Both the position numbers and the translations under genes were made by a program. Positions 1-64,000 of a stretch of DNA of 64,000 nt are shown here, piece after piece (position 1 is the stretch's first letter; each line of letters starts with the position of its first letter). The stretch is from sequence record MZ475895.1. One strand, given 5' to 3'. Under the pieces are notes generated by a model. That model made no database searches and had not been told where the DNA came from. It worked only from the letters and a program-made list of their open reading frames with translations.

Positions 1-4
1 CGAT

Positions 5-424
5 ATGCGTCAGCCCACAAAAGAGTTTCTTGCCGAGCTTGAGCTAATATGGAAACTCTACGGACCGTTCGATGCCATGTGCTTTGAGCGCTTCCAGTCT
101 CGTGGTCTTGGCGGCAACACCATTGAAGCTATCAGCCTCATGCTCGGTGTCATATCGTTCTTTGCGTTGAAGAAGAAATGCCCTCTTGATTTAATCACTG
201 CTAGTCAGTGGAAAAATGCTTTCAACCGCAGCATGGACCTTAAAGGCTATTATGCGGAATACAATCTGACGTCAAAGAAAAGCCAAAAAGCAATTCATGA
301 ATTTGATGCGAGCCTTATTGGCGTCTATACCTTTTATCGTCATTCAGAAATCAAACCGTTTGCAGGCTTCAATCGTATCATCGATGCGTATGTTCCACGA
401 TTCCTGGAAGCACCTGTTCTTTGA
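5..424 (+). CDS. RuvC-like Holliday junction resolvase (probably N-terminally cut by the window edge)
   Basis: Motifs CFERFQ (acidic strand), TIEAISLMLG, TASQWKNAF and HEFDASLIG follow the RuvC/RNase H pattern (E...G...p..wK...DA); the first catalytic Asp strand is absent, so the true start is likely upstream. Confidence 0.55.
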   Translation: MRQPTKEFLAELELIWKLYGPFDAMCFERFQSRGLGGNTIEAISLMLGVISFFALKKKCPLDLITASQWKNAFNRSMDLKGYYAEYNLTSKKSQKAIHEFDASLIGVYTFYRHSEIKPFAGFNRIIDAYVPRFLEAPVL

Positions 425-433
425 GGAAATGAA

Positions 434-769
434 ATGAACATTGAACTTGAAACCCGTGTAATGAACATGCTGGCAGGCATTAGCCGTCATCTGGTTAAGC
501 TTGGTAAAGGTGATGTGGCTGCCTACCAAGATCGTTTCTTCTACGAGCATTCATTCAGTACGCTGAACAAAGAAGACGACGAGACCGATGTGGTCGCTGT
601 GTTGCGCGAAAAGATTGTGGCAGAACTTGCCGTGCGCGACATTGCACTGACCGAAGATTATCAGCCTGTGCTTACCTACAGACCGATGATTTTGCATCCG
701 ACAAACGAAGGTGAGTTCGTGTCGATCGTGGTTGGTTTCCCACTCGACGCACCAGTGGTCCTGCCATAA
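434..769 (+). CDS. hypothetical protein (111 aa)
   Basis: ORF with GAGGA RBS, tightly packed. Confidence 0.75.
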   Translation: MNIELETRVMNMLAGISRHLVKLGKGDVAAYQDRFFYEHSFSTLNKEDDETDVVAVLREKIVAELAVRDIALTEDYQPVLTYRPMILHPTNEGEFVSIVVGFPLDAPVVLP

Positions 770-772
770 ATT

Positions 773-780
773 CTGTAAAT
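773..780 (+). promoter_or_regulatory. CTGTAAAT motif, candidate phage-sigma promoter element
   Basis: Intergenic, 33 nt before ATG 814; recurring motif. Confidence 0.5.
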
Positions 781-813
781 GATCTTACTTGGTTAACCTG
801 TAGGATATTTGCG

Positions 814-1473
814 ATGGCGAAGTCAGTGAAAGAACGAAAAGCGGTTACGAAGATCGCTAAAACAAAGAAGGGAAAAATTCCTATTCGCATTATCGAGGAC
901 ACGCGCCCAATAATCATTTGCCCCGAGATGGAAGACAAACCTCGTCCGTTTCGTTTTCGCGGTCAGTGCCCGATAACAACCTGCCAGTATTGCACACGCG
1001 AAACTGCAACTGGCTGCATGTCGTTAGATCGTAAAGAGTCTTCCGACCGTTCTATCTCTAACCGCGAGATTGCGTACTATAAGCGTAGCCTCTTTCCTGA
1101 ACTTAAAGAGATGGATCAGAAACAGTTGGACACGACTGTTCGACGGGCACAGACTCGTACCCGTACTGCTATCTGTCTCAATATGTTTATTGCCTCCGTT
1201 GATGATTCTGATTCTGATCGTTCATTTCAGTACGTGAAGGGCAGACACCCGTCAGTGGACAATGTGCATAACTACATGGTTCAAACCTTTACCGACTACA
1301 GACCTTGGATGCTTGCCTATCTTGATGATGAGCAGCGCTTCGAAGAACTGGTCGGTAAGATAGCAAATTCTGAATTTAATTTAGGTACAGCCTTGCGTCT
1401 TACGCCTCGTAAGTATCAGGTGTTCTGCAAAGCTCTAAACGACCTTAAACAATCTGGAGAAACCAATGAGTGA
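814..1473 (+). CDS. hypothetical protein with Cys cluster (CPITTCQYC...GC), possible Zn-binding regulator
   Basis: 219-aa ORF, basic N-terminus, Cys cluster. Confidence 0.7.
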   Translation: MAKSVKERKAVTKIAKTKKGKIPIRIIEDTRPIIICPEMEDKPRPFRFRGQCPITTCQYCTRETATGCMSLDRKESSDRSISNREIAYYKRSLFPELKEMDQKQLDTTVRRAQTRTRTAICLNMFIASVDDSDSDRSFQYVKGRHPSVDNVHNYMVQTFTDYRPWMLAYLDDEQRFEELVGKIANSEFNLGTALRLTPRKYQVFCKALNDLKQSGETNE

Positions 1474-3241
1474 TAACTTCATTACTCTTGAGCAATATCG
1501 CGCGATGATCGAACGCAACATCCTGACCGAACCCGCGATGTTAGTCAAGAACCAGACTCAGCCGCTTGGGCGAATCATCTTCCAAGCGCTGGGCGACAAC
1601 ATGCAGATGAAGGACATCATTGTTCCTGACTCTCGCAACGCGATTGACCTGACGCAGCAAGCGCCGCTGTCTAACCTGCTGGCCAGCTCGCAACTCAAGT
1701 CGCTGATTCAGCTTCGCCGTCTGGTAATCTTGAATCCGGATGATATGCCTGCACCAGAGCAAGGCATTAAGAAGCCTACTCTGTCGCAAGAGCCCGTTGC
1801 TGGCGCTACCTCGATCGATGGTACTACGATTCCAAACGCGACTGTTATCGTTGAGCAAAACGGTAACGTCTGGACTGGTACTTCGAACGGTAGCGGTGCT
1901 TTCACTGTTGACGTGTCCGGACTTGCAGAAGGTCCATTCAGCGTAACAGTTACAGCCGACAACTATGCGCCTTCGCGCTTCACTTACACCGCTGGTCCTC
2001 AGCCGTTGCAGCCGTACCCAGAACCTACTATTCATGCAGTCTTCAAAGAGACTCAGGTGACAGGTACTACTGTGGCTGACGCGAACATCGTCGTCGAATT
2101 CGGCGGCAAGTCGTTCACAGGTCAGGCTACTAACGCCGGGGACTTTACCGTACCAACTGACGCGCTGCCGTTCGATACCATCGTCGTCAAATTTGTCGCC
2201 GAAGGTTATCTGGATGCTCAGCGTAGCGTCAACACTTCATCCGTACCAGGCACTGCTACCATCAGCGATCTCAAGTACCTCGTTACTGAAATCAATGGTA
2301 CTGCAAGCCCTAGCGCTCAAGTCGAAGTGCTGGTGGATGGTCAGTCTAATCAGATCGTTAACGCGAACATCGACGGCCTGTGGACTGCAACCGTGCAGCC
2401 TGTCAAAGGCGATGTGAATATCCGCAGTCTGGAAGTTAGCGGTTACGACGAAGCGACTGCAACTGTCAAGCCGACCACCAACACCATGGGCGCAATCACT
2501 ATCGATAACGCAGACCAGTTCGGTGAGAACGAAACTGTCGTTACCGGTACTGTTGCAGGTCTGGATGAGAACGCGACCGACGTTGCTGTGACTGTTACTG
2601 TTCAGGCTGGCGTGTACGAAGGTACAGTCAATCTGTCTAACGGTACCTTCCGCGTTGAAGGCATCGATGCTAAAGCGGGTGTGGGTTCAAGTGGTGTCGT
2701 TGACATTACTTCGGCCTTCTACGAAGAAGCGTCCGAGTCGTTCACGATTCTGGAAGAGTTCTCTGTGCCGACTGTTACACAGGCACAGGACGGTGATACT
2801 TCAATCAAGGGTCAGACTTCAGGGTCTACCACTGTGAAGATCACTATGGGAAGTGAAACGAAGCAAGCATCTGCAACACCTCAGGGTGATTTTGAAGTTA
2901 CTGGCTTCACCAACGTTGCGCCTGGTGCACTCACTATCGAGCTGTCTAAGTCAGGCTACCTGACCAAAACTTCTCAAGTGACGCTGGTCGTTCAGGCGTA
3001 CGGCATTGCTGATGCAGCACCTAAGGTAGATGATACCACGGTGACTGGTCATGCAACGCAAGGTTCTACCGTTACCATTACTCAGGGTAGCGTAACTGGT
3101 GATGCACAAGCTGATGCGTCTACTGGTGAGTTCTCTGTAACTCTGTCTGGTCCGCTGACGGCAGGTGAGTTGCAATTCAAGGTGAGCCATGCTAACTACG
3201 TGGATTACACCGAAACTCTTACTGTGGCCGCTTCGGCCTAA
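1466..3241 (+). CDS. Ig-like (Big) repeat virion surface protein, 591 aa, about 6 Ig domains
   Basis: Six 70-85 aa T/V/G-rich repeats (T.i.GT...a.V.v..G......a...G.F.v......G.i.v......Y), preceded by an N-terminal module shared with the next gene. Confidence 0.8.
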   Translation: MSDNFITLEQYRAMIERNILTEPAMLVKNQTQPLGRIIFQALGDNMQMKDIIVPDSRNAIDLTQQAPLSNLLASSQLKSLIQLRRLVILNPDDMPAPEQGIKKPTLSQEPVAGATSIDGTTIPNATVIVEQNGNVWTGTSNGSGAFTVDVSGLAEGPFSVTVTADNYAPSRFTYTAGPQPLQPYPEPTIHAVFKETQVTGTTVADANIVVEFGGKSFTGQATNAGDFTVPTDALPFDTIVVKFVAEGYLDAQRSVNTSSVPGTATISDLKYLVTEINGTASPSAQVEVLVDGQSNQIVNANIDGLWTATVQPVKGDVNIRSLEVSGYDEATATVKPTTNTMGAITIDNADQFGENETVVTGTVAGLDENATDVAVTVTVQAGVYEGTVNLSNGTFRVEGIDAKAGVGSSGVVDITSAFYEEASESFTILEEFSVPTVTQAQDGDTSIKGQTSGSTTVKITMGSETKQASATPQGDFEVTGFTNVAPGALTIELSKSGYLTKTSQVTLVVQAYGIADAAPKVDDTTVTGHATQGSTVTITQGSVTGDAQADASTGEFSVTLSGPLTAGELQFKVSHANYVDYTETLTVAASA

Positions 3242-3244
3242 TGC

Positions 3245-3262
3245 AAGGGGCTTCGGCCCCTT
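3245..3262 (+). other. cUUCGg hairpin without U-tract (RNA stabiliser or weak terminator)
   Basis: AAGGGGC-TTCG-GCCCCTT directly after stop 3241. Confidence 0.6.
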
Positions 3263-3288
3263 AACAAAACAATTTCTGGAGAAAGACC

Positions 3289-3963
3289 ATGACAACCAAA
3301 GCCGCATCTTCGAGCAAAGTAAAGCCGATTACCCTGAACGCGTACAACGAACGCTACAAAGACGACTCCGTTGCTTCGCTGTATGTACTGAACCGTACTG
3401 AGCCGCGCGGTAACGTAGCATTCTCTGCTGTCAACGATCTGGGCCAGCCTATTGCCGTAGTAGTTCCAGCTACTTTCATTCCAATCGACCTGACCACTCA
3501 GGCGACTAAAGAAAGCCTGATGAAATCTACTCACTTCCGTCGTGCATTGAATCAGCGCCAGCTGGTCATTCTTGACAACGAAAGTGCAGAGAACTTCCTG
3601 CGCTCCAACCCTTTGGCTAAAACCGAAATGCGCAACCTGAGCCGCATCGACGGTCTGATTGCAAGCGATCTGAAAGAGATCGAAGGCTCTGATGATCTGG
3701 AAGAAATCGATCTGGGCGGTGGCGGCGGTCGTAAGAAGATTCGCCACTTCGAAGGCGATAACATCTCGTCTAACCAGTTCGTTAACGCATTCATCTCTCG
3801 CGCCGCAGAAGACAGTCAAGAGTCTGATGAGAACCTTGAGCGTGAATTCCTGAACAAAGGTCTGAGCCTGCCTGTTGAAGAACTGGAGCTGCTGCGCAAG
3901 CACATCACCCGTCCTGCAATCGTTGAGCTGATCGTTCAGGCGCTGGACGAAGCCGAAGCGTAA
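3289..3963 (+). CDS. hypothetical (possibly virion) protein, paralogous to the N-terminus of the Ig protein
   Basis: 224 aa, GGAGA RBS, alignable 70-aa module plus acidic C-terminal half. Confidence 0.8.
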   Translation: MTTKAASSSKVKPITLNAYNERYKDDSVASLYVLNRTEPRGNVAFSAVNDLGQPIAVVVPATFIPIDLTTQATKESLMKSTHFRRALNQRQLVILDNESAENFLRSNPLAKTEMRNLSRIDGLIASDLKEIEGSDDLEEIDLGGGGGRKKIRHFEGDNISSNQFVNAFISRAAEDSQESDENLEREFLNKGLSLPVEELELLRKHITRPAIVELIVQALDEAEA

Positions 3964-3986
3964 TCGTTCAAAAAAAGCATTTAGAC

Positions 3987-4026
3987 AAAAAAAAATGGGA
4001 GGCCCCGAAAGGAGTCTCCCATTTTT
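3987..4026. terminator. bidirectional intrinsic terminator
   Basis: A-run + ATGGGAG...GAAA...CTCCCAT + T-run between convergent genes. Confidence 0.85.
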
Positions 4027-4130
4027 GTTACAGCAACTTATTTTTCTGCTCTGCTCTAATAGCACGTTCTATGCGCGTATTGCCTAGATAACGAAAGTAA
4101 CTAAGTCTGATAGAAGTCTGGTGCTCACGT

Positions 4131-5237
4131 TCACGTAGGTCGGCGAGCGTGTGACTTTTGAACCTTCTTCTTGGCTTTAGCGCCATCTTTCTTTTCCTCT
4201 TTTATCGGACGTGCCCAGCCCAACTCTTTAGCAGGAACAAAACAGTTCTTGCCGTGAATCTCTCTGAGAAGTTCTTTGACTTCCTTGATGATCTGCATAC
4301 TCGCATTATCAGGGTCGAGCTTAATCAGCTTGCCGTCTTCATCGAACTCACGAGGTAATTTGAAATGCTTAACTTGCAGTGGTGAGTTACGATCAAACTC
4401 CGCTTTGATTTTGTTGCGGAGCATCTTACCTGCTGCATCGTTATCTGTCATCGTGTAGACAACGCTGATGCCTAACATCTCAATCGTTCTGCGTTTCGTT
4501 TCACCGAACTGCTCTGCACCCAGCACAGCGACTGCTGGAATGCCATACGACAATAGCGCAAGAGCATCACGCGGACCTTCAACGATCACAATGTACTTGA
4601 GTTTGTATTTCTTCAAACACTCTTTCGCTAACTGCAAGGGGAACAGGCCTTTATCCTTTGCCCAATCACCTTGCGAGTTTACATAGCTGGTGCCGTTCAT
4701 CTGCTTTCTCAGATACGCAGCGATACCACCTATGTACTTTGTTCCATGCTTACACGGAAAGAAACAAATGCTTGTGCCTGTGCGCTGTGCATTCAACAAA
4801 CCACCAGCAGCACGAACAAGCGCTCCAGGATATCCGCGCCATTCTTCATCGAGTGGCCAATCAAGATAGCTGTTACGACCGAGCGCTTTCATCAACAGAC
4901 CAACTGACGGGTAAGTACCAATCTTCTGACCTATCTGCTCATACGTTCTGAGCAACGCACTTAACGAGTTCGTGCCAGCATCTTTAATCGCCCAGCCTTT
5001 GATCTCTTGGAGCTTCGCGTGCTGTGCTAACTTGTTCCAGCCGCCTTTCTCTCCGCAACCAAAACAGTGGAAGAAACCTAGAGGTATCTCCATGCCCACA
5101 GAAGTGTAAATACCACAACTAGGAGTCTTATCACTGTGGAAGGGACAACACACCATGATAGTGTCGCCGTTATATTTCTTATCGCCGGGTATCTTGCCTA
5201 TTTCATCAAGAATTATCTGATGGACATCTTCTGCCAT
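4131..5237 (-). CDS. dnaG: DNA primase (DnaG-type, CHC2 zinc finger + TOPRIM)
   Basis: CCPFHSDKTPSC...FHCFGC zinc finger; IVEGPRDAL and MTDNDAAG TOPRIM motifs; start moved to ATG 5237 with GAGGA RBS. Confidence 0.92.
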   Translation of the reverse strand: MAEDVHQIILDEIGKIPGDKKYNGDTIMVCCPFHSDKTPSCGIYTSVGMEIPLGFFHCFGCGEKGGWNKLAQHAKLQEIKGWAIKDAGTNSLSALLRTYEQIGQKIGTYPSVGLLMKALGRNSYLDWPLDEEWRGYPGALVRAAGGLLNAQRTGTSICFFPCKHGTKYIGGIAAYLRKQMNGTSYVNSQGDWAKDKGLFPLQLAKECLKKYKLKYIVIVEGPRDALALLSYGIPAVAVLGAEQFGETKRRTIEMLGISVVYTMTDNDAAGKMLRNKIKAEFDRNSPLQVKHFKLPREFDEDGKLIKLDPDNASMQIIKEVKELLREIHGKNCFVPAKELGWARPIKEEKKDGAKAKKKVQKSHARRPT

Positions 5238-5277
5238 ACCATCCTCTACTTGCTTCGTAATTTGAGCATATACGCAC

Positions 5278-5285
5278 ATTTACAG
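5278..5285 (-). promoter_or_regulatory. CTGTAAAT motif upstream of primase
   Basis: Reads CTGTAAAT on the minus strand, 40 nt before primase ATG. Confidence 0.5.
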
Positions 5286-5299
5286 TTTCTGGAGCTATC

Positions 5300-5635
5300 A
5301 TGAGCAATCAGCATCGCTACGTTGCATCTGCGCAGCGCCGCTTCTATTCGAAGAACTGGTTGGAGTTTTGTGATCTTATTCGAGTAGAGCCGCAGAAGAT
5401 TGGCGCTTTCAACAAACAGGGTGATTTGATTGGTCTCCAGTTGCCTGTTGATTTTGACTACACGACTGCAACAAAAAGCCTGCGCCTGATGTACGCTGTC
5501 AAGGAAGAAGGTGTCGATATGCGCTGCTACCTGTTTGGTGCTCGCTACTACAAGTTCGTTTTCTTTGAAAAAACAATTGCCGTAAGCGAGGAAGAATATG
5601 AGATCGTTAGCCAACGTTCCAGCGCGAGTCAATGA
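5300..5635 (+). CDS. hypothetical protein (111 aa)
   Basis: GGAG RBS, divergent from primase. Confidence 0.75.
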   Translation: MSNQHRYVASAQRRFYSKNWLEFCDLIRVEPQKIGAFNKQGDLIGLQLPVDFDYTTATKSLRLMYAVKEEGVDMRCYLFGARYYKFVFFEKTIAVSEEEYEIVSQRSSASQ

Positions 5636-6683
5636 CACACGGAAGCTGTCACGCATCGGTAAGATGATCGACGCCGCACTTGACGTTAAGATTCAAGAGA
5701 AGCGTTGGCCAAAGAAGCGTGTTAGTCCGTCAATGTTCCCTATCTGTCCGATTCAGGAAACTGCCAAGCTCATCTATCAGAAACATAACAACGCAATGAC
5801 GGGTGAGTCTGGTACGCTGCTGAACATCTTTGCGAAAGCGGGTACGGGGATGCACGAAGCGATTCAGAATGCTCTGGGTCATAGTGGTCAGATGGTAGGC
5901 CACTGGAAGTGCACCAACGAAAAGTGTGAGGAGTACCCGAAGACTAAAGGCAAGATGGTCGATGGTAAATACAAGAAGGGCAAGTACACGCGCACTAAAA
6001 GCACGAACAACCGCTGCCCTTGTTGTGACCAGCCGATGGCCTATGCTGAACTCAAGGTGCTGTACAAAACTCTCAAGGGATATGTCGATGGACTTGTCGA
6101 TAACCTTGATGGCACGTACAGCCTGATCGATTTGAAGTCAACGATGATCACGAAAGCAGAGGACGGTACGTTCTTTGTCAAGTACCATCGCTTCCAGATT
6201 GCAACCTATGCCTATCTGCTCAAGAAGCGCTATGGATATAACATCGTTGACTACACTCTGGTATATGTTCCACGCGACAACCCTAAGAAGTTTGTCGAGA
6301 AGACCTTTGTGTTTGACGAAGAAGAAGCAAAACGCGCCAAAGACTTTATGATGGTGCAGATACGCGCTTGGGATGCTGCGGTAAAATCGGCTGCTACTGG
6401 TGACCTGATGCCTGCTATCAAACGCAAGCCATGCAAGAGCGCCGAGTATTATTGGGATGAGTTTCACGGCTACGACACTTGTCCGTTTGTAGATCATTGC
6501 TTTATTCAATCACACATGATCGACTTCATGAAGAAGTTAGAACAACGAATCATGGCTAACCCCGAACTGACGTACACGGAAATCATTACGACAGGTCGGA
6601 AAACTCAACAACAAGGATTGCTGCCGGACAAGAAACCGAAGTCAGGTCGTCCGAAGCATATCGTAAAAACATTTGAGCTATGA
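5598..6683 (+). CDS. Cas4/RecB-like PD-(D/E)XK exonuclease with Zn-ribbon insertion
   Basis: SPSMFPICP...GTGMHEAIQ; GYVDGLV...LIDLKS; FQIATYAYLL; C-terminal C..(x)..CPFVDHC cluster; insert CTNEKC...CPCC. Confidence 0.8.
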   Translation: MRSLANVPARVNDTRKLSRIGKMIDAALDVKIQEKRWPKKRVSPSMFPICPIQETAKLIYQKHNNAMTGESGTLLNIFAKAGTGMHEAIQNALGHSGQMVGHWKCTNEKCEEYPKTKGKMVDGKYKKGKYTRTKSTNNRCPCCDQPMAYAELKVLYKTLKGYVDGLVDNLDGTYSLIDLKSTMITKAEDGTFFVKYHRFQIATYAYLLKKRYGYNIVDYTLVYVPRDNPKKFVEKTFVFDEEEAKRAKDFMMVQIRAWDAAVKSAATGDLMPAIKRKPCKSAEYYWDEFHGYDTCPFVDHCFIQSHMIDFMKKLEQRIMANPELTYTEIITTGRKTQQQGLLPDKKPKSGRPKHIVKTFEL

Positions 6684-7090
6684 GCATCGAAAGAGACTAT
6701 GAACGTTCTGCGCGAAGACTTAAGGAGTCTGTCCGACGCATGGAACAACTCGGTTATGTTGTTCCCCATTGCGTTGTTTTAGTTCTGGCCAAGCTGCGGC
6801 CACCCAAAGAGGTGGTGTCGAGAAAGTACCTCGTTATTCTGATGTTGTTCAGTCAGACGTGTGAGACGCTGGGTGCTACCTTGACTATGCGTGAGCAGCT
6901 TGTGGTCAAACTGACTATCTTAGGCCGTAAGCATCCAACGCCAGAGATTGTGCGTAAGCAACAGCGCATTGATCAACTGGTAATATCGCAAGACAAGATC
7001 ATTGAGAGTAACCTCGACCTGCTTGCGTATCGTTCGGAGATACTGCTGGCAATTCTCAGGGGCGAAGATCCAAAATCACGATACATTTGA
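6680..7090 (+). CDS. hypothetical protein (136 aa)
   Basis: ATGA overlap with upstream stop. Confidence 0.7.
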   Translation: MSIERDYERSARRLKESVRRMEQLGYVVPHCVVLVLAKLRPPKEVVSRKYLVILMLFSQTCETLGATLTMREQLVVKLTILGRKHPTPEIVRKQQRIDQLVISQDKIIESNLDLLAYRSEILLAILRGEDPKSRYI

Positions 7091-7098
7091 GGTAATAT

Positions 7099-7563
7099 AT
7101 GACCATCGTTTATATCAGCCTGAGTCAAACGTCTTCGGATAAGAACCGAGACCGTGTCTCAAGCCCTGAGTCGAACACTGGACGTGTTGACGTGTCTGAA
7201 TACGCTTCTCTTGAGAAGAAATTGCGCCTCACAGAAGAAGCCAAGGACAAAGAGAAACTTGCACAGAAAGCTGGTGGCGGGGATTCTGTAAAGAATAAGA
7301 AAGCCAAGCCTAAAGCAGATGATGCAGGAGGAGATGATGATGCCAAGGATGATGACGCAAGTTTCGACGACTTCGATACTGGAGATGACGACGATGATGC
7401 AGATTCCGACGCTTCGAACGGAAAGAAATCTAACAAAGCCAAGGGCGGCAAAGACAAGTCAGAAGAAACTGACGGCGGAGAACCCTCAAGTGAAGATGGG
7501 GATGATTCTGCTGAAGGAGATGATGACGGCTCCGACGACGACTTTGAAGACGAAGACGCCTGA
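7099..7563 (+). CDS. low-complexity D/K-rich protein (154 aa)
   Basis: GAGG RBS; long Asp-rich tracts interleaved with Lys blocks. Confidence 0.7.
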   Translation: MTIVYISLSQTSSDKNRDRVSSPESNTGRVDVSEYASLEKKLRLTEEAKDKEKLAQKAGGGDSVKNKKAKPKADDAGGDDDAKDDDASFDDFDTGDDDDDADSDASNGKKSNKAKGGKDKSEETDGGEPSSEDGDDSAEGDDDGSDDDFEDEDA

Positions 7564-7579
7564 GGAAGCATACGAAGAA

Positions 7580-8038
7580 ATGCGTGATATACTGATCGCT
7601 ATTCAGTATATGTGTGTCAAGCGTATGGTCTTCCCGATTGTCACTGCCCGCATTGAGCAGAAGAATGGTTTCTTGGTAATGCACGCCATGCGTTTCAATG
7701 TCAGTCCCAAGAAATTCTTCGAAGCTATTAACGAGCGCAACGGTCAGATCAATTGTGTCTGGCTGCTGCGTGCATTTACTCGTACTGCAATCAGTTATGG
7801 CCTCAAGCCTGTGATCGTCGAGAAGCTGAATGAGTACCAAGCGTTCAGCTCTCGTTTCTTTGATCACTCGGATGTAGACCTGACTTATCGTCGTCAGTAC
7901 GATTACCGTGAACTGGCAATTCTGGCAGAGCATCCCAAACCTCGAATTTATACGCTGAATGGAGTTGATTACGATGGCGTACAAATCCCAAGCAAAGAAA
8001 CCCAAGAAGTCGAAAGCCGCGAAAGAAGCGGAAGTTAG
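7580..8038 (+). CDS. hypothetical protein (152 aa)
   Basis: Start reassigned from 7319 to ATG 7580 (upstream part is an off-frame reading of GAT/GAC repeats). Confidence 0.65.
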   Translation: MRDILIAIQYMCVKRMVFPIVTARIEQKNGFLVMHAMRFNVSPKKFFEAINERNGQINCVWLLRAFTRTAISYGLKPVIVEKLNEYQAFSSRFFDHSDVDLTYRRQYDYRELAILAEHPKPRIYTLNGVDYDGVQIPSKETQEVESRERSGS

Positions 8039-8630
8039 ACAGAAAGCGCACAAGCAAGCGCGTTCGGGTAAGCTCGGTAAAGCAGTAAAAACAATGAGTG
8101 CGGCGTCTGCAAAGAGTCGTCGTATGACCAAAGGCGAGAAGCGTGCTGTAATGCTTACGCCGTTCAAAGCACAGGTTGTTCCCCAGCCACCTAAAACTCC
8201 TCTGATGGATAAAGGTCTGTCGCTGAATGCTCTCATCAAGTCAACTCCACGACTGATGAAAGAGAATGCGATGGAGTGTTATGTGAACTCAGTCAAGCGT
8301 GGCAAGACACCGAAAGGTTTGCCTTTCATTCAAGCCAACGTTAGACACAAAGACCCACTGCGTCCTAACAAGACCGTGCGCATTCACAAGCCGATGATTG
8401 TTGGCCTTGACGATCCCTACAAGCCGATTTCAAAGCAGAAGCGCGTGCTGGTCAGTTGTCCGTGTGAGAACTTTGTGTTCATGTGGGAATACGCTGATGC
8501 CGAACACGGCGCTGCGCGTATCATCTACGGTAACGGCGAACCGCCTGACTTCACTAACCCCGGTCGTGCTCCAGGTCTGTGCAAACACCTGATGGCTTTA
8601 GCTGATCAAGTAAAACTGCACGGAGACTAA
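7974..8630 (+). CDS. SWIM zinc-finger protein with basic N-terminus
   Basis: VSCPCENF...GLCKHLMAL (CxC...CKH); GGAG RBS before ATG 7974. Confidence 0.75.
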   Translation: MAYKSQAKKPKKSKAAKEAEVRQKAHKQARSGKLGKAVKTMSAASAKSRRMTKGEKRAVMLTPFKAQVVPQPPKTPLMDKGLSLNALIKSTPRLMKENAMECYVNSVKRGKTPKGLPFIQANVRHKDPLRPNKTVRIHKPMIVGLDDPYKPISKQKRVLVSCPCENFVFMWEYADAEHGAARIIYGNGEPPDFTNPGRAPGLCKHLMALADQVKLHGD

Positions 8631-8632
8631 GT

Positions 8633-9166
8633 TTGGATATTTTCACCTCTGATACCCACTACGCATCACAGCGAACTCTGGAGTTTAGTCGTCGTCCATT
8701 TGCGAACGTATCTGAAATGGATAGAACAATGCTGGACCGTTGCAATGCTGTAGCAACGCGTGAAGACACGCTATATCATGTTGGCGACTTCGGTGCTTAC
8801 GAAATGGTGAAGTACATCAATGCGCCTGTCATTCTGATTTGCGGTAACTACGAAATCAATGACATGCACAAGCAGTTCAACTCGGACTTTGATGCGTTTC
8901 GTGATCACCTACGTCGTCTGGGATTCAAAGACGTTATCCGTGATAGTCTGGAAGTTGGGGATATGCACCTCAATCATTATCCTACTAAACGTAGCCGAAC
9001 GAAGTTCAGCCTGTTCGGTCACATTCACGGTTTGCAGATGGTCAAACGCGGAGCACTAAATGTCGGCGTTGACTGTCACCACTATGCGCCAGTAGATGCT
9101 GGTCGCCTTGCGTTCTTCCGTAACGCTATCGAAACGCATTACGACGAAGACGTGTTCGGACCTTAA
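8633..9166 (+). CDS. calcineurin-like metallophosphoesterase
   Basis: FTSDTH, YHVGDF, ICGNYE, HYP, FGHIH and NVGVD motifs. Confidence 0.88.
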   Translation: MDIFTSDTHYASQRTLEFSRRPFANVSEMDRTMLDRCNAVATREDTLYHVGDFGAYEMVKYINAPVILICGNYEINDMHKQFNSDFDAFRDHLRRLGFKDVIRDSLEVGDMHLNHYPTKRSRTKFSLFGHIHGLQMVKRGALNVGVDCHHYAPVDAGRLAFFRNAIETHYDEDVFGP

Positions 9167-9180
9167 CGGAGAGTAATACC

Positions 9181-9450
9181 ATGTTCTTTAAAAATCCTGT
9201 TGGCGGTATCATCCCCAACTTTCCTATTCAACATACCATCGTTGATATGGAGCGCAGAGTATCAGAGCTGTACGGCGAGTTACGCGCTGCTGGCTGCAAA
9301 GTCGTTCAGGAGCTTGACTGTTTGTACATCGAAGTTCCGCACGGCGTTAATGTTGACCCGATCATGAAGCGTCATGAGGAGATGTTCACCAGCATCACTT
9401 CAAAGCCTGGTCGTCTGAGTCTAGGAGATGAAGATGAAGAAGAAATTTAA
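9181..9450 (+). CDS. hypothetical protein (89 aa)
   Basis: GGAG RBS. Confidence 0.7.
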   Translation: MFFKNPVGGIIPNFPIQHTIVDMERRVSELYGELRAAGCKVVQELDCLYIEVPHGVNVDPIMKRHEEMFTSITSKPGRLSLGDEDEEEI

Positions 9451-9856
9451 TCCTGATACTCACAGCGTATCTCTCCACTTCGGTCCGCATATCGTTCACG
9501 GTCATGCGCAGGAGACAGCGTTCGGTGAGGTGATGCAGTCAATGCTGCTGCGTGAAATCAGTCGCAATGCTCATGAGTCATTTAGTAGCCTTGCTGTTGC
9601 CAAGCCTGCTCCAACCTTCGAAATTAAGGAGCAAGACGGCAGTTCCATCATTCGTGCTATTGAGCAATGGCGCCAGATGCTTGCTGATGCTCCTCAGCCT
9701 GAAGAGTTTACGCCGTGCAGTATTCCTGATTGGATGCGTCCTAGTTTGCGTGAGAGCGGTATGACTGACGCGCAGATTGATAGCATTCTGATCACAGGCG
9801 TCGAACCTAATCTAGGCGATGCGCCTGGCGTGACATTCAGGACAGTAACCATCTAA
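9434..9856 (+). CDS. hypothetical protein
   Basis: AGGAG RBS 6 nt before ATG 9434. Confidence 0.65.
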   Translation: MKKKFNPDTHSVSLHFGPHIVHGHAQETAFGEVMQSMLLREISRNAHESFSSLAVAKPAPTFEIKEQDGSSIIRAIEQWRQMLADAPQPEEFTPCSIPDWMRPSLRESGMTDAQIDSILITGVEPNLGDAPGVTFRTVTI

Positions 9857-10068
9857 TGGCTTGTGCTGGATGTGGCCGCCGTAGTTCGAAAATAAGCTAC
9901 GGCCGTTCTTCTGCTCCTCCGACTGTTGTCGAAGAGGACGATACTCTCAGTGCAGCAATGTTAACACCCCAAGGTTGGGTAAGCACTTGTGTTGTGTGCG
10001 GCGCTCAATCAACTCCGTCACCATTTGCAGACACGATTCAGAAAACGTGTGACTGCAAACCTCAATGA
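9856..10068 (+). CDS. small Cys-rich (Zn-binding) protein
   Basis: CAGC, CVVC and CDC motifs; TAATG coupling. Confidence 0.65.
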   Translation: MACAGCGRRSSKISYGRSSAPPTVVEEDDTLSAAMLTPQGWVSTCVVCGAQSTPSPFADTIQKTCDCKPQ

Positions 10069-10076
10069 GATAAGTT

Positions 10077-10778
10077 ATGAACACAGTCTACCTGCCGTCT
10101 TTGATTGATGCGCTCAACAACTGCCGCTTCTATGCAGCGAACATGATCAACATTCAGTTCAACATGCGTCTTGAGTCATGTCCTCCTGAGCATCCTGAAG
10201 TGCCAGAAGAAGATCATCAATTGCTGGTGGCTCGTATCGCTCAGGAGTTTGACAATGCTGTGAGTCGCACTGACCTGCGCTGGGATGCAAAGCCGCTGAT
10301 TCATCGCTTCCGCGCACTGCACTCTCAGTATCTTACTGCGGTTGGCGGTGAGTTGCAGTTCGACCGAATCCCGGAACTGTCTTATCCGATTCCGTTCCCG
10401 TTCACTGAGAACATCCCACCTGATCAAGAGATCGCGCGTCGTCATCTGCGTTACACTGGCGAACAGGTTCGCGCATATCAGTACATGGTGTGTTTGTCGC
10501 GCTACACGCACAAGGAGGAGACGTACTATCTGCCGTCTCCTCCTGACCAGTTTGAGATGCCTGACGTTGATGCAGCACTGCCTTTCGATAGCGCACAATC
10601 GCAGATCGCTGGTATCTTCCTCGAACATTATCAGCGCGTTGAGCCTCCTCGTTATCGTGAGCAGGCGCTCCTCGAAGAAGTGGGTCGTGAGAAAATGCTG
10701 CCTATGATTTCTCAGTGTCGTTTCTGGATCTACAAGGCATTCCCTACAGCTATCGAAAAGGTTGAAACAAATGACTGA
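10077..10778 (+). CDS. hypothetical protein (233 aa)
   Basis: Long ORF in operon. Confidence 0.75.
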   Translation: MNTVYLPSLIDALNNCRFYAANMINIQFNMRLESCPPEHPEVPEEDHQLLVARIAQEFDNAVSRTDLRWDAKPLIHRFRALHSQYLTAVGGELQFDRIPELSYPIPFPFTENIPPDQEIARRHLRYTGEQVRAYQYMVCLSRYTHKEETYYLPSPPDQFEMPDVDAALPFDSAQSQIAGIFLEHYQRVEPPRYREQALLEEVGREKMLPMISQCRFWIYKAFPTAIEKVETND

Positions 10779-11292
10779 TGTGGTTGTGTTCGACAAGCAA
10801 AGTGAGTGGGAAGACTTTGGTAGTGCAGTCTACGAAGAATTCCGACTAAACGTAATGACGGGCAGTAGCAGCGCATCTCAGATTCCTTCTGTTGTTGCGT
10901 CTGAGGATGTGAAGCACGTTCTCAACTATGCCAATAAAGGTCTGGACCAATCGCCTATCGTTGTGCTGGACGTTCTTATTCGTGAGATTGATCTGGCGGA
11001 AGGTGAATCGCGCAACTACGATGCAGACGGTCTGGACAGCGCTGTGCGTAAGATTGTTAACCTGTACAAAGCGCGTGCTGCTGATCTTGATTGTCACCTG
11101 ACAGGTAACTTCCTGAACACGGGTCATCAGGTTGATGGTGCGTTGCTGCGTATCTATCGCAATAGCGACTGGTCCTGCAAAGGTCACCCAGAAGTTCTCG
11201 TCGGCCCTATTGGCATGTATCACTGTGACAAGTGCGGTGAACTGCAAGTGGCCGGAACATTCCACTCAGTACCGGAGCAAGCGAATGTCTGA
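10771..11292 (+). CDS. hypothetical protein with C-terminal Zn finger (C.GH...HCDKC)
   Basis: Overlapping start, Cys/His motif. Confidence 0.7.
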   Translation: MTDVVVFDKQSEWEDFGSAVYEEFRLNVMTGSSSASQIPSVVASEDVKHVLNYANKGLDQSPIVVLDVLIREIDLAEGESRNYDADGLDSAVRKIVNLYKARAADLDCHLTGNFLNTGHQVDGALLRIYRNSDWSCKGHPEVLVGPIGMYHCDKCGELQVAGTFHSVPEQANV

Positions 11293-11755
11293 TAAAGGCG
11301 GTTTGTGGCGTGTCTTCCCTGACTACGACTCGGAAGAGATGATGATCAAACTCAACATGGCTATCGGCGTTGACCCTGACGATGATGGCGTGCCTGATGA
11401 GTTGCATGTTACTCTGGCGTATGACGAAACTAACCCTGACGTCGAGGCAGAAGTGAATCATCCGGGTGAGTTCTTTGCGACTGTCACAGGTGTTGAGCTG
11501 TTTGGTGAGGGTCAAGATAAGATTCTGGTGCTCGTGCTCGAATCGCCTGACCTGTGTGCAGAGCATGATCGCATTCACGCATGTGGTGCAGCCAAGTTCT
11601 CTCACTCTCCGTATCGTCCACACGTTACGCTGTTGAAGCGTGCGAAAGACAGTCAGGTTGAATATCTGAATCAGATCATTCAGCATCCAGGGCGTCCACC
11701 AATCACCCTGCGCTTCATCGATGAAGATCGCAAGATGTTGGACAAGCGTAGTTAA
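11285..11755 (+). CDS. acb1: 2H phosphoesterase, Acb1 / T4 gp57B-like (anti-CBASS candidate)
   Basis: Two HxT motifs (LHVTL, PHVTL); ILVLVLESPDLCAEH and GAAKFSHSPYRPHVTL parallel T4 57B LVLVLDSEYLRCRH and GATHDFDDYTPHITL (from memory); start reassigned to ATG 11285. Confidence 0.75.
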   Translation: MSDKGGLWRVFPDYDSEEMMIKLNMAIGVDPDDDGVPDELHVTLAYDETNPDVEAEVNHPGEFFATVTGVELFGEGQDKILVLVLESPDLCAEHDRIHACGAAKFSHSPYRPHVTLLKRAKDSQVEYLNQIIQHPGRPPITLRFIDEDRKMLDKRS

Positions 11756-11759
11756 AAAC

Positions 11760-11787
11760 AAGCGGTGGCCAATGTGCTGCCGCTTTT
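11760..11787 (+). terminator. intrinsic terminator
   Basis: AAGCGGTGGC...GCTGCCGCTTTT. Confidence 0.7.
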
Positions 11788-11807
11788 GTCATTCTGGAGG
11801 AATTTCG

Positions 11808-12131
11808 ATGGAAATGCTCGTAAGCCTTAGCCATGAGTTGCGTGTCGATGAGCAAGACGCACGCACGGCAGAAGAAGCACAGCCTCAGCAAAATCCTGAT
11901 CAAGCACGCGCCCTTGAGCTGCAAGAAAAGAAACGCATCGAAGACACTTACGGTGTTGAAGCCACTGATGAAGAAATCAAACGTGGCGAAGATGCAGAGG
12001 CCGAAAAGAAACAAGCAGAGGAAGAGTCTGCCAAGCCTGAGAAGGTTGAGAATCTCGGTCAGTTTAAGCCCCGTGAAGATCTGACTGCCTCACAGATACA
12101 AGATGCGCACGATAAGCCAATCAATCTGTGA
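11808..12131 (+). CDS. hypothetical E/Q-rich protein (107 aa)
   Basis: GGAGG RBS before ATG 11808. Confidence 0.7.
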   Translation: MEMLVSLSHELRVDEQDARTAEEAQPQQNPDQARALELQEKKRIEDTYGVEATDEEIKRGEDAEAEKKQAEEESAKPEKVENLGQFKPREDLTASQIQDAHDKPINL

Positions 12132-12135
12132 AAAT

Positions 12136-12143
12136 CTGTAAAT
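12136..12143 (+). promoter_or_regulatory. CTGTAAAT motif upstream of the sigma gene
   Basis: Intergenic, 33 nt before ATG 12177. Confidence 0.5.
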
Positions 12144-12176
12144 AAGAGTCAAAGCAACTGACAGGTGTATTTGACC

Positions 12177-13214
12177 ATGAATAACAAGTCTAACCTGACA
12201 GGCGGTCAAATCGAAAGCGTCATGGACACGATGCTTCACGACTGCCTGAGGGAGATTGTTGAGAATACGGATATATTCGATGTGCAGCTAACGTACCTGT
12301 TGGCTCTCATCACGTCGAACAAAAAGCGTAAGCCCTACAACGCTCAAACCCGTGACCGCGCGATCAGCCTTCTGATTCGTGCGCTTTCAGTTCCTCGTAA
12401 TCAGAAAATGATCTACATTCAGGAACTGAAAATGGAACGCAACTTTATCTATGTGTTCCTGGAAAATGTAATTAAGCGGTACTACGTTACTTATGTTGAT
12501 CTCTATCGCGCATTCATTTGCACGCAAGATGAGGTCAAGCGTAAAGCGTATGCGAATCGCCTGAACGTGTATGTCAAAATGTTCGGTGCCGATTCCCGCT
12601 CCAAACTGTTTGTTGCGCTGTGCCGCTTAAACGATCTGATGCCGCAGTTCATGGAATACTTCCATAGCGTTGTCGGTGACTTCTATCGTCTGAGCAGCAA
12701 GCAAACGAAATTTTATATTGATACCAATAAAGGCAAGCTATACGACAGCAAGGACGTGCGTCAAAACTTCCTGCGCAATATCATTATTGCTATCAATAAG
12801 TATGACTCGTCGCGAGGTGCGATAGTCAGCTACGTGAAGTGGTGGATTCTGAACGCTCAAACCTGTAGCAGCTCCGAGCATGAGTACGGTATTGCTTACA
12901 CGATACCTCAGACTCAGCGTAAGAAACTCGCAACAGGTGAAGACAACACTTCAATGAATTTCTCGGTTAGTCTCGATGCTCCAACGTCTGAATCTGATGA
13001 AGGGGCGGACGCGTCCTTGCATCAAAAGGTGAGTGACCATCATCACCTTGAAGATCACGTTGACAGCGAAAGACGTACTGAAAAACTGAGGCTGCTTATT
13101 AAGCGCGTTGACCCCTATGGAGTGGCCCGACTGACTATGGACGTCGGAGAGGAGTTCGATAAATTCGAGCTGGAAAAAATGCAGCGACATATGCAGCTTC
13201 AAGGGCTAGCCTAA
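12177..13214 (+). CDS. phage RNA polymerase sigma factor (sigma70-like region 2)
   Basis: DVRQNFLRNIIIAINKYDSSRGAIVSYVKWWILNA matches sigma70 regions 2.2-2.4 (A..kfD..rG..fstYa.WWI.qA); SVSLDAP resembles region 3. Confidence 0.8.
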   Translation: MNNKSNLTGGQIESVMDTMLHDCLREIVENTDIFDVQLTYLLALITSNKKRKPYNAQTRDRAISLLIRALSVPRNQKMIYIQELKMERNFIYVFLENVIKRYYVTYVDLYRAFICTQDEVKRKAYANRLNVYVKMFGADSRSKLFVALCRLNDLMPQFMEYFHSVVGDFYRLSSKQTKFYIDTNKGKLYDSKDVRQNFLRNIIIAINKYDSSRGAIVSYVKWWILNAQTCSSSEHEYGIAYTIPQTQRKKLATGEDNTSMNFSVSLDAPTSESDEGADASLHQKVSDHHHLEDHVDSERRTEKLRLLIKRVDPYGVARLTMDVGEEFDKFELEKMQRHMQLQGLA

Positions 13215-13216
13215 AA

Positions 13217-13224
13217 CTGTAAAC
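13217..13224 (+). promoter_or_regulatory. CTGTAAAC motif upstream of SSB
   Basis: Intergenic, 37 nt before ATG 13262. Confidence 0.5.
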
Positions 13225-13261
13225 ATTGCGTAACAGCAAAACTCAATATTGAGGATATACA

Positions 13262-14518
13262 ATGGGACGTGGATTTGGTGACATTCAGGACAACAGCAAA
13301 CGCGATAGCCTTCGCGAGTCCGAAATTTTTGAAATCTTCCCTTTAGCGAAGAAAGCAAACGGCGCGTGGGTATCGATTCGTCTGTTGGACCTTGACCTGC
13401 TTCCAATCAAGAAGCACTGGATTAAGATCATGGGCGGGAAAGATAAAGATAAGGAAATCAAAATCCCGCGTATGTGCGTCAGCTTCGACCCTGACAATCA
13501 GAACAAGCCGCTCAAAGGCATGAAGTGTCCGTACTGTGGTATTCAACACGGTAACGATGAGTCGGGCGCACCAGCGCAGTATGACTACAAGTGGTACGCG
13601 CAAGCAATCATCCGTGATGTGCAGGCCGGTGCTCCTCGCAAAATGCCGAGCATGACTAAGAAAGAACAAAAGTCAGGCAAGAAAGAAATGGGCAGCGAGT
13701 CTTGGACTCCTGTGCAGTGTATCGGTCTGTCAAACTCTCTGGCAAGTAAAATCCAGCAGCTGGGTGAGCGTAACATTCACACGGTCAAAGATAAGAAAAC
13801 CGGTAAGAAGTCTAAGCAGGCGTTCCAGGTTAACCATCCGAAGTATGGCTGTGATATTGAAATCAAATACAACGCCAAGAAATCTCCGGCTGAACGTTAC
13901 ACCCTCGAACGTGGCGATCATACTCCACTGACGAAAGATGAACAGGCGTATCTGACCTGGGACTTCGACAACTGGAACGAAATCTACGACCTGCTGGGCC
14001 GTCTGGACGAAGATGCTGCTATGGCAGACTTCAAAAAGATGGACGTTCTCGGCGGTGAGTCTCAAGTCGATGGAGACGACGATGAAGACGAAGACGATGA
14101 TGACGACATGGCGCTCGGCAAGAAAAAGAAAGGCGCCAAAGGCAAAGCGGACAAGAAAAATCGCCGCTCAATGGACGATGATGACGAAGACGACGACGAA
14201 GACGATGAAGATGATCGTCCGTCAAAATCTAAGAAGTCCAAGTCCAAGTCGAAGTCTCGTGCTCTGTTAGACGACGATGAAGACGATGAGGACGAAGACG
14301 ATAAGCCTAAGAAGAAAAAGAAATCTTCTAAGGACAAGCCGTCCAAGTCGTCTAAAGTGAAGTCCAAAAAGTCTAAGAAGTCAGATGATGACGACGAAGA
14401 CGAAGACGACGAAGATGATAAGCCGAAGAAGAAAAAGAAATCCTCTTCGGTGAAGTCGTCGTCTAAGAAAAAGTCTTCGAAGGACGATGAGCCTAAGAAG
14501 AAAAAGAAAAAGAAGTAA
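13262..14518 (+). CDS. single-stranded DNA-binding protein (gp32-like) with block-charged D/E-K tail
   Basis: Position between sigma and recA; IRLL, C..FDP...KCPYC and NHPKYGCDIEIK gp32-like motifs; about 150-aa low-complexity tail. Confidence 0.65.
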   Translation: MGRGFGDIQDNSKRDSLRESEIFEIFPLAKKANGAWVSIRLLDLDLLPIKKHWIKIMGGKDKDKEIKIPRMCVSFDPDNQNKPLKGMKCPYCGIQHGNDESGAPAQYDYKWYAQAIIRDVQAGAPRKMPSMTKKEQKSGKKEMGSESWTPVQCIGLSNSLASKIQQLGERNIHTVKDKKTGKKSKQAFQVNHPKYGCDIEIKYNAKKSPAERYTLERGDHTPLTKDEQAYLTWDFDNWNEIYDLLGRLDEDAAMADFKKMDVLGGESQVDGDDDEDEDDDDDMALGKKKKGAKGKADKKNRRSMDDDDEDDDEDDEDDRPSKSKKSKSKSKSRALLDDDEDDEDEDDKPKKKKKSSKDKPSKSSKVKSKKSKKSDDDDEDEDDEDDKPKKKKKSSSVKSSSKKKSSKDDEPKKKKKKK

Positions 14519-14526
14519 AATGAATC

Positions 14527-14554
14527 GGGGTGGCTAGCGCCGCCCCTTTCTTTT
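14527..14554 (+). terminator. intrinsic terminator
   Basis: GGGGTGGC-TAGC-GCCGCCCC-TTTCTTTT. Confidence 0.8.
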
Positions 14555-14577
14555 CTCCACTCAGGAATTATCTCTCA

Positions 14578-17079
14578 ATGGCAAAAGAGAAGAAGGCCAA
14601 AGCAAGCAAGAAAGCGAAAGCTGTTGCTTCTGATGACATTGGCGGGACCGTAGTAGAACTGTTTAGTCTGGGTAGCTACATGGACGACGTCCTCGATGCT
14701 ATCGAAAAGAAGACGAAAGTTAGTTCCGCTGATGCTGCCCGACATGCTCCTCGTATCTCGACCGGTGTGCTTGCTCTCGACATGTATCTGGATGGTGGTA
14801 TCGTGCCTGGTGGCTGGTACACGTTCAGCGGCGGTGAGCAATCATGTAAGTCAACCATGACCATGAGTATCATGGCCTCTCTTATTCGTCTCAAGTACAG
14901 CGGCATTAGCGTTGTGTTTGACTACGAAGGTTCCACCGATGCTGACTACGTTGCTGGTCAGCTCAAAACGTTCGGCGTTAAAGTCGATCCGAAAACTATC
15001 TTCGGTGTGCGTGATGAAGAAGGCGGCTGGATTATCAAGCCTACCATTCGCTACTACGCGCCTGACAACGGTGAGCGCTTCTTCGATTATATGTCGATGC
15101 TGCGTCGTCGTCTGCCTGACAAGATCGTTGAGAAAGACGGTTCAGCTTACTACCTCTTCGAGAACACCAAAGAGAACTCGAAGAAGCTGGCAGGCAAGTA
15201 CGATAAGAAGTGGTTCAGTCGTAACAACCAGTTCAAAGTTCCTGCGCCGGATGGCCACATGCAGGCTGCTGTTATCGTTGACTCATATCCGGCAATGCTG
15301 CCTGATCAGGTCGATGATGACGACGGTTCAAAAGCAATGGCTCTGCAAGCGCGTATGTTCTCCGATGGCATCAAACGTTTCCGTGGCGGTATGCGCCGTA
15401 AGATGATGACTATCGTGGGCGTTAACCAGTTGCGCCAGAAGCCTGCTGTAATGTTCGGTAGCCCTGAATATGAGCCAGGCGGTGATGCGCTCAAGTTCTA
15501 TTGCTTCGCTGATGACACGCGCATTCGTACCGACCACGGTGTGTTGACTGCACCTCAGATTAAAGCGCTGCTGGACGAAGGCAAAGAAGTTTGCGTTGAA
15601 TCGTTCGAAGGCTTCCAGAAGATTAACGGTGCGTGGAAAGTTGAAGACGCTCCTTATCCGATTGAAGTCAATGCTGGTGGCCATGTGTATATTGGCAGTG
15701 CTGAGCATCGCCAGTTCACCTTCATGCATGACACAACCGCAGAAGGTATGCGTGTACTTCGTCCTGAGTGGAACACGCTTAGCCAACTGGCTCAGTACCC
15801 TTCTGCGGAAGGTCAGTACGCTGCGATTCGTCTTGCGTCCGTCGAAGAACTCAAGCAGAACACGCCTGATCAATTCGATGCCTCCAGCAAGAACATCGAG
15901 CTGGTGCTTTCTAACTGCGGTCCTGAGAAGCGTGATATTAATATCCTCTCTCATGACGGCACAACGTACACAATGCCTGCTGTGCTGATCGACGCCGTTG
16001 GTCCTTACGATCACGTTGAAGACTTCGCGCATTACATTCAGGACTTCCTGAACATCGGTATCTATGCGTATGCAGACAACTCCGGTATCTGGATTCCTGG
16101 TCTGGTTGAAGCTGACCTGCACAACGCTGTTGCACGCGATGCAGACTCTGGTTATCAGGGCGTTGACTTCTACGCTACCTCGCGTCAGATCAGCTATCAG
16201 ATGATGGCAGTTATCTCTGACGTGTTCCCAGAGCTGACCCGCTTCGTTCTGGACTTCAATGCCAAGTACGCCGCAGAACAGGAAGACGTAGTTTATCTGG
16301 CGCCTGGCTTTGACATTGCCGAAGCTATGGACGGCATTCTGCACAAAGAGATCAGCGGCTACGACGACCAATACGATCTGCTGATGCAGCAACTGGCATA
16401 CGTTGAAGACTGGTTCAGTGTTGATGACCGTCTGCTGCCTGTACCGTTTACGCTGCGTGCGCTTGACAAGCAAGTTGAGTTCTGGGATGTTAACGTCGAT
16501 GAAACTTCCGTCGTTATCACCAACAACTTCGTTAGTCATAACAGTGACGTCCGCGTTCGTCTGGCCTCTCGCGCTGTGCCTGAAGGCTGGCCGAAACTCA
16601 AAGACGCGCCTGGCGTTGTCGGTGAGAAGTCTGTTTCTGTTGAAGGTGGTACTGACCGCTATCGCTTCATTGCAGCCAAGACCATCAAGAACAAGATGGG
16701 CGGTATCCCTAACCAGTTGACGTGGTTACGCCTGTGGGAAGCTGACGGTAACGGTGAAGCGCGTGGCTTTGACCCCGTGTTCGATACATGGCACTACGTC
16801 AAAACTCTCGGCCTCGTCAACGGTACGCGCAAGTCATTCAAACTGAAAGCACCGTGCCCTGTAGCATCCGAAGTTAAGATGGATTGGGATGACTTCCGTA
16901 CGCTGATCAACGGTAACAAAGAACAGATTGTTAGCGTGTGCAAAAAGCTGAAAGTCAAACCTGTATCTCTGCGTCTGTGGGCGTTCAAGTTCGTGCAGTC
17001 CCAGAAAGGCAAAGATATGTTGAAAGCGTCGATCAGTAAGTCCGTTAAGAACGTTAACGACGACGAAGACGACGATTAA
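14578..17079 (+). CDS. recA: RecA/UvsX recombinase precursor with intein (833 aa; about 486 aa spliced)
   Basis: ISTGVLALDMYL.GGIVPG, Walker A SGGEQSCKST, Walker B VIVDS, NQLRQK..VMFGSPE..PGGDALKFY|SDVRVRL. Confidence 0.93.
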   Translation: MAKEKKAKASKKAKAVASDDIGGTVVELFSLGSYMDDVLDAIEKKTKVSSADAARHAPRISTGVLALDMYLDGGIVPGGWYTFSGGEQSCKSTMTMSIMASLIRLKYSGISVVFDYEGSTDADYVAGQLKTFGVKVDPKTIFGVRDEEGGWIIKPTIRYYAPDNGERFFDYMSMLRRRLPDKIVEKDGSAYYLFENTKENSKKLAGKYDKKWFSRNNQFKVPAPDGHMQAAVIVDSYPAMLPDQVDDDDGSKAMALQARMFSDGIKRFRGGMRRKMMTIVGVNQLRQKPAVMFGSPEYEPGGDALKFYCFADDTRIRTDHGVLTAPQIKALLDEGKEVCVESFEGFQKINGAWKVEDAPYPIEVNAGGHVYIGSAEHRQFTFMHDTTAEGMRVLRPEWNTLSQLAQYPSAEGQYAAIRLASVEELKQNTPDQFDASSKNIELVLSNCGPEKRDINILSHDGTTYTMPAVLIDAVGPYDHVEDFAHYIQDFLNIGIYAYADNSGIWIPGLVEADLHNAVARDADSGYQGVDFYATSRQISYQMMAVISDVFPELTRFVLDFNAKYAAEQEDVVYLAPGFDIAEAMDGILHKEISGYDDQYDLLMQQLAYVEDWFSVDDRLLPVPFTLRALDKQVEFWDVNVDETSVVITNNFVSHNSDVRVRLASRAVPEGWPKLKDAPGVVGEKSVSVEGGTDRYRFIAAKTIKNKMGGIPNQLTWLRLWEADGNGEARGFDPVFDTWHYVKTLGLVNGTRKSFKLKAPCPVASEVKMDWDDFRTLINGNKEQIVSVCKKLKVKPVSLRLWAFKFVQSQKGKDMLKASISKSVKNVNDDEDDD
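15502..16542 (+). mobile_element. intein (347 aa) in recA
   Basis: Block A CFADDTRIRTDHG, block B GSAEHRQF, blocks F/G VEFWDVNVDETSVVITNNFVSHN, followed by Ser+1. Confidence 0.92.
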
Positions 17080-17123
17080 TTAACTCGCGGTCCTTCGGGG
17101 CCGCCCTCTACCCGGAGAAAGAG

Positions 17124-17507
17124 ATGCGTACTCTGATTCATACCGCAGACGTAACCAATCTGTCTGTGCTGGAACTGGAAGAAGGCTCTGTAGCAAAGCC
17201 TGTTACTCCAAATCTGATTTCTGATCTCAAAGAGCTGCTGTCACGCGAAAACCTGAGCCAGAACATTCGCCACGTTGTGTTCATCTCTGCTGATCAGGTC
17301 GGCGTATTCACCGAAGCTGAGATGATCAACTACTTCGACCCAATCGAGCAGGTGTCTGAAATCAACGCAGGCAATATCGGTACTGTGCTGGCTATGCAGG
17401 TTATTCGTGTCGATGACAAGACTAATCTGATCGCAGTGGCTGGTGTCACTGATGTGGAAGAAGGCGTTACTATCAACGAGTTCAACGCATCGCCTGTAAA
17501 TCTGTAA
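17124..17507 (+). CDS. hypothetical protein (127 aa)
   Basis: GGAGA RBS. Confidence 0.75.
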   Translation: MRTLIHTADVTNLSVLELEEGSVAKPVTPNLISDLKELLSRENLSQNIRHVVFISADQVGVFTEAEMINYFDPIEQVSEINAGNIGTVLAMQVIRVDDKTNLIAVAGVTDVEEGVTINEFNASPVNL

Positions 17508-17509
17508 AT
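17494..17509 (+). promoter_or_regulatory. tandem CTGTAAAT-CTGTAAAT
   Basis: Two adjacent copies; the second overlaps the TAA stop. Confidence 0.35.
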
Positions 17510-17577
17510 AAAACAAGTGAGGGCAATCGTGTCCTCACTTAACTCACTCTGATAGGGCATTGACCCAGGAGATAAAC

Positions 17578-18300
17578 ATGACAATCAAATTTGTCGAAGT
17601 ACCGAACATTAGTATGTTCGAGGGTCTGGTGCATGGCGCCAACCGACACGCACAAAACGCCAACATCGGCGGCAAGGCTCGTTACGCATTCTACGTGGAT
17701 GTGACAGAAGCTGCGGCAGAAGCTGCACTGTATTCAATGTTGCGCAAGAAGGCACACGCAGATGTTAGAGCTGTGGGCTACTCTGTTTCTCATACTGTTC
17801 GCGGTATGACTCAACCTAAAGAGATTCCTGTTTTCTTGTCGGACAATTTGTCTCACATATCATTGGATTCTTTGAAACAAAATTTATGTGAGTTGCTTCG
17901 TGCGCTGTGTCGTTCAGCCGCCAGCTCGGATAGCAATATCATTCTGTATTACCAAAAGGACATGGCTTTCATCAAAAGCAAAATGTTCGATTGGGTTCTT
18001 GAAAGCAAGTTAAGCAGACCTTCAAAAGTAGACTGCGAACTGTATGTTCGTTCCTCAAACATTGATCTTAACGTCCTTCTTAATATCGTTAGAGATCACG
18101 ATTATATCGGACACTTTGCATCTAGCATACCACAAGAGATTACAATAGGCTCTGATGCGAGTGCCATAGATGCCGTCAAGTTATGTGACACAGCCGACGT
18201 ACTGGCTGCTCAAGGCCGCAAAGTGCATCTGTGCAATGACATTTACCGCAAAGCGGTGTCTATCTCCTTTGCCGACGGTATTCCGCGTAATCAACTGTAA
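17578..18300 (+). CDS. hypothetical protein (240 aa)
   Basis: AGGAG RBS before ATG 17578. Confidence 0.75.
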   Translation: MTIKFVEVPNISMFEGLVHGANRHAQNANIGGKARYAFYVDVTEAAAEAALYSMLRKKAHADVRAVGYSVSHTVRGMTQPKEIPVFLSDNLSHISLDSLKQNLCELLRALCRSAASSDSNIILYYQKDMAFIKSKMFDWVLESKLSRPSKVDCELYVRSSNIDLNVLLNIVRDHDYIGHFASSIPQEITIGSDASAIDAVKLCDTADVLAAQGRKVHLCNDIYRKAVSISFADGIPRNQL

Positions 18301-18344
18301 ACCAAACACATTGCTGTGTGTAGTCTTTGGCCAAACTTAGGCTC

Positions 18345-18375
18345 GGGAGTCCAGGACGGGCTCCCATTTTTATTT
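18345..18375 (+). terminator. intrinsic terminator
   Basis: GGGAGTCC...GGGCTCCC-ATTTTTATTT. Confidence 0.65.
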
Positions 18376-18388
18376 CGGAGACAGAACA

Positions 18389-19453
18389 GTGACTGACATT
18401 AGAAGCAAAACAGCCTACGAATATCTGCACGACACCTATCTTGAAAACAATTTCTTTGTTGGCGTTCCTCGATCTAAACTCACAGCAAAGTTTCAAGAGT
18501 ACCTGAAGACAACTAACGGTAGGCTGCATCGTCACGGTCTTCCTCTCGCTGACTTTATGACGTGGGCCAACATGCGCCCTGAGATTAAAAAGGGCGAACA
18601 GCAATTTGATGCCGTCATGAGACTGCACAAACTTTCTTTTGATGCGGCCGCTGTGTACACACAATTCGTATGGTCGTTTACCAAAGGTGTGTTCAAGATC
18701 GATCAAGAGATATGGAAACATCTTGCAGAGGGTGAGCCACCCAAGATACTTCCCTCAGATACGCTCAAGCGTTTGCCTAACTGGTCACAGTGGTTAGATA
18801 CGTCATTGAGAATGGTCCGTCACGATAGCGCCAGTGACACGCTGTTTGCTTTGACCACTGAAGGCTTCTGGTCAACGTATTTGTGCTATGATCATCAAAA
18901 CAGAACGCACATGTTCCTCGTAGCGCCTACCGTTATGCAGATAGGCAAAGATAGTTTCATCGCAACCACTCTGGTTATGTTTGACATAACAAAAGACCAT
19001 GAGATGGAAGACAACATGGATTGGCAAATCACCGCCACATCAACTGACGGTCAAACTTCCGTACGCTTTACGAAAGAGCATGAAACGTACGGCAAGATAC
19101 TTGACGGTTTGGTTAGTGCTTGGATTGATTCTGCTGTCAATGCGTTGTTGTTCGTCGCTTCATCCGTTGATAACGTTTATAAAGGAGGTGTAAAGGGAAT
19201 CGTCCCACGCAAACAAGGTAAGACGTTCAAAGTTCTACCAATACGTGACGTGCGTGTATGGCATGTAGGTTCAGAGTTGCTTAACGAGATACGCCAGTAT
19301 GAATCTGATGTAGCCTCAGAGAGTTCTCAGAATCGCCGTGCTCACATTCGTCGTGGTCATTATCATAACTACTGGTATGGCCCGCGTGATGGTGAACGTG
19401 TTCTAAAAGCCAAATGGCTTCCACCGTGTGTCGTTCGAGGCACCGCAGAGTAA
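18389..19453 (+). CDS. AcrVA2/FinQ-family protein
   Basis: W..TKGVFKIDQEI, LKRLPNWSQWLD, EGFWSTY, WHVGSEL.NEIRQYES and RAHIRRGHYHNYWYG...KWLPP follow the AcrVA2 motif order (from memory). Confidence 0.7.
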   Translation: MTDIRSKTAYEYLHDTYLENNFFVGVPRSKLTAKFQEYLKTTNGRLHRHGLPLADFMTWANMRPEIKKGEQQFDAVMRLHKLSFDAAAVYTQFVWSFTKGVFKIDQEIWKHLAEGEPPKILPSDTLKRLPNWSQWLDTSLRMVRHDSASDTLFALTTEGFWSTYLCYDHQNRTHMFLVAPTVMQIGKDSFIATTLVMFDITKDHEMEDNMDWQITATSTDGQTSVRFTKEHETYGKILDGLVSAWIDSAVNALLFVASSVDNVYKGGVKGIVPRKQGKTFKVLPIRDVRVWHVGSELLNEIRQYESDVASESSQNRRAHIRRGHYHNYWYGPRDGERVLKAKWLPPCVVRGTAE

Positions 19454-19502
19454 TCACAATCAACCTTATCTTCCACAAAGGCGTTTAGCCTAGGAGAATC
19501 TT

Positions 19503-20261
19503 ATGTCCCGTGTACAAACGTTGTTCATCCCTGAAGTTGAACGTTTTGAAGCGTATGTTAAGTCGTTGCTGCACATGGCACGCACGCTAGATAACAGCGG
19601 TCGTCAATACAACCGCACGAAACATGTCGTCGTCGTTGGCTCAACAACTCGCATAGTCGAAGCCTACGTCAAAACAACAATCGGCTCTAACACAGTTCCA
19701 GATGGCGTTTTCTGCCTCGGACTGAACCAAGCGCCTGACCTCTATAAGAAGTATGACTTCGGCTCTGCTCATGTTGTACTGATGTTCGATCTGATGTATA
19801 CGTCGGAGAGCGCAATCAACTCACTCGCCCACAGACTGTTTGATATTATCCTGACGCTCAAGCAGCGACCAGAAGATAAAGAACTGAAAAACCTTCCGAT
19901 ACATATCGTCGGTCAGAACTGGAAGGTGTGGGATGCTATGATGGAGTCGGGTGCAGGCAATGCAGCAAACTACGAATGCTATTCTAAGGGATTGCAGTTT
20001 GCACCCAATCAAACTTTCGAAACAGCCTCATGCATCACGTTTGATCAGCTACTCACGCAGGACCCGAACACTTACGCCAAGCACGACATTTCGATTGGCC
20101 GAGAGTTCACCGTGATTGATCATGCTACGCTGATTCAAAAACTCCATAACATCAAATGGGTGTTGCAGTCAGGCCAGACACAACACAAACTCATCCTCGA
20201 CCACGCGTTTCAGCGCATTTTGTTCGAGCAATATCTCTGCTATGAGTTTCAGGGTCTTTAA
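19503..20261 (+). CDS. hypothetical protein (252 aa)
   Basis: AGGAG RBS. Confidence 0.8.
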   Translation: MSRVQTLFIPEVERFEAYVKSLLHMARTLDNSGRQYNRTKHVVVVGSTTRIVEAYVKTTIGSNTVPDGVFCLGLNQAPDLYKKYDFGSAHVVLMFDLMYTSESAINSLAHRLFDIILTLKQRPEDKELKNLPIHIVGQNWKVWDAMMESGAGNAANYECYSKGLQFAPNQTFETASCITFDQLLTQDPNTYAKHDISIGREFTVIDHATLIQKLHNIKWVLQSGQTQHKLILDHAFQRILFEQYLCYEFQGL

Positions 20262-20335
20262 GAATAATCTTAGTCCGCTAACTAATTTAAAAACGTTGGC
20301 AAGTAGTGCTGACGTCTAGTTATCGGAGACATAAC

Positions 20336-20599
20336 GTGTACGAACGTAGCCTCGTGCGATTGAAGTACCACGCCAGAGCAAACCTCTGGTATAATAATAC
20401 AGAACACGCTTGCAGTGAGCGGAAGGCTACTAATGTGCAATGTGAACAATTCTTGGAAGCAACCAAGAACTGTCGCTCTGTGCAGGAGTCGCCTAGTGTT
20501 GTTTCTTTCTACTCAGGAGCCGAGCTTGTTGGTCAAGCAATATGGCAGCATGATGCAGACAGTGACAGCACACTTCAATTCCGGCTTCTACTTGCGTAA
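20336..20599 (+). CDS. hypothetical protein (87 aa)
   Basis: GGAG RBS before GTG 20336. Confidence 0.55.
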   Translation: MYERSLVRLKYHARANLWYNNTEHACSERKATNVQCEQFLEATKNCRSVQESPSVVSFYSGAELVGQAIWQHDADSDSTLQFRLLLA

Positions 20600-20663
20600 C
20601 ATCCTAAAGGGCTTTCAGATACCTCTGGCGGCCCTTTATCATTTCAATACACGGAGAAAGCCA

Positions 20664-20930
20664 ATGTCTGTTCAGATTCAACTGTCCGAGAAAAACCTCG
20701 ACGATATTATGCAGCACTCCACCAGCCGCATCAGCCTGTCTGAGTTGAATGCGCGTCTGGCGCAAGATGAAATCATCATGCAGAACGTGCTGGTGGAACG
20801 CCCTGTAGGCGCCGGTGTGCCTATCACTGTCGTGCGTGATATTGTTGATCGCTATCTGGAGCTGATTCGCAATCCAGGTCCGATTGACGGTCAATGGCAG
20901 CCGCAAGAATACGCTATCGTGCAATACTGA
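20664..20930 (+). CDS. hypothetical protein (88 aa)
   Basis: GGAGA RBS before ATG 20664. Confidence 0.7.
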   Translation: MSVQIQLSEKNLDDIMQHSTSRISLSELNARLAQDEIIMQNVLVERPVGAGVPITVVRDIVDRYLELIRNPGPIDGQWQPQEYAIVQY

Positions 20931-21004
20931 TCTCATGGGTGCCTTAGGGCGCCCATATTCGTTTATATGCTAATTTCTACCTACATTCAACTAGGAGAGA
21001 CAGC

Positions 21005-21664
21005 ATGAAAATATTCGTTTCGCTGTCGGCCCCACAAAAACAAAAAGAACCGCCGATTGTAACTGAATCTGATCAAAAGAATCCTCGCGTAAACGATAAC
21101 AGCAAACTCGGTCAAGTGTTTGATGTGTTCGTGCTCCAGCAAATGTCCTATCTCGATATGAAAGAGATTCGTGGCTCTGCTGGTCCAAAATACGCGCAGG
21201 TTATTGCCGACTGGCTTAACAGCCAACGCAGTATCGACAATAAGTTCCGTGTGTCTAAGCGCAGTAAGATCTCTATTGCTGTCAAGAACACTCAACAGCT
21301 TGCCGCTCGCTATACGGACATTTACCTGTTGAGTCCTGAGAGCAATAAAGAGCGTTCGTGGTTGCTTAAAGGCGAAGGCCCACAAGGCAACAACAAGACG
21401 ATTGAGATTGGTCGTAATCTCTTATTAGACGTCCTATATGCTTCTGCTCTGACGTTGCTTGGTGCACACCTCGTAACAGAAGAATGGCCAGGCAACAGCA
21501 CGTATGATCAAGTGTTGTTTGAAATGGACAAGCGAAGCAAACGTGGTAAAAGGATTGGTAAGCGCTACCCACGCATTGCCAAAGAAAATGAAAACACACT
21601 AATCACGATGATGCAGGACGGGTTGTCTATTGCAGAAATCACCGATTGGGTTCTGAAACAGTAA
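21005..21664 (+). CDS. hypothetical protein (219 aa)
   Basis: AGGAG RBS. Confidence 0.8.
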   Translation: MKIFVSLSAPQKQKEPPIVTESDQKNPRVNDNSKLGQVFDVFVLQQMSYLDMKEIRGSAGPKYAQVIADWLNSQRSIDNKFRVSKRSKISIAVKNTQQLAARYTDIYLLSPESNKERSWLLKGEGPQGNNKTIEIGRNLLLDVLYASALTLLGAHLVTEEWPGNSTYDQVLFEMDKRSKRGKRIGKRYPRIAKENENTLITMMQDGLSIAEITDWVLKQ

Positions 21665-21673
21665 GAGGAATCT

Positions 21674-22486
21674 ATGTCACTCGTAAAACTTCAAGGCGTC
21701 CCGTCCTTGTCCGCGCCTACCAAGGCCCAGAAAGATGCAGCTATCTATATGTTTGGCTCTAAAGGCCATTCTATCGTTGCTGTGTTGGATAAATTCAGTC
21801 GTGCCAAAGAAGTGCGTGCACCGCATCTCGATGGCCTGTTGAAGCTGATGAAGGAAGGCGAAGATGATGAGATCATCAAATTCGTTTCATCTGCTGCTGG
21901 TAAGAAAGCTCTGGCTAACGCGAAAGCATTCGCCGTTGCAAAGACACTGACCGCAAGCATCAAAGCGCTTAAACTGATTCGCGTTCCGATGAAGTGGATC
22001 GACGGTCACTCGGATGTTGCTGCTGCACGCAACGAAGAAACCAAAGAGATTCGCGCACGCAAGACTGCTGGCAATCGTCCTGAAAAGCCTATCAAGCTCG
22101 ATAACCCGCAAGCGCCTGCGCCTGTTACTCCTAAGGCCAAGCCTGTTCACATCCCGTCTGGCAAGTCTGCTGATACGCTGGTGGATGAGATGGGCGATAT
22201 TCCTGCGCGTAAGATCTCAGGCAAGAGTATGCAACAGCGTGAGGAATATTTGAATGCTCTGGGCTTCGTTATCCAGCGCAATATTCCGCGTGCAAAAGTC
22301 AACGTCTCTGCTGACAGCGTTATGGTAACTAAAGGCTCCAAGATTTATACCATTGCACTGACGCCACAAGCGTGGACGCTGCAAGAAGGTGTGACTAAGA
22401 AGCCTAAGCGCATCGGCACAACGTTCGACGTTGTTTCCATACTGTCTGCGATTGATTCTTCCTTCGCGCCTGTACTGATGAAGTAA
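21674..22486 (+). CDS. hypothetical basic protein (270 aa)
   Basis: GAGGA RBS; K/A/P-rich linker. Confidence 0.8.
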   Translation: MSLVKLQGVPSLSAPTKAQKDAAIYMFGSKGHSIVAVLDKFSRAKEVRAPHLDGLLKLMKEGEDDEIIKFVSSAAGKKALANAKAFAVAKTLTASIKALKLIRVPMKWIDGHSDVAAARNEETKEIRARKTAGNRPEKPIKLDNPQAPAPVTPKAKPVHIPSGKSADTLVDEMGDIPARKISGKSMQQREEYLNALGFVIQRNIPRAKVNVSADSVMVTKGSKIYTIALTPQAWTLQEGVTKKPKRIGTTFDVVSILSAIDSSFAPVLMK

Positions 22487-22490
22487 CAAC

Positions 22491-22519
22491 AAAAGGGTGG
22501 CCTAAGGGTCGCCCTTTTT
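22491..22519 (+). terminator. intrinsic terminator
   Basis: AAAAGGGTGGCC-TAAG-GGTCGCCCTTTTT. Confidence 0.85.
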
Positions 22520-22741
22520 CGATCTATTTGCGTGCCAATCGTAAATAACCTTTCCTCTGCGTTGCCTCTCCTACTCCTGCCTCGACGCCCACACGCTGCA
22601 TACTCATTCCATTTGTCTCTACTAACTCTGGCTCTAACTCAAAACCTGCCTCAGTTTCCTGCTAACCTGATCGCTAATTCCTATCTGCAAGCCAAGTTCT
22701 TGCATACGCAAATTTGCTATTAGGTTAAGAGGAATATTCCC

Positions 22742-24580
22742 ATGATTGAAGTAAACTGTTTCGCAGATTTACGCACTACCGCTCCAGCAAAGGCTGGCGA
22801 CATGGCGTTACTGAAACGTTACTATGACAAAGACAGTTCGTTTCGTGGGGGCGGCTACTTCATCGGCTTTCCGCAGACAAAAGATCTGCCCGCAGATGAT
22901 GGTGGTATCACGGCAGTAGATGCAAACAAAAGTTTCTTCTGGAAGCGTGTTGTGAATGACCCAGAAGAGATTAACCTGTTCCACTTCGGTGGTCGCTGCG
23001 ACGGTAAGACAGATGACAGTGACGCGTTCCTGCGTAACTTCATGTGGACGTGTAAGTCTGCTGACGGTAACGACACTATAGGTGTGCGCTTCCCAACAGG
23101 CACAACGTTGATCAACCCTATCGATCTTACGCACTTGGGTGAGATACCTGTGTTCGCTATCTATGGTGACACACGTTCTGATAAGGGCTGGCGTCCTCGT
23201 GTCAAGCTGATCAGTAACCAAGGCGAAGCTACTGTATTCAAGTTCAATGCACGCCGCACTATTGTTCGTGGTCTGAACTGGAATGGTCAGTGCTATCCTG
23301 TGAAGGACGGCAAGAAGGTAGACGTGTCCACGATCGTGGGTGCTGTCATGCCTGAGCAGCGTTCAAACAATCAGATCTTCCTTGAGAACATCTGTACTAT
23401 GGGTCAGTACATTGGCGTACAGTGCTTCCGTGCTGAGAGCAACGGCGGATCTGCATTGAAGTTCCAAGACACCATCGATACTTCTATCACAGAGATCTAC
23501 GGCAGCAAGAGCTATGGTGCTGTGATTGAAGCCAAGTGGTCGAACACAGTGCAGGCCGGCTGGAACCACTCGACTGCTGTGCGCTTAGAGAACGGTAACT
23601 TCCAGTACGGCTACGGCCCTGCTGTGTTAGACATGCCGCGTATGACTCAGGCGTTCATGAAGAACGTCTGGATTGAACACACGCGCTTCCCAGGTAATAT
23701 GAACGATGGTCAATGGGTGCTTGAAGGTAACTCGATTGAGAGTTCTGACAACCCACTCAATCTGGCCAACACTCGTTGCGTGATCAATGGCTACTACTTC
23801 CAAGGCGTTGGTACAATGAACTTGGAACGTGCATCAAGCCCTGACAACTGGCTGAGTGGCTACGAGCGCGGCAGCATTCGTACTGAGACGTACGGTATCA
23901 TCATGACCGATTCCTGCTTCCGCGCAGGCTACTACACGGGTTATAAGATTACCAACAATACAGATCAGGACAAATGGTTCTATCTGGGCAGCTACTCATT
24001 CCCGAAAGTGAATCAAGTGTGGCAGATTGAACTGCTGGGTACTGCACCAAACGTTGTACCGAACACGAAGCTGCAACAGCCTACGCAGATGGACGGCATG
24101 GGTCGTCGTGTTATCACAATGCAACGCTGCATTTCACCGCAGAAGAAAGTGTATGCCGATATGCACATGGAAGGAACGGACGCAATCGCCGATGTTGTGT
24201 ACCAGCGCCTGTGGGAAGACTACGGCAAGGTGTGGGTTAAGCTGAAAGCCAACAGTGGTGATACTATCTTCAACCTGACCACCACTGGTCCAACTCGTTT
24301 CGAAGCAGGTGTTTGTACGTTGTTCAGCGACGGTCCAATTGAATGCGTGGATCCCGTTCTGACCGAGATGACCACCAGTGTCGAAAAGAATCAGAAGGAC
24401 TATGCGCGACCTCAGGCTCGTTTCAGTTTGCACAATGGCCTTGCAGGTGTAGGCGCAAACGAGCAGGGTCTCATCACTATTCAAACCAAAGACGCTACAG
24501 CACCGAAAGATACCACTAAGCCTGCTGGCTATGTGAGTGTCAATATCAACGGTGTTGATCGTCTCTTGCCTTACTACTAA
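22742..24580 (+). CDS. AmsF/WceF-like tailspike-fold (beta-helix) EPS-modifying protein, 612 aa
   Basis: FRGGGYF, WKRV, LFHFGGRCDGKTDDS, W.HSTA..L.N, WIEH..PG.M.DGQW, and C-terminal RFSLHNGLAGVGANEQG...KPAGYVSVNING..LPY match Erwinia AmsF as remembered; no Tat signal peptide. Confidence 0.8.
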   Translation: MIEVNCFADLRTTAPAKAGDMALLKRYYDKDSSFRGGGYFIGFPQTKDLPADDGGITAVDANKSFFWKRVVNDPEEINLFHFGGRCDGKTDDSDAFLRNFMWTCKSADGNDTIGVRFPTGTTLINPIDLTHLGEIPVFAIYGDTRSDKGWRPRVKLISNQGEATVFKFNARRTIVRGLNWNGQCYPVKDGKKVDVSTIVGAVMPEQRSNNQIFLENICTMGQYIGVQCFRAESNGGSALKFQDTIDTSITEIYGSKSYGAVIEAKWSNTVQAGWNHSTAVRLENGNFQYGYGPAVLDMPRMTQAFMKNVWIEHTRFPGNMNDGQWVLEGNSIESSDNPLNLANTRCVINGYYFQGVGTMNLERASSPDNWLSGYERGSIRTETYGIIMTDSCFRAGYYTGYKITNNTDQDKWFYLGSYSFPKVNQVWQIELLGTAPNVVPNTKLQQPTQMDGMGRRVITMQRCISPQKKVYADMHMEGTDAIADVVYQRLWEDYGKVWVKLKANSGDTIFNLTTTGPTRFEAGVCTLFSDGPIECVDPVLTEMTTSVEKNQKDYARPQARFSLHNGLAGVGANEQGLITIQTKDATAPKDTTKPAGYVSVNINGVDRLLPYY

Positions 24581-24675
24581 CAGACGAGGGGCGCAATGCC
24601 CCTCAACTAAGTCAAATCTCTGTACTCTCCCTAACTCAAATAAGATACGCCGCACAGCGTACTATGCACTAATAA

Positions 24676-24719
24676 GGTCAAAATGACCATTCTCTGCTAT
24701 ATGCTGCCTATGCTATAAT
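24676..24719 (+). promoter_or_regulatory. GGWCAAAAT-box promoter (copy 1)
   Basis: GGTCAAAAT 24676, TGC-TATAAT 24714. Confidence 0.7.
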
Positions 24720-24765
24720 AGTTGCGAGCGCATTGCTCAATACAATCATGCTGAGGAGCATAACA

Positions 24766-25107
24766 ATGAACGCATCTACTTTCGATTTTTCTATCATCTG
24801 CACCGAGAGCTTCAACATTAATGAGCTGAACAAAATCGCCGTTGAGCTGAACAAGCTGATCACTAACTCGCAGATCAAAATTGAAGCCGCAGAGCTTGAT
24901 GATGAAGGCACAGAGTGCATTCTTCTGGCTATCGGCCTCGATGAAGACGGCGAAGAGACTGGCGAGAACGGCTACTCCCTGCATCTGGACAACGGCGACT
25001 ATCAGATCGTATATCTCGGTGTGCCGCATCCTGACTTCGATAAGCACGAACTTGCGACCAGTGACTTCGAGTTGTTCATCAAATCAGTCAACGGCCTTGA
25101 GTTCTAA
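24766..25107 (+). CDS. small acidic early protein (113 aa)
   Basis: GAGGAG RBS; about 24 D/E vs 5 K and no R. Confidence 0.8.
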   Translation: MNASTFDFSIICTESFNINELNKIAVELNKLITNSQIKIEAAELDDEGTECILLAIGLDEDGEETGENGYSLHLDNGDYQIVYLGVPHPDFDKHELATSDFELFIKSVNGLEF

Positions 25108-25127
25108 TCACTAATCTGGAGTCCAGT

Positions 25128-25481
25128 ATGCGCCCTAACGCCGCAGCACATCTCGCCGCATCTCTTGCCTTGTTTGCGAAACGTAACCGTAGAGCAAAAT
25201 TCACTATCTCTACAAAATCGATAATTCAAGCGACTGATATGGGGACTGGTGCCTATATACCTGATCTATTCATTATGCAATTAGACCTAGAGTTGCGTCT
25301 ACGTGGTTACATCCTGATTAAACAGGAGGAGACAAACTACATGATAATGAAAGCTAGACCCCGCAATCATGGCCTTCGCATTTCTTCAAATCATATAGAT
25401 GAATATATGAACCTGCCTCTTGAAGTAGTCGATCTTCAACTCTCTGAGACGTTGGACACAGAAGACACAGAAGAAGACTAA
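25128..25481 (+). CDS. hypothetical protein (117 aa)
   Basis: GGAG RBS. Confidence 0.7.
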   Translation: MRPNAAAHLAASLALFAKRNRRAKFTISTKSIIQATDMGTGAYIPDLFIMQLDLELRLRGYILIKQEETNYMIMKARPRNHGLRISSNHIDEYMNLPLEVVDLQLSETLDTEDTEED

Positions 25482-25490
25482 CACTAATCT

Positions 25491-25533
25491 GGCAGAAATC
25501 GCCGTTGTGTTTAGACGCTCAACGGCATACTAT
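25491..25533 (+). promoter_or_regulatory. GGWCAAAAT-box promoter (copy 2)
   Basis: GGCAGAAAT 25491, TTGTGT-17-TACTAT 25528. Confidence 0.6.
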
Positions 25534-25582
25534 TATGTCTCTAGCGCAATGACGCGCTACAACAACGAAAGAGAGAAACAAC

Positions 25583-25837
25583 ATGAGCGAAGACGTTAAA
25601 GTAACAATCGATTTAGTAGCTGACTTTGTATCACGCACCGAAGTTGTGTTTGAAGATGGTCAATCATCTAATGACTGGCTCGCGCCGTATGATCTGCGCC
25701 TGAACGTAACTGAGCCGCAAGGGCCGAACGGCTACCCCGAAGTTGAAATCGTTGGCCAGCGCGATAACGTCTTGCGCTTCTTTGATGAGCAGATGCCTGA
25801 TAGCGACATTACAGAAGACTCGCTTGAATCTGCCTAA
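25583..25837 (+). CDS. small acidic early protein (84 aa)
   Basis: GAGAG RBS; about 20 D/E vs 5 K/R. Confidence 0.8.
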   Translation: MSEDVKVTIDLVADFVSRTEVVFEDGQSSNDWLAPYDLRLNVTEPQGPNGYPEVEIVGQRDNVLRFFDEQMPDSDITEDSLESA

Positions 25838-25852
25838 GCAACAAACAACACT

Positions 25853-25874
25853 GTGGCGTTACGGCGCCACTTTT
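25853..25874 (+). terminator. intrinsic terminator (UACG loop)
   Basis: GTGGCG-TTACGG-CGCCAC-TTTT. Confidence 0.75.
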
Positions 25875-25896
25875 CTATTTCTGATCTGAGGTCAAT

Positions 25897-26436
25897 ATGA
25901 AACAAAAATTCTTATTCTTGCGCATGAGCCGACACGAGCTGAATCAGCATTTGTTTTTACTTCGTGGCATGAGCCGTGAGCGTCTTGAATCATTCACTGG
26001 CATTATCGCCGTTGTCAAAGACGATACGACGATGGCGAACATCGATGATACTGACCTGTATTATTTCAGCGAAGTAACAGCCGAAGAGACAACATCAGAG
26101 ACGCAACAAACCTGGTGGAACCTGATTCATTACTACGACAATCAGATTGCTATCGGCTCACTCCCACGTATAGAGCCGCTGCTGCCTGACGATTTAGTTG
26201 AGCGCATCAAAACAACTCGCAGCAATCGCTTCTACTACGAGTTCGATACGCAAATGCCAGAAGTATTGGCCACTGTTGATCTTGACCTACACTTCTTACC
26301 GTCTGCCGCTCAGCCTCGTGTGAAGAAGCCTAAAGAAGAACAGCCAGAAGTTAATCCCCTGGCCGCATACACAGTCGAACAACTGTGTGCCGAACTACGT
26401 ACTCGCCTGAGTGCAAAAATCACTATCGAATTTTAA
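25897..26436 (+). CDS. hypothetical protein (179 aa)
   Basis: GAGG RBS; C-terminal LAAYTVEQLCAELRTR helix motif. Confidence 0.8.
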   Translation: MKQKFLFLRMSRHELNQHLFLLRGMSRERLESFTGIIAVVKDDTTMANIDDTDLYYFSEVTAEETTSETQQTWWNLIHYYDNQIAIGSLPRIEPLLPDDLVERIKTTRSNRFYYEFDTQMPEVLATVDLDLHFLPSAAQPRVKKPKEEQPEVNPLAAYTVEQLCAELRTRLSAKITIEF

Positions 26437-26477
26437 TCAACTAGCACAGGGAAGTGCCTCTAACTGAGATCAAAACT

Positions 26478-27083
26478 ATGTTCACCAAAGCATTCTTCTT
26501 CAAAACTAACTACTCTGTATTGGCCGAAGGTGAGTTCGCGCTGCCTGTTGACTCACTGACCTCTCTCGTCAACTCGCGTATTTTCATCTGCATCACAGAA
26601 GACAACCTGCGCTTCGCACTGACCAACATCACTGTGCAGCCGATTCGCAATGGCTTCTTGCGCGTTGGCTTCGAGCCGAAGACTGACGTGAATGCAATCA
26701 CTACTCCAATCATCACGCCTAAAACGATGTGGAGCGAGTATGATTTTGATGCGTGCAGTGTCGAAAACATTCCGTCATTCAATATCAGTACGCATGAAGA
26801 CAAGAACAACGAACAACTGATTGCACTGTCATATGACCTTCGTATGGCTCTCATGCATTATCGTGAAGGCATGTACTGCGTGACCGACATCGTTTTGCGT
26901 CTGCATGAACACGGCATTTTCGTTGTAGATATTGATCAGAATCTCAAGGTTGCTCTCTCGCCTATCGCCGTGCTTAGCGAACGACCTACACATGCGATTA
27001 GTCTGAGCAAAGACAACGGCGTGCTGTCCCGCATTGATGACTTCGAGCTGCCTGATCTCGCTAAACTGATCGTCCTACTGTAA
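26478..27083 (+). CDS. hypothetical protein (201 aa)
   Basis: ATG 26478 after GAGAT. Confidence 0.75.
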   Translation: MFTKAFFFKTNYSVLAEGEFALPVDSLTSLVNSRIFICITEDNLRFALTNITVQPIRNGFLRVGFEPKTDVNAITTPIITPKTMWSEYDFDACSVENIPSFNISTHEDKNNEQLIALSYDLRMALMHYREGMYCVTDIVLRLHEHGIFVVDIDQNLKVALSPIAVLSERPTHAISLSKDNGVLSRIDDFELPDLAKLIVLL

Positions 27084-27135
27084 ACAAACAACTCTAGCCT
27101 CGCATCGTGCGGGGCTTTCTGCTTTGGAGAATACC

Positions 27136-27396
27136 ATGTATCAATATGACCGCGATGAATTGAATGACCTGCCGCTTGACGTGCTGCATGGCGAAGCTGA
27201 AAAGCGTGGCTTGCTCGCTGACCTGGAAGACGATGATGATTGTCCTGACCGTGCAGTGCTGGTGGGCATGATCATTGATGATCAGAACGAGCGCAATGCC
27301 GAAAACGAAGAGGAAGAGCAGCGCCGTCAGATGCAAGATGACGCTGACGATCACCGTCGCATGTTAGACGAACGCGACGGCTCAGACGACTGCTAA
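27136..27396 (+). CDS. acidic protein with HeH/Rho-N-like module (86 aa)
   Basis: ELNDLPLDVLHGEAEKRGL...DRAVLVGMIID; GGAGA RBS. Confidence 0.7.
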   Translation: MYQYDRDELNDLPLDVLHGEAEKRGLLADLEDDDDCPDRAVLVGMIIDDQNERNAENEEEEQRRQMQDDADDHRRMLDERDGSDDC

Positions 27397-27397
27397 C

Positions 27398-27736
27398 ATG
27401 CTATACTCTGGGCAGCAATACGATACACTCAGTCCTGACCAGTTGAATGAGTGTTTCAATCTGATTGAAAGTTGCATGGTGGCCTCTGGCTGTCGTGGCT
27501 TTCAAATAGTGTTATCACCATCTGGTCATGGCGATTGTCGTAGCGTCGTCCACATTCAGCACCCACAGTATGCAGGTCACATTGAGTTCCCCTCAGTTGA
27601 CCGTGATACTTTTCGTGTGACTCTCGTCGCAACACGCGGTTGCTATGACAGCCGCACCGTGTTCGTACCAAATTCAGATACAGCCTATTCAGTGATAGGT
27701 CTGTATCTCTCAAACTTTATAGGGGCTACAAAATGA
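27398..27736 (+). CDS. hypothetical protein (112 aa)
   Basis: Coupled ORF. Confidence 0.65.
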   Translation: MLYSGQQYDTLSPDQLNECFNLIESCMVASGCRGFQIVLSPSGHGDCRSVVHIQHPQYAGHIEFPSVDRDTFRVTLVATRGCYDSRTVFVPNSDTAYSVIGLYLSNFIGATK

Positions 27737-28077
27737 AACGCCGCATTATTCGTATCGATCAGTCAGAGTTCAACGGTGAAGCGCTTGTCTTCCCACCATC
27801 ATTCAACATCACCGGCATTGACGTTGTGGTGCTTGTGACCGTGAAGCACGAAGATTTCGGTGGCTTGAAGTTTCAAGATACCTATCGTGTGAACGAACTA
27901 CGTGTAAGCGAACATACAAATCCCCTGCGTCAGGAGATTGAGATCGTAGAGTACAGCAAACTGCCGAACGATGAAGCAATCTTCACACGACTACTCGACG
28001 TTGATTATTTCGACGACGACATTGCAGAGCGTGACCTGCGTCTGTACGATGCACCGACCACAATCGTCACTGCGTAA
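27733..28077 (+). CDS. hypothetical protein (114 aa)
   Basis: AGGGG RBS, overlap with upstream stop. Confidence 0.7.
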   Translation: MKRRIIRIDQSEFNGEALVFPPSFNITGIDVVVLVTVKHEDFGGLKFQDTYRVNELRVSEHTNPLRQEIEIVEYSKLPNDEAIFTRLLDVDYFDDDIAERDLRLYDAPTTIVTA

Positions 28078-28085
28078 TAATCTTT

Positions 28086-28112
28086 AGGGCTGCCATCTTG
28101 GTGGCCCTTTTT
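28086..28112 (+). terminator. intrinsic terminator
   Basis: AGGGCTGCC...GGTGGCCCT-TTTT. Confidence 0.75.
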
Positions 28113-28117
28113 GTTTT

Positions 28118-28125
28118 CTGTAAAC
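28118..28125 (+). promoter_or_regulatory. CTGTAAAC motif
   Basis: Directly after terminator, 35 nt before ATG 28161. Confidence 0.5.
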
Positions 28126-28160
28126 TACACGCACAATCCCAACAATGCGAGAACGCACAG

Positions 28161-28535
28161 ATGCCAAAGCGCCGCTTTTATTTGATGTTCTTTATCAGTC
28201 AGGCAGAACTCGACGCCAAGACTTTCTATCAACACAACATGCGCATCCTGACAACGATACGCCGCACACGCTGCATTTTCCTTGTGGTAAGAGAGACTGG
28301 TGAAGTCTATGTGCCAGGCAGCGCCGTGTATCAGTCTGCAATCGAAGAAGATCTAACGCAGATGGTCTTTGACGATCTGCACAAGGCCACCGAGTCTGTG
28401 AATGCGGTTGAGTCCTTTGCTCAAGCCATCGCAGTAAACAAAAACGATAAGACAGTTCGCTACTGCGGCCGCAATCCAGAAGTGAGTGTCGTCTTCTTTG
28501 ATCGCATGTTCACGAAAGTGGAGGTTCATCTATGA
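28161..28535 (+). CDS. hypothetical protein (124 aa)
   Basis: GAGAA RBS before ATG 28161. Confidence 0.65.
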   Translation: MPKRRFYLMFFISQAELDAKTFYQHNMRILTTIRRTRCIFLVVRETGEVYVPGSAVYQSAIEEDLTQMVFDDLHKATESVNAVESFAQAIAVNKNDKTVRYCGRNPEVSVVFFDRMFTKVEVHL

Positions 28536-28807
28536 GTTACGATCCACCAAAGCCAACTACGTCTCTTGGCGCTTCTCTTGCTTCGCGTTGTGCTCATTCC
28601 ACCAGAGAGAAAGCGAACAAGACGCGCAAGAAATACCCCGCGACAAAGACTGTGGTTGCTACACTGACAGCACCTATGCACGCTGCTGTGCAACGTCTCG
28701 CTAACAGTCGCGGCCTGTCTATTCAGAAGTGTCTGGTGCGTATGCTTGAAGCCGAGTTGGCGAAAGAGGGTATCACTTACGCTAAAGAACAGGACGAAGA
28801 CGAATGA
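28532..28807 (+). CDS. ribbon-helix-helix DNA-binding protein
   Basis: TVVATLTAPMHAAVQRLANSRGLSIQKCLVRML fits the RHH strand-helix-G.S-helix pattern. Confidence 0.6.
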   Translation: MSYDPPKPTTSLGASLASRCAHSTREKANKTRKKYPATKTVVATLTAPMHAAVQRLANSRGLSIQKCLVRMLEAELAKEGITYAKEQDEDE

Positions 28808-29439
28808 AACGTTTAGGTACAGTCATGGCGTTAGGTCTAAAAGACAAAGCGCCAAAGAACACTGACCTCGACATTACGCCCGTTTCGAAAGATGCAGAAT
28901 GGGGCTCTTTGAGTCCCTTTCACTTGGGGCCATGTCGAAGCGCAGATGGTATTATGTTCCACAACTTCGAAAATCTCTGGCAGTATAGCAAGGTCTACGA
29001 AGAACATTTGGAGAACACAAACCTCATCCTCGCTGGAGAGATAAACGCTGATTGGTATCAGTGGCATCTTAAAGGTGCAAGATCAAAACAGGCGCATCGC
29101 TATCCTATGGGAAAAGGCCAGAAGGCTTTATTCTCCAAATGGGGCGACTTGCGCCTTTCGTACATTCCCGCACGTAAACAGATTTATGTTCCAGGCTATG
29201 CCGAGCTACTTCTGCCTCAAAAGAAATTCAAACAACTCCTTAAGCAATACAAGGACGGCGCCAACATAATCGTCAGGGACTACGACACCTACGATCTGCT
29301 GAAAGCCTATCCCAATTCTAATCGCATGTGGCTTGATGCTCTCAGTAACCCAAACGCCAAGTTCGGTCACAGTTTCGTGATCGCCCTTGCTCTCATACTG
29401 CACGACAGACCTCTATGGTACAATCAATGGGTGATATAA
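28804..29439 (+). CDS. DUF6939-like, possibly NADAR-fold protein
   Basis: DITPVS...LSPF, FENLWQYSKVY, YIPARKQIYVP.Y, IIVRDYDT and FGHSFV motifs. Confidence 0.5.
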   Translation: MKRLGTVMALGLKDKAPKNTDLDITPVSKDAEWGSLSPFHLGPCRSADGIMFHNFENLWQYSKVYEEHLENTNLILAGEINADWYQWHLKGARSKQAHRYPMGKGQKALFSKWGDLRLSYIPARKQIYVPGYAELLLPQKKFKQLLKQYKDGANIIVRDYDTYDLLKAYPNSNRMWLDALSNPNAKFGHSFVIALALILHDRPLWYNQWVI

Positions 29440-29738
29440 TCTACGAATGGGTCCACGACCTTGAAGGTAACGAAAGTCAGAATCTGCCTATCTTGCCTCC
29501 AGACATTTATGCGTATGTGCGCGATGCCGTCACTGGCGCACGTACCCCAATCAACTTTGAAGGCCGCACCGAGTTACAGCGTCAAGACAAGAAAGTCATA
29601 GGCGTTGTCTATTGGTCTAATCGAGCTAATCTGATTTCATGGACGGGCGTCGAGCGCTTTCGTTTTACGCTGTATGTAGTACGTGCCGCACATAAGTCAA
29701 ATGAGCAACATGAGGAAGCTCAAGTCTGCACTAATTAG
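29427..29738 (+). CDS. hypothetical protein
   Basis: Fills gap; start uncertain. Confidence 0.55.
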   Translation: MGDIIYEWVHDLEGNESQNLPILPPDIYAYVRDAVTGARTPINFEGRTELQRQDKKVIGVVYWSNRANLISWTGVERFRFTLYVVRAAHKSNEQHEEAQVCTN

Positions 29739-29780
29739 GCTGAAATAGCTATCGCGCATAATACGCTCCTGTGCTATACT
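29738..29780 (+). promoter_or_regulatory. GGWCAAAAT-box promoter (copy 3)
   Basis: GGCTGAAAT 29738, TGTGC-TATACT 29775. Confidence 0.65.
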
Positions 29781-29825
29781 CATAGACGAAGCAACACATA
29801 ATCTATTCACGCTAAGGAGCGTATT

Positions 29826-30257
29826 ATGACTATCAACAAGTTTGACTTTCAAACACTGACTACTCCAGAACAATGGTCTTCCGCTGCTTGGGGTTTCTAT
29901 CGTGACTTCGCAGATCGTTTGCGTGATACTATCGGCCGCGATGATCTTTACTTCGACATTGAAGTTGATGGTGGCAGCGATAGCGACCAAGTTGCCGAAG
30001 AGATGGTCGATGATGGTGTGATTCATTTACTCATCTCGTACAAAAACGAAGATGAAGATTTCATTAACGCCAAAGGCGTCTGGCTGTTCCAAGTCACTTA
30101 CCCAACAGAAAGTGATATTGACGGTGAGTGGTCTAACCGCTTCGTGGTCGATGTGCAGACCGTTGATATGGAAATCTTAGAGCTGGTGGACTTTGATAAC
30201 GGCCACCCACGTTTGCTTGAAGATATTGCAGCGCGGGTTAATCACTGGTTAGTGTAA
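29826..30257 (+). CDS. acidic early protein (143 aa)
   Basis: AAGGAG RBS; about 32 D/E vs 10 K/R. Confidence 0.8.
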   Translation: MTINKFDFQTLTTPEQWSSAAWGFYRDFADRLRDTIGRDDLYFDIEVDGGSDSDQVAEEMVDDGVIHLLISYKNEDEDFINAKGVWLFQVTYPTESDIDGEWSNRFVVDVQTVDMEILELVDFDNGHPRLLEDIAARVNHWLV

Positions 30258-30322
30258 TTGCTTGCGGGTCTTTTACGAAGGGCCCGTCGTCAACAACACA
30301 AACCTGTTCTAAGGAGAACAAC

Positions 30323-30640
30323 ATGTCATCATTAGTTAAACTGCAATTCATCTTTCCAGAACTGACCTCAGTTACTGTAACTGTTTCTGATTCTGACATT
30401 CCTCGCTATCTCAATATTGCAGCGGGCGCAGAAGTAACATACGAAGGCGAGACGGCGCTGGAGCGTATTACTGACGTAAACCTGCTGCGCAATCTTCTCG
30501 TGGTTGATCGTAAAATCCTAGAGATGTTGCTTGAGCGTCACAACAGCGCAAACGTTTCTAGTGAAATCGCTCACGCTGTAGACCAGATCAAGTTTGTGCC
30601 TAATCGAGGCCTAAAGTTAATCGTCAATCGTTACCGCTGA
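30323..30640 (+). CDS. hypothetical protein, tandem paralogue A (105 aa)
   Basis: AAGGAG RBS; MSS...F.FIFPE.T...VTV...GETA shared with next gene. Confidence 0.8.
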   Translation: MSSLVKLQFIFPELTSVTVTVSDSDIPRYLNIAAGAEVTYEGETALERITDVNLLRNLLVVDRKILEMLLERHNSANVSSEIAHAVDQIKFVPNRGLKLIVNRYR

Positions 30641-30678
30641 GATTTGTGAAGGGCATTTGCGAGTGCTCTTTGAAAATC
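30633..30678 (+). repeat. intergenic repeat copy 1 (hairpin cassette)
   Basis: ACCGCTGAGATTTGTGAAGGGCATT-TGCG-AGTGCTCTTTGAAAATC. Confidence 0.85.
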
Positions 30679-30704
30679 CTAAACCCTAAGCTGAGGAGCT
30701 TAAC

Positions 30705-31022
30705 ATGTCATCATCTACTGAATTTCATTTCATCTTTCCAGAGTCAACCACTCTTATCGTTACTGTGGGTAACGGCATCGTCCCTGAGTATATGGGCATC
30801 CCTGCTAATCAAGAAACCCACCTGACGGGTGAGACTGCATTCAACTTTATGCAGAACTCTAACATCGTGGGCGTTATGAATCGTTTTGATCAGTCGCTTC
30901 TCAATCTGCTTATTGATCGCCATGAGCAGAACGAAGAAGAGGAGAGTGCGTTGCGTCAAGCACACATGCAGAAGCACACGAAGAACTTCGGCGTGTATCT
31001 GCTGATTAAACATCACCGCTAA
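30705..31022 (+). CDS. hypothetical protein, tandem paralogue B (105 aa)
   Basis: GAGGAG RBS; same length and motifs as 30323-30640. Confidence 0.8.
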   Translation: MSSSTEFHFIFPESTTLIVTVGNGIVPEYMGIPANQETHLTGETAFNFMQNSNIVGVMNRFDQSLLNLLIDRHEQNEEEESALRQAHMQKHTKNFGVYLLIKHHR

Positions 31023-31064
31023 GATTTGTGAAGGGCATTCGTTGCTGAGTGCTCTTTGAAAATC
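31015..31064 (+). repeat. intergenic repeat copy 2 (hairpin cassette)
   Basis: ACCGCTAAGATTTGTGAAGGGCATT-CGTTGCTG-AGTGCTCTTTGAAAATC. Confidence 0.85.
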
Positions 31065-31087
31065 AACCCTGTTCTGAGGAGAACAAT

Positions 31088-31498
31088 ATGAAACATGCAC
31101 AACCTGGCTCTGTATACACCCTGCGTGAAATGTTGACTGAACTGAGTCTGCGCGACACGCCGAATCTTGGCTTCACTCCTGTTTCTGTGCGCTATCCAGA
31201 AACGAAGGAGATTCGCCAGCAGACGGTTCAGGATTCGCATCTGACCGAAGAAGAAATGCTCGCTCTTCCTGGCTGGGCAGAAACGAAGTGGCGCTACATT
31301 CGTGAAACCCATGAGTGGATCCCTGTGTTCGTCGCTGTTGACAATGCAGAGATTGAAGCGCTGTGTGTTATCGAACCCTACACGGACCGCTACTTCCGTA
31401 ATGAGGGTATCATGCACGTTTACCCACGCGGCGTTGAGCGTGCGCAGCATAAAGCGTATGACCCAGAAACGCACGGCACACTGGTTAAAGTGGCCTAA
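31088..31498 (+). CDS. hypothetical protein (136 aa)
   Basis: GAGGAG RBS before ATG 31088. Confidence 0.8.
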   Translation: MKHAQPGSVYTLREMLTELSLRDTPNLGFTPVSVRYPETKEIRQQTVQDSHLTEEEMLALPGWAETKWRYIRETHEWIPVFVAVDNAEIEALCVIEPYTDRYFRNEGIMHVYPRGVERAQHKAYDPETHGTLVKVA

Positions 31499-31512
31499 GC
31501 ACAAACTACCTC

Positions 31513-31534
31513 AAGCGGCTTACGGGCCGCTTTT
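31513..31534 (+). terminator. intrinsic terminator (UACG loop)
   Basis: AAGCGGC-TTACGG-GCCGCTTTT. Confidence 0.8.
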
Positions 31535-31555
31535 CTTAAACATCAGGAGTCTATC

Positions 31556-32077
31556 ATGAAAACCACCGACGTAGTTCATATCGCTCATCACCTCATGACC
31601 CATCTCGCATCAGCTCGTCTCATCAGTGCATTGACTTTCATCGGTCAGGACGCTGTGCGTTTCAAAGTTGGTTCGCAGACGTTTGACGTTCGTGGTCGTC
31701 ACCCAAGCTTCATCGTTCATCAAGTTGAAGGTGGCTGCTTATGTGCAGACGCAGACTCTGCCGAGATCGAAGCGCAGTTGAACGGTGACCCAATATCTAG
31801 TATGCGTGATCAACTGCCTCATCCTGAGAACGTGCAATCTGCCATCATCGATCACGTCAACTCCATGCCAGACAAAGACGTGCAGAACTTTAGCGAGCAT
31901 CAGGGTGGCCCAGACATGGACACGATGTTTGAGCAGCGTCTGTGGTTGAAGAACTGGTTGATTAGTCGTTCAATCGTACTCGCCGACATGCTCGACATTG
32001 TTGCGTTTCTTGAAGGCACTGAGCGCCGTAACTCACTGGCTATGGCAATTGAACTCAACAAAGGGAAACGCGCATGA
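31556..32077 (+). CDS. hypothetical protein (173 aa)
   Basis: AGGAG RBS. Confidence 0.8.
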   Translation: MKTTDVVHIAHHLMTHLASARLISALTFIGQDAVRFKVGSQTFDVRGRHPSFIVHQVEGGCLCADADSAEIEAQLNGDPISSMRDQLPHPENVQSAIIDHVNSMPDKDVQNFSEHQGGPDMDTMFEQRLWLKNWLISRSIVLADMLDIVAFLEGTERRNSLAMAIELNKGKRA

Positions 32078-32574
32078 ACTTTGTACGCAGACTTAAAGCA
32101 ATCGACCAGTTGCCGTTAATCACTGGTCAGTATTACAATGCGCAAGCCATGGCAGAACAATCAGCATTCGGCTCGTGTGCGTTTCATATAACTGATCGTG
32201 TGGAGCTTGACGGCATCTCGATGTATATTCGTTTCCGCGCCAATCAGCAACGTCTGTGGATGCATCCTGTTTTGATACTCGCATCAATCGACATTGAACA
32301 TCAGGGCTGCGGTATCTTCACTGAACTTCTCGCAGAAGCCCAACGCGTATGTCGTGAGAACAAGTGGGTGCTGCAAATTGAGAACGTGCTTGAGCAACGC
32401 TTCCGCCGTTTCCTGTTTGATCGTTCATTCGAAACTATCGGCGTTGATAAAGATTGTGCGCACGGTAGCATGTTCTGGTTCTTTGATGAGAAGATCAAAG
32501 AGAGCGCAACGCAGTTCCAAGCGATGGAAGAAAACATCCGAGAACGCGCCGCAGCACAGAAGGCAACAACATGA
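32074..32574 (+). CDS. GNAT-family acetyltransferase-like protein
   Basis: LASIDIEHQGCGIFTELL (acetyl-CoA loop Q..G.G-like), LQIENV, FLFDRSF. Confidence 0.6.
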   Translation: MNFVRRLKAIDQLPLITGQYYNAQAMAEQSAFGSCAFHITDRVELDGISMYIRFRANQQRLWMHPVLILASIDIEHQGCGIFTELLAEAQRVCRENKWVLQIENVLEQRFRRFLFDRSFETIGVDKDCAHGSMFWFFDEKIKESATQFQAMEENIRERAAAQKATT

Positions 32575-33038
32575 ACATTCCATGGTACATGATGTTTGCC
32601 ATTGGCTGTGTGCCTCTTTTCTTCTGCTATGTGACTATGCCGTGGTTTCGCGCTGCTGTCAAAAGACGGTTGCTGTTTAAACCTCGTGACTACGATTCGG
32701 TGCAGGAGATCTTAGACACAGGCATACCACCTGAGATCTCTATCGAATGCTTGCAGGCTAGCTATCGCAGCAACATGCCTGCCAAGTACGCGCAGCACAT
32801 CGACTTCTATCCGCACAAGGAAGGCATCGTGTGTTGTCGCATGAAGTACGACGAGCAATTCCCAATCGCTCGCATATTTAATGGTGTACTCGTCGCAAAC
32901 ATCGGACTGCTTGCTCTGCCTAGCAAGAAGATGCCGCGCATCACCATTAACTATTCCACTTATCAAGTCACGGACTTTGATAGTGATAATGAGTACCTGC
33001 ACATTTATCTTCAACATAAGGAAGGCAAGCATGAATAA
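32571..33038 (+). CDS. hypothetical protein with N-terminal hydrophobic anchor (155 aa)
   Basis: Coupled ORF, hydrophobic first 25 aa. Confidence 0.7.
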   Translation: MNIPWYMMFAIGCVPLFFCYVTMPWFRAAVKRRLLFKPRDYDSVQEILDTGIPPEISIECLQASYRSNMPAKYAQHIDFYPHKEGIVCCRMKYDEQFPIARIFNGVLVANIGLLALPSKKMPRITINYSTYQVTDFDSDNEYLHIYLQHKEGKHE

Positions 33039-34083
33039 CGAATCTGCAATGATCGACGAAGACGTTCTCGAATGGCTCGAAGACCTGACCCGTCATAAGT
33101 TGCTGGACGTGATTGGCTTAATCAACAATCTGATTTTCGTCCATCGTCCTGTTCTCGATCTGCCGACGCTCGGTACAGACGAAGATGTAGCTGCACTGTC
33201 GCACGCTGACCTGACAACGTTGTTCCGTCTGGTTGCACCTGAATGCTCTGTTGATACAAACACGCTGAGCAATCTACAACTGCTTGGGCTTATGCTCAAT
33301 CAGAAAGGCGTTGTTGTGTTCTCGCTGCCAAACAACAACAGCCCTATTCTAACTGCCCGTACGTTCAACGTGCCTAATAAGCCGCAGCGCTTGAACCCAG
33401 CCTCTTCTAAGGGTGAGATTGCTACTGCTGTTAGCGCGTGGCTGTTCGGACTGTTCCCGCTTGAGCTGCGTTCTGATCAAAACGACATGCCGCGGGAGAA
33501 CGGCCTGTACCTTGCCAAAGACGAGCATGAGCAGATTCGTTTCGGGCGTTTGTTCCGTAACGGCGCAGAAGGTGATGGCTGGACTTTCTGCGAAAGCTAT
33601 TCTGATGCTACAGCTACTTACTGGCATCACAGCGATTCACCTGTGGACGACGAACTGCCTATGAGTTTGCTGCATAGCTGGCTGCAAGTCTCCGCAACAA
33701 CTTCACCAAACGAAGTGCATAACGAAAACGTCAGTGTGCTGGTAACTGACTCGCAGCGCATCTTTGCTTTCCTGCGTAGCCTGAGTCAACACGTTAAAGC
33801 TGAGCTGGTGGCCAACTTTGATGGTGTGCTTAATTCAACACATACCAGTGTTGAATCCATCGGGCGTCTGACGCGTGCTGACTGGACAGCCGCTGCCGTA
33901 GCAGTAGCAGATGATAAAGACATGAAGGACGGACTTGGCTCATGGGAAGAGCACAGCGCGTGGGATTGTTTCGTGGCTACGCTACAAAGTCTACGCTTCA
34001 ATTTTGATACACGGGAATTCGACCCGATGTATGACTATGGGAAACACGACAATGAGACCGATATTGATCGAGGAGACGAATAA
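33031..34083 (+). CDS. hypothetical protein (350 aa)
   Basis: Start reassigned to ATG 33031 after AGGAAGG. Confidence 0.8.
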   Translation: MNNESAMIDEDVLEWLEDLTRHKLLDVIGLINNLIFVHRPVLDLPTLGTDEDVAALSHADLTTLFRLVAPECSVDTNTLSNLQLLGLMLNQKGVVVFSLPNNNSPILTARTFNVPNKPQRLNPASSKGEIATAVSAWLFGLFPLELRSDQNDMPRENGLYLAKDEHEQIRFGRLFRNGAEGDGWTFCESYSDATATYWHHSDSPVDDELPMSLLHSWLQVSATTSPNEVHNENVSVLVTDSQRIFAFLRSLSQHVKAELVANFDGVLNSTHTSVESIGRLTRADWTAAAVAVADDKDMKDGLGSWEEHSAWDCFVATLQSLRFNFDTREFDPMYDYGKHDNETDIDRGDE

Positions 34084-34090
34084 ACTAAGG

Positions 34091-34270
34091 ATGGCCTACG
34101 CACTGACTGCAATATTTCTATCTTGGCTTGAGCTGAGCATTGCAGTTCGGTATCTCGACTATACACAGATTTTTGATGCGCTGATCATTCTGGTTAGCGG
34201 TGTGAATCTGGTGATTGCTTTTATCTCGTCACTTGATGAGGTAGACCATATCTTTTCGTGGGAAGATTAA
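34091..34270 (+). CDS. small 2-TM membrane protein (59 aa)
   Basis: Hydrophobic helices. Confidence 0.55.
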   Translation: MAYALTAIFLSWLELSIAVRYLDYTQIFDALIILVSGVNLVIAFISSLDEVDHIFSWED

Positions 34271-34271
34271 A

Positions 34272-34478
34272 ATGAAAGACATTGTGCTACACACAGCCCT
34301 TTTATTGACCATGATCGTTGTTAGCTTTTTGACTCTCCACTACATTCGCTTCCTGAGTCTGGGCTACTATATGCTGATCACTATGACAGCATTCGTACTG
34401 GCAGTCTATGCGTGCAAACGTCTCGCATCTGTCGTATCTAAAAATCGTTTTAACAAAGTGAGAATCAATCGTGGCTAA
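34272..34478 (+). CDS. small 2-TM membrane protein (68 aa)
   Basis: Two hydrophobic segments, basic C-terminus. Confidence 0.6.
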   Translation: MKDIVLHTALLLTMIVVSFLTLHYIRFLSLGYYMLITMTAFVLAVYACKRLASVVSKNRFNKVRINRG

Positions 34479-35016
34479 ATCTTTCGGTGTGTACCTGACG
34501 TTCATTCTGCGCCATCGCCCGCAAGACATTGGCCTTGCAATGGACACTCAGGGTTGGGTATCAGTTCCTGACTTGCTCGAACGTGCTCAATATAAGAAGC
34601 AGCCAATCACGTTAGAGATGTTGCGTGAAGAAGTTGCTACTGACGGTAAAGGCCGCTTCCAGTTCAACGCTGCCCACTCTCGCATTCGTTGTGTGCAGGG
34701 ACATTCAGTTGAGCATGTGATTCTTAACCTCAAGCCGTACACGAATCACAATGACCCGCTGTATCACGGAACGGCCAGCAAGAACGTTGCGTCTATTCTT
34801 GCGCAGGGAATTCTTCGCGGTAAACGTAAACACGTCCACATCGCAACCAACACCGCTACTGCTAAGCAAGTTGGTCAGCGTCACGGTGAACCTGTTGTAT
34901 TTGAGATCGACACGTATGCCATGATTACTCACGGCTACAAGTTCGAACAAGCCGAGAACGGTGTGATTCTTATCGAGCACGTCCCATCCCGATATCTAAG
35001 GTTGGTAGAGTTATGA
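34471..35016 (+). CDS. kptA: RNA 2'-phosphotransferase (Tpt1/KptA)
   Basis: LTFILRH.P..IGL.MD.QGWV, DGKGRF, RIRCVQGHS, LYHGT, RKHVH, VGQRHGEPVVFEID, NGV.L...VP..YL. Confidence 0.93.
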   Translation: MAKSFGVYLTFILRHRPQDIGLAMDTQGWVSVPDLLERAQYKKQPITLEMLREEVATDGKGRFQFNAAHSRIRCVQGHSVEHVILNLKPYTNHNDPLYHGTASKNVASILAQGILRGKRKHVHIATNTATAKQVGQRHGEPVVFEIDTYAMITHGYKFEQAENGVILIEHVPSRYLRLVEL

Positions 35017-35420
35017 CTGAACAACGAATGAGTTATTGCGGTTCACGTTACATCCGTACATCTTCCGGCAGGTGGTATTTGCTTTTCGAACGAGCGGCCT
35101 GCTTGTGCATCAATCGTCATGGTACCCAGTACTGGCGAGCAGGTACGCAAGTGTGGAAAGATGTGTCCATCTCAACTCGCGCCACTTTGGAAAACGAGTT
35201 TATCAGTCGTACCTGCAAAGATTTCAGGGAGTCGAAGTCTGCGTACAACAGATGGGGCAAGGTGATTCGTACACTCATTCTAGGTGCAGGTACTAACGAG
35301 CATCTCCACGATTTAGCGTCTATTCTTGAGTCACTGAGACAGACGCATATAGGGCGCAAGCAACAGCAACTGCGCACTACATTGGATGAAATAGCTATTC
35401 AGTCAAGAACCACCCTATGA
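35013..35420 (+). CDS. hypothetical protein (135 aa)
   Basis: ATGA overlap. Confidence 0.7.
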   Translation: MTEQRMSYCGSRYIRTSSGRWYLLFERAACLCINRHGTQYWRAGTQVWKDVSISTRATLENEFISRTCKDFRESKSAYNRWGKVIRTLILGAGTNEHLHDLASILESLRQTHIGRKQQQLRTTLDEIAIQSRTTL

Positions 35421-35426
35421 TATAAT
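35384..35426 (+). promoter_or_regulatory. GGWCAAAAT-box promoter (copy 4)
   Basis: GGATGAAAT 35384, TATGA-TATAAT 35421. Confidence 0.65.
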
Positions 35427-35477
35427 AGCAGCGAACGCTAAACAGTCTCGTTTAGCTACTTACATGAGGATATGTAC

Positions 35478-35579
35478 ATGAATACCAACTACTGCCCGTT
35501 TCGCGCTGTGATGTACCACGCTTCAATCATCCTTCTCGCCATTTGCTCTGGCGTTGTTTTAGCCCATGCACATTTCTGA
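35478..35579 (+). CDS. 33-aa hydrophobic peptide (not in ORF track)
   Basis: GAGGA RBS; MNTNYCPFRAVMYHASIILLAICSGVVLAHAHF*. Confidence 0.6.
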   Translation: MNTNYCPFRAVMYHASIILLAICSGVVLAHAHF

Positions 35580-35590
35580 GGAGAAAGATT

Positions 35591-35827
35591 ATGTCAGACC
35601 CAAAACCAAAACCAGAAGTAACAAAAGCTGATCTCCAACATCTGCTGCACGTAGCAGGTGCGTATGAAGGCAACGACCGCCATCGCTGGTACGCAATGTT
35701 CGTCGTGCTCAAACTGAAACGTCAGATGGACGGTCAGAGCCTGCCGCGCTCTTGTGCCAACATTACGCATGAGAGCCAAGACTACGAGATCGAAGAGGCT
35801 TGCTACAAGCTGGGGTATTTATCATGA
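35591..35827 (+). CDS. hypothetical protein (78 aa)
   Basis: GAGGAG RBS before ATG 35591. Confidence 0.75.
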   Translation: MSDPKPKPEVTKADLQHLLHVAGAYEGNDRHRWYAMFVVLKLKRQMDGQSLPRSCANITHESQDYEIEEACYKLGYLS

Positions 35828-36189
35828 AAGAGCGCCGTAACTATTACTGGGATAGCCCGTTCTATTACGGGCTGATACTCTGGCGTAAGCGTATGCGCAA
35901 TGTCGTGCTGTTTCTGATTGCTATCTTAATCTATCATGGCACGCACGCACCTGCCGTTGAGAACATGTGGATGTGGACAGGCACTATCTTCGGCATTCTC
36001 TTTCTCGTCTGCTATATCAAGATGTGGGAATACGAGCGCATGATTCTCGAAGCTATGGGGCCGCTGAATAATAACTGCGTTATCGGTGCTCTTAACTTTG
36101 AGAGTCTTGAGCGCCGCCATGCTGTTTGGTATCGGAAGAAATTTAAATCCGAACCACCTAAGACTAACACGTATTCGAGGGAAAACTAA
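35824..36189 (+). CDS. membrane protein, 2 TM (121 aa)
   Basis: Hydrophobic segments; ATGA overlap. Confidence 0.7.
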   Translation: MKERRNYYWDSPFYYGLILWRKRMRNVVLFLIAILIYHGTHAPAVENMWMWTGTIFGILFLVCYIKMWEYERMILEAMGPLNNNCVIGALNFESLERRHAVWYRKKFKSEPPKTNTYSREN

Positions 36190-36551
36190 TGCCACGTATG
36201 TTCACACAAACTCATCGCAACAAATATAAACTGACCGAAGCTGATGCAGACTATCACGGTGATGCCTGCGAAGCTGTCTACCTTGAAGGTATGGAGTTAC
36301 TCAAAGAGCTTCACTATCTGAAAGGGCTTCTGCATGATCGTCACATTGCAGAAAAGCCGATGCCCATTCCTCCTGAGTCTAAGCGTTGGTCAAAGTGGAT
36401 GGCTTGCACGAAAATGTCACAGCTTGATGTGCGCTCCACTGACCGTCTGCGCAAGCGCTATCGTCGTGTCATGGAAGAACTCAAGATTGCCCGCGTGTCT
36501 TATACGTTGCTGCACACGGCACGACATGCACCGGCGGTCGAGGTTAAGTAA
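36189..36551 (+). CDS. hypothetical protein (120 aa)
   Basis: TAATG coupling. Confidence 0.7.
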   Translation: MPRMFTQTHRNKYKLTEADADYHGDACEAVYLEGMELLKELHYLKGLLHDRHIAEKPMPIPPESKRWSKWMACTKMSQLDVRSTDRLRKRYRRVMEELKIARVSYTLLHTARHAPAVEVK

Positions 36552-36832
36552 TGCAGTTTACTTCAAAAGAAGAAATAGACGAAACGTATGCAATGGTTGT
36601 TCATGCCATGCTGGCCGCCCTTGTGCCTGACGATACTCGCACAAAAGACCAACGCGTTCTCGACTACGTGGCGAAGCACTTAGCGCCCAATAACATTTTT
36701 GACAGGGATCTGTTTAGCATTACATTTGAACATCGGTTCAAGTTTCAAACAACACACAGGATGATGCGCAATGCTAAAGTGAGCGGCGCACCTTTTCTAT
36801 ATCTAAAGCAGGCTCATAGCCTAAAGAATTGA
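36551..36832 (+). CDS. hypothetical protein (93 aa)
   Basis: TAATG coupling. Confidence 0.7.
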   Translation: MQFTSKEEIDETYAMVVHAMLAALVPDDTRTKDQRVLDYVAKHLAPNNIFDRDLFSITFEHRFKFQTTHRMMRNAKVSGAPFLYLKQAHSLKN

Positions 36833-36842
36833 GGTTAGTATC

Positions 36843-37106
36843 ATGGCAGTAGGTTTCGCCAAAGATGATGACGTGTCCAACACCGTCGAAACAAACGTGC
36901 TGAATGAAATCGACCGCGCTCGTTCTGAGTTGCGTGGCGCTGGTAGTTCGCATTGTATCAACCCTGACTGTGGTGCAGAGATTCCACTCATGCGCCGCGT
37001 AGCAATGCCGAACGCTCGCTACTGCGTTAGCTGTCAAGCACACCACGACGGTACGCCGACTGCTGGCTACAATCGTCGTGGTTCCAAAGATTCTCAACTG
37101 AGGTAG
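36843..37106 (+). CDS. ybiI: DksA/TraR-family C4 zinc-finger protein, YbiI-like
   Basis: CINPDC..IP..RR.AMP.ARYCVSCQ; N-terminal MA.G.A.DD.V and C-terminal GYNRRGSKDSQLR as remembered for E. coli YbiI. Confidence 0.85.
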   Translation: MAVGFAKDDDVSNTVETNVLNEIDRARSELRGAGSSHCINPDCGAEIPLMRRVAMPNARYCVSCQAHHDGTPTAGYNRRGSKDSQLR

Positions 37107-37111
37107 AAACT

Positions 37112-37420
37112 ATGTTAAGCAAACTTTGGGCTGCCTTAGGGATAACTTATCCGTCAGTCGATAGCGCCCTACTCAAGAATGCAAAGTGTGTGCGTATAGG
37201 TCAGGACGGCTACTGCATTCGCTCTGCTTCTGGTTTTGCAGAAGCACTTACCCATCATATGGCCCGAGACTATGTTACTTTGGCCTCTGACACTGAGGCT
37301 AGAAAGAAGATTGTTGACCGAGCACAGTCTTTGACATACCCATGCGTTGTTTGGTTCACTGGTCATGATTTTAATTCTATGTCTGTGGGTGATCCAAACA
37401 TGGCCTACCCGGTACAATAG
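37112..37420 (+). CDS. hypothetical protein (102 aa)
   Basis: GAGG RBS. Confidence 0.7.
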   Translation: MLSKLWAALGITYPSVDSALLKNAKCVRIGQDGYCIRSASGFAEALTHHMARDYVTLASDTEARKKIVDRAQSLTYPCVVWFTGHDFNSMSVGDPNMAYPVQ

Positions 37421-37439
37421 AAAACACGTGGAGAATAAA

Positions 37440-37580
37440 ATGTCCGAACCAGACAGAGAGAGTGAAGTACCTTGTGCGCGATGCACTAAGCCCACACCTG
37501 TTGTTGATTTGGGTGGGCCTTACGGTGATCTGTGTGATGACTGTGTAACGCTGATGCGTGAAGAACAGGAGGAAGAATGA
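37440..37580 (+). CDS. small zinc-finger protein (46 aa)
   Basis: CARC...CDDC; GGAGA RBS. Confidence 0.6.
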   Translation: MSEPDRESEVPCARCTKPTPVVDLGGPYGDLCDDCVTLMREEQEEE

Positions 37581-37759
37581 AACTGTCCGAATCTGAGTTA
37601 GAGTCTTTGCGTTTTCGTATGCGTCTGCGTGAGCAACCCAAGCCGATGCCTGACACGCACAAAATGCCAGACAAGAAGTTTGACAGTCATAAGCTGGACA
37701 AGTCCACTGATATGACGCTCGGCGATGTTCGCCACCACTTCCCTCCAAAAGGAAATTGA
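37577..37759 (+). CDS. hypothetical protein (60 aa)
   Basis: GGAGG RBS. Confidence 0.6.
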   Translation: MKLSESELESLRFRMRLREQPKPMPDTHKMPDKKFDSHKLDKSTDMTLGDVRHHFPPKGN

Positions 37760-37760
37760 A

Positions 37761-38093
37761 ATGGAAGAGATTCTTGATGTTGACAGCAAGATGTATGCTG
37801 TCTATGACGGTCACGTTGTTACCAACTATCATCATGAAGGTAGCGGCGTGATGTACATCGAAGACAGCTTCTGGCTCAGCTTGAATCTGCGCGATGATCT
37901 TTTCCCTGCGCCTGCAACTCGTTTGGCGCATTACAAAAACATACACACTCGTTCTATTGATCGCGTCCGTGTTAGCACCCTTCAGGATATACGCGAATCC
38001 TTGTATAAGGTTCGTCACTATATTCGTTGGTTCGAGTATATCTCCGAAGATAAGCTGCAAGGTTTGCAGCACCTGTTCCGCGAACCTGATTAA
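37761..38093 (+). CDS. hypothetical protein (110 aa)
   Basis: AAGGA RBS before ATG 37761. Confidence 0.7.
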   Translation: MEEILDVDSKMYAVYDGHVVTNYHHEGSGVMYIEDSFWLSLNLRDDLFPAPATRLAHYKNIHTRSIDRVRVSTLQDIRESLYKVRHYIRWFEYISEDKLQGLQHLFREPD

Positions 38094-38151
38094 AGGTAAC
38101 GCTCATGTGTTTGCTAGTCAATTTCCTCAAGGACGAGGGTACGATGCGTAT

Positions 38152-38159
38152 CTGTAAAC
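38152..38159 (+). promoter_or_regulatory. CTGTAAAC motif
   Basis: Intergenic, 31 nt before ATG 38191. Confidence 0.5.
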
Positions 38160-38190
38160 GTATACAACAACCCAACTAAAGGTAGCGATC

Positions 38191-38556
38191 ATGATTTCTC
38201 GAATCAGTAATCTCCTCTTTGCCGAATCAATGTCCGTTGAGCAGTTAGCGCAGGCATTGCGTATTGAAAACTTCAACGCGACTGTTCGTGGTGAGTTCAA
38301 GTTGGTTGCTGGCACTAACTCCAGTGGCTATATTACTTCTGCACTGTCAGGCCCTGTCGAAGTGCTGCGCGACCTGAAAGGCGTTCAGACTTTGAAAGAT
38401 GCAGGATTCTCTGACCCTGACATTGCACTCGCTCTCGGCATCGACCGTTTGCGTCTCAAGAAAGTTTATAACGAGGCACGCAAGAGCAACAAGAAGCCTG
38501 TTGAGCCGGCTCCAGTGCAGCGTACCTCTAAAGCAATTTCACTCGACGATCTGTAA
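38191..38556 (+). CDS. putative HTH protein (121 aa)
   Basis: MSVEQLAQALRI and AGFSDPDIALALGIDRLRLKKV HTH-like segments. Confidence 0.55.
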   Translation: MISRISNLLFAESMSVEQLAQALRIENFNATVRGEFKLVAGTNSSGYITSALSGPVEVLRDLKGVQTLKDAGFSDPDIALALGIDRLRLKKVYNEARKSNKKPVEPAPVQRTSKAISLDDL

Positions 38557-38566
38557 GGAAACAATC

Positions 38567-39271
38567 ATGACAAGTAAATTTGAAAAGTCGGATGCATCTA
38601 CTCGCCGCGCCGAACTGCTGGTACTGATGTGTGAGATCTACACGTCATTGCGTGACCAGTCGTTGTCTGAGTCAGAGACAAAAGCCTTTGCGTTGTTCAA
38701 AGACATTATGGATTTGGCTGACGTGCGCACAGTCGATGCCGTGTTTTCTGAAATCGAACACGAACTGGATCCTAAAGTTGAAGGTCTGCTGAATTATGTC
38801 CACAGAACGTTTATGCTGCATGACACTCTGTGCAAAGCTGAGGCAGAAGCCGCAGCAAAACTCAAAGCTGAGGAGGCGCGTGAGCATGTACGCAAACACA
38901 CGTACAAGCCTCCTGTGGAAAAGCTCATTAGTAAAGAGCAGATAACCGAACTGTGTGCAGGCCTGACTGCATACGTTGAACGCGAAGATGTTCGACCTAA
39001 AGTCAACGTCGATCTTATCGATGATATCCTCGAATCGTTGGACAAGAACTACACGTTCATCGACACGCTCGACCTGTCCAATCACCTTGAAGGTGAAGAT
39101 CTGAAAACTGCCGTCAAGCTGATTGAAGACGCAGTGACCGAGAGCCACCAACCACTGAAAGAAGTCATGGACACTATCTGGTGCCACATGGCTAAACGCG
39201 ATTTGCCTGCCGTTGACTTCTTTGACCAATACGGCAATGCCGAAGATGAGAACTATGCACTTGCACCTTAA
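38567..39271 (+). CDS. hypothetical helical protein (234 aa)
   Basis: AAGGA RBS before ATG 38567. Confidence 0.75.
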   Translation: MTSKFEKSDASTRRAELLVLMCEIYTSLRDQSLSESETKAFALFKDIMDLADVRTVDAVFSEIEHELDPKVEGLLNYVHRTFMLHDTLCKAEAEAAAKLKAEEAREHVRKHTYKPPVEKLISKEQITELCAGLTAYVEREDVRPKVNVDLIDDILESLDKNYTFIDTLDLSNHLEGEDLKTAVKLIEDAVTESHQPLKEVMDTIWCHMAKRDLPAVDFFDQYGNAEDENYALAP

Positions 39272-39452
39272 ACGTTATTGGCGGGCACTCATTGTGTTGC
39301 TCGTCGTTTTCATCATTAGTTGTTTGCTGCCCATTCTTGAAGTGCGCAACCCAACACTGACTCTTATCGTGGTCGTGATTGTTGCCTGCTACTTCATTGC
39401 AGTCTGGGCATACAAACCTGTTAAAGCAATTAAGGAAGAGTTGGATGACTAG
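39255..39452 (+). CDS. small 2-TM membrane protein (65 aa)
   Basis: Two strongly hydrophobic segments. Confidence 0.6.
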   Translation: MHLHLKRYWRALIVLLVVFIISCLLPILEVRNPTLTLIVVVIVACYFIAVWAYKPVKAIKEELDD

Positions 39453-40002
39453 TCGTAAGAACGAGGTCAAGTTGACTGACGCTGAGATAGCCGCAGGCGC
39501 ACGGCAGATACTTGAGATGCTGGTTAGTATGCGTCTCAGTGCGCATCATCAGGATGTCGGCTATGAAACGCTGTACACCGATTCTTTGGGTGAGACGCAG
39601 GGCGGTTGGTACGTAGCATTCGACAGCATGAGCCGTACTCGACTCAAAGAATCCAAAGCTGTATCGTGGCGCAACGTTGGCATGGTCTCTGGTGATTCGC
39701 TCGAAGATGTTCTCACAACGCTACGAACGCTCCGCCGCGATATGTCCAATCGCGTACATGCGCCCACACCAGAAGAACGTGAGCGCGTACTCAACTTGCG
39801 TGATAGCAACATACGCAACGCACTGACTAAGTTCCACAAGGGTGAGTCGCTGTCTGATGGTGAACTCAACCTGAGCATTAAGCATTTTCAGTCGTTAGAG
39901 AATGCGCTTCGCGTAGATGAGTTGTTGCAACTTGCAGCACCCTACATTACTCAGAATCTCAACGTGCTCTTAGGATATAAAGAAGCACGCCGTCGCAAAT
40001 AA
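39445..40002 (+). CDS. hypothetical protein (185 aa)
   Basis: AGGAAG RBS before ATG 39445. Confidence 0.75.
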   Translation: MTSRKNEVKLTDAEIAAGARQILEMLVSMRLSAHHQDVGYETLYTDSLGETQGGWYVAFDSMSRTRLKESKAVSWRNVGMVSGDSLEDVLTTLRTLRRDMSNRVHAPTPEERERVLNLRDSNIRNALTKFHKGESLSDGELNLSIKHFQSLENALRVDELLQLAAPYITQNLNVLLGYKEARRRK

Positions 40003-40007
40003 CAATC

Positions 40008-40038
40008 GGGAGATCCCTAACAAGGGGTTTCCCTTTTT
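40008..40038 (+). terminator. intrinsic terminator
   Basis: GGGAGATCCC...GGGGTTTCCC-TTTTT. Confidence 0.8.
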
Positions 40039-40058
40039 GCATTTCTGGAGCAAATTTT

Positions 40059-41039
40059 ATGCGTTTTGGTTTCGCCTGCAAACTGCTTGATGACAACGGT
40101 AAACAACCGTACACGAACAAGAGCCTGAGCTATGCTCACTTCTCCAAGCTGTCTCAGACAGAGCAGCAAGAAAAGCTGGTGCTCGTCGTCACACACAATC
40201 TGACCTCGTTACTTGAGATGATCAGACACGTTGGTCGTCTGCGTACAGACTTGCGCATGTTTCGAATCACAAGCGAGCTACTTCCGCTGTTCACGCACCC
40301 GATGGTCACACGCATGTATCTCCAAACACACATGACCAAACTGACAGACACGATGTTGGCAACATGTGGTGCAGCGGCTAGACGTCTTGGTGTTCGACTG
40401 TCATTCCACCCTGGTCAGTTTACCGTGCTTGCGTCTGACCGACCCGACGTTATGCTCAACTCGATTAACGAAATGGAATATCACGCCTACTGTGCGCAGG
40501 CTATGGGCTACGGTCGTAAGTTCCAAGATTTCAAAATCAACATTCATTTGAGTGGTCGTCGTGGTGCCACAGGTTTCAGAGACGCCTACTCTCGTCTAAG
40601 CGATCATTGTCGCAAGATGATCACGGTAGAGAATGACGAGTACACTTCCTCGATCGAGGATTGTCTTGAGCTTGCCGACATTTGTCCTGTTGTTCTCGAC
40701 ATTCACCATCACTGGGTAATGACTAACGAATACATTCAGCCGACCGATGATCGTGTTCAACGTGTCATTGACTCGTGGCGAGGCGTTCGCCCTGTTGCGC
40801 ATTACTCTGTGTCACGCCCAGAGTTCATACCGTCTACAGGTCTGCCTGATCAGAACAAGCTAGAAGCAAAGTCTGCCTCGCTGCGTGCTCATTCTGACTA
40901 CTACCACAATGACAGCGTAAACGAGTGGGCCCTCAGCTTCGAGCAATTCGACCTGATGTGCGAGTCTAAAGCGAAGAATCTAGCACGCACGAAACTAGCC
41001 CTTTTTAAGGGCAACTCTGCACAAATATGGTCAAAATAA
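40059..41039 (+). CDS. uvsE: UV damage endonuclease (UVDE/UvsE)
   Basis: RFGFACK, MFRITSELLP, RLSFHPGQFTVLAS.RPDV..NSI.E..YHA, INIH, TVENDE, PVVLDIHHH. Confidence 0.93.
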   Translation: MRFGFACKLLDDNGKQPYTNKSLSYAHFSKLSQTEQQEKLVLVVTHNLTSLLEMIRHVGRLRTDLRMFRITSELLPLFTHPMVTRMYLQTHMTKLTDTMLATCGAAARRLGVRLSFHPGQFTVLASDRPDVMLNSINEMEYHAYCAQAMGYGRKFQDFKINIHLSGRRGATGFRDAYSRLSDHCRKMITVENDEYTSSIEDCLELADICPVVLDIHHHWVMTNEYIQPTDDRVQRVIDSWRGVRPVAHYSVSRPEFIPSTGLPDQNKLEAKSASLRAHSDYYHNDSVNEWALSFEQFDLMCESKAKNLARTKLALFKGNSAQIWSK

Positions 41040-41072
41040 GGCTTGTTTTAGAAGGTGCCCCTATGATACACT
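41029..41072 (+). promoter_or_regulatory. GGWCAAAAT-box promoter (copy 5)
   Basis: GGTCAAAAT 41029, TATGA-TACACT 41067. Confidence 0.7.
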
Positions 41073-41123
41073 GATTACGAGCACTGTATGCTCGTTTCTA
41101 CTGATTCAAGAGGATAAGACAAT

Positions 41124-41420
41124 ATGTTCATTACAACTCTAAACGCAAACACTGCGAAACCTGCACCGAAAGCAATCAACCACATGAACCTCGACCTTGC
41201 ACCTTCTGGTCGCATTTCTTGTGTCTGGCCTGGCGCACTCGATGTTCCTGCGAACATCAAACGTTTCTGCCGTGCTTGTGAAATCATTACCGACCTTGAC
41301 CCATGTATGCGTCTTCGTTTCAAAGGTCGTCGCTCTGACGTTCTGGCGCTCATTACCAAGATCGCTCCTGACAACCCTGACCTCGCAGCGCGAATTGCGG
41401 GCACTATCACTGAGGCTTAA
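41124..41420 (+). CDS. hypothetical protein (98 aa)
   Basis: GAGGA RBS. Confidence 0.75.
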   Translation: MFITTLNANTAKPAPKAINHMNLDLAPSGRISCVWPGALDVPANIKRFCRACEIITDLDPCMRLRFKGRRSDVLALITKIAPDNPDLAARIAGTITEA

Positions 41421-41421
41421 A

Positions 41422-41685
41422 ATGAAAATCCCCTGTCTGAATGCTGTGTATGGTATTACGAACACCAATACTCCACTCGTGGATAAACGCGGCTTTCGTT
41501 GTATTGAATCGAAATATGTTGACGGAACGGAGGTTAGATTACAACGACAAGCCCATGACATTCATGAACGTGTGGTAGTGGCCTATGACCAGTATGGTCG
41601 TGCAGTGTATGGAACACTGACTCCGCCCGCATCGTTCGAAGTGCGTGACAGCAAGGAAAGCGACCAATATAACAAGGCGCCCTAG
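41422..41685 (+). CDS. hypothetical protein (87 aa)
   Basis: GAGG RBS before ATG 41422. Confidence 0.65.
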   Translation: MKIPCLNAVYGITNTNTPLVDKRGFRCIESKYVDGTEVRLQRQAHDIHERVVVAYDQYGRAVYGTLTPPASFEVRDSKESDQYNKAP

Positions 41686-41763
41686 CAAGCTCACAACGAA
41701 GCCATAGAATGAATACTAAGAAGTCTAACAATTCATGCGCTGACCTACTCGTGGGGTGTCAAA

Positions 41764-42141
41764 ATGATCGTAGTATGTAACTCTTCAAAGGAATTTTCTG
41801 TTGAACGTTTGAAACACGGGGACGCATTTGTATTCGGCAAGACGCGAATGCTTCTGCGAGCGGACTATCTGATACTAACAGATAAGCACAATGCTTTTTA
41901 CGTGGTTCGCAAATCTGATGTTGTTTGGGCTCCCGAATTAACTGGCGCTACGCACATGATTAAGATCAGGGCGTATGCCCAGATTAAGCCGTTCGAACTC
42001 CATGCAGCATGTCCACAGTTCAATGGTCGTGTTTACGGAACAATCGCTTTCCGTAACCCACACTTTGAACATAGAATGAATACACTTCGTTATAGTGAGA
42101 CAATCTTTGGAGGTCAACATGGCACGGTATCATGTGTTTAG
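41764..42141 (+). CDS. hypothetical protein (125 aa)
   Basis: GGGGT RBS. Confidence 0.65.
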   Translation: MIVVCNSSKEFSVERLKHGDAFVFGKTRMLLRADYLILTDKHNAFYVVRKSDVVWAPELTGATHMIKIRAYAQIKPFELHAACPQFNGRVYGTIAFRNPHFEHRMNTLRYSETIFGGQHGTVSCV

Positions 42142-42367
42142 TGCAGAAAGCAAATACTACGGCGAAGCATACGAGGGAACGCACTTAAAAGCGATTGACC
42201 TCGGGTACCCAGTTACCCACGCCGAGTTTAAAAATTTCGAGAGTGCTAAGGAATGCGCAGATAAGTTACATGAGGTTTGCGATATGGGCTGGATTGTATA
42301 CAACGCTTTTTCAGAAGTACCTGTATACGACAGCCGCACTATTGAAGGTGAGTCTGTAAATAACTAA
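42119..42367 (+). CDS. hypothetical protein (82 aa)
   Basis: GGAGG RBS before ATG 42119. Confidence 0.7.
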   Translation: MARYHVFSAESKYYGEAYEGTHLKAIDLGYPVTHAEFKNFESAKECADKLHEVCDMGWIVYNAFSEVPVYDSRTIEGESVNN

Positions 42368-42438
42368 CAGACGACCTTGCATCTTCCGTGTGATGCTTAC
42401 GGGCGTCACGCACATTCACTGTGATAATGAGGTTCAAA

Positions 42439-42954
42439 ATGAAATACGCTTCAATCGTTCTTGCTACTCTGCTTGCCACTTCTTTCGCTGCGTCTGCCGC
42501 TAACTATAAAGCACCAGCGCCTGTTAAGGGTATGCAGTCTAGCGGTATGCACATCGATGATCAACTGGACGATAGCTGCCAGACCAAACTGTCTCAAGCC
42601 ATCGACTTGCGCGACTCTGTTGTTGACTTCACTGTTAGTCGCAATCAGATTGATACTGTGGCCGCTTGGCCGCTTGTGTGTTCCCCAACAGTCGAAGCAA
42701 AGACTGTTAGTGTTGAGCGTATGGGTTCTGACCTGACGATCACTTACGTTAACAACGACGACACGCTGCACCCGCTGACTCTGACATTGCAGCGTGTTGA
42801 ATCTGAATCCGAAGATGACGCACCAGCGTATCAGATCGTCCAAGTAGGCGACATGAACGCAATGGGTTATCAAGAGCAGGCTGACGTTAAAGATTGGCTG
42901 CTGGACTGTTACGCTGCTACGTTGCAGACTGGCATTCCACTGAGCATGAACTAA
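42439..42954 (+). CDS. exported (Sec signal peptide) protein, 171 aa
   Basis: MKYASIVLATLLATSFAASA|AN classic A-x-A cleavage; GAGG RBS. Confidence 0.8.
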   Translation: MKYASIVLATLLATSFAASAANYKAPAPVKGMQSSGMHIDDQLDDSCQTKLSQAIDLRDSVVDFTVSRNQIDTVAAWPLVCSPTVEAKTVSVERMGSDLTITYVNNDDTLHPLTLTLQRVESESEDDAPAYQIVQVGDMNAMGYQEQADVKDWLLDCYAATLQTGIPLSMN

Positions 42955-43232
42955 TGCAGCACCGTCGTAAAGTAAAGGCCGAGTCAAAGCAACGTTCAAT
43001 ACCCGAAGACTGGCCTGTATTCAAAGACATGTTGCTGACGTTGCGCATCGCTGTACTCACGGACGAGAAACCTCACGCTAAACTGCGTGCGCTTGCTCTC
43101 CAATGGTATACAGATGGGAAGTATCGTAACCCTGTCTGTGATTCTGTTCTGCTTAGGTTGACCGCTGAGAAACGACCTAAGCAAACTCTTGATCAATTGA
43201 TCACTCTCTATAACTTTCTTGAGGAAGAATAA
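42954..43232 (+). CDS. hypothetical protein (92 aa)
   Basis: TAATG coupling. Confidence 0.65.
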   Translation: MQHRRKVKAESKQRSIPEDWPVFKDMLLTLRIAVLTDEKPHAKLRALALQWYTDGKYRNPVCDSVLLRLTAEKRPKQTLDQLITLYNFLEEE

Positions 43233-43234
43233 AA

Positions 43235-44446
43235 ATGGCTATCATTTCCGCAGAAGAACAAGCGCGTCTGGACTCACTTGCTGCTATCGTAGCTAAGATG
43301 TGGGCACAAGGCGGCCCTGCTGTGCGTGATGCTCTGCGCTACGTTGCTAACCAAATGCTGAGCGACGAGCATTCATTCCTGTACGAAGAAGTGCCTGGTG
43401 TAACGCCTGACATTGAATCTGTCTACCACCATCTGAGCGATTTGCCACTGACGGGTATGACCCGCATCGTGCGCAATCCTGACTTGATCAGCTCGCTTGA
43501 AGATCTGATGAACAAAAACGAGCGTGAGATCTTCGGCTCTGCCGTACGTAACAGCGCGTACACTATGTTCAAACTTTTACCGCAGAATGAAACCTCGGTG
43601 TTCTGCCATCCAGGTAAAGGTGCTACCTCTCGCACCCAGCCGCGTCAGGTCGCTGAAAGACTGCATCGCGGTTTAAGCTACATGTTGTCCGTGCGCGGTC
43701 TGGACGCGTATATCAAAAAGGCTGATAATCAGATTCGCTCTTACGGGCATACTCGCCTAGCCTCTCTGGTAATCGCAGTCGCAGTCAAAGGCGAACGCAG
43801 TGTTGCTACTCGCATCGTACCTCTGTGGCGTATGGACGATCACACGGAAGAGGTAGGCACGATTGAACTTGATCAGGATATCCCGAACGATCAGCCCGCT
43901 TACTCAACTGCGGTAGAAACCGATAGTCAGGTTTGGCAGAAGTTCGATGCAGAACACCTTATCGCTATCCTGCTCAAGCATGAGAATCATAGCGCGTCTA
44001 AGTTACGTGGCATGGACCGCGAAGAATTAGACGATACCTATGAAGCCTTCGTTGATGACTATCTTGACGACAACCAAGATGAGGAAGAAGATGAAGGGTG
44101 GGACGAAGAAGAGGATGAAGACGAAGAAGATGCCTTCTGTCCTGAAATCCCTTCGCGCCTAGCTCTGCCTATTGAACTGCCTATTGTTAATCTCGAACGT
44201 CCGAAGTTGGACATTCGTCCAGGTATGCGTTTGAAGACCAAAAAGCCTAAACAGTCTCATATTCAGAATATTCTGATTGATCCAGTTTGGCACGCAGTTG
44301 ACCTACAAGACGAGAACAATATTCATTATTTCAGTGTGTCTATTGTTGCCCGTGATACTGTCGGTCATAAGGCTATTTCAGCTTCGCCGCTTGAAGCACT
44401 GACTATCTCCAACGTGCTGATGCAGATCGCTGAAACTAACACTTAA
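43235..44446 (+). CDS. hypothetical protein with acidic tract (403 aa)
   Basis: GAGGA RBS; DDNQDEEEDEGWDEEEDEDEED. Confidence 0.8.
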   Translation: MAIISAEEQARLDSLAAIVAKMWAQGGPAVRDALRYVANQMLSDEHSFLYEEVPGVTPDIESVYHHLSDLPLTGMTRIVRNPDLISSLEDLMNKNEREIFGSAVRNSAYTMFKLLPQNETSVFCHPGKGATSRTQPRQVAERLHRGLSYMLSVRGLDAYIKKADNQIRSYGHTRLASLVIAVAVKGERSVATRIVPLWRMDDHTEEVGTIELDQDIPNDQPAYSTAVETDSQVWQKFDAEHLIAILLKHENHSASKLRGMDREELDDTYEAFVDDYLDDNQDEEEDEGWDEEEDEDEEDAFCPEIPSRLALPIELPIVNLERPKLDIRPGMRLKTKKPKQSHIQNILIDPVWHAVDLQDENNIHYFSVSIVARDTVGHKAISASPLEALTISNVLMQIAETNT

Positions 44447-44448
44447 CT

Positions 44449-44491
44449 GGACAAAACAGCGCTTCTTAACGAGGCGCTTTTCTGCTATAAT
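44449..44491 (+). promoter_or_regulatory. GGWCAAAAT-box promoter (copy 6)
   Basis: GGACAAAAC 44449, TGC-TATAAT 44486. Confidence 0.7.
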
Positions 44492-44557
44492 AGCAGCTAG
44501 AGCATAAGCTCTCACGTTTGCATTTACTATACGTTAAATACGGGAACCTCACATATT

Positions 44558-44860
44558 ATGGCACGTAACATTTCACGCAAGAAAGCGCTCGACCTGATGG
44601 CAAAAACTTACAACGAAAAACATCCAGAGTATTTGCCGCGCCTCATGAAAGAGGACATGAATGCGAAAGACCTGTTCGAATTCCGTGAAGATGTTGTAGC
44701 TCAAATTCAGGCAGGTTTGAATCCTGCGAAAGTTGTTGATGATATGATCGACAACGCAATACGCGTCACCACGATGCGCCGCCGTATGAGCAATGATTAT
44801 AATCCGAAAATCTCCGACGTTCTTACCGATGAACTGCGTGAGGAACTTCGTAAACTCTAA
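44558..44860 (+). CDS. hypothetical protein (100 aa)
   Basis: First gene after promoter. Confidence 0.75.
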   Translation: MARNISRKKALDLMAKTYNEKHPEYLPRLMKEDMNAKDLFEFREDVVAQIQAGLNPAKVVDDMIDNAIRVTTMRRRMSNDYNPKISDVLTDELREELRKL

Positions 44861-44869
44861 GGAATAAAA

Positions 44870-45430
44870 ATGAAAAACTACGGTTACTTCTTTATCCTGA
44901 ATCACATCGCACTCGCCGTAGATAGCGCCAGCAAGGAAGCTGGCTTTAAAGATTTGGTTGAGCTGGACATGTTCAATCGCGCTTCTGTTTTAGTTGTAGC
45001 TGACGCCGAGCCAAGGGGACGTCAGATTGCAAACGATTTGACCGCTGCACTTTATCCACGAGCGGCTGATTGTGTGCCAACAGTTGAGCAACGCATGATG
45101 TTAGTGCAAGCTCTGCATGATGCCGAAATCGAAAAGATTCTTGGCAACATCCGCTTCTTCGTACCGCACGCTCACACGCGAGAAGATTTGATTTCGCGTT
45201 TCGGCTTTTACGTGGAGAACGATCAGCCTGCGCTGTTTATGCCGTACTACATGCGAAAGCATATTCTCAGTGATACCGCTGTGTTCTGCGAGGGGCGTCT
45301 GACTTCATTCAGAGACGCTTGCTCTAACGGAACTGTCACTGAGAACATCCGTGACTACGGCCTATTGACTGCGCAAGCGTACGGAAAAGACAACGTGCCT
45401 GAAATGTATCAGGACCTGCCTTTGTTTTAA
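44870..45430 (+). CDS. hypothetical protein (186 aa)
   Basis: AAGGA RBS. Confidence 0.8.
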   Translation: MKNYGYFFILNHIALAVDSASKEAGFKDLVELDMFNRASVLVVADAEPRGRQIANDLTAALYPRAADCVPTVEQRMMLVQALHDAEIEKILGNIRFFVPHAHTREDLISRFGFYVENDQPALFMPYYMRKHILSDTAVFCEGRLTSFRDACSNGTVTENIRDYGLLTAQAYGKDNVPEMYQDLPLF

Positions 45431-45441
45431 GGAGACACCTC

Positions 45442-45909
45442 ATGGGTGTAGTTAACGGTATCAGTTCAACTAAGTTCCCGCGTCGAGGGCGGGACGAAGG
45501 TCTGACAGTCATTCTTCGTCGTCGCTGGGGATTGTACCCAGCGGTTATTGTTCGTCAAGATCACGGCGAACCCAACAACACGATTCATCGCATCGAGGCT
45601 AAAGCGCTACCCAAGCGCTTCTTTGATGGCAGTCATGAACTCTATGTTGCTGAGTATTATCAAACGAACTTCCCTAAAGACACTCCCATCTGCGCTGCTG
45701 GTGAAGTTGAAGGTCTGTTCGTTGAGATTGTATTCGACCATGACGTTCGCAACAAGTGCGAAGGCATCTGTGTGACCGATCGCGGTATGCAGAAAATCTT
45801 TTTGATCACGACAGGTCAACACGAAGGTCGTTACGTCACTGAGGCCGAGTGTGATTACAAAGTCAAACCTAAACTTGTAAAGGATAATAGAGATGACAGT
45901 AACATCTGA
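45442..45909 (+). CDS. hypothetical protein (155 aa)
   Basis: AAGGAG RBS. Confidence 0.8.
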   Translation: MGVVNGISSTKFPRRGRDEGLTVILRRRWGLYPAVIVRQDHGEPNNTIHRIEAKALPKRFFDGSHELYVAEYYQTNFPKDTPICAAGEVEGLFVEIVFDHDVRNKCEGICVTDRGMQKIFLITTGQHEGRYVTEAECDYKVKPKLVKDNRDDSNI

Positions 45910-46198
45910 ACACTCAACAACATCTAGCTGCAAGCGTGCGACTACAGGTCTGGGTCGTTTGACTAGCGGTGATCAGTTCTTCCTGTCGCTGGCCATCACT
46001 GGTTCTAAGACAGGCGAAGATGCAGGCTTCATTGATTCCGTTCGTGATCTGCACAAGCACATCGCTGCGTTTGCAGCAAAGCATGAGGTTACGCAAGTGA
46101 CCGCGTTTCTTGGACATAACGTTATGTCCGACGCCGAGTACACGTTAGAGTTCAACGTGTCTCAAGTATTCACACTCAAAAAAGAAAGGACGTATTAA
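45893..46198 (+). CDS. hypothetical protein (101 aa)
   Basis: Overlapping start. Confidence 0.65.
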   Translation: MTVTSEHSTTSSCKRATTGLGRLTSGDQFFLSLAITGSKTGEDAGFIDSVRDLHKHIAAFAAKHEVTQVTAFLGHNVMSDAEYTLEFNVSQVFTLKKERTY

Positions 46199-46743
46199 TG
46201 GAATTTCAAATTAAGCCAGACTTGCAGACCTACCCAAATTTCATTCTGCCCAAGCGCGGCTCTGCTCAGGCGGCGGGCCTCGACCTGTTTGCGCAGGAAG
46301 ATATGATCTTCACTGAAACCACTGAGCTGTTTAATCTGGGCTTCCGCGCCGCTGTGCCTGAAGGCTACGTTGCCTTAATCGTACCGCGCTCTGGCTTGGG
46401 TGCTAAGTTCAACATGCAACTGTCAAACACGATGGGCGTTATCGATAGCGACTATCGCGGTGATTGGATGGCAGCTTTCCATCTGGGCGGTAAAGGCACT
46501 CAAGCTGATACGCTGCCGCCATACGGTCAGTATCAGAAAGAGTTCTATCATCACGGCAGTGAGCTGTGGGAAAAAGCGAATCAAAACGAAGCGCCTATGC
46601 TCCTAGTTCCTAAAGGTGATGCGTTTGCACAGGTGCTGTTCTTTGAAGTACCGTTGATGCAAGTGACTCTGGTCGACGAGCTGCCTGAAACAGAGCGTGG
46701 TGAAGGTGGTTTCGGTTCTACCACTAAGTCGCAAAGTGCCTGA
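46198..46743 (+). CDS. dut: trimeric dUTPase with about 30-aa insertion
   Basis: AAGLDL, IVPRSGLG, GVIDSDYRG, KGDAFAQ and RGEGGFGST motifs I-V. Confidence 0.95.
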   Translation: MEFQIKPDLQTYPNFILPKRGSAQAAGLDLFAQEDMIFTETTELFNLGFRAAVPEGYVALIVPRSGLGAKFNMQLSNTMGVIDSDYRGDWMAAFHLGGKGTQADTLPPYGQYQKEFYHHGSELWEKANQNEAPMLLVPKGDAFAQVLFFEVPLMQVTLVDELPETERGEGGFGSTTKSQSA

Positions 46744-46951
46744 TTACCTTATCTTCATCTTGATCGCCTACTACATTGTAGGCTTCATGCAGTTTATGCG
46801 TGAAGTGTTCAGTTCTAAACTGAGTGAGAGCGAACGCTTGGCTGTCATTAAAGAAGATGAGGACACTCCAACGTCCGTAGTTTGGGCGCAGGCATTTAAG
46901 CTGATGTTATACGTTCTGTTCATTCACATACCAATGTGGATATTCAGATAA
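46736..46951 (+). CDS. small membrane protein (71 aa)
   Basis: GTG overlap; two hydrophobic segments. Confidence 0.55.
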   Translation: MPDYLIFILIAYYIVGFMQFMREVFSSKLSESERLAVIKEDEDTPTSVVWAQAFKLMLYVLFIHIPMWIFR

Positions 46952-46961
46952 CGTCAATCGT

Positions 46962-46985
46962 TAGGTCCTTGCGGGGACCTATTTT
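46962..46985 (+). terminator. intrinsic terminator (UGCG loop)
   Basis: TAGGTCCT-TGCG-GGGACCTA-TTTT. Confidence 0.75.
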
Positions 46986-47002
46986 ATCGTAATATAAACA
47001 CT

Positions 47003-47323
47003 ATGAGCAAAAAGAAACCGCAGTACATTCTGCCTCGTGAGCGTCCTACGCGCTTGCCAAATCTGCGTGCTTATCTGATGCATCTGGCACGCAACCCAAA
47101 CAAACATCGTGCCGTCCTTGAGATGCATTGCAATGCAGCGCTGGCCCAGCTGCGTAAAGATCGTTTCTTTCTTGGCAGACTGTTTGCTCATAAGGTGTAT
47201 ACGAAGTCGAGCAAGGTCGCATACACAATAGTATGGATTGACCCGTACAACTACGATTGCCTTGTTCTAAATCATATAAAAAGGAGAGTAGAGTTTAAAA
47301 ACCTTTACGGCCTGATTCTTTGA
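47003..47323 (+). CDS. hypothetical basic protein (106 aa)
   Basis: ORF after terminator. Confidence 0.65.
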   Translation: MSKKKPQYILPRERPTRLPNLRAYLMHLARNPNKHRAVLEMHCNAALAQLRKDRFFLGRLFAHKVYTKSSKVAYTIVWIDPYNYDCLVLNHIKRRVEFKNLYGLIL

Positions 47324-47356
47324 TTAGGTCCTAGCGCCTTCACACTAGGAGACACA

Positions 47357-48037
47357 ATGACTATTCTTATTTCTAACCGCACCGACGAGGTGATTCGCCA
47401 ACTCAACGTAGCTATCTGGTCAAGCGTTCTATTCGGACTCATTGTACTTGCATCAATTCTGGTGCAGCCGAATGCAACAGCCAGCGTCTCTACGGGCCCT
47501 GATAACGTTATCGATATGTCCTCAACAACTTCACTCGATCCCTCCAATCGTGTGGCAAGAGAATACAAGGAGATTGCAAAGACGCTAGTTGTGCAAGACG
47601 AGCGAAGGCCCTCGCGTTCTGTTACGAGAGAGCGCCTCCGACAATTGTACTCGCATCTACCGCACCCCAATGATTTAGGCAGGCAGATTGATTTGGCCGC
47701 TGCAAAGTATGCAGTGGACGCAAAGCTGATTCTTTCCATTTGCGTTTCCGAGTCGCATCTTCGTGCTAAAGTCAGAAACAAGTCTGGTGCAACAGGTATC
47801 TGCCAAGTAATGGCTAAGATGCATGGGCATTCAGCAAAAGACCTCCTCGATTATCGTATCAACATTGATGCGGCAACGAAGATAATTGCAGATCTTAATA
47901 AACAGTGTCGTGGTCGTACTGCTTGTGTTATTCAAGCGTACAACACAGGCTGGGGAGCATATTCGAAGGGTGCCCGTGCACCGCAATACTTGGCTAAAGT
48001 TAGATCAGAGATGCGCAAGCACCCATCATCATCCTAA
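47357..48037 (+). CDS. lytic transglycosylase (SLT domain) with N-terminal membrane anchor
   Basis: AAKYAVDAKLILSICVSES, SGATGICQVM, NIDAATKII and AYNTG SLT motifs; hydrophobic residues 17-37. Confidence 0.88.
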   Translation: MTILISNRTDEVIRQLNVAIWSSVLFGLIVLASILVQPNATASVSTGPDNVIDMSSTTSLDPSNRVAREYKEIAKTLVVQDERRPSRSVTRERLRQLYSHLPHPNDLGRQIDLAAAKYAVDAKLILSICVSESHLRAKVRNKSGATGICQVMAKMHGHSAKDLLDYRINIDAATKIIADLNKQCRGRTACVIQAYNTGWGAYSKGARAPQYLAKVRSEMRKHPSSS

Positions 48038-48050
48038 AGAGGACATAATA

Positions 48051-48704
48051 ATGAGCACCGCCAACATCGCAGACTTGTACAAAATGCAGTTCCAGATTCT
48101 CAAACCACTTTCGCCTCGCCAAGAGTACGCACTGATTGTGCTACATGCTTCCGCGACCGAAGATGACGTTCGTGGTCTGGCCGAAGTTGTTGTTCGTGAT
48201 TACCCGCACGTTGCGCGTCTGTATGATGCGTTTGCTGCTGCGACTGAGTACGGTGATAACTCTGTACCGTTCATCATTCCAGTATCAAACAGTGAGCACG
48301 TCACCGAAGAGATTTACGCTATCGTTGATCACTCACTCGTCGTTGCGCCAAGTCTGCGCCAACTTTTGGAGCAAGCCCTTGAGCGTGTTCAATACATGCC
48401 AGAGACTGCTGACGAAAGACGTTTCGTAATTGAACGCGAACCCCTGACTATGGGCTGGTTCATTGATTGTGTCCTTGACGCGTACAACTGTGGTCAACTG
48501 CCTATGGCTGTTCGTCCATCGAAAGCGCAACAAGAAATGCGTAACGAAAACCTGCTGTCGTTCAATCAGCTCCGTGATGCTGATATGTTCAGCGGCGAGA
48601 TCGACTACACGCAAGCCTTACAGCCAAGTATGCAAGCGCGTCACATTGCAGCTAAGCTGATCGCACGTCTGCAAAACAGCAAGCGTGCCGTAACTGTTAA
48701 CTAA
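48051..48704 (+). CDS. hypothetical protein (217 aa)
   Basis: GAGGA RBS before ATG 48051. Confidence 0.8.
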   Translation: MSTANIADLYKMQFQILKPLSPRQEYALIVLHASATEDDVRGLAEVVVRDYPHVARLYDAFAAATEYGDNSVPFIIPVSNSEHVTEEIYAIVDHSLVVAPSLRQLLEQALERVQYMPETADERRFVIEREPLTMGWFIDCVLDAYNCGQLPMAVRPSKAQQEMRNENLLSFNQLRDADMFSGEIDYTQALQPSMQARHIAAKLIARLQNSKRAVTVN

Positions 48705-48710
48705 CAACTC

Positions 48711-48737
48711 GGGAGACCTTAACTGGTTTCCCTTTTT
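48711..48737 (+). terminator. intrinsic terminator
   Basis: GGGAGACC...GGTTTCCC-TTTTT. Confidence 0.8.
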
Positions 48738-48768
48738 ACTTTCTCGCTGAATTTTTAAGGAAATTCCA

Positions 48769-49914
48769 ATGACTAATTCATCTCTGCCTTTCGTTTCTTG
48801 GTTCGAACGTGACAACTACTTTGATGACATGATTGAGCGTCTCGACCTCAAACGTCTCTGGGGCTATGTTGAAAAGAACAACGTGGTCAACAAGACTAAA
48901 TACAATCTGCCTAACCTCACTGCCTACCACACCACCGAGCACATGAAAGAAGTTGCGTGCATTGCGTCCTCTCTACTGCACCGCGAGTCGAACCACGACT
49001 GGCAGATTCGTCTGATGGAATATCCGTTAGTCGTCGCGTGCCTTTTCCACGATATGAATCACAGTCTGGGTAAATATACTGATGACGTGAACATCAACCA
49101 TGCGCTCGTTGCGTTTAATGACTATCTTAATACCAAAGATGAGAATCAGGGCAACGACAAGCTGCTGTTTGAATATCGCGATCAGATCTGTGCACTGATT
49201 CGTTGCACCCAATTCCCGTTCCATGACTCACGCAAGCCAACTAACCTGATGGAACGCTGCATTCGTGATGCGGACATTTTATACGGCCTGCAGGATGACG
49301 CAATGCCTGCTGTTGTGATTGGTCTACTGGATGAAGTGAACGTTCGTTTGGCTCCAGAAAGCAAATACTCCACCGCACAGTGGGTGGCAGGTCGCATTGA
49401 GTTCCTGTTGTCGTGCGAGATGTTCACCGAAACTGCTAACAAAATCTTCTGCGATGCTCTTAGCACCAACAGCCCGAACTATCACGGTAATGTGCTGCAA
49501 TCTTTCCTTGAGATGAAAGTGCGGCTGATCGATGTTCGTGCAGATAAGCTACGTGGTGGTGATGTTATCTGGACAGACACAGAGAACGACTCAGCCTATC
49601 GTCCACGCCAAATCAGAAACATCGGCAACGAAGCGCTGCCAGACGTTAACGTGTATTTCACTGACGGTCAGGCTTGCGGCTATCGTAGCGGGGAGACCGT
49701 TCAGTTGCTGCCTAACACTGAGATGGTGAAGCTCGAAGACATTGTAGTTGGCGACATTATTCTTGAGCCTGCACAGGGTGAAGTGAAGCGCGATCTGCAT
49801 CGCATCGTAAACATCGCTAACGGTGGCCTGCATGAAAGCGTGCTCTATCTCGAAAATGGCGGTGTGTTTACGTCAGCGCCCAAAGGCCGTGTCTGTCGTG
49901 TAGTCAGCAAATAA
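48769..49914 (+). CDS. HD-domain phosphohydrolase (PDEase-like) with two C-terminal beta repeats
   Basis: YHTTEH, CLFHDMNH, IRDADI; repeats VRADKLRGGDVI...VYFTDG and VKLEDIVVGDII...LYLENG. Confidence 0.75.
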   Translation: MTNSSLPFVSWFERDNYFDDMIERLDLKRLWGYVEKNNVVNKTKYNLPNLTAYHTTEHMKEVACIASSLLHRESNHDWQIRLMEYPLVVACLFHDMNHSLGKYTDDVNINHALVAFNDYLNTKDENQGNDKLLFEYRDQICALIRCTQFPFHDSRKPTNLMERCIRDADILYGLQDDAMPAVVIGLLDEVNVRLAPESKYSTAQWVAGRIEFLLSCEMFTETANKIFCDALSTNSPNYHGNVLQSFLEMKVRLIDVRADKLRGGDVIWTDTENDSAYRPRQIRNIGNEALPDVNVYFTDGQACGYRSGETVQLLPNTEMVKLEDIVVGDIILEPAQGEVKRDLHRIVNIANGGLHESVLYLENGGVFTSAPKGRVCRVVSK

Positions 49915-49916
49915 CT

Positions 49917-49959
49917 GGACGAAATAAGGCTACTCTGCTTAGGCTGCTTATGCTATAAT
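49917..49959 (+). promoter_or_regulatory. GGWCAAAAT-box promoter (copy 7)
   Basis: GGACGAAAT 49917, TATGC-TATAAT 49954. Confidence 0.7.
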
Positions 49960-50001
49960 ATGCGTGAGCAGTCATTTATCATATTCTCAAGGGAGAAACG
50001 T

Positions 50002-50676
50002 ATGTACAGATCATTCAATCCAGATATGACAGGCAAGTTTTTCGTAATCGAACACAGCTTTAAAATTCAAAACATCTTTTGGATGGGCTTCAAAACGATT
50101 GATGGCAGAGAAATCATTTTGCCTATTCCTGCACGTGACGCACAGAGTGGTTATCGTGTTGGCCGAGAAGCGGCCTTCCCTGTAATTCGCTCCAACATTA
50201 ATACGAACGCTGACCCAGATTCAGACGTCTTGTTCGAACATACGGTAGGCATCTTGCATATGCGAGCACGCCGTTTCGAAACTCAGATCATGACGCGCAC
50301 TGCCGTCTCTTATACTGGCTTGCTGCCTGACGTCCGTATGGCAAAAGAGGGCGAGCGCTATGTTACGCCTCTTAATTCGTTTGAAGGTCCTCTTATTCCT
50401 GCACTGAGTCGTCGTCTTACTCATTTCTGCGAAGAAACGCCGATGCTGCACAGTTCTTTCCTTGAGACGTTCTCTGACGAAGAGTGGTCGAAACTGAAAG
50501 CCGCACCTGTATCAATCAATGATTGGCATAGTGTTTCTAACTCTATTCGTGAGGGTAAGCTAAAGCCTACAGTTAATATCCCAGACTTCTATCTGTCTAC
50601 CCGTAAAGAAGATACGACAATACCGTCAGACGTTATCGAATATTACGCCGAAGCTAACGCACGAGGTGACATATAG
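50002..50676 (+). CDS. hypothetical protein (224 aa)
   Basis: GGGAG RBS before ATG 50002. Confidence 0.8.
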   Translation: MYRSFNPDMTGKFFVIEHSFKIQNIFWMGFKTIDGREIILPIPARDAQSGYRVGREAAFPVIRSNINTNADPDSDVLFEHTVGILHMRARRFETQIMTRTAVSYTGLLPDVRMAKEGERYVTPLNSFEGPLIPALSRRLTHFCEETPMLHSSFLETFSDEEWSKLKAAPVSINDWHSVSNSIREGKLKPTVNIPDFYLSTRKEDTTIPSDVIEYYAEANARGDI

Positions 50677-50909
50677 TGAGCAACGTCATACATCAAACGT
50701 CCGAGACTGTCTTCTACGTTCTTGGTGCTGTAACCCTTCTTGCTCACCTTGTGGGCTTCGTTAAGAACTGGCTCAAGATTCATGAGATGCGCCAGAAGCG
50801 CCGCGATAGACTCGCAAAAGCTAAAACTCCGCACGAAAAGATGCAACGCCGTCTGGGTAAAGCTCGGCGCGATGCTCTGCTTTATAAACCTCGCAAAGTA
50901 AGGAATTGA
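50676..50909 (+). CDS. small membrane-anchored basic protein (77 aa)
   Basis: GAGG RBS, one TM segment. Confidence 0.65.
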   Translation: MSNVIHQTSETVFYVLGAVTLLAHLVGFVKNWLKIHEMRQKRRDRLAKAKTPHEKMQRRLGKARRDALLYKPRKVRN

Positions 50910-50911
50910 TT

Positions 50912-51214
50912 ATGTCTTCTGATTTACGCCGCAAGCTCATGGCTGTGCTTGACAAGATGTTTGAGCACAAGTCTGAAAACAATCTCGCAGACGACACGGC
51001 CTACTCCGTACCTCGTTCTGAGTTCTCTATGATTGCACCTGAGAGTGCTGCTGAGAAATGCGCGGTCATTACAGAGATTCTGCGTGACGGCCACATCATC
51101 AATCTGTACGGTCCGTATGCCGTTACTGTTAGTCGTGATAGTGAAGGCCAACAGGTGTTTGTGTTCGTCCGCGTTCCAGACTATCAAGACATTGTTGCTG
51201 TGGAGAAACTGTGA
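50912..51214 (+). CDS. hypothetical protein (100 aa)
   Basis: AAGGA RBS. Confidence 0.7.
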   Translation: MSSDLRRKLMAVLDKMFEHKSENNLADDTAYSVPRSEFSMIAPESAAEKCAVITEILRDGHIINLYGPYAVTVSRDSEGQQVFVFVRVPDYQDIVAVEKL

Positions 51215-51762
51215 TGGAACAGATCGACATGTTCTACCAAGATCAGCCTCAGCAAACAACAACGCGTGCTGAATACTATAACCCGCACATCTCAGAAGAA
51301 GATCGTCTTCGCCAGTGGCGTTATGTGCAAGCTGCATTCGGTGGCGGTCCTGCAGGTAGTCCTATTCGTGTTGAGAAGATGCCGAAAGACATTACCAACA
51401 TTCATGAGTTCATCATTGTGCCTAACGAGAAACAGCGTAAGGAAATGAATGAACTCATGGGAGATCCCCAAGACCCGTCCGACCAGAAGTATCTGACGAT
51501 GCTGTACACGTACACGACAAAAGTCGGTATGATGGTACGCTCGTTCCAAGAGCTGGCTGAACGTGGTGGCCCTATGGGTTGTCTCAACGTGTTCACTACA
51601 ACGAACATCTATGAGTCTCGCCTGCTTGTGTTCTGGAATAAGAACCCTCTCGAAGATCAAGAGGAGTACACACAGTGGCTTGACCACATTCGCGGAAACT
51701 TCAACAAGAAGTCCCGACGCTTCTATGAGATTTCCTCAGAGCGTGAACTTTACTCAGCATAA
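51214..51762 (+). CDS. hypothetical protein (182 aa)
   Basis: TGATG coupling. Confidence 0.75.
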   Translation: MEQIDMFYQDQPQQTTTRAEYYNPHISEEDRLRQWRYVQAAFGGGPAGSPIRVEKMPKDITNIHEFIIVPNEKQRKEMNELMGDPQDPSDQKYLTMLYTYTTKVGMMVRSFQELAERGGPMGCLNVFTTTNIYESRLLVFWNKNPLEDQEEYTQWLDHIRGNFNKKSRRFYEISSERELYSA

Positions 51763-51799
51763 TTCATTTTGGCCTTGCGGGGCCAATTAGGAGAACATC

Positions 51800-53191
51800 A
51801 TGATTTTCGATCTGCGCAAAAGTTTGGCCATGGTTCGTACCGTAATCGATGACCAAGTAATCTATAACTTCTACAACATGATTGGCCGCGATATGCAACT
51901 GCCCGGTACTACTCTCAAAGAGATTATCGACGTGCAGCGTAAGGGCGAACTGTGCACCAACATCATGTGGGGTACTCAGAAGATGGAGTATCGCACACTC
52001 AGATTCGATGAGCGTGGTGATCTTCTCTTAGACGTGACCGTTGGTCCGCATTGCTACGCACGGCTCTCTTACGATCAGATTGAACACTATGGGCGCAAAG
52101 AGTTTAAGGCTATTAACTGCATCGAGATCGATAGCTACCTCGCCCGTGACATTAGAGCGCATCTTCGCGCAGTGGGCCAAACTGAGCCTAAGCTCGAATG
52201 GTATGACAACGTGTCGGATGATGAACTGAAGGACGCTCTACTTTCAGTTGGTCACATGGGACCTCTGGCTTATGAAGGTAAATCTCGTAACCAGTTAGAG
52301 GACATGTTTGAGAAATTCCAGCGTAAGCACGATGCAGAATACAAGTACACGCACGCGCATATTGGCTTAGACCCAGACGAAAAGCTGCCTGCTGATTTGT
52401 ATGAAGATGAGGCACGCTCAATCACTCGTCGTTCTTTTGCTCCTCAGAAGACTGTCGATATGATGATCACTGAGATCTCAAACGTGATGCGCATGTTCGA
52501 TATCTGGGATTCAGCGCCGACATCCGAGACGCATGAGTGGTCAATGCAGGAGGCGTACATGGCCTTCTATAACAGCTTAGTGATTGATAGCGATGGCAGC
52601 CGTCTGCGTGAACTGAAAGATAATCCACAGTTCGCTATCAACTTCATCTACGGCATGGCGGCAGACCTGAATTGGATTCACATCAACGAGATGACCGAAG
52701 ACTATCGTGGCTCGGTTGTGAATCGCATCCTGCAGGAGATTGCTGTTGAGATCAGCACCTCTGATGATTACTGCACGACGGAGCACGGCATCGCTCTTAT
52801 TAAGAAAGAAGAAGAGACAGAAGAAGAGGAGGAGGATGCTTCTGAGCCCGTCTCCATCGAAAAGAAAAAGAAGAAAGGCTTCCCGGATATTCGCTCAGTA
52901 GAAGAGGTGAACTATGACGCACTGCATATCATCGAGATTACATACAAACTGCCCAAGCAGCCTAAGCTGCGCACTAAGCTAGACGTACTGCAATCTCGTG
53001 AGTGCTATCTTGAGCACTTCTTCGGTTGTTTGAAAGAAAATGATTGGCATAGATTAGACAATATCACTAATCTTGACCTGCGCCGTATTGTTGGTGCTGT
53101 TACTAAATCTAATGGTGGTAGATTCAGCCACAACGCCCTGTTAAACATAATTAAACGTGCAGCTAAGAAACTGGCTGCCACTGAGTTCTAA
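51800..53191 (+). CDS. hypothetical protein (463 aa)
   Basis: AGGAG RBS; internal EEETEEEEED/KKKKK block. Confidence 0.85.
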   Translation: MIFDLRKSLAMVRTVIDDQVIYNFYNMIGRDMQLPGTTLKEIIDVQRKGELCTNIMWGTQKMEYRTLRFDERGDLLLDVTVGPHCYARLSYDQIEHYGRKEFKAINCIEIDSYLARDIRAHLRAVGQTEPKLEWYDNVSDDELKDALLSVGHMGPLAYEGKSRNQLEDMFEKFQRKHDAEYKYTHAHIGLDPDEKLPADLYEDEARSITRRSFAPQKTVDMMITEISNVMRMFDIWDSAPTSETHEWSMQEAYMAFYNSLVIDSDGSRLRELKDNPQFAINFIYGMAADLNWIHINEMTEDYRGSVVNRILQEIAVEISTSDDYCTTEHGIALIKKEEETEEEEEDASEPVSIEKKKKKGFPDIRSVEEVNYDALHIIEITYKLPKQPKLRTKLDVLQSRECYLEHFFGCLKENDWHRLDNITNLDLRRIVGAVTKSNGGRFSHNALLNIIKRAAKKLAATEF

Positions 53192-53224
53192 CCGCTATTA
53201 TACCTAACATTGTAGGGAACCAAA

Positions 53225-53647
53225 ATGAATTTCAATCCAAACATCATTGTTGTTGATCGTGTTGTTGTCATGGCCACCAAAGAGACCACAGACAAGTGGG
53301 CTGTTGCTGCAAAGCAAGATCGTGACAACGCACAGTTCGGTATGGCTTTATTGCACGCGGAGCTTCAACGCAAAATCAGTAGCACGCTGCGTAACGCCAA
53401 CCCTGAATCGATGTTCCGTCCAGAGATATTCTGGGCGGACTACGGCCCGCTCTCCGTTAGCGGCTTCATGTATATTGAGAGCAGTGCGGACGAAGAAGTG
53501 TTGAATCAGGCAGATGACCGCGATTACCTGTGCCATCTTGAAGCGATCAAAAACATCGCCGCATCTATGGGACACACCGTTGTTATTCAGCGTGTGAAAG
53601 CCCAGTTCCCTATTGTTGATACTCGCGTACCTGTTGCTTATGCCTAA
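53225..53647 (+). CDS. hypothetical protein (140 aa)
   Basis: AGGGA RBS. Confidence 0.75.
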   Translation: MNFNPNIIVVDRVVVMATKETTDKWAVAAKQDRDNAQFGMALLHAELQRKISSTLRNANPESMFRPEIFWADYGPLSVSGFMYIESSADEEVLNQADDRDYLCHLEAIKNIAASMGHTVVIQRVKAQFPIVDTRVPVAYA

Positions 53648-53657
53648 GAGGTGACCT

Positions 53658-53954
53658 ATGTCTGAACAAACTCAATTGCCTGGCCAAGTCGTTATCGTTT
53701 GTGTTATGCAGGAATCTGATTCTTTCATGGGTCAGAAGTTTGATGGCTATGTGTACTTGCTTAATCCAGAACACAAAGAGATGTTTGAACGTCACCTGCA
53801 GGCGCACAAAAGTCGTGAGAACTATTCACACATTATCAGCCACGCTAATCACTATATAACTAGCACGGGCTTCGATGCGCTTCATGCTGCTATACGCAAA
53901 GATGCAAACAGACCCTGGCTGTGGTCAGATACTGATTACACGATAACTGCATAA
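53658..53954 (+). CDS. hypothetical protein (98 aa)
   Basis: GAGGT RBS. Confidence 0.75.
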   Translation: MSEQTQLPGQVVIVCVMQESDSFMGQKFDGYVYLLNPEHKEMFERHLQAHKSRENYSHIISHANHYITSTGFDALHAAIRKDANRPWLWSDTDYTITA

Positions 53955-53958
53955 ATCT

Positions 53959-54001
53959 GGACAAAATAGAGGTAGCTAGAAAAAGCTGCCCCTGATATAC
54001 T
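53959..54001 (+). promoter_or_regulatory. GGWCAAAAT-box promoter (copy 8)
   Basis: GGACAAAAT 53959, TGA-TATACT 53996. Confidence 0.72.
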
Positions 54002-54054
54002 AAAAGCGTAGCTTGTGCTGCGCTTTTTTACTTTCTGTCTGAGGAGACAACAAA

Positions 54055-54510
54055 ATGAAACCAATCAAAGCAACTGAGGCTGATAAAGCGCTTCAAAACG
54101 AATGTATGGACGCTGTTGCTCAGTGTATTATCCTGAACACACCCGACTGGCGCGATGTAGCGATTGCAGGTTTGCGCCTGTATCTGGTTGCAGCAAAGAT
54201 GAGCGGCGCGGAAATCCCGTGTATGCAATTCGAACATAACGGCAAGCCGTGCCGTTTGTCGTTCAAGATGAACCTTGTTGATGAAGGCGAAGAGTTCACT
54301 CCGAACGAAGTGAACCAAGCGCACCAGCAAGAAATGATCGAATGCATTCTTGCTAAGACCGAAGCGCTCGGCGGTTACAGTTACTTTGATTTGTTCGTTT
54401 GCTCAGGCCGCCTATTTATGATTGGCTTCGACGGTATGGCCGACACCGTTCCTGCTCTGATGTTCCGCTCAGACAAAAAGAACTACCGCGTTAACTTGAT
54501 CAACGGATAA
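54055..54510 (+). CDS. hypothetical protein (151 aa)
   Basis: GAGGAG RBS. Confidence 0.8.
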   Translation: MKPIKATEADKALQNECMDAVAQCIILNTPDWRDVAIAGLRLYLVAAKMSGAEIPCMQFEHNGKPCRLSFKMNLVDEGEEFTPNEVNQAHQQEMIECILAKTEALGGYSYFDLFVCSGRLFMIGFDGMADTVPALMFRSDKKNYRVNLING

Positions 54511-54513
54511 GCT

Positions 54514-54696
54514 GTGAAGACCACCAACGACCTGATTAAAGAATTAAAGCAACATCGTGTTATCATCATTGAAGAACACGACAAGCATATTCTGCCTGAC
54601 CTGACATTCGCCCTGAGTTGCTTATGCATCGATCATACTAAGCGTGTGGTCGAAACAAAGCGTAGTGCTCAGGCAACCAAAATCAAACTCGCATGA
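54514..54696 (+). CDS. hypothetical protein (60 aa)
   Basis: GTG start, fills gap. Confidence 0.5.
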   Translation: MKTTNDLIKELKQHRVIIIEEHDKHILPDLTFALSCLCIDHTKRVVETKRSAQATKIKLA

Positions 54697-54703
54697 GGTT
54701 ACT

Positions 54704-55141
54704 ATGAAATTTGATCAAGCACCAACGAAAGCACAACTCGTGCTGCTGGCCCTCGCTCTCGAATCCGTTCTCCTCTCTATGGAGAAAACGTTTATCAACC
54801 GTAATCTGCTGGAGCAGTTACTTGCGAAGTACGGCATCTCGTTTAACGATCTGAAAGAGTTGCGAGAGTACGGCGAAAAGCATTCCGCCATCGGTACCAG
54901 CGTTGCTCAAGTTATGGAGATAGCTGCCTTGCATGTGGCTCATCTGAAAACAGAACCTGTGCCTGAATACAGTCAAGACGACCTTGATCTAATTCGCGTA
55001 GAATACGAGCCAATCGATACGTCTGTCCTACGCCAGGGCGCTGTGAATGATGGGGTTATCACAGTGCAGCAAGCAGCCACTTTTGAGCGCGATCAGATAC
55101 TGACTGCTATTCTTGAGTACCGACTGCGCTCAGAAGCATAA
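54704..55141 (+). CDS. hypothetical protein (145 aa)
   Basis: GAGGT RBS before ATG 54704. Confidence 0.75.
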   Translation: MKFDQAPTKAQLVLLALALESVLLSMEKTFINRNLLEQLLAKYGISFNDLKELREYGEKHSAIGTSVAQVMEIAALHVAHLKTEPVPEYSQDDLDLIRVEYEPIDTSVLRQGAVNDGVITVQQAATFERDQILTAILEYRLRSEA

Positions 55142-55145
55142 ATCT

Positions 55146-55188
55146 GGACAAAATCGTGGTTGTAGCAAAAACCGTCCTATGTTATAAT
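55146..55188 (+). promoter_or_regulatory. GGWCAAAAT-box promoter (copy 9)
   Basis: GGACAAAAT 55146, TTGTAG-17-TATAAT 55183. Confidence 0.75.
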
Positions 55189-55194
55189 AGAGAT

Positions 55195-55279
55195 GTAGCG
55201 TAGACGTGAGGTATGCGCTATAAATTGAATGACGCGTTTTTGCTTGACTGTAAGGTAGCGGTATCTTACAGTCCTTTTT
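55195..55279 (+). ncRNA. candidate small RNA / leader attenuator (about 85 nt)
   Basis: Promoter, 5' hairpin, then GACTGTAAG-loop-CTTACAGTC-CTTTTT; no ORF. Confidence 0.4.
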
Positions 55280-55397
55280 CAAGTGGCTTCGAAGTTTGAG
55301 GCTTCTTGCGAAAGGTCAAATGTACCTTTGAGCGTTTTCGGATTTACGCGGTTTTCACCGACTGCGCTCTCACTTTAAACCGCAAAGGAAATACATC

Positions 55398-56219
55398 ATG
55401 CCAGAAGCACGCAAACCTCGCCCAGCTGATCGTTTCGCTAAAGCCCGTGCAGAGAAAAACTCACCGGAGCGTCAAGATGCGGCAGCCCAGCGCACGTATA
55501 AAGACACTCCGCCTAAATCTGTTCAGGTGAAACTTGATGCTGTGGCAGCTTCTAAGAAGAAAGTTTCTCGCGGCCCCAAGGCCTCTCGTCCACGTCAGTC
55601 GCCTGCTGTTGACGCAGCACCAAAGCCTCGCATTCGTGATGAGGAACGTGTGTACAATCTCGTACACATGATTCTCTCTGCGTGGAAAGCCGATGCAGAA
55701 AACGCGGCAGCAAGTGTGGGAATCATTAAAGTGTCTCGTCGTAAGATTGAGGGTGCGTTACGCGATCTCAAGAATACGCGCTTCACTAAAATCCCAGGCT
55801 TAATCAATGACGTGCTTGTCTACAATGAACTGGTAGCTGAGTTCGGACAGTGGGTGTACGTCGAGCACGACAGTCCTGATTGGATTTTTGTGCGCCTGCC
55901 TGAAAACAGCACGCCTGTGATTCGCGCTGACATTAGCTATGCCAAGACGGGTGAAACTTCCACGTCTGTTTCGACTTCTAGTGAAGTTCTGCTGAAAGAT
56001 CTTAGCGAAGACGAAGAAGATGAGATCCCCGAGAATGTCGAGTACGACGATGCGGACGAGACTGACGAAGACGAAGAGGAGCCGTATGACTACAGCGCTT
56101 GGTCTCTGCGTGACCTGCAGGAGTATGCGAAGCGCTATGACTTCTTGCAGCCCGACACTGAGGGGTTTGATGATCGCGAGAAGTTGATAGCAGCCATCGA
56201 GCTGGGGGAACAGCACTAA
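55398..56219 (+). CDS. basic-N / acidic-C protein with terminal HeH-like module (273 aa)
   Basis: AAGGA RBS; R/K/P-rich N-terminus; EDEEDE...DYSAWSLRDLQEYAKRYDF...DREKLIAAIE. Confidence 0.8.
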   Translation: MPEARKPRPADRFAKARAEKNSPERQDAAAQRTYKDTPPKSVQVKLDAVAASKKKVSRGPKASRPRQSPAVDAAPKPRIRDEERVYNLVHMILSAWKADAENAAASVGIIKVSRRKIEGALRDLKNTRFTKIPGLINDVLVYNELVAEFGQWVYVEHDSPDWIFVRLPENSTPVIRADISYAKTGETSTSVSTSSEVLLKDLSEDEEDEIPENVEYDDADETDEDEEEPYDYSAWSLRDLQEYAKRYDFLQPDTEGFDDREKLIAAIELGEQH

Positions 56220-56229
56220 GCACAAATAT

Positions 56230-56273
56230 GGACAAAATAGTGGTAGCATCTAAAGCATGACCTGTGCTACACT
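56230..56273 (+). promoter_or_regulatory. GGWCAAAAT-box promoter (copy 10)
   Basis: GGACAAAAT 56230, TGTGC-TACACT 56268. Confidence 0.7.
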
Positions 56274-56279
56274 ATAGAT

Positions 56280-56334
56280 CGAATGCCTTGTAGTTTTTTG
56301 ACTGTGAGTTACTTTCCGGCTCACAGTCCTTTTT
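56280..56334 (+). ncRNA. candidate stand-alone small RNA (about 55 nt)
   Basis: Promoter copy 10 followed by GACTGTGAG-loop-CTCACAGTC-CTTTTT; the next gene has its own promoter. Confidence 0.45.
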
Positions 56335-56402
56335 AAAGTGCTCTCCCAAGAACGCTTTAAAAAGCACAGACTGCCTGCGCTTTTGATAGACAGCATAAAT
56401 CT

Positions 56403-56445
56403 GGACAAAATCATGGTTGTATCAGAATGCTGCCTGTCATACACT
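56403..56445 (+). promoter_or_regulatory. GGWCAAAAT-box promoter (copy 11)
   Basis: GGACAAAAT 56403, TTGTAT-17-TACACT 56440. Confidence 0.72.
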
Positions 56446-56506
56446 TTAATGAGTCGAGCAATAGTGCTCGCAACAAACTAAATCCCAATACTGAGGAGTA
56501 TTACAC

Positions 56507-58096
56507 ATGGCACGTTTCGAAACTAACACTAACCTGGTTGGCAAAACTATCGTCCTGCTGAACGGCACCAAAGCGAAGATTGAAGACGCTATCGTTTCTG
56601 GCTACAAAGTGAAAGGCCAGACCAAGCGCATCGCAACCCGTGACGTTATCAAAGAGGGTGCGCACTTTAAAGAAATCGAGCGCACGCCGCTGAGCCAGCT
56701 GGAAGATACTGGTGAAGGTTATGTGAAGTTGAAAGAAGCCAAAGCTGCTTCTAAGAAAGCGCCTGCGAAAGACGCTAAAGCTACTGGCAAAAAAGCTGCG
56801 GCAAAAGACAAGCCTGCTAAGACCAGCAAAAAAGCTGCCGCTAAAGATAAGCCAGCGAAAGAGCAAGAGCCGAAAGTTCGCCGTAAGTCTGCGAAAGAGC
56901 AGGGCAACGATTATCAGGAACTCGCGCAGGCTATCATCAAAGGCGGTCGCCGTGCAGCGCCAGTTGAAATTGACAGCGTAGACGAAGCGCTGACCGATGC
57001 AATCGCTAAGCGTCTGACCGCTGTTGTCGAATCGTCTGAGATTGCGAAACTCGCCGCTGATAACAAAACGCCGATCGCTAACGCACTGACCGTAACTTAC
57101 GGTGCTGAGTTTGCGACTGATGCAAACGTTGTGCAGATTACGCTGAACCTGCAATACGCTAAGCCGACTGCTGTTGAGTCTGCCGCTCCTACTCTGGAGA
57201 ATGCCGAAGCAATCGCAATGCGTGCTGCTAAAATGGCCGCGCCGAAAGTGAGCGCTAAACTCAAGAAGGCAGTGCGTGAAGCATTCGATATTGAAACAGA
57301 CCTTGAGCTGGGTACTGTGATTATGTCAGGCGATGATCAATTCGCTTACTACGGCGAAAGCGCGAAGCACGCTGGCAAAGCGCTGCTGTATGTTGTCGAA
57401 ACTGACAAGTTCAAATCTGTCTTGGCCTCTACTCTGACCGACTACGAACTGCCTGCTGATGAAGAAGCTGAGGCAGAAGAAGAGGAGGAAGAAGAAGAGG
57501 AGGAAGAAGAACCCGCTGATGACTTCGACGACGAAGAGGAAGAAGATGCGGACGATGCAGATGATGCCGACGATGCTGATGGCGACGACGACGAATTCCA
57601 GTACGTTGCTGTAGGCGATGAACACTTTGCTCTGGTCAACAAAAAGATCACAGCCAAGTATCACGATGCACTGGCTGAGCAATTCGGCGTTAGCACCGAA
57701 GCGCTGGTCCCAGGCTTAGTGTTGACCAACGGCGAGATCACTTTCGCTTATCTGGGCAACGATAGCAAAGGCGGCCTGCTCGTTATCGACCTCGACGACG
57801 ATGCGGACGAAGACGACAACGTTCTGGTCTACCCGAAAGCCGACGTTAAATCTCTGACCGACTTCTCTCCTGTGCTGGGTGATGCAGATGAAGAAGACGC
57901 AGACGATGCAGAAGAGACCGACGAAGAAGACGAAGATCAGGACGACGACTTCGAATTTGACGATGCGCCGACTGCCGACCTCGAAGATCTGTCCGACGAT
58001 GAGCTGCGTGACCGCGCTGTTGAGATGGGCCTGACCACTGTACGCAAAGCTGACAAAATGAACGCCAAGCAACTGCGTGCGCTGCTGTCTGAATAA
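56507..58096 (+). CDS. modular protein: shared N-domain, histone-H1-like AK repeats, acidic tracts, C-terminal HeH-like module (529 aa)
   Basis: GAGGAG RBS; KKAAAKDKPAK x2; poly-E/D; DLEDLSDDELRDRAVEMGL. Confidence 0.85.
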   Translation: MARFETNTNLVGKTIVLLNGTKAKIEDAIVSGYKVKGQTKRIATRDVIKEGAHFKEIERTPLSQLEDTGEGYVKLKEAKAASKKAPAKDAKATGKKAAAKDKPAKTSKKAAAKDKPAKEQEPKVRRKSAKEQGNDYQELAQAIIKGGRRAAPVEIDSVDEALTDAIAKRLTAVVESSEIAKLAADNKTPIANALTVTYGAEFATDANVVQITLNLQYAKPTAVESAAPTLENAEAIAMRAAKMAAPKVSAKLKKAVREAFDIETDLELGTVIMSGDDQFAYYGESAKHAGKALLYVVETDKFKSVLASTLTDYELPADEEAEAEEEEEEEEEEEEPADDFDDEEEEDADDADDADDADGDDDEFQYVAVGDEHFALVNKKITAKYHDALAEQFGVSTEALVPGLVLTNGEITFAYLGNDSKGGLLVIDLDDDADEDDNVLVYPKADVKSLTDFSPVLGDADEEDADDAEETDEEDEDQDDDFEFDDAPTADLEDLSDDELRDRAVEMGLTTVRKADKMNAKQLRALLSE

Positions 58097-58171
58097 GTAA
58101 CCTGTAGTTCTGAATACATGCGGCTCGAAAGGGCCGCACACTGACAACAAAGTTGATTGAGGAATCACATT

Positions 58172-59458
58172 ATGTCAAACGCAAACAAAATTCTGCTTAA
58201 CGCTCGTGTACGCCGCTTAGACGGTACTGTTACTTACATCAACAAAGTGAATGCTAACGGTTATAGCACCGATGCGAAAGGCCCGCAGATTCCTGTCAAG
58301 CGCATTGTGTTTGCAGGCAAGATGCTGAAAGAGATTGAACAGCCCTTTGAGAAAGGCGAGCACGTCATTGTGCAGGGCGTTGCAGTGAAGCTGAACAAGC
58401 GCCAGCAACGTGAGCTTGCTGATGGCACTCTCGATGAGAAAGCGCTGCGTCCTGAGTTCGGTAAGCTGGCAGTGATTGACCCTGATACAGGCAAAGCAAC
58501 TGACGGCAAGAAAGTGAAGCCAACCAAGTCTGATGCTAAAGCCCCGAAAGCTGGCGCGAAAGCAAGTCTGAAAGCAACGCGTGAGCACAACAAAGAGCCG
58601 AAGCGCAGTCGCAAACAGCACAAAGCTGAAACGAACGATCTCAAAGACAGTCTGGACATTATCGACGAACGCAAATCACCGAAAGCGTCTCTGATTGAAC
58701 GTCTGGATGCAGCAATCGCCGAAGCGAAAACGAAAGCACGCCGTAAGCTGTTAGCCGAAACGTTCGACATGGACTGGGCTGATATTAAAAAGCATGGCGG
58801 TGCAGGTATCGTTAAGCAGCACGGCCGCAAGAACGCCCAGAAGTTTATTGATCGTCAGACAGTGCAGGTCGATAGCACAACGTTCATCAAACAAATGCCA
58901 GCGCCGCTCAAGCGTCTTATTCAGGACACTGAGTTGCGTCTCAATCAAAAGCAGATTGAGCAAGTGCTTGGTGCGCTGGGGCTTGATACGCAATTCTACG
59001 CAGTCGCCGTGCAGGAGCTGCTGGGCAAACTCAAACTGTCCATAGGCGGTCGCGTGATCGAAGGCGAAGTTGTTCGAAAGGAGAACACGCCGAAGCCAAA
59101 AAGGTTCGTACACGCTGAGGCGCTATATGCAGACAAGAAAGAAGCGAAACGCCGCGTAAGCAAAATGAAATATGCGCTGCTGATTCCGCCTACGAAAGGT
59201 CTGCCTGCGTTACGCATCCATCAGGCAGAGGCAAAGCAGTCACTCGCCGTTCTGCTGCACCTGAAGCCTGGGAACATCAAGCGTGGTCTGCTTGCGTATG
59301 ACAACAAAGGCCGTGAGTATATGTATGTCGCTTGCGATATGACGGGCCCTGTGTTCATCGATAAAGATAGCAACGAACTGGCGTTCACGTATGCCAATCT
59401 GATCGATAACTTCAAACTCAAAGCGCAGCCTGTGTCTGAACTGGACGTGGCCGTATGA
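58172..59458 (+). CDS. basic paralogue of 56507 protein (428 aa)
   Basis: GAGGA RBS; N-terminal L.GT...I...GY...I...G...KEIE shared. Confidence 0.8.
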   Translation: MSNANKILLNARVRRLDGTVTYINKVNANGYSTDAKGPQIPVKRIVFAGKMLKEIEQPFEKGEHVIVQGVAVKLNKRQQRELADGTLDEKALRPEFGKLAVIDPDTGKATDGKKVKPTKSDAKAPKAGAKASLKATREHNKEPKRSRKQHKAETNDLKDSLDIIDERKSPKASLIERLDAAIAEAKTKARRKLLAETFDMDWADIKKHGGAGIVKQHGRKNAQKFIDRQTVQVDSTTFIKQMPAPLKRLIQDTELRLNQKQIEQVLGALGLDTQFYAVAVQELLGKLKLSIGGRVIEGEVVRKENTPKPKRFVHAEALYADKKEAKRRVSKMKYALLIPPTKGLPALRIHQAEAKQSLAVLLHLKPGNIKRGLLAYDNKGREYMYVACDMTGPVFIDKDSNELAFTYANLIDNFKLKAQPVSELDVAV

Positions 59459-59841
59459 GAACTGAAATCATCGTAGCGGGAGTTCTCTCTCAACTTTACA
59501 CGCGGCTGATTACGGCCGCTATAATGAAAGCGCATGTGTATTACTCAGACCTTGCGCCGGTGGTATTCGGTGTGCAGCTTACCAAAGTCGGTAAGTCGCA
59601 GTATCAAGCGCTGTGGGATTTAGTAGCGCTGACGATGCAGATGGACCACGCACACGGCCGACCGCCTGTTGCTGCTCTGTATGTGTCTCGCGCTAATGCA
59701 TCAAAACGACCGCCGCAAGCATTCTTCGCTGAATACGAGCGGCTAACTGGTAAGCGACTCAATGACGACGACTGGGAAGAGTTAGTCGATGAAGTATGGG
59801 CAGCTTACTCTCCACCAGAAATCTGTCAGGAGCCGACATGA
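59455..59841 (+). CDS. hypothetical protein (128 aa)
   Basis: ATGA overlap; YYSDLA...GRPPVAAL..S...P..AFF pattern. Confidence 0.7.
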   Translation: MRTEIIVAGVLSQLYTRLITAAIMKAHVYYSDLAPVVFGVQLTKVGKSQYQALWDLVALTMQMDHAHGRPPVAALYVSRANASKRPPQAFFAEYERLTGKRLNDDDWEELVDEVWAAYSPPEICQEPT

Positions 59842-60296
59842 AGAAGTTGAAAGCCGTAAAGGTTAAAATTAGCCGCGGTGGTTATAAGCCTTCTTCTAAG
59901 GAAGAGGCAAAGAAGCTGGTGGCAGAGTTTCTGCTCGGCACCATCGGCATTAGCCCAACGCAAGTCAGTCAACAACTGCTGTTGAATATCACGAACTACA
60001 ACTATTTGACCTCTGTTGCGTATTCTGGACGTTCTACAGATTACAGCCAGGCGGCAGCGCACAAAACTGTAAAAGAACTAAATGAATTTTGTCGAAAGCA
60101 TAAAATTCAACTGGGCTTGCTAATTATGCCCCACACGTCGGCGTCTGAATATGATGGTGACGTAATTGTTGCAATCCCGTGGGAGCATGTTAAGAACAAT
60201 CCGCAAATCCAGTCTGCCGTTAATTCTCTGTTTGAATCGGTTGAAGCAGACGGCTACCCACAGTATGTGACTGATGCTAAAACAGTAGAGGGATAA
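59838..60296 (+). CDS. hypothetical protein (152 aa)
   Basis: AGGAG RBS before ATG 59838. Confidence 0.75.
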   Translation: MKKLKAVKVKISRGGYKPSSKEEAKKLVAEFLLGTIGISPTQVSQQLLLNITNYNYLTSVAYSGRSTDYSQAAAHKTVKELNEFCRKHKIQLGLLIMPHTSASEYDGDVIVAIPWEHVKNNPQIQSAVNSLFESVEADGYPQYVTDAKTVEG

Positions 60297-60297
60297 G

Positions 60298-61578
60298 ATG
60301 TTCTACGACTATGTATTCAACTTCGACGAGCGCCAGACGCTACTGTCGTTAGCGGAATCCAAGTATCTTCTTAAACGGGACATTCCCGAGTATCTTAAAA
60401 AGTCCAAACACGCAATTGAGATTCGTCACACTGTGACCAATCGTGGACGCGAGCGCCGCTCAGGAACAATAACAACTCCTATCGTGCCGCGTATTCACAC
60501 CCGTGATGTTATGCGCTTGCTTGATGATATTCGTGACAACGCGACTTACAGCTCCTGCCAAAGTCTCGCTGAACTGTTTGAATTGGGCTTGGGCGTTCCG
60601 CGCCAGAAAGATATTGCTACTTACCTTCATGCTTATTCGCGTGAGCACGATAAGAAAGGTATCGGTATCAAGTATATCCGCAAGCTGGTGGTTGATTATC
60701 ATCGTAAGCACCGTCGTAGTATGGCGGGCAGTCGCTGGTTAATGCCTGCTGCTTACACGGCCAATCTGCTGAACATGCAGAACTTCATTCATCTGAAAGA
60801 AGACGGCTACAAGGGTAAAGTCAAAACGCCAGACGGCATCCCTGTAGTCTTGATTTACCAGAGCACTGAATACGCGACTGGCGAGTTTACTCTGTGTGAC
60901 GCATTCATGATTAGTCCGATGGGATATCCAATGCCGTTCGCACAGATTGCGCTGCGTCCCGAGTTCAAGGCTGTGCCTAAAACGTTTTGCTCCCAAGCTC
61001 TGCGTGGCAAAGGCATGTACTCAATGGTTCTCGGTATGATTTACTGGGAGAAAGGTGATTCAGTCGAATTGACACGCGAAGTCATGGAGATTGATGACAA
61101 CCAGTATCTCACGTTGCTCGATGATGAACGTTATGCTGACCGCCGCTCTGATGAATATTCAGCGATGCTGGTCAAGCGTGAAGAGTTCCGTCGCAATCGT
61201 GACAAGTGGCAGTCAGTGATTGATAAGTACGGCCAGACAGTTCGAACCCTCAAGCCTGAGATTAGCGCTCGTCTTGATCGTGCTCGTCAGTTCTTCTACG
61301 ACCGCTCCGAGTTCCTGAAAGAGTTCGAGTCTCAGGAGAAGCGTGAGAACACCCGCGCATCAAAACGTTTTGCTGTAGCGTCTGCGATGTTTGCTGCGAT
61401 TGACTGTGGGACAATTGCTGATCGTCAGACCTACCTTGCAGTGAGCACAAAGATTGATAAAGTGCATGACATTCTCGGTAAGTGGGGATTCAACACTGTA
61501 AAATCTGTTAATGCTAGTTTGAAGAAGTCTCTTTTAACCTATGACGAATCAGGCGTATCTCGCGTCTGGTCACTATAA
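60298..61578 (+). CDS. hypothetical protein with one Sel1-like repeat (426 aa)
   Basis: CQSLAELFELGLGVPRQKDIA resembles the Sel1 consensus LG..Y..G.GV..D...A. Confidence 0.7.
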   Translation: MFYDYVFNFDERQTLLSLAESKYLLKRDIPEYLKKSKHAIEIRHTVTNRGRERRSGTITTPIVPRIHTRDVMRLLDDIRDNATYSSCQSLAELFELGLGVPRQKDIATYLHAYSREHDKKGIGIKYIRKLVVDYHRKHRRSMAGSRWLMPAAYTANLLNMQNFIHLKEDGYKGKVKTPDGIPVVLIYQSTEYATGEFTLCDAFMISPMGYPMPFAQIALRPEFKAVPKTFCSQALRGKGMYSMVLGMIYWEKGDSVELTREVMEIDDNQYLTLLDDERYADRRSDEYSAMLVKREEFRRNRDKWQSVIDKYGQTVRTLKPEISARLDRARQFFYDRSEFLKEFESQEKRENTRASKRFAVASAMFAAIDCGTIADRQTYLAVSTKIDKVHDILGKWGFNTVKSVNASLKKSLLTYDESGVSRVWSL

Positions 61579-61599
61579 CCCTTATCTGAGGAGATAAAC

Positions 61600-64000
61600 A
61601 TGTCCGAGAACAATCAAAGCGGAGCTACTCGCTTCGGCACAGAAGTGCAGGCCGGCATCGCAGAAGCGCAACGCCGTGCTAACTCTGCTGAGAGTGGCAA
61701 GCTGAACAAATGCACGATCATCGTGCTGACTTCGATTGACGCCAACCAGCGTTACTCTTATCTGTCCGCAGACGAACAACTGCGCGAAGAACTGGTGCGT
61801 GGTAAAGTAATCAATCGTCTGCCTGATCTGTTAGAGCGTGCTGGTGGTAATACCGCTGCTGACAATAACAGCGCGTTCCACATCCTGCATCCAAACAACG
61901 GTGTGCCTACCTCGATCGATGCTCGCATCAAAGTGGGCGAAGGCAATGCGGTCATTCTGTCATATACTGTAAACAAAGCAGTGACAGAGATGCACGGTAG
62001 CTTATCGCTTGCTCTGTTTGCATCTGGCGCCGAAGACTTAAATGATCTGGCCGCTGATTTCGGTATTCACGCAATTGCGATTGTTGAAGAATCGAAAGCC
62101 GCTGAGTTCATCAAAGGACTTGAAGCTCAGGTGGAAGCGTTGAATATTGTAAATCTCACTAGCATTGATGATTCTAACGATTCGTTAGACCTGCCAGTGA
62201 TTGACTTCGCTGCATTAGCGGGCAATCCTACAACAGTGCTTACGGGCGCTGTGCGTACCTTCATCATGCAATCAATCAGCGGCGAAGTCTTCGCTGCAAT
62301 CCCTAATAACGGAGAACTGAACGTGAAAAACGATAACGTGGCTCAGCCTGCTGACCTGGAAGAAGACTTCGACAACAATGATGAGATTGTTGATCAGAAC
62401 GGCGGCGAAGGCGAAGTTACTGGCGAAGAGCTGCTGGGCTACAAAGCAGAAAATCTTTCGCTTGACCAAATGCGTAGTGCGCTTGAAGCGATCAACTACG
62501 ACCTGTCTGAAATGACGGAAGAAGCAATCCGTGAAGCGTTCGAAACTGAACAGAACCTTTACCTGGGTGGCGGCGATGATGAATCTTCCGAAGAAGAGGA
62601 AGATGAAGACGCCACTGATGTTGACAGCGACGAAGAAGAAGAGGAAGAAGACGAGGAGTTCGATGCTCCTGCGTATCTGGCTCAAGCGCTCGCTGCTGAA
62701 AACTTTAGCCGTAGCGATCTGAAACTGCTGGTCAAGTCGCAAGACCTGAAAGTGATGAAGAACGACACTCCTGAAACTCTGGTGCAGAAGCTGCTGGACC
62801 TGGTGCAGGACGCATCGTCTGATGAAGTGTTCGAACTGATCACTGTGTTCGTTGAACTGCTGGACGAGCACGGCGTTGAGTGTGACGCGCTGCGTGCTAC
62901 CATCGCTGAGGATGAAAGCGATGAAGACGAAGAAGAGGACGGCGAAGACGAAGACGCCGATGAAGATGGCGACGACGAAGAAGAGGAAGATGAAGAGGAG
63001 TCTGATGAAGACGAATCTGAAACCGAATCTGACGACGAACCTGCAACGCTGTTTTCTGCCTCTGACGTTACTGATCCTCTCGACTACTTCCAGTTCGAAG
63101 GTGGTGACCTGACTCACGAACAACGCGCCGCTGCCGTACAGGCGATGGGTTCAAGCACTGTTGGTCTGAACATCGTTCAGGTCATGAAAGCGTTCAATCA
63201 AATCCGTTCACAGTCTAACGCGATTGACATTGCCGCTGATGAAGCCGACTCTGCGCTGTACGACATGCTGACTGCGCTGCCGTATGCAACGCTGCTGAGC
63301 TTCGCTCAAGAGATTGAGCTGGACGTTGACGGCGAAGAGTCTGCCGAAGATCTCGTCACTTTGCTGATGGACGAATCTACTGCCGACAGCGATACGCTGA
63401 AAGCGCTGGCGTATGTGTTTGAAACCTACGGCGGCCTGGGTGTTGAAGCAGATGATATCCTGCTGATGGACTGGCATGAAGCGCTGGCGCTGGTTATTCC
63501 TGTGTATGCATCGTCAGACGAAGTTGAGTCCGATGCAGAAGAAGACGAAGACGAAGACGTTATCGCTGATGAAGATTCGTCTAACGCTAACCTGAAGTTC
63601 CTGAAATCTGTTGACGTCAACAACCCTGTCGGCCCGATGCTCGAAGTTGATATGGACCGCACTCTGGTTATCAACTACACCTTCACTGACGGTAACACTT
63701 ACCGCGATGTGCAAGATGAGCTGGCTGATATCGGTGGCGTTAACTACCGCTTCCCGTTCAATCTGGGCAAAGCTGGTAAAGCAAACAAGAGCAGCGCGCC
63801 TGGTAGCCTGATTGCTCCTGCTGAACATCTGATCGCAATGTTAGACCGCGCTGGTACTACTCGCTTCTTAGCTGACCCGAACACCTTCGATGTTGGTGTG
63901 TGGGCAGAATCTCTGGAGCGTATGCTGAACGCAGAAATCGCTAACAATCTGTATGCTGGTCGCATTGAAGACGGCGCTGACCCGCAGCAAGCTGGCATCG
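61600..64000 (+). CDS. very large acidic multi-module protein (at least 800 aa, runs off window; missing from ORF track)
   Basis: GAGGAG RBS, ATG 61600, frame read manually with no stop to 63999; poly-D/E tracts alternate with HeH-like helical modules. Confidence 0.88.
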   Translation, partial: MSENNQSGATRFGTEVQAGIAEAQRRANSAESGKLNKCTIIVLTSIDANQRYSYLSADEQLREELVRGKVINRLPDLLERAGGNTAADNNSAFHILHPNNGVPTSIDARIKVGEGNAVILSYTVNKAVTEMHGSLSLALFASGAEDLNDLAADFGIHAIAIVEESKAAEFIKGLEAQVEALNIVNLTSIDDSNDSLDLPVIDFAALAGNPTTVLTGAVRTFIMQSISGEVFAAIPNNGELNVKNDNVAQPADLEEDFDNNDEIVDQNGGEGEVTGEELLGYKAENLSLDQMRSALEAINYDLSEMTEEAIREAFETEQNLYLGGGDDESSEEEEDEDATDVDSDEEEEEEDEEFDAPAYLAQALAAENFSRSDLKLLVKSQDLKVMKNDTPETLVQKLLDLVQDASSDEVFELITVFVELLDEHGVECDALRATIAEDESDEDEEEDGEDEDADEDGDDEEEEDEEESDEDESETESDDEPATLFSASDVTDPLDYFQFEGGDLTHEQRAAAVQAMGSSTVGLNIVQVMKAFNQIRSQSNAIDIAADEADSALYDMLTALPYATLLSFAQEIELDVDGEESAEDLVTLLMDESTADSDTLKALAYVFETYGGLGVEADDILLMDWHEALALVIPVYASSDEVESDAEEDEDEDVIADEDSSNANLKFLKSVDVNNPVGPMLEVDMDRTLVINYTFTDGNTYRDVQDELADIGGVNYRFPFNLGKAGKANKSSAPGSLIAPAEHLIAMLDRAGTTRFLADPNTFDVGVWAESLERMLNAEIANNLYAGRIEDGADPQQAGI

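Follow-up and report, generated by a model that had tools for sequence, protein, structure and literature searches.

In phage lambda, the constitutive promoter pR' is closely followed by the intrinsic terminator tR', which yields the 194-nt '6S' RNA, and antitermination by Q leads to read-through. Mimics of the tRNA minihelix include the tRNA-like domain of tmRNA and the RNase P-processed phage RNAs P1 C4 and P4 CI. The T4-like phages carry promoter-early stem-loop (PeSL) cassettes (PMC2839356; Comeau et al. 2014, PMC4122927), and these combinations of promoter and stem-loop have been measured as terminators or attenuators (Arbiol et al. 2010, PMC2839356). In the giant phages 201phi2-1 and phiKZ, ONT-cappable-seq revealed termination proximal to the transcription start site, giving rise to short RNAs derived from 5'UTRs, the structure of which is, in one case, conserved across giant-phage genera (PMC11512511).

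The locus described here lies in a window of 64,000 nucleotides (the whole stretch analysed, from record MZ475895.1), the source of which is the Erwinia jumbo phage pEa_SNUABM_14/_7 (full genome 264,285 bp). It contains two copies of a hairpin followed by a U-run, each close behind a predicted promoter (Table 1). A promoter-proximal terminator or attenuator is a familiar form of phage gene control and has not previously been described for this phage group.

Two module copies and the leader of gene 55398

An earlier note had described the two hairpins as a duplication with unrelated loops, similar flanks and stems differing by a single compensatory pair change. Pattern search and folding recovered both at the same positions, each with CTTTTT directly 3'. 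Pair 7, A-U in copy 1 and G-C in copy 2, is the sole difference between the stems; the loops are indeed unrelated, and the flanks are alike (a T-run upstream, CTTTTT[C/A]AAGTG downstream). The promoter reported close in front was also found, the distance from the -10 hexamer to the hairpin being 58 nt in copy 1 and 27 nt in copy 2, and there is no plausible ORF in between, as had been claimed. A degenerate hairpin pattern has exactly two matches in the window, against 0.00 expected (100 shuffles). The P1 stems fold with a free energy of -15.0 to -15.8 kcal/mol in copy 1 (z = -6.2) and -14.9 to -15.7 kcal/mol in copy 2 (z = -5.7). The hairpins and their U-tracts cannot be attributed to chance. 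Throughout the 264,285-bp genome, pattern search and a covariance model detect only these two copies, at 65 and 62 bits, the next real candidate scoring 15 bits. They are paralogous copies of one RNA module consisting of P1, C+U5 and P2.

Table 1. Coordinates of the two module copies and neighbouring features in the window (promoters and RNA 3' ends are predicted)
Feature	Position	Strand	Description
Copy 1 promoter	55133-55188	+	A-rich UP-like CTGGACAAAAT 55144-55154; -35-like TTGTAG 55160-55165; TGn-extended -10 TATAAT 55183-55188
P0	55195-55221	+	hairpin at leader 5' end, from fold
P1, copy 1	55246-55273	+	arms GACTGTAAG-10 nt-CTTACAGTC; folds as 12-bp stem with GCGG loop
C + U5 (CTTTTT), copy 1	55274-55279	+	behind P1; predicted 3' end of ~85-nt short RNA
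P2, copy 1	55280-55308	+	lower stem CAAG..CUUG, upper stem GCUUC..GAGGC (RNAalifold)
P3	55311-55329	+	6-bp stem, 7-nt loop
P4/P5	55330-55369	+	GAGCG..CGCUC enclosing CGG..CCG helix
Shine-Dalgarno	55385-55389	+	just 3' of putative pseudoknot strand
Gene 55398	55398-56219	+	273-aa early protein served by copy 1 leader
Copy 2 promoter	56217-56273	+	GGACAAAAT at 56230; TGn-extended -10 TACACT 56268-56273
P1, copy 2	56300-56328	+	arms GACTGTGAG-11 nt-CTCACAGTC
C + U5 (CTTTTT), copy 2	56329-56334	+	behind P1; predicted 3' end of ~55-nt short RNA
P2, copy 2	56329-56364	+	perfect CUUUUUAAAG / CUUUAAAAAG pairing around weak inner hairpin
Gene 56507 own promoter	56390-56445	+	GGACAAAAT at 56403; -10 TACACT 56440-56445
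Small 5' hairpin	56455-56470	+	between 56403 promoter and gene 56507

Promoters and transcription start sites are here predictions from sequence. Promoters of the GGACAAAAT type occur eight times in the genome, all of them at 24.6-56.4 kb of the window (within 32 kb). The stop codon upstream marks the beginning of each, and behind most of them stands a hairpin, which in three cases (53959, 55146 and 56230) continues into a U-run; only two of the eight carry the P1 module, and a terminator in front of the promoter was found in none. The predicted start would be at ~55195 for copy 1 and at ~56280 for copy 2, and P1 follows the predicted start by 22-51 nt. The copy 1 promoter is kept in relatives and that of copy 2 is present in nine SNUABM_14-like genomes only. 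The gene behind copy 2 (56507) was said to have its own promoter at 56403, and this is confirmed.

Whether gene 55398 has any other promoter was answered in the negative by the earlier note, which holds in part: the stretch from P1 to the ATG has no conserved promoter, but, in this lineage only, P1 of copy 1 contains TTGACT-17-TACAGT, a possible internal promoter that would bypass the hairpin. As a feature of the group it was rejected, not being conserved in relatives, and it is kept as a caveat only.

The copy 1 leader is ~200 nt long and runs, in order, through P0, P1 with U5, P2, P3, P4/P5 and a probable pseudoknot adjoining the Shine-Dalgarno sequence, the latter suggested by the P4/P5 loop GCGGUUU (55348-55354), which can pair with AAACCGC (55377-55383). 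If the U-tract pairs with an A-tract, P2 becomes longer (55274-55314). The 6-bp P3, in most relatives a perfect T-arm look-alike (GGG-UUCGAUA-CCC), stacks straight on the 6-bp P4 to give a 12-bp helix; in the window lineage its T-loop is replaced by CAAAUGU. Rfam 15 gave no match at the gathering score for the window, none at E<=1 for seven relatives and none at E<=10 for the individual elements.

In gp55398, the protein encoded behind this leader, a basic motif at the N-terminus is followed by a conserved central domain (~110 aa), an acidic tail and a C-terminus that is HeH/SAP-like; its gene is among the most conserved early genes of the phage group. Searches of Pfam and PHROGs returned nothing significant. 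An AlphaFold model based on an alignment of database homologues (mean pLDDT 70) had no fold match in the PDB at E<0.1, only weak winged-helix-like ones.

Covariation and distribution among related phages

The module alignment comprises 21 distinct modules from Alexandravirus, Rivsvirus, Yoloswagvirus and metagenome contigs, and a second alignment 20 full leaders. Every one of the nine P1 pairs changes on both sides among the 21 modules (eight of nine in the full-leader alignment), and 98.9% of P1 cells in those modules are paired. For the whole tested structure the proportion is 98.0%, compared with 37-60% when the partner is slid, with the same outcome on the 20 full leaders; the observed covariation values were attained in 0 of 500 shuffles. 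P1 is present in every relative (-12 to -20 kcal/mol), always abutting C+U5. Selection on RNA structure, for which the earlier note had argued from pair 7, is borne out, the relatives conserving the stem and supplying many further compensatory changes. As judged from these alignments, both hairpins are real RNA structures maintained by evolution. The U5 tract is unvarying in all 21 distinct modules (AD1 has U4), and the loops of P1, from 4 to ~30 nt long, are unrelated and show no conservation. Free loops combined with an invariant U5 are the signature of a terminator rather than of a loop recognised by a protein.

Compensatory changes extend to the helices 3' of P1. They affect five pairs of P2; in P3, G-C is replaced by A-U in three sequences and by U-A in one; P4/P5 shows double changes in six pairs, the distant phage JA13 included, and is present as a single copy in each of 15 IMG/VR genomes. 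The pseudoknot shows one double change and two G-U pairs. Since P2, P3 and P4/P5 lie downstream of the U-tract and covary, the read-through RNA is itself a product under selection. The conserved 70 nt contain two open frames; a small ORF was rejected and the segment is read as RNA, since neither a start nor a Shine-Dalgarno sequence is conserved and the changes occur as compensatory pairs. A palindromic DNA operator, CTTTTTAAAG..CTTTAAAAAG, is disfavoured because the spacing of the half-sites ranges from 26 to 33 bp.

A pattern scan of IMG/VR returned this phage group and a few isolated matches. One of these (contig L021), with a hairpin in front, shares no genes with this phage. A wide distribution of the module in other viruses was rejected, the remaining isolated matches looking like chance.

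Within the group, gene content has changed around the modules. In phB78/SNUABM_30 the gene between two cassettes has been lost, and there remain orphan units that are not followed by a gene. In contig L043 a 75-aa ORF has been gained between two modules, one of which directly follows the inserted ORF, without a promoter immediately in front. Yoloswag has three modules, one of them directly after a stop codon, between it and a promoter. These arrangements suggest that P1 modules are shuffled in the manner of the PeSL cassettes of T4-like phages, and, since three lineages have duplicated them independently, additional copies would seem to be useful or tolerated.

Predicted termination and competing readings of the module

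P1 with U5 is probably a leaky promoter-proximal intrinsic terminator, that is an attenuator, which would also release the RNAs of ~85 and ~55 nt. The features of an intrinsic terminator are present: the stem is stable, the U-tract begins within 0-2 nt, and it is the stem that is conserved, not the loop or the sequence. The positions of the Yoloswag module behind a stop codon and of the L043 module behind an ORF are those of ordinary terminators. The terminator-like hairpin and U5 that had been noticed between promoter and gene 55398 are supported by sequence, folding and relatives. This phage clearly uses hairpin and U-run terminators on both strand blocks, the canonical ones being short GC-rich tetraloop stems that abut T5-8, for example GGGTGGCTTCGGCTGCCC-T5. 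P1 is weaker, with 4-5 G-C in 11-12 pairs, a C spacer and five U, and termination is probably leaky since there are only five U. That the module might be the phage's general type of terminator was rejected, there being only two copies in 264 kb and the canonical ones being different.

According to this scheme, P1 with U5 would be a moderately efficient intrinsic (Rho-independent) terminator for the host RNA polymerase. It would end transcription arriving from the upstream gene, which itself has no terminator before the promoter, and it would abort some of the transcripts from the adjacent, putatively strong promoter, at ~85 nt in copy 1 and ~55 nt in copy 2. The mRNA of gene 55398 would then come from read-through polymerases only, making the module an attenuator or insulator, and the helices beyond the U-tract would act on this read-through mRNA, on its translation or its stability. 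Copy 2 would have originated in the SNUABM_14 lineage, when a cassette was duplicated or recombined, and its present effect would be to insulate gene 55398 from the gene 56507 promoter.

Since gene 55398 lacks a conserved promoter of its own, efficient termination would be impossible unless relieved. No antiterminator protein was identified among eight neighbouring proteins (Pfam, PHROGs), and inspection of both leader types detected no upstream segment complementary to the 5' arm of P1. The conserved extra structure, all of it downstream of the U-tract, comes too late to influence termination. A classical RNA antitermination switch, one of the functions envisaged earlier, is unsupported, as no alternative antiterminator pairing was found.

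Copy 2 consists of promoter, P1 and P2 only, with P0, P3 and P4 missing, and is confined to nine near-identical SNUABM_14-like genomes (97-100% identity), so that its conservation is not independent support for function. It is a mosaic by similarity, resembling partly copy 1 and partly the type-B leaders of other lineages, with a 5' segment unlike that of copy 1. By these comparisons it is a lineage-specific partial paralogue ahead of the next gene's own predicted promoter. It could be a functionless solo cassette left by PeSL-like recombination and too young to have decayed, a reading which is possible but on balance doubtful: truncation, mosaicism, restricted distribution and the gene gain and loss bounded by cassettes in the same region of relatives (phB78/SNUABM_30, L043 and Yoloswag) are all consistent with it, but P1 and P2 are intact, with a compensated stem change, a perfect 10-bp U/A pairing and a whole U5. 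Moreover, copy 2 outscores copy 1 against the family covariance model, and the module has been duplicated independently in three lineages.

The short terminated RNAs could also be the principal products, as two trans-acting small RNAs of the Hfq type with host or phage mRNA targets, each made up of P0 or an unpaired 5' segment together with the terminator hairpin and its U-tail, read-through being secondary. Such a role is unlikely and would be compatible with attenuation. Each unit has a predicted promoter, a terminator-like 3' end and no ORF; the orphan units of phB78/SNUABM_30 and copy 2 persist without a gene; and giant phage 201phi2-1 has reported 5'UTR-derived small RNAs that arise by premature termination. 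The segment 5' of P1 is also conserved, as the linker AAUGCC/AAUGAC and, in type A leaders, as the P0 loop CGUGAGG, which is kept while the stems vary (those of phB78/SNUABM_30/SNUABM_5 differ yet pair, by inspection). However, the loop is conserved in type A only, P0 is missing from copy 2 (and from contig L042), and the 5' segments of the two copies differ. The helices past the U-tract are at least as conserved as P1 and covary, a clear sign of selection on the read-through RNA, the L043 module behind the inserted ORF is kept without a promoter directly upstream, and the orphan copies are found in near-identical genomes only. The short RNAs were compared with the phage genome for complementarity, with self matches as the sole outcome. 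The two hairpins, considered in the earlier note as a pair of small RNAs, are not free-standing: copy 1 belongs, as a single helix, to a leader of ~200 nt that is conserved in several genera of phages.

P1 and its U-run might instead be an architectural part of the folded leader that serves stability, processing, translation or protein binding. The U-run may then be kept for folding rather than for termination, since it can pair with a conserved A-tract that is retained even where P3 is absent, in four modules (window copy 2, Yoloswag m1 and m2, L043 m1). This U5:A5 pairing is possible in every module and belongs to the minimum free energy fold of both the window leader and copy 2, most leaders have almost the same energy with P3 formed as with P2 extended, the P3/P4 stack resembles a tRNA acceptor/T-arm minihelix, and P1 is weaker than the canonical terminators. 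Against this, the U5:A5 pairs never vary, which leaves this helix without covariation support, and one pair is mismatched in type-A leaders; loss of the T-loop in the window lineage was not accompanied by visible decay of other parts; and some modules are found at ordinary gene-end positions. An energetic comparison revealed no consistent difference in Shine-Dalgarno pairing between the two states. The free loop, a stem kept at -12 to -20 kcal/mol and a U-run that always directly adjoins that stem exceed the needs of folding and suit a terminator. A purely architectural role is, on these grounds, not a likely one.

A more elaborate proposal, quite improbable as it stands, is that P1-U5-P2-P3 forms a bistable riboregulator in which the U-tract is either free (P3 formed) or paired with the A-tract (P3 melted). 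The state would be read by Hfq, by RNase P or T-arm enzymes acting on the 12-bp P3/P4 helix, or by the basic N-terminus of gp55398 acting on P0 in the manner of lambda N, and premature termination would thereby be coupled to processing of the leader and to the translation of a conserved early regulator. Finally, the element as a tRNA or degenerate tRNA gene is effectively refuted: GenBank annotates a 95-nt tRNA-Glu in pEa_SNUABM_13, where ARAGORN calls tRNA-Glu(ttc) at the equivalent of window 55241-55335, and P3 mimics a T-arm in most relatives, but ARAGORN calls none in the window and 14 other relatives, the Rfam tRNA model has no match even at E<=1, relatives do not keep the acceptor pairing, the 3' strand of which serves the covarying P4, the 'D arm' would have 9-12 bp and the 'anticodon arm' >15 bp, and the T-loop is absent in the window.

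Implications and comparison with known systems

The locus yields testable regulatory parts for Alexandravirus-like jumbo phages, a group with several members under development as agents against fire blight. They comprise a putative early promoter family, a candidate terminator or attenuator close to a promoter, very strongly supported by comparison, and a structured leader of ~200 nt, absent from Rfam, ahead of a highly conserved early gene. The tRNA-Glu annotation of pEa_SNUABM_13 in GenBank is corrected as false. If termination takes place as predicted, the unit would offer phage engineering a compact natural insulator; should the leader respond to a factor, it would be a new riboregulator; and if it is bistable, it would represent a new class of phage leader RNA and a portable cassette duplicated independently in three lineages.

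The likeness of P3/P4 to a tRNA acceptor/T-arm lies in the T-loop UUCGAUA, the unspaced stacking and the length of 12 bp, as in the acceptor+T helix. Unlike the known tRNA-minihelix mimics, it has no free acceptor ends or CCA, and it has lost the T-loop in the window lineage; this is a resemblance only. With the ordinary Rho-independent terminators of this phage, P1 shares the order of hairpin and U-run on the transcribed strand, but it is longer and AU-richer, has a C spacer, stands behind a promoter and has conserved RNA structure downstream.

As at lambda pR'-tR', the promoter would give a short RNA only, unless the polymerase is terminator-resistant, and the downstream gene would depend on read-through. 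In contrast to lambda, no Q- or N-like protein and no qut/nut or put-like element was identified (eight neighbouring proteins were screened), a single gene (55398) would be dependent on read-through, and the promoters look early rather than late.

The PeSLs are likewise repeated intergenic units with a sigma-70-like promoter, an A/T-rich upstream element and a stem-loop, located in a region of small early ORFans, and in both cases cassettes bound indels or replacements between close relatives (here copy 2, phB78/SNUABM_30, L043 and Yoloswag). Cassette shuffling, so far described for T4-like phages, is thus suggested in an unrelated lineage of jumbo phages; the module, being from an Alexandravirus-like jumbo phage, would be PeSL-like in its working and not by descent. 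In PeSLs the stem-loop is in or over the promoter and stops transcripts from upstream only, whereas here it lies 22-51 nt past the predicted start and the promoter's own transcripts would therefore also meet P1. The module also adds a second hairpin, and copy 1 continues into a long gene-specific leader.

The giant phages 201phi2-1 and phiKZ similarly have a terminator-like element right after a promoter, within the 5'UTR of a gene that is conserved. These phages differ in using RNA polymerases of their own and other promoter and terminator motifs, with no sequence relation to the module described here. The short RNAs were measured in those phages, whereas here they are predicted, but with much stronger evidence from covariation.

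A covarying hairpin beside a U-tract

The window (186001-250000 of MZ475895) lies within an extended plus-strand run of small genes that lack annotation. Around the two hairpins, region 54600-57200 matches Erwinia phages pEa_SNUABM_14 and pEa_SNUABM_7 (~265 kb) at 100% identity, seven sister isolates at 97-99% and, in parts, Alexandravirus phages of Erwinia and Dickeya at ~75-80%. Pattern matching located both hairpins where the earlier note had placed them and bore out its comparison: one A-U to G-C double change between the stems, unrelated loops and similar flanks. The joint hairpin and CTTTTT pattern occurs twice, against 0.00 occurrences expected by chance. Fold energies are ~-15.8 kcal/mol for copy 1, in the leader of gene 55398, and ~-15.7 kcal/mol for copy 2, ahead of the promoter of gene 56507 (z = -6.2 and -5.7), and a simple terminator scan also detects both. 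In the whole 264-kb genome, pattern search and a covariance model built from 21 modules (hairpin P1, its C+U5 tract and the following helix P2) recover only these two module copies.

The homologous region was gathered from 15 GenBank phages, to which were added eight metagenome or genome contigs encoding homologues of the downstream protein, and IMG/VR copies. Conservation of the stem in relatives had been set beforehand as a test: every relative collected has a hairpin of -12 to -20 kcal/mol with C+U5 adjoining, and the stem sequences differ (GACTGTAAG, GACTGTGAG, GACCGTGTG, GACCATGTG, GACCACG, GACCACATG, GACTGCGTACG, GACTGTATG, AGTCGTGTG, GCGTACAATC and three more in phage Yoloswag). C+U5 is invariant among modules except in AD1, which has U4, and the loops (4 to ~30 nt) are unrelated. 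Double-sided changes affect 9/9 stem pairs in the alignment of 21 distinct modules. Counted by cells, which overstates independent events because several relatives are closely akin (there are still at least ten different stems), 98.9% of P1 is in standard pairs, and 98.0% of the whole tested structure is paired versus 37-60% after the 3' partner has been shifted by 1-3 columns; 0/500 shuffles reached the observed values. The single compensatory change noted first proves to be a small part of a very solid signal of covariation, which supports the selection on RNA structure that had been read from it; the structure itself is a near certainty.

The larger structured leader

In BLAST searches, the best-conserved part of the copy-1 intergenic region lies downstream of the U-run, and this 3' part is still recognisable in Yoloswagvirus and Salmondvirus. 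A series of helices (see table) emerges from RNAalifold and pair counts over 20 distinct leaders, with 96.8% of cells paired versus 34-49% in shifted controls. In IMG/VR, the 3' element is confined to 15 jumbo-phage genomes, each of which has a single copy. No part of the leader matches Rfam, even at permissive thresholds. A small ORF in the conserved stretch was considered and rejected.

Features of the leader, its module copies and their surroundings (window positions unless stated)
Feature	Position	Description
Copy 1 hairpin	55246-55273	GACTGTAAG-10 nt-CTTACAGTC, then CTTTTT
Copy 2 hairpin	56300-56328	GACTGTGAG-11 nt-CTCACAGTC, then CTTTTT
Copy 2, whole	56217-56400	gene 55398 stop codon to gene 56507 promoter
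P0		5' hairpin; covarying stems and conserved loop CGUGAGG in one leader type
P1+U5		terminator-like hairpin; covariation
P2		lower stem [A/C]AAG..CUU[U/G], upper stem GCUUC..GAGGC; five double-changed pairs
P3		AAAGGG-UUCGAUA-CCCUUU, perfect tRNA T-arm look-alike; two double-changed pairs
P4/P5		GAGCGC..GUGCUC around variable, compensating inner helix; six double-changed pairs including JA13
Pseudoknot		loop-to-tail GCGGUUU:AAACCGC, stopping two bases short of Shine-Dalgarno AAGGA; one double-changed pair, two G-U
P3/P4 junction	55311-55369	6 bp + 6 bp, no spacer
Divergent 3' part	55316-55400	SNUABM_13 (L001) 3717-3800
Annotated tRNA-Glu(ttc)	55241-55335	SNUABM_13 (L001) 3642-3736, 95 nt
Sigma-70-like match	55244-55272	TTGACT-17 nt-TACAGT, in copy-1 P1
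Third promoter-proximal hairpin	54002-54033	AAAAGCGTAGC-TTGT-GCTGCGCTTTT and T-run, -13.9 kcal/mol
Small 5' hairpins at other family promoters	41077-41095, 44499-44512, 56455-56470	without U-run
Ordinary terminators, window	22495, 28087, 40008, 48711	
Ordinary terminators, genome	19066, 35878, 106427(-), 135274(-)	
Yoloswag modules	L017 236-775	three in tandem
Contig L043 modules	585-1203	two
phB78 and SNUABM_30	L008/L009 700-1064	leader retained
Two-hairpin layout	L021 1570-1624	GCCCC..GGGGC, CTTTTTAAAG, small hairpin, CTTTAAAAAG
HeH/SAP-like C-termini	56100-56216, 57990-58093	proteins 55398 and 56507
Acidic repeats (examples)	14060-14430, 57450-57960, 62560-63020	

P3 of the window lineage keeps its 6-bp stem and has an unrelated 7-nt loop in place of the T-loop. 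When the intergenic regions of the window and SNUABM_13 are aligned, ~190 nt at the start, from promoter to P2, are identical, and ~20 differences fall in the final ~80 nt, among them a 9-nt block replacing the T-loop; the pattern suggests a recombination patch. AUGUA, in the new loop, is complementary to UACAU, which stands between the Shine-Dalgarno sequence and AUG, and the two are paired in the MFE fold. P3 and P4 abut to form a 12-bp coaxial helix, the same length as a tRNA acceptor/T-arm minihelix; RNase P or T-arm-modifying enzymes might use it as a handle.

The GenBank annotation of pEa_SNUABM_13 (MZ475891) places a tRNA-Glu here. ARAGORN reproduces the call in that phage alone, with none at the leader in the window or in 14 other relatives, and the Rfam tRNA model does not match the element. 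The tRNA reading was rejected: conservation is lacking for the putative acceptor pairing, whose 3' strand lies in covarying helix P4. We regard the call as a false positive assembled from P1, P2 and the T-arm-like P3.

Promoters, termination and competing readings

The GGACAAAAT motif belongs to a longer repeated unit starting at the stop codon of the preceding gene: GCA[T/C]AAAT-CTGGACAAAAT, A-rich and placed where a proximal UP element would be, a -35-like hexamer containing TTG, a spacer of 17-18 nt, and a good -10 hexamer, often with TG upstream. Pattern search finds eight copies genome-wide, all at window 24.6-56.4 kb, and relatives carry the unit at the same places. They very probably serve as early promoters for host sigma-70; the literature yielded no study of transcription in these phages, and our statements on promoters, start sites and termination are inferences from sequence and comparison. 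Starts are predicted at ~55195 and ~56280, which puts the first base of the hairpins at ~+51 and ~+22; transcripts stopping in the U-runs would measure ~85 nt (copy 1) and ~55 nt (copy 2).

A hairpin with U-run follows three of the eight promoters, and none of the eight is preceded by a terminator. The third such hairpin, which begins at or beside the start predicted for promoter 53959, has the identical sequence in SNUABM_1 although its surroundings have diverged. Should transcription start within the 5' arm, the hairpin could halt transcripts from upstream and spare its own, like the promoter-early stem-loop cassettes (PeSLs) of T4-like phages. Small hairpins at other family promoters are probably 5'-end stabilisers; that before gene 56507 covaries among relatives (GACGC/GCGTC versus CGAGCA/TGCTCG).

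Several lines of evidence point to P1+U5 as a leaky promoter-proximal intrinsic terminator, a reading that we consider reasonably probable. The stem is stable and adjoins the U-run; pairing and stability are selected without conservation of sequence or loop, and U5 never varies; some modules stand at gene ends, as ordinary terminators do; no other terminators separate successive genes at this locus; and hairpin and U-run terminators are plainly used elsewhere in the genome. The canonical ones are short GC-rich tetraloop stems directly abutting T5-8, and one identical sequence, GGGTGGCTTCGGCTGCCC, is reused at at least five distant sites on both strands. Compared with these, P1 has a higher AU content, a C between stem and U-run, and no more than five U, and should therefore be leaky. 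Moreover, read-through must occur, since gene 55398 lacks a separate conserved promoter. The claim that this gene has no other promoter stands for conserved promoters; in the window lineage only, a fair sigma-70 match inside P1, not conserved in relatives, might be an internal promoter starting in the U-run beyond the hairpin.

No upstream sequence competing with the P1 stem was found; any regulation of read-through would thus act via protein or polymerase modification. The U-run is able to pair with a downstream A-run, and retention of the A-run in four modules lacking P3 hints that this pairing matters. The pairs are invariant, so covariation is silent on them, and the paired and unpaired states are nearly isoenergetic.

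As a leaky terminator, P1+U5 would close the upstream transcription unit and throttle a strong promoter, reducing the polymerase fraction that reaches the conserved early gene, short RNAs being released as a by-product. Helices downstream of the U-run would act on the read-through mRNA. Copy 2 would be an insulator separating gene 55398 from the next promoter; gene 56507 does have its own promoter, as had been claimed, and every relative has it. Copy 2 itself is restricted to the nine SNUABM_14-like genomes and lacks P0, P3 and P4, and it is conceivable, if rather doubtful, that it is merely a young solo cassette. That the short products are genuine trans-acting sRNAs is compatible with leaky termination and seems unlikely. 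Similarly improbable is a purely architectural role with no termination. Three further readings are allowed but unsupported by the evidence and, even jointly, very improbable: a bistable leader, an N-like loop of autoregulatory antitermination, and a T-arm/acceptor minihelix mimic that RNase P or tRNA enzymes would recognise.

Module mobility and known systems

In copy 2, the promoter is followed by a short 5' segment without structure, then P1, U5 and a perfect hairpin formed by CUUUUUAAAG and CUUUAAAAAG. The stem is similar to that of copy 1, and the flanks are similar to the leader type found in other lineages. One of the tandem Yoloswag modules lies directly after a stop codon and before a promoter, and the two modules of contig L043 flank an extra 75-aa ORF. 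In phB78 and SNUABM_30, promoter-P0-P1-P2-P3 is kept and the gene and 3' element are lost, so that the next promoter follows directly. Extra and orphan modules have arisen repeatedly, behaving as repeated promoter and stem-loop cassettes that bound gene gain and loss among small early ORFans. The same two-hairpin order is seen between two genes of an unrelated contig (L021, IMGVR_UViG_3300045789_000617), without tblastx similarity to the window phage, and is either convergence or chance.

The protein of gene 55398 offers little help on leader function. It has a conserved basic N-terminal motif, and a central conserved domain of ~110 residues whose only fold matches are weak and winged-helix-like; an acidic tail and a HeH/SAP-like end follow. 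The proteins of 55398 and 56507 both carry HeH/SAP-like helix-hairpin-helix C-termini after long Asp/Glu-rich tracts (weak Pfam Ish1 match, E = 0.009), and acidic repeats occur in many window genes.

The leader is a previously undescribed, well-supported RNA structure of Alexandravirus-like jumbo phages, with a putative attenuator-type terminator. By sequence and by descent, the module is outside all described families; its resemblances are functional. For T4-like phages, Arbiol, Comeau and Krisch described the same cassette behaviour for PeSLs, with promoter and terminator/attenuator activity both demonstrated (PMC2839356, PMC4122927), and the promoter and P1 module resembles them in function. 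P1+U5 likewise resembles the TSS-proximal terminators of giant phage 201phi2-1, which yield 5'UTR-derived short RNAs (PMC11512511), and, more loosely, the lambda pR'-tR' unit.
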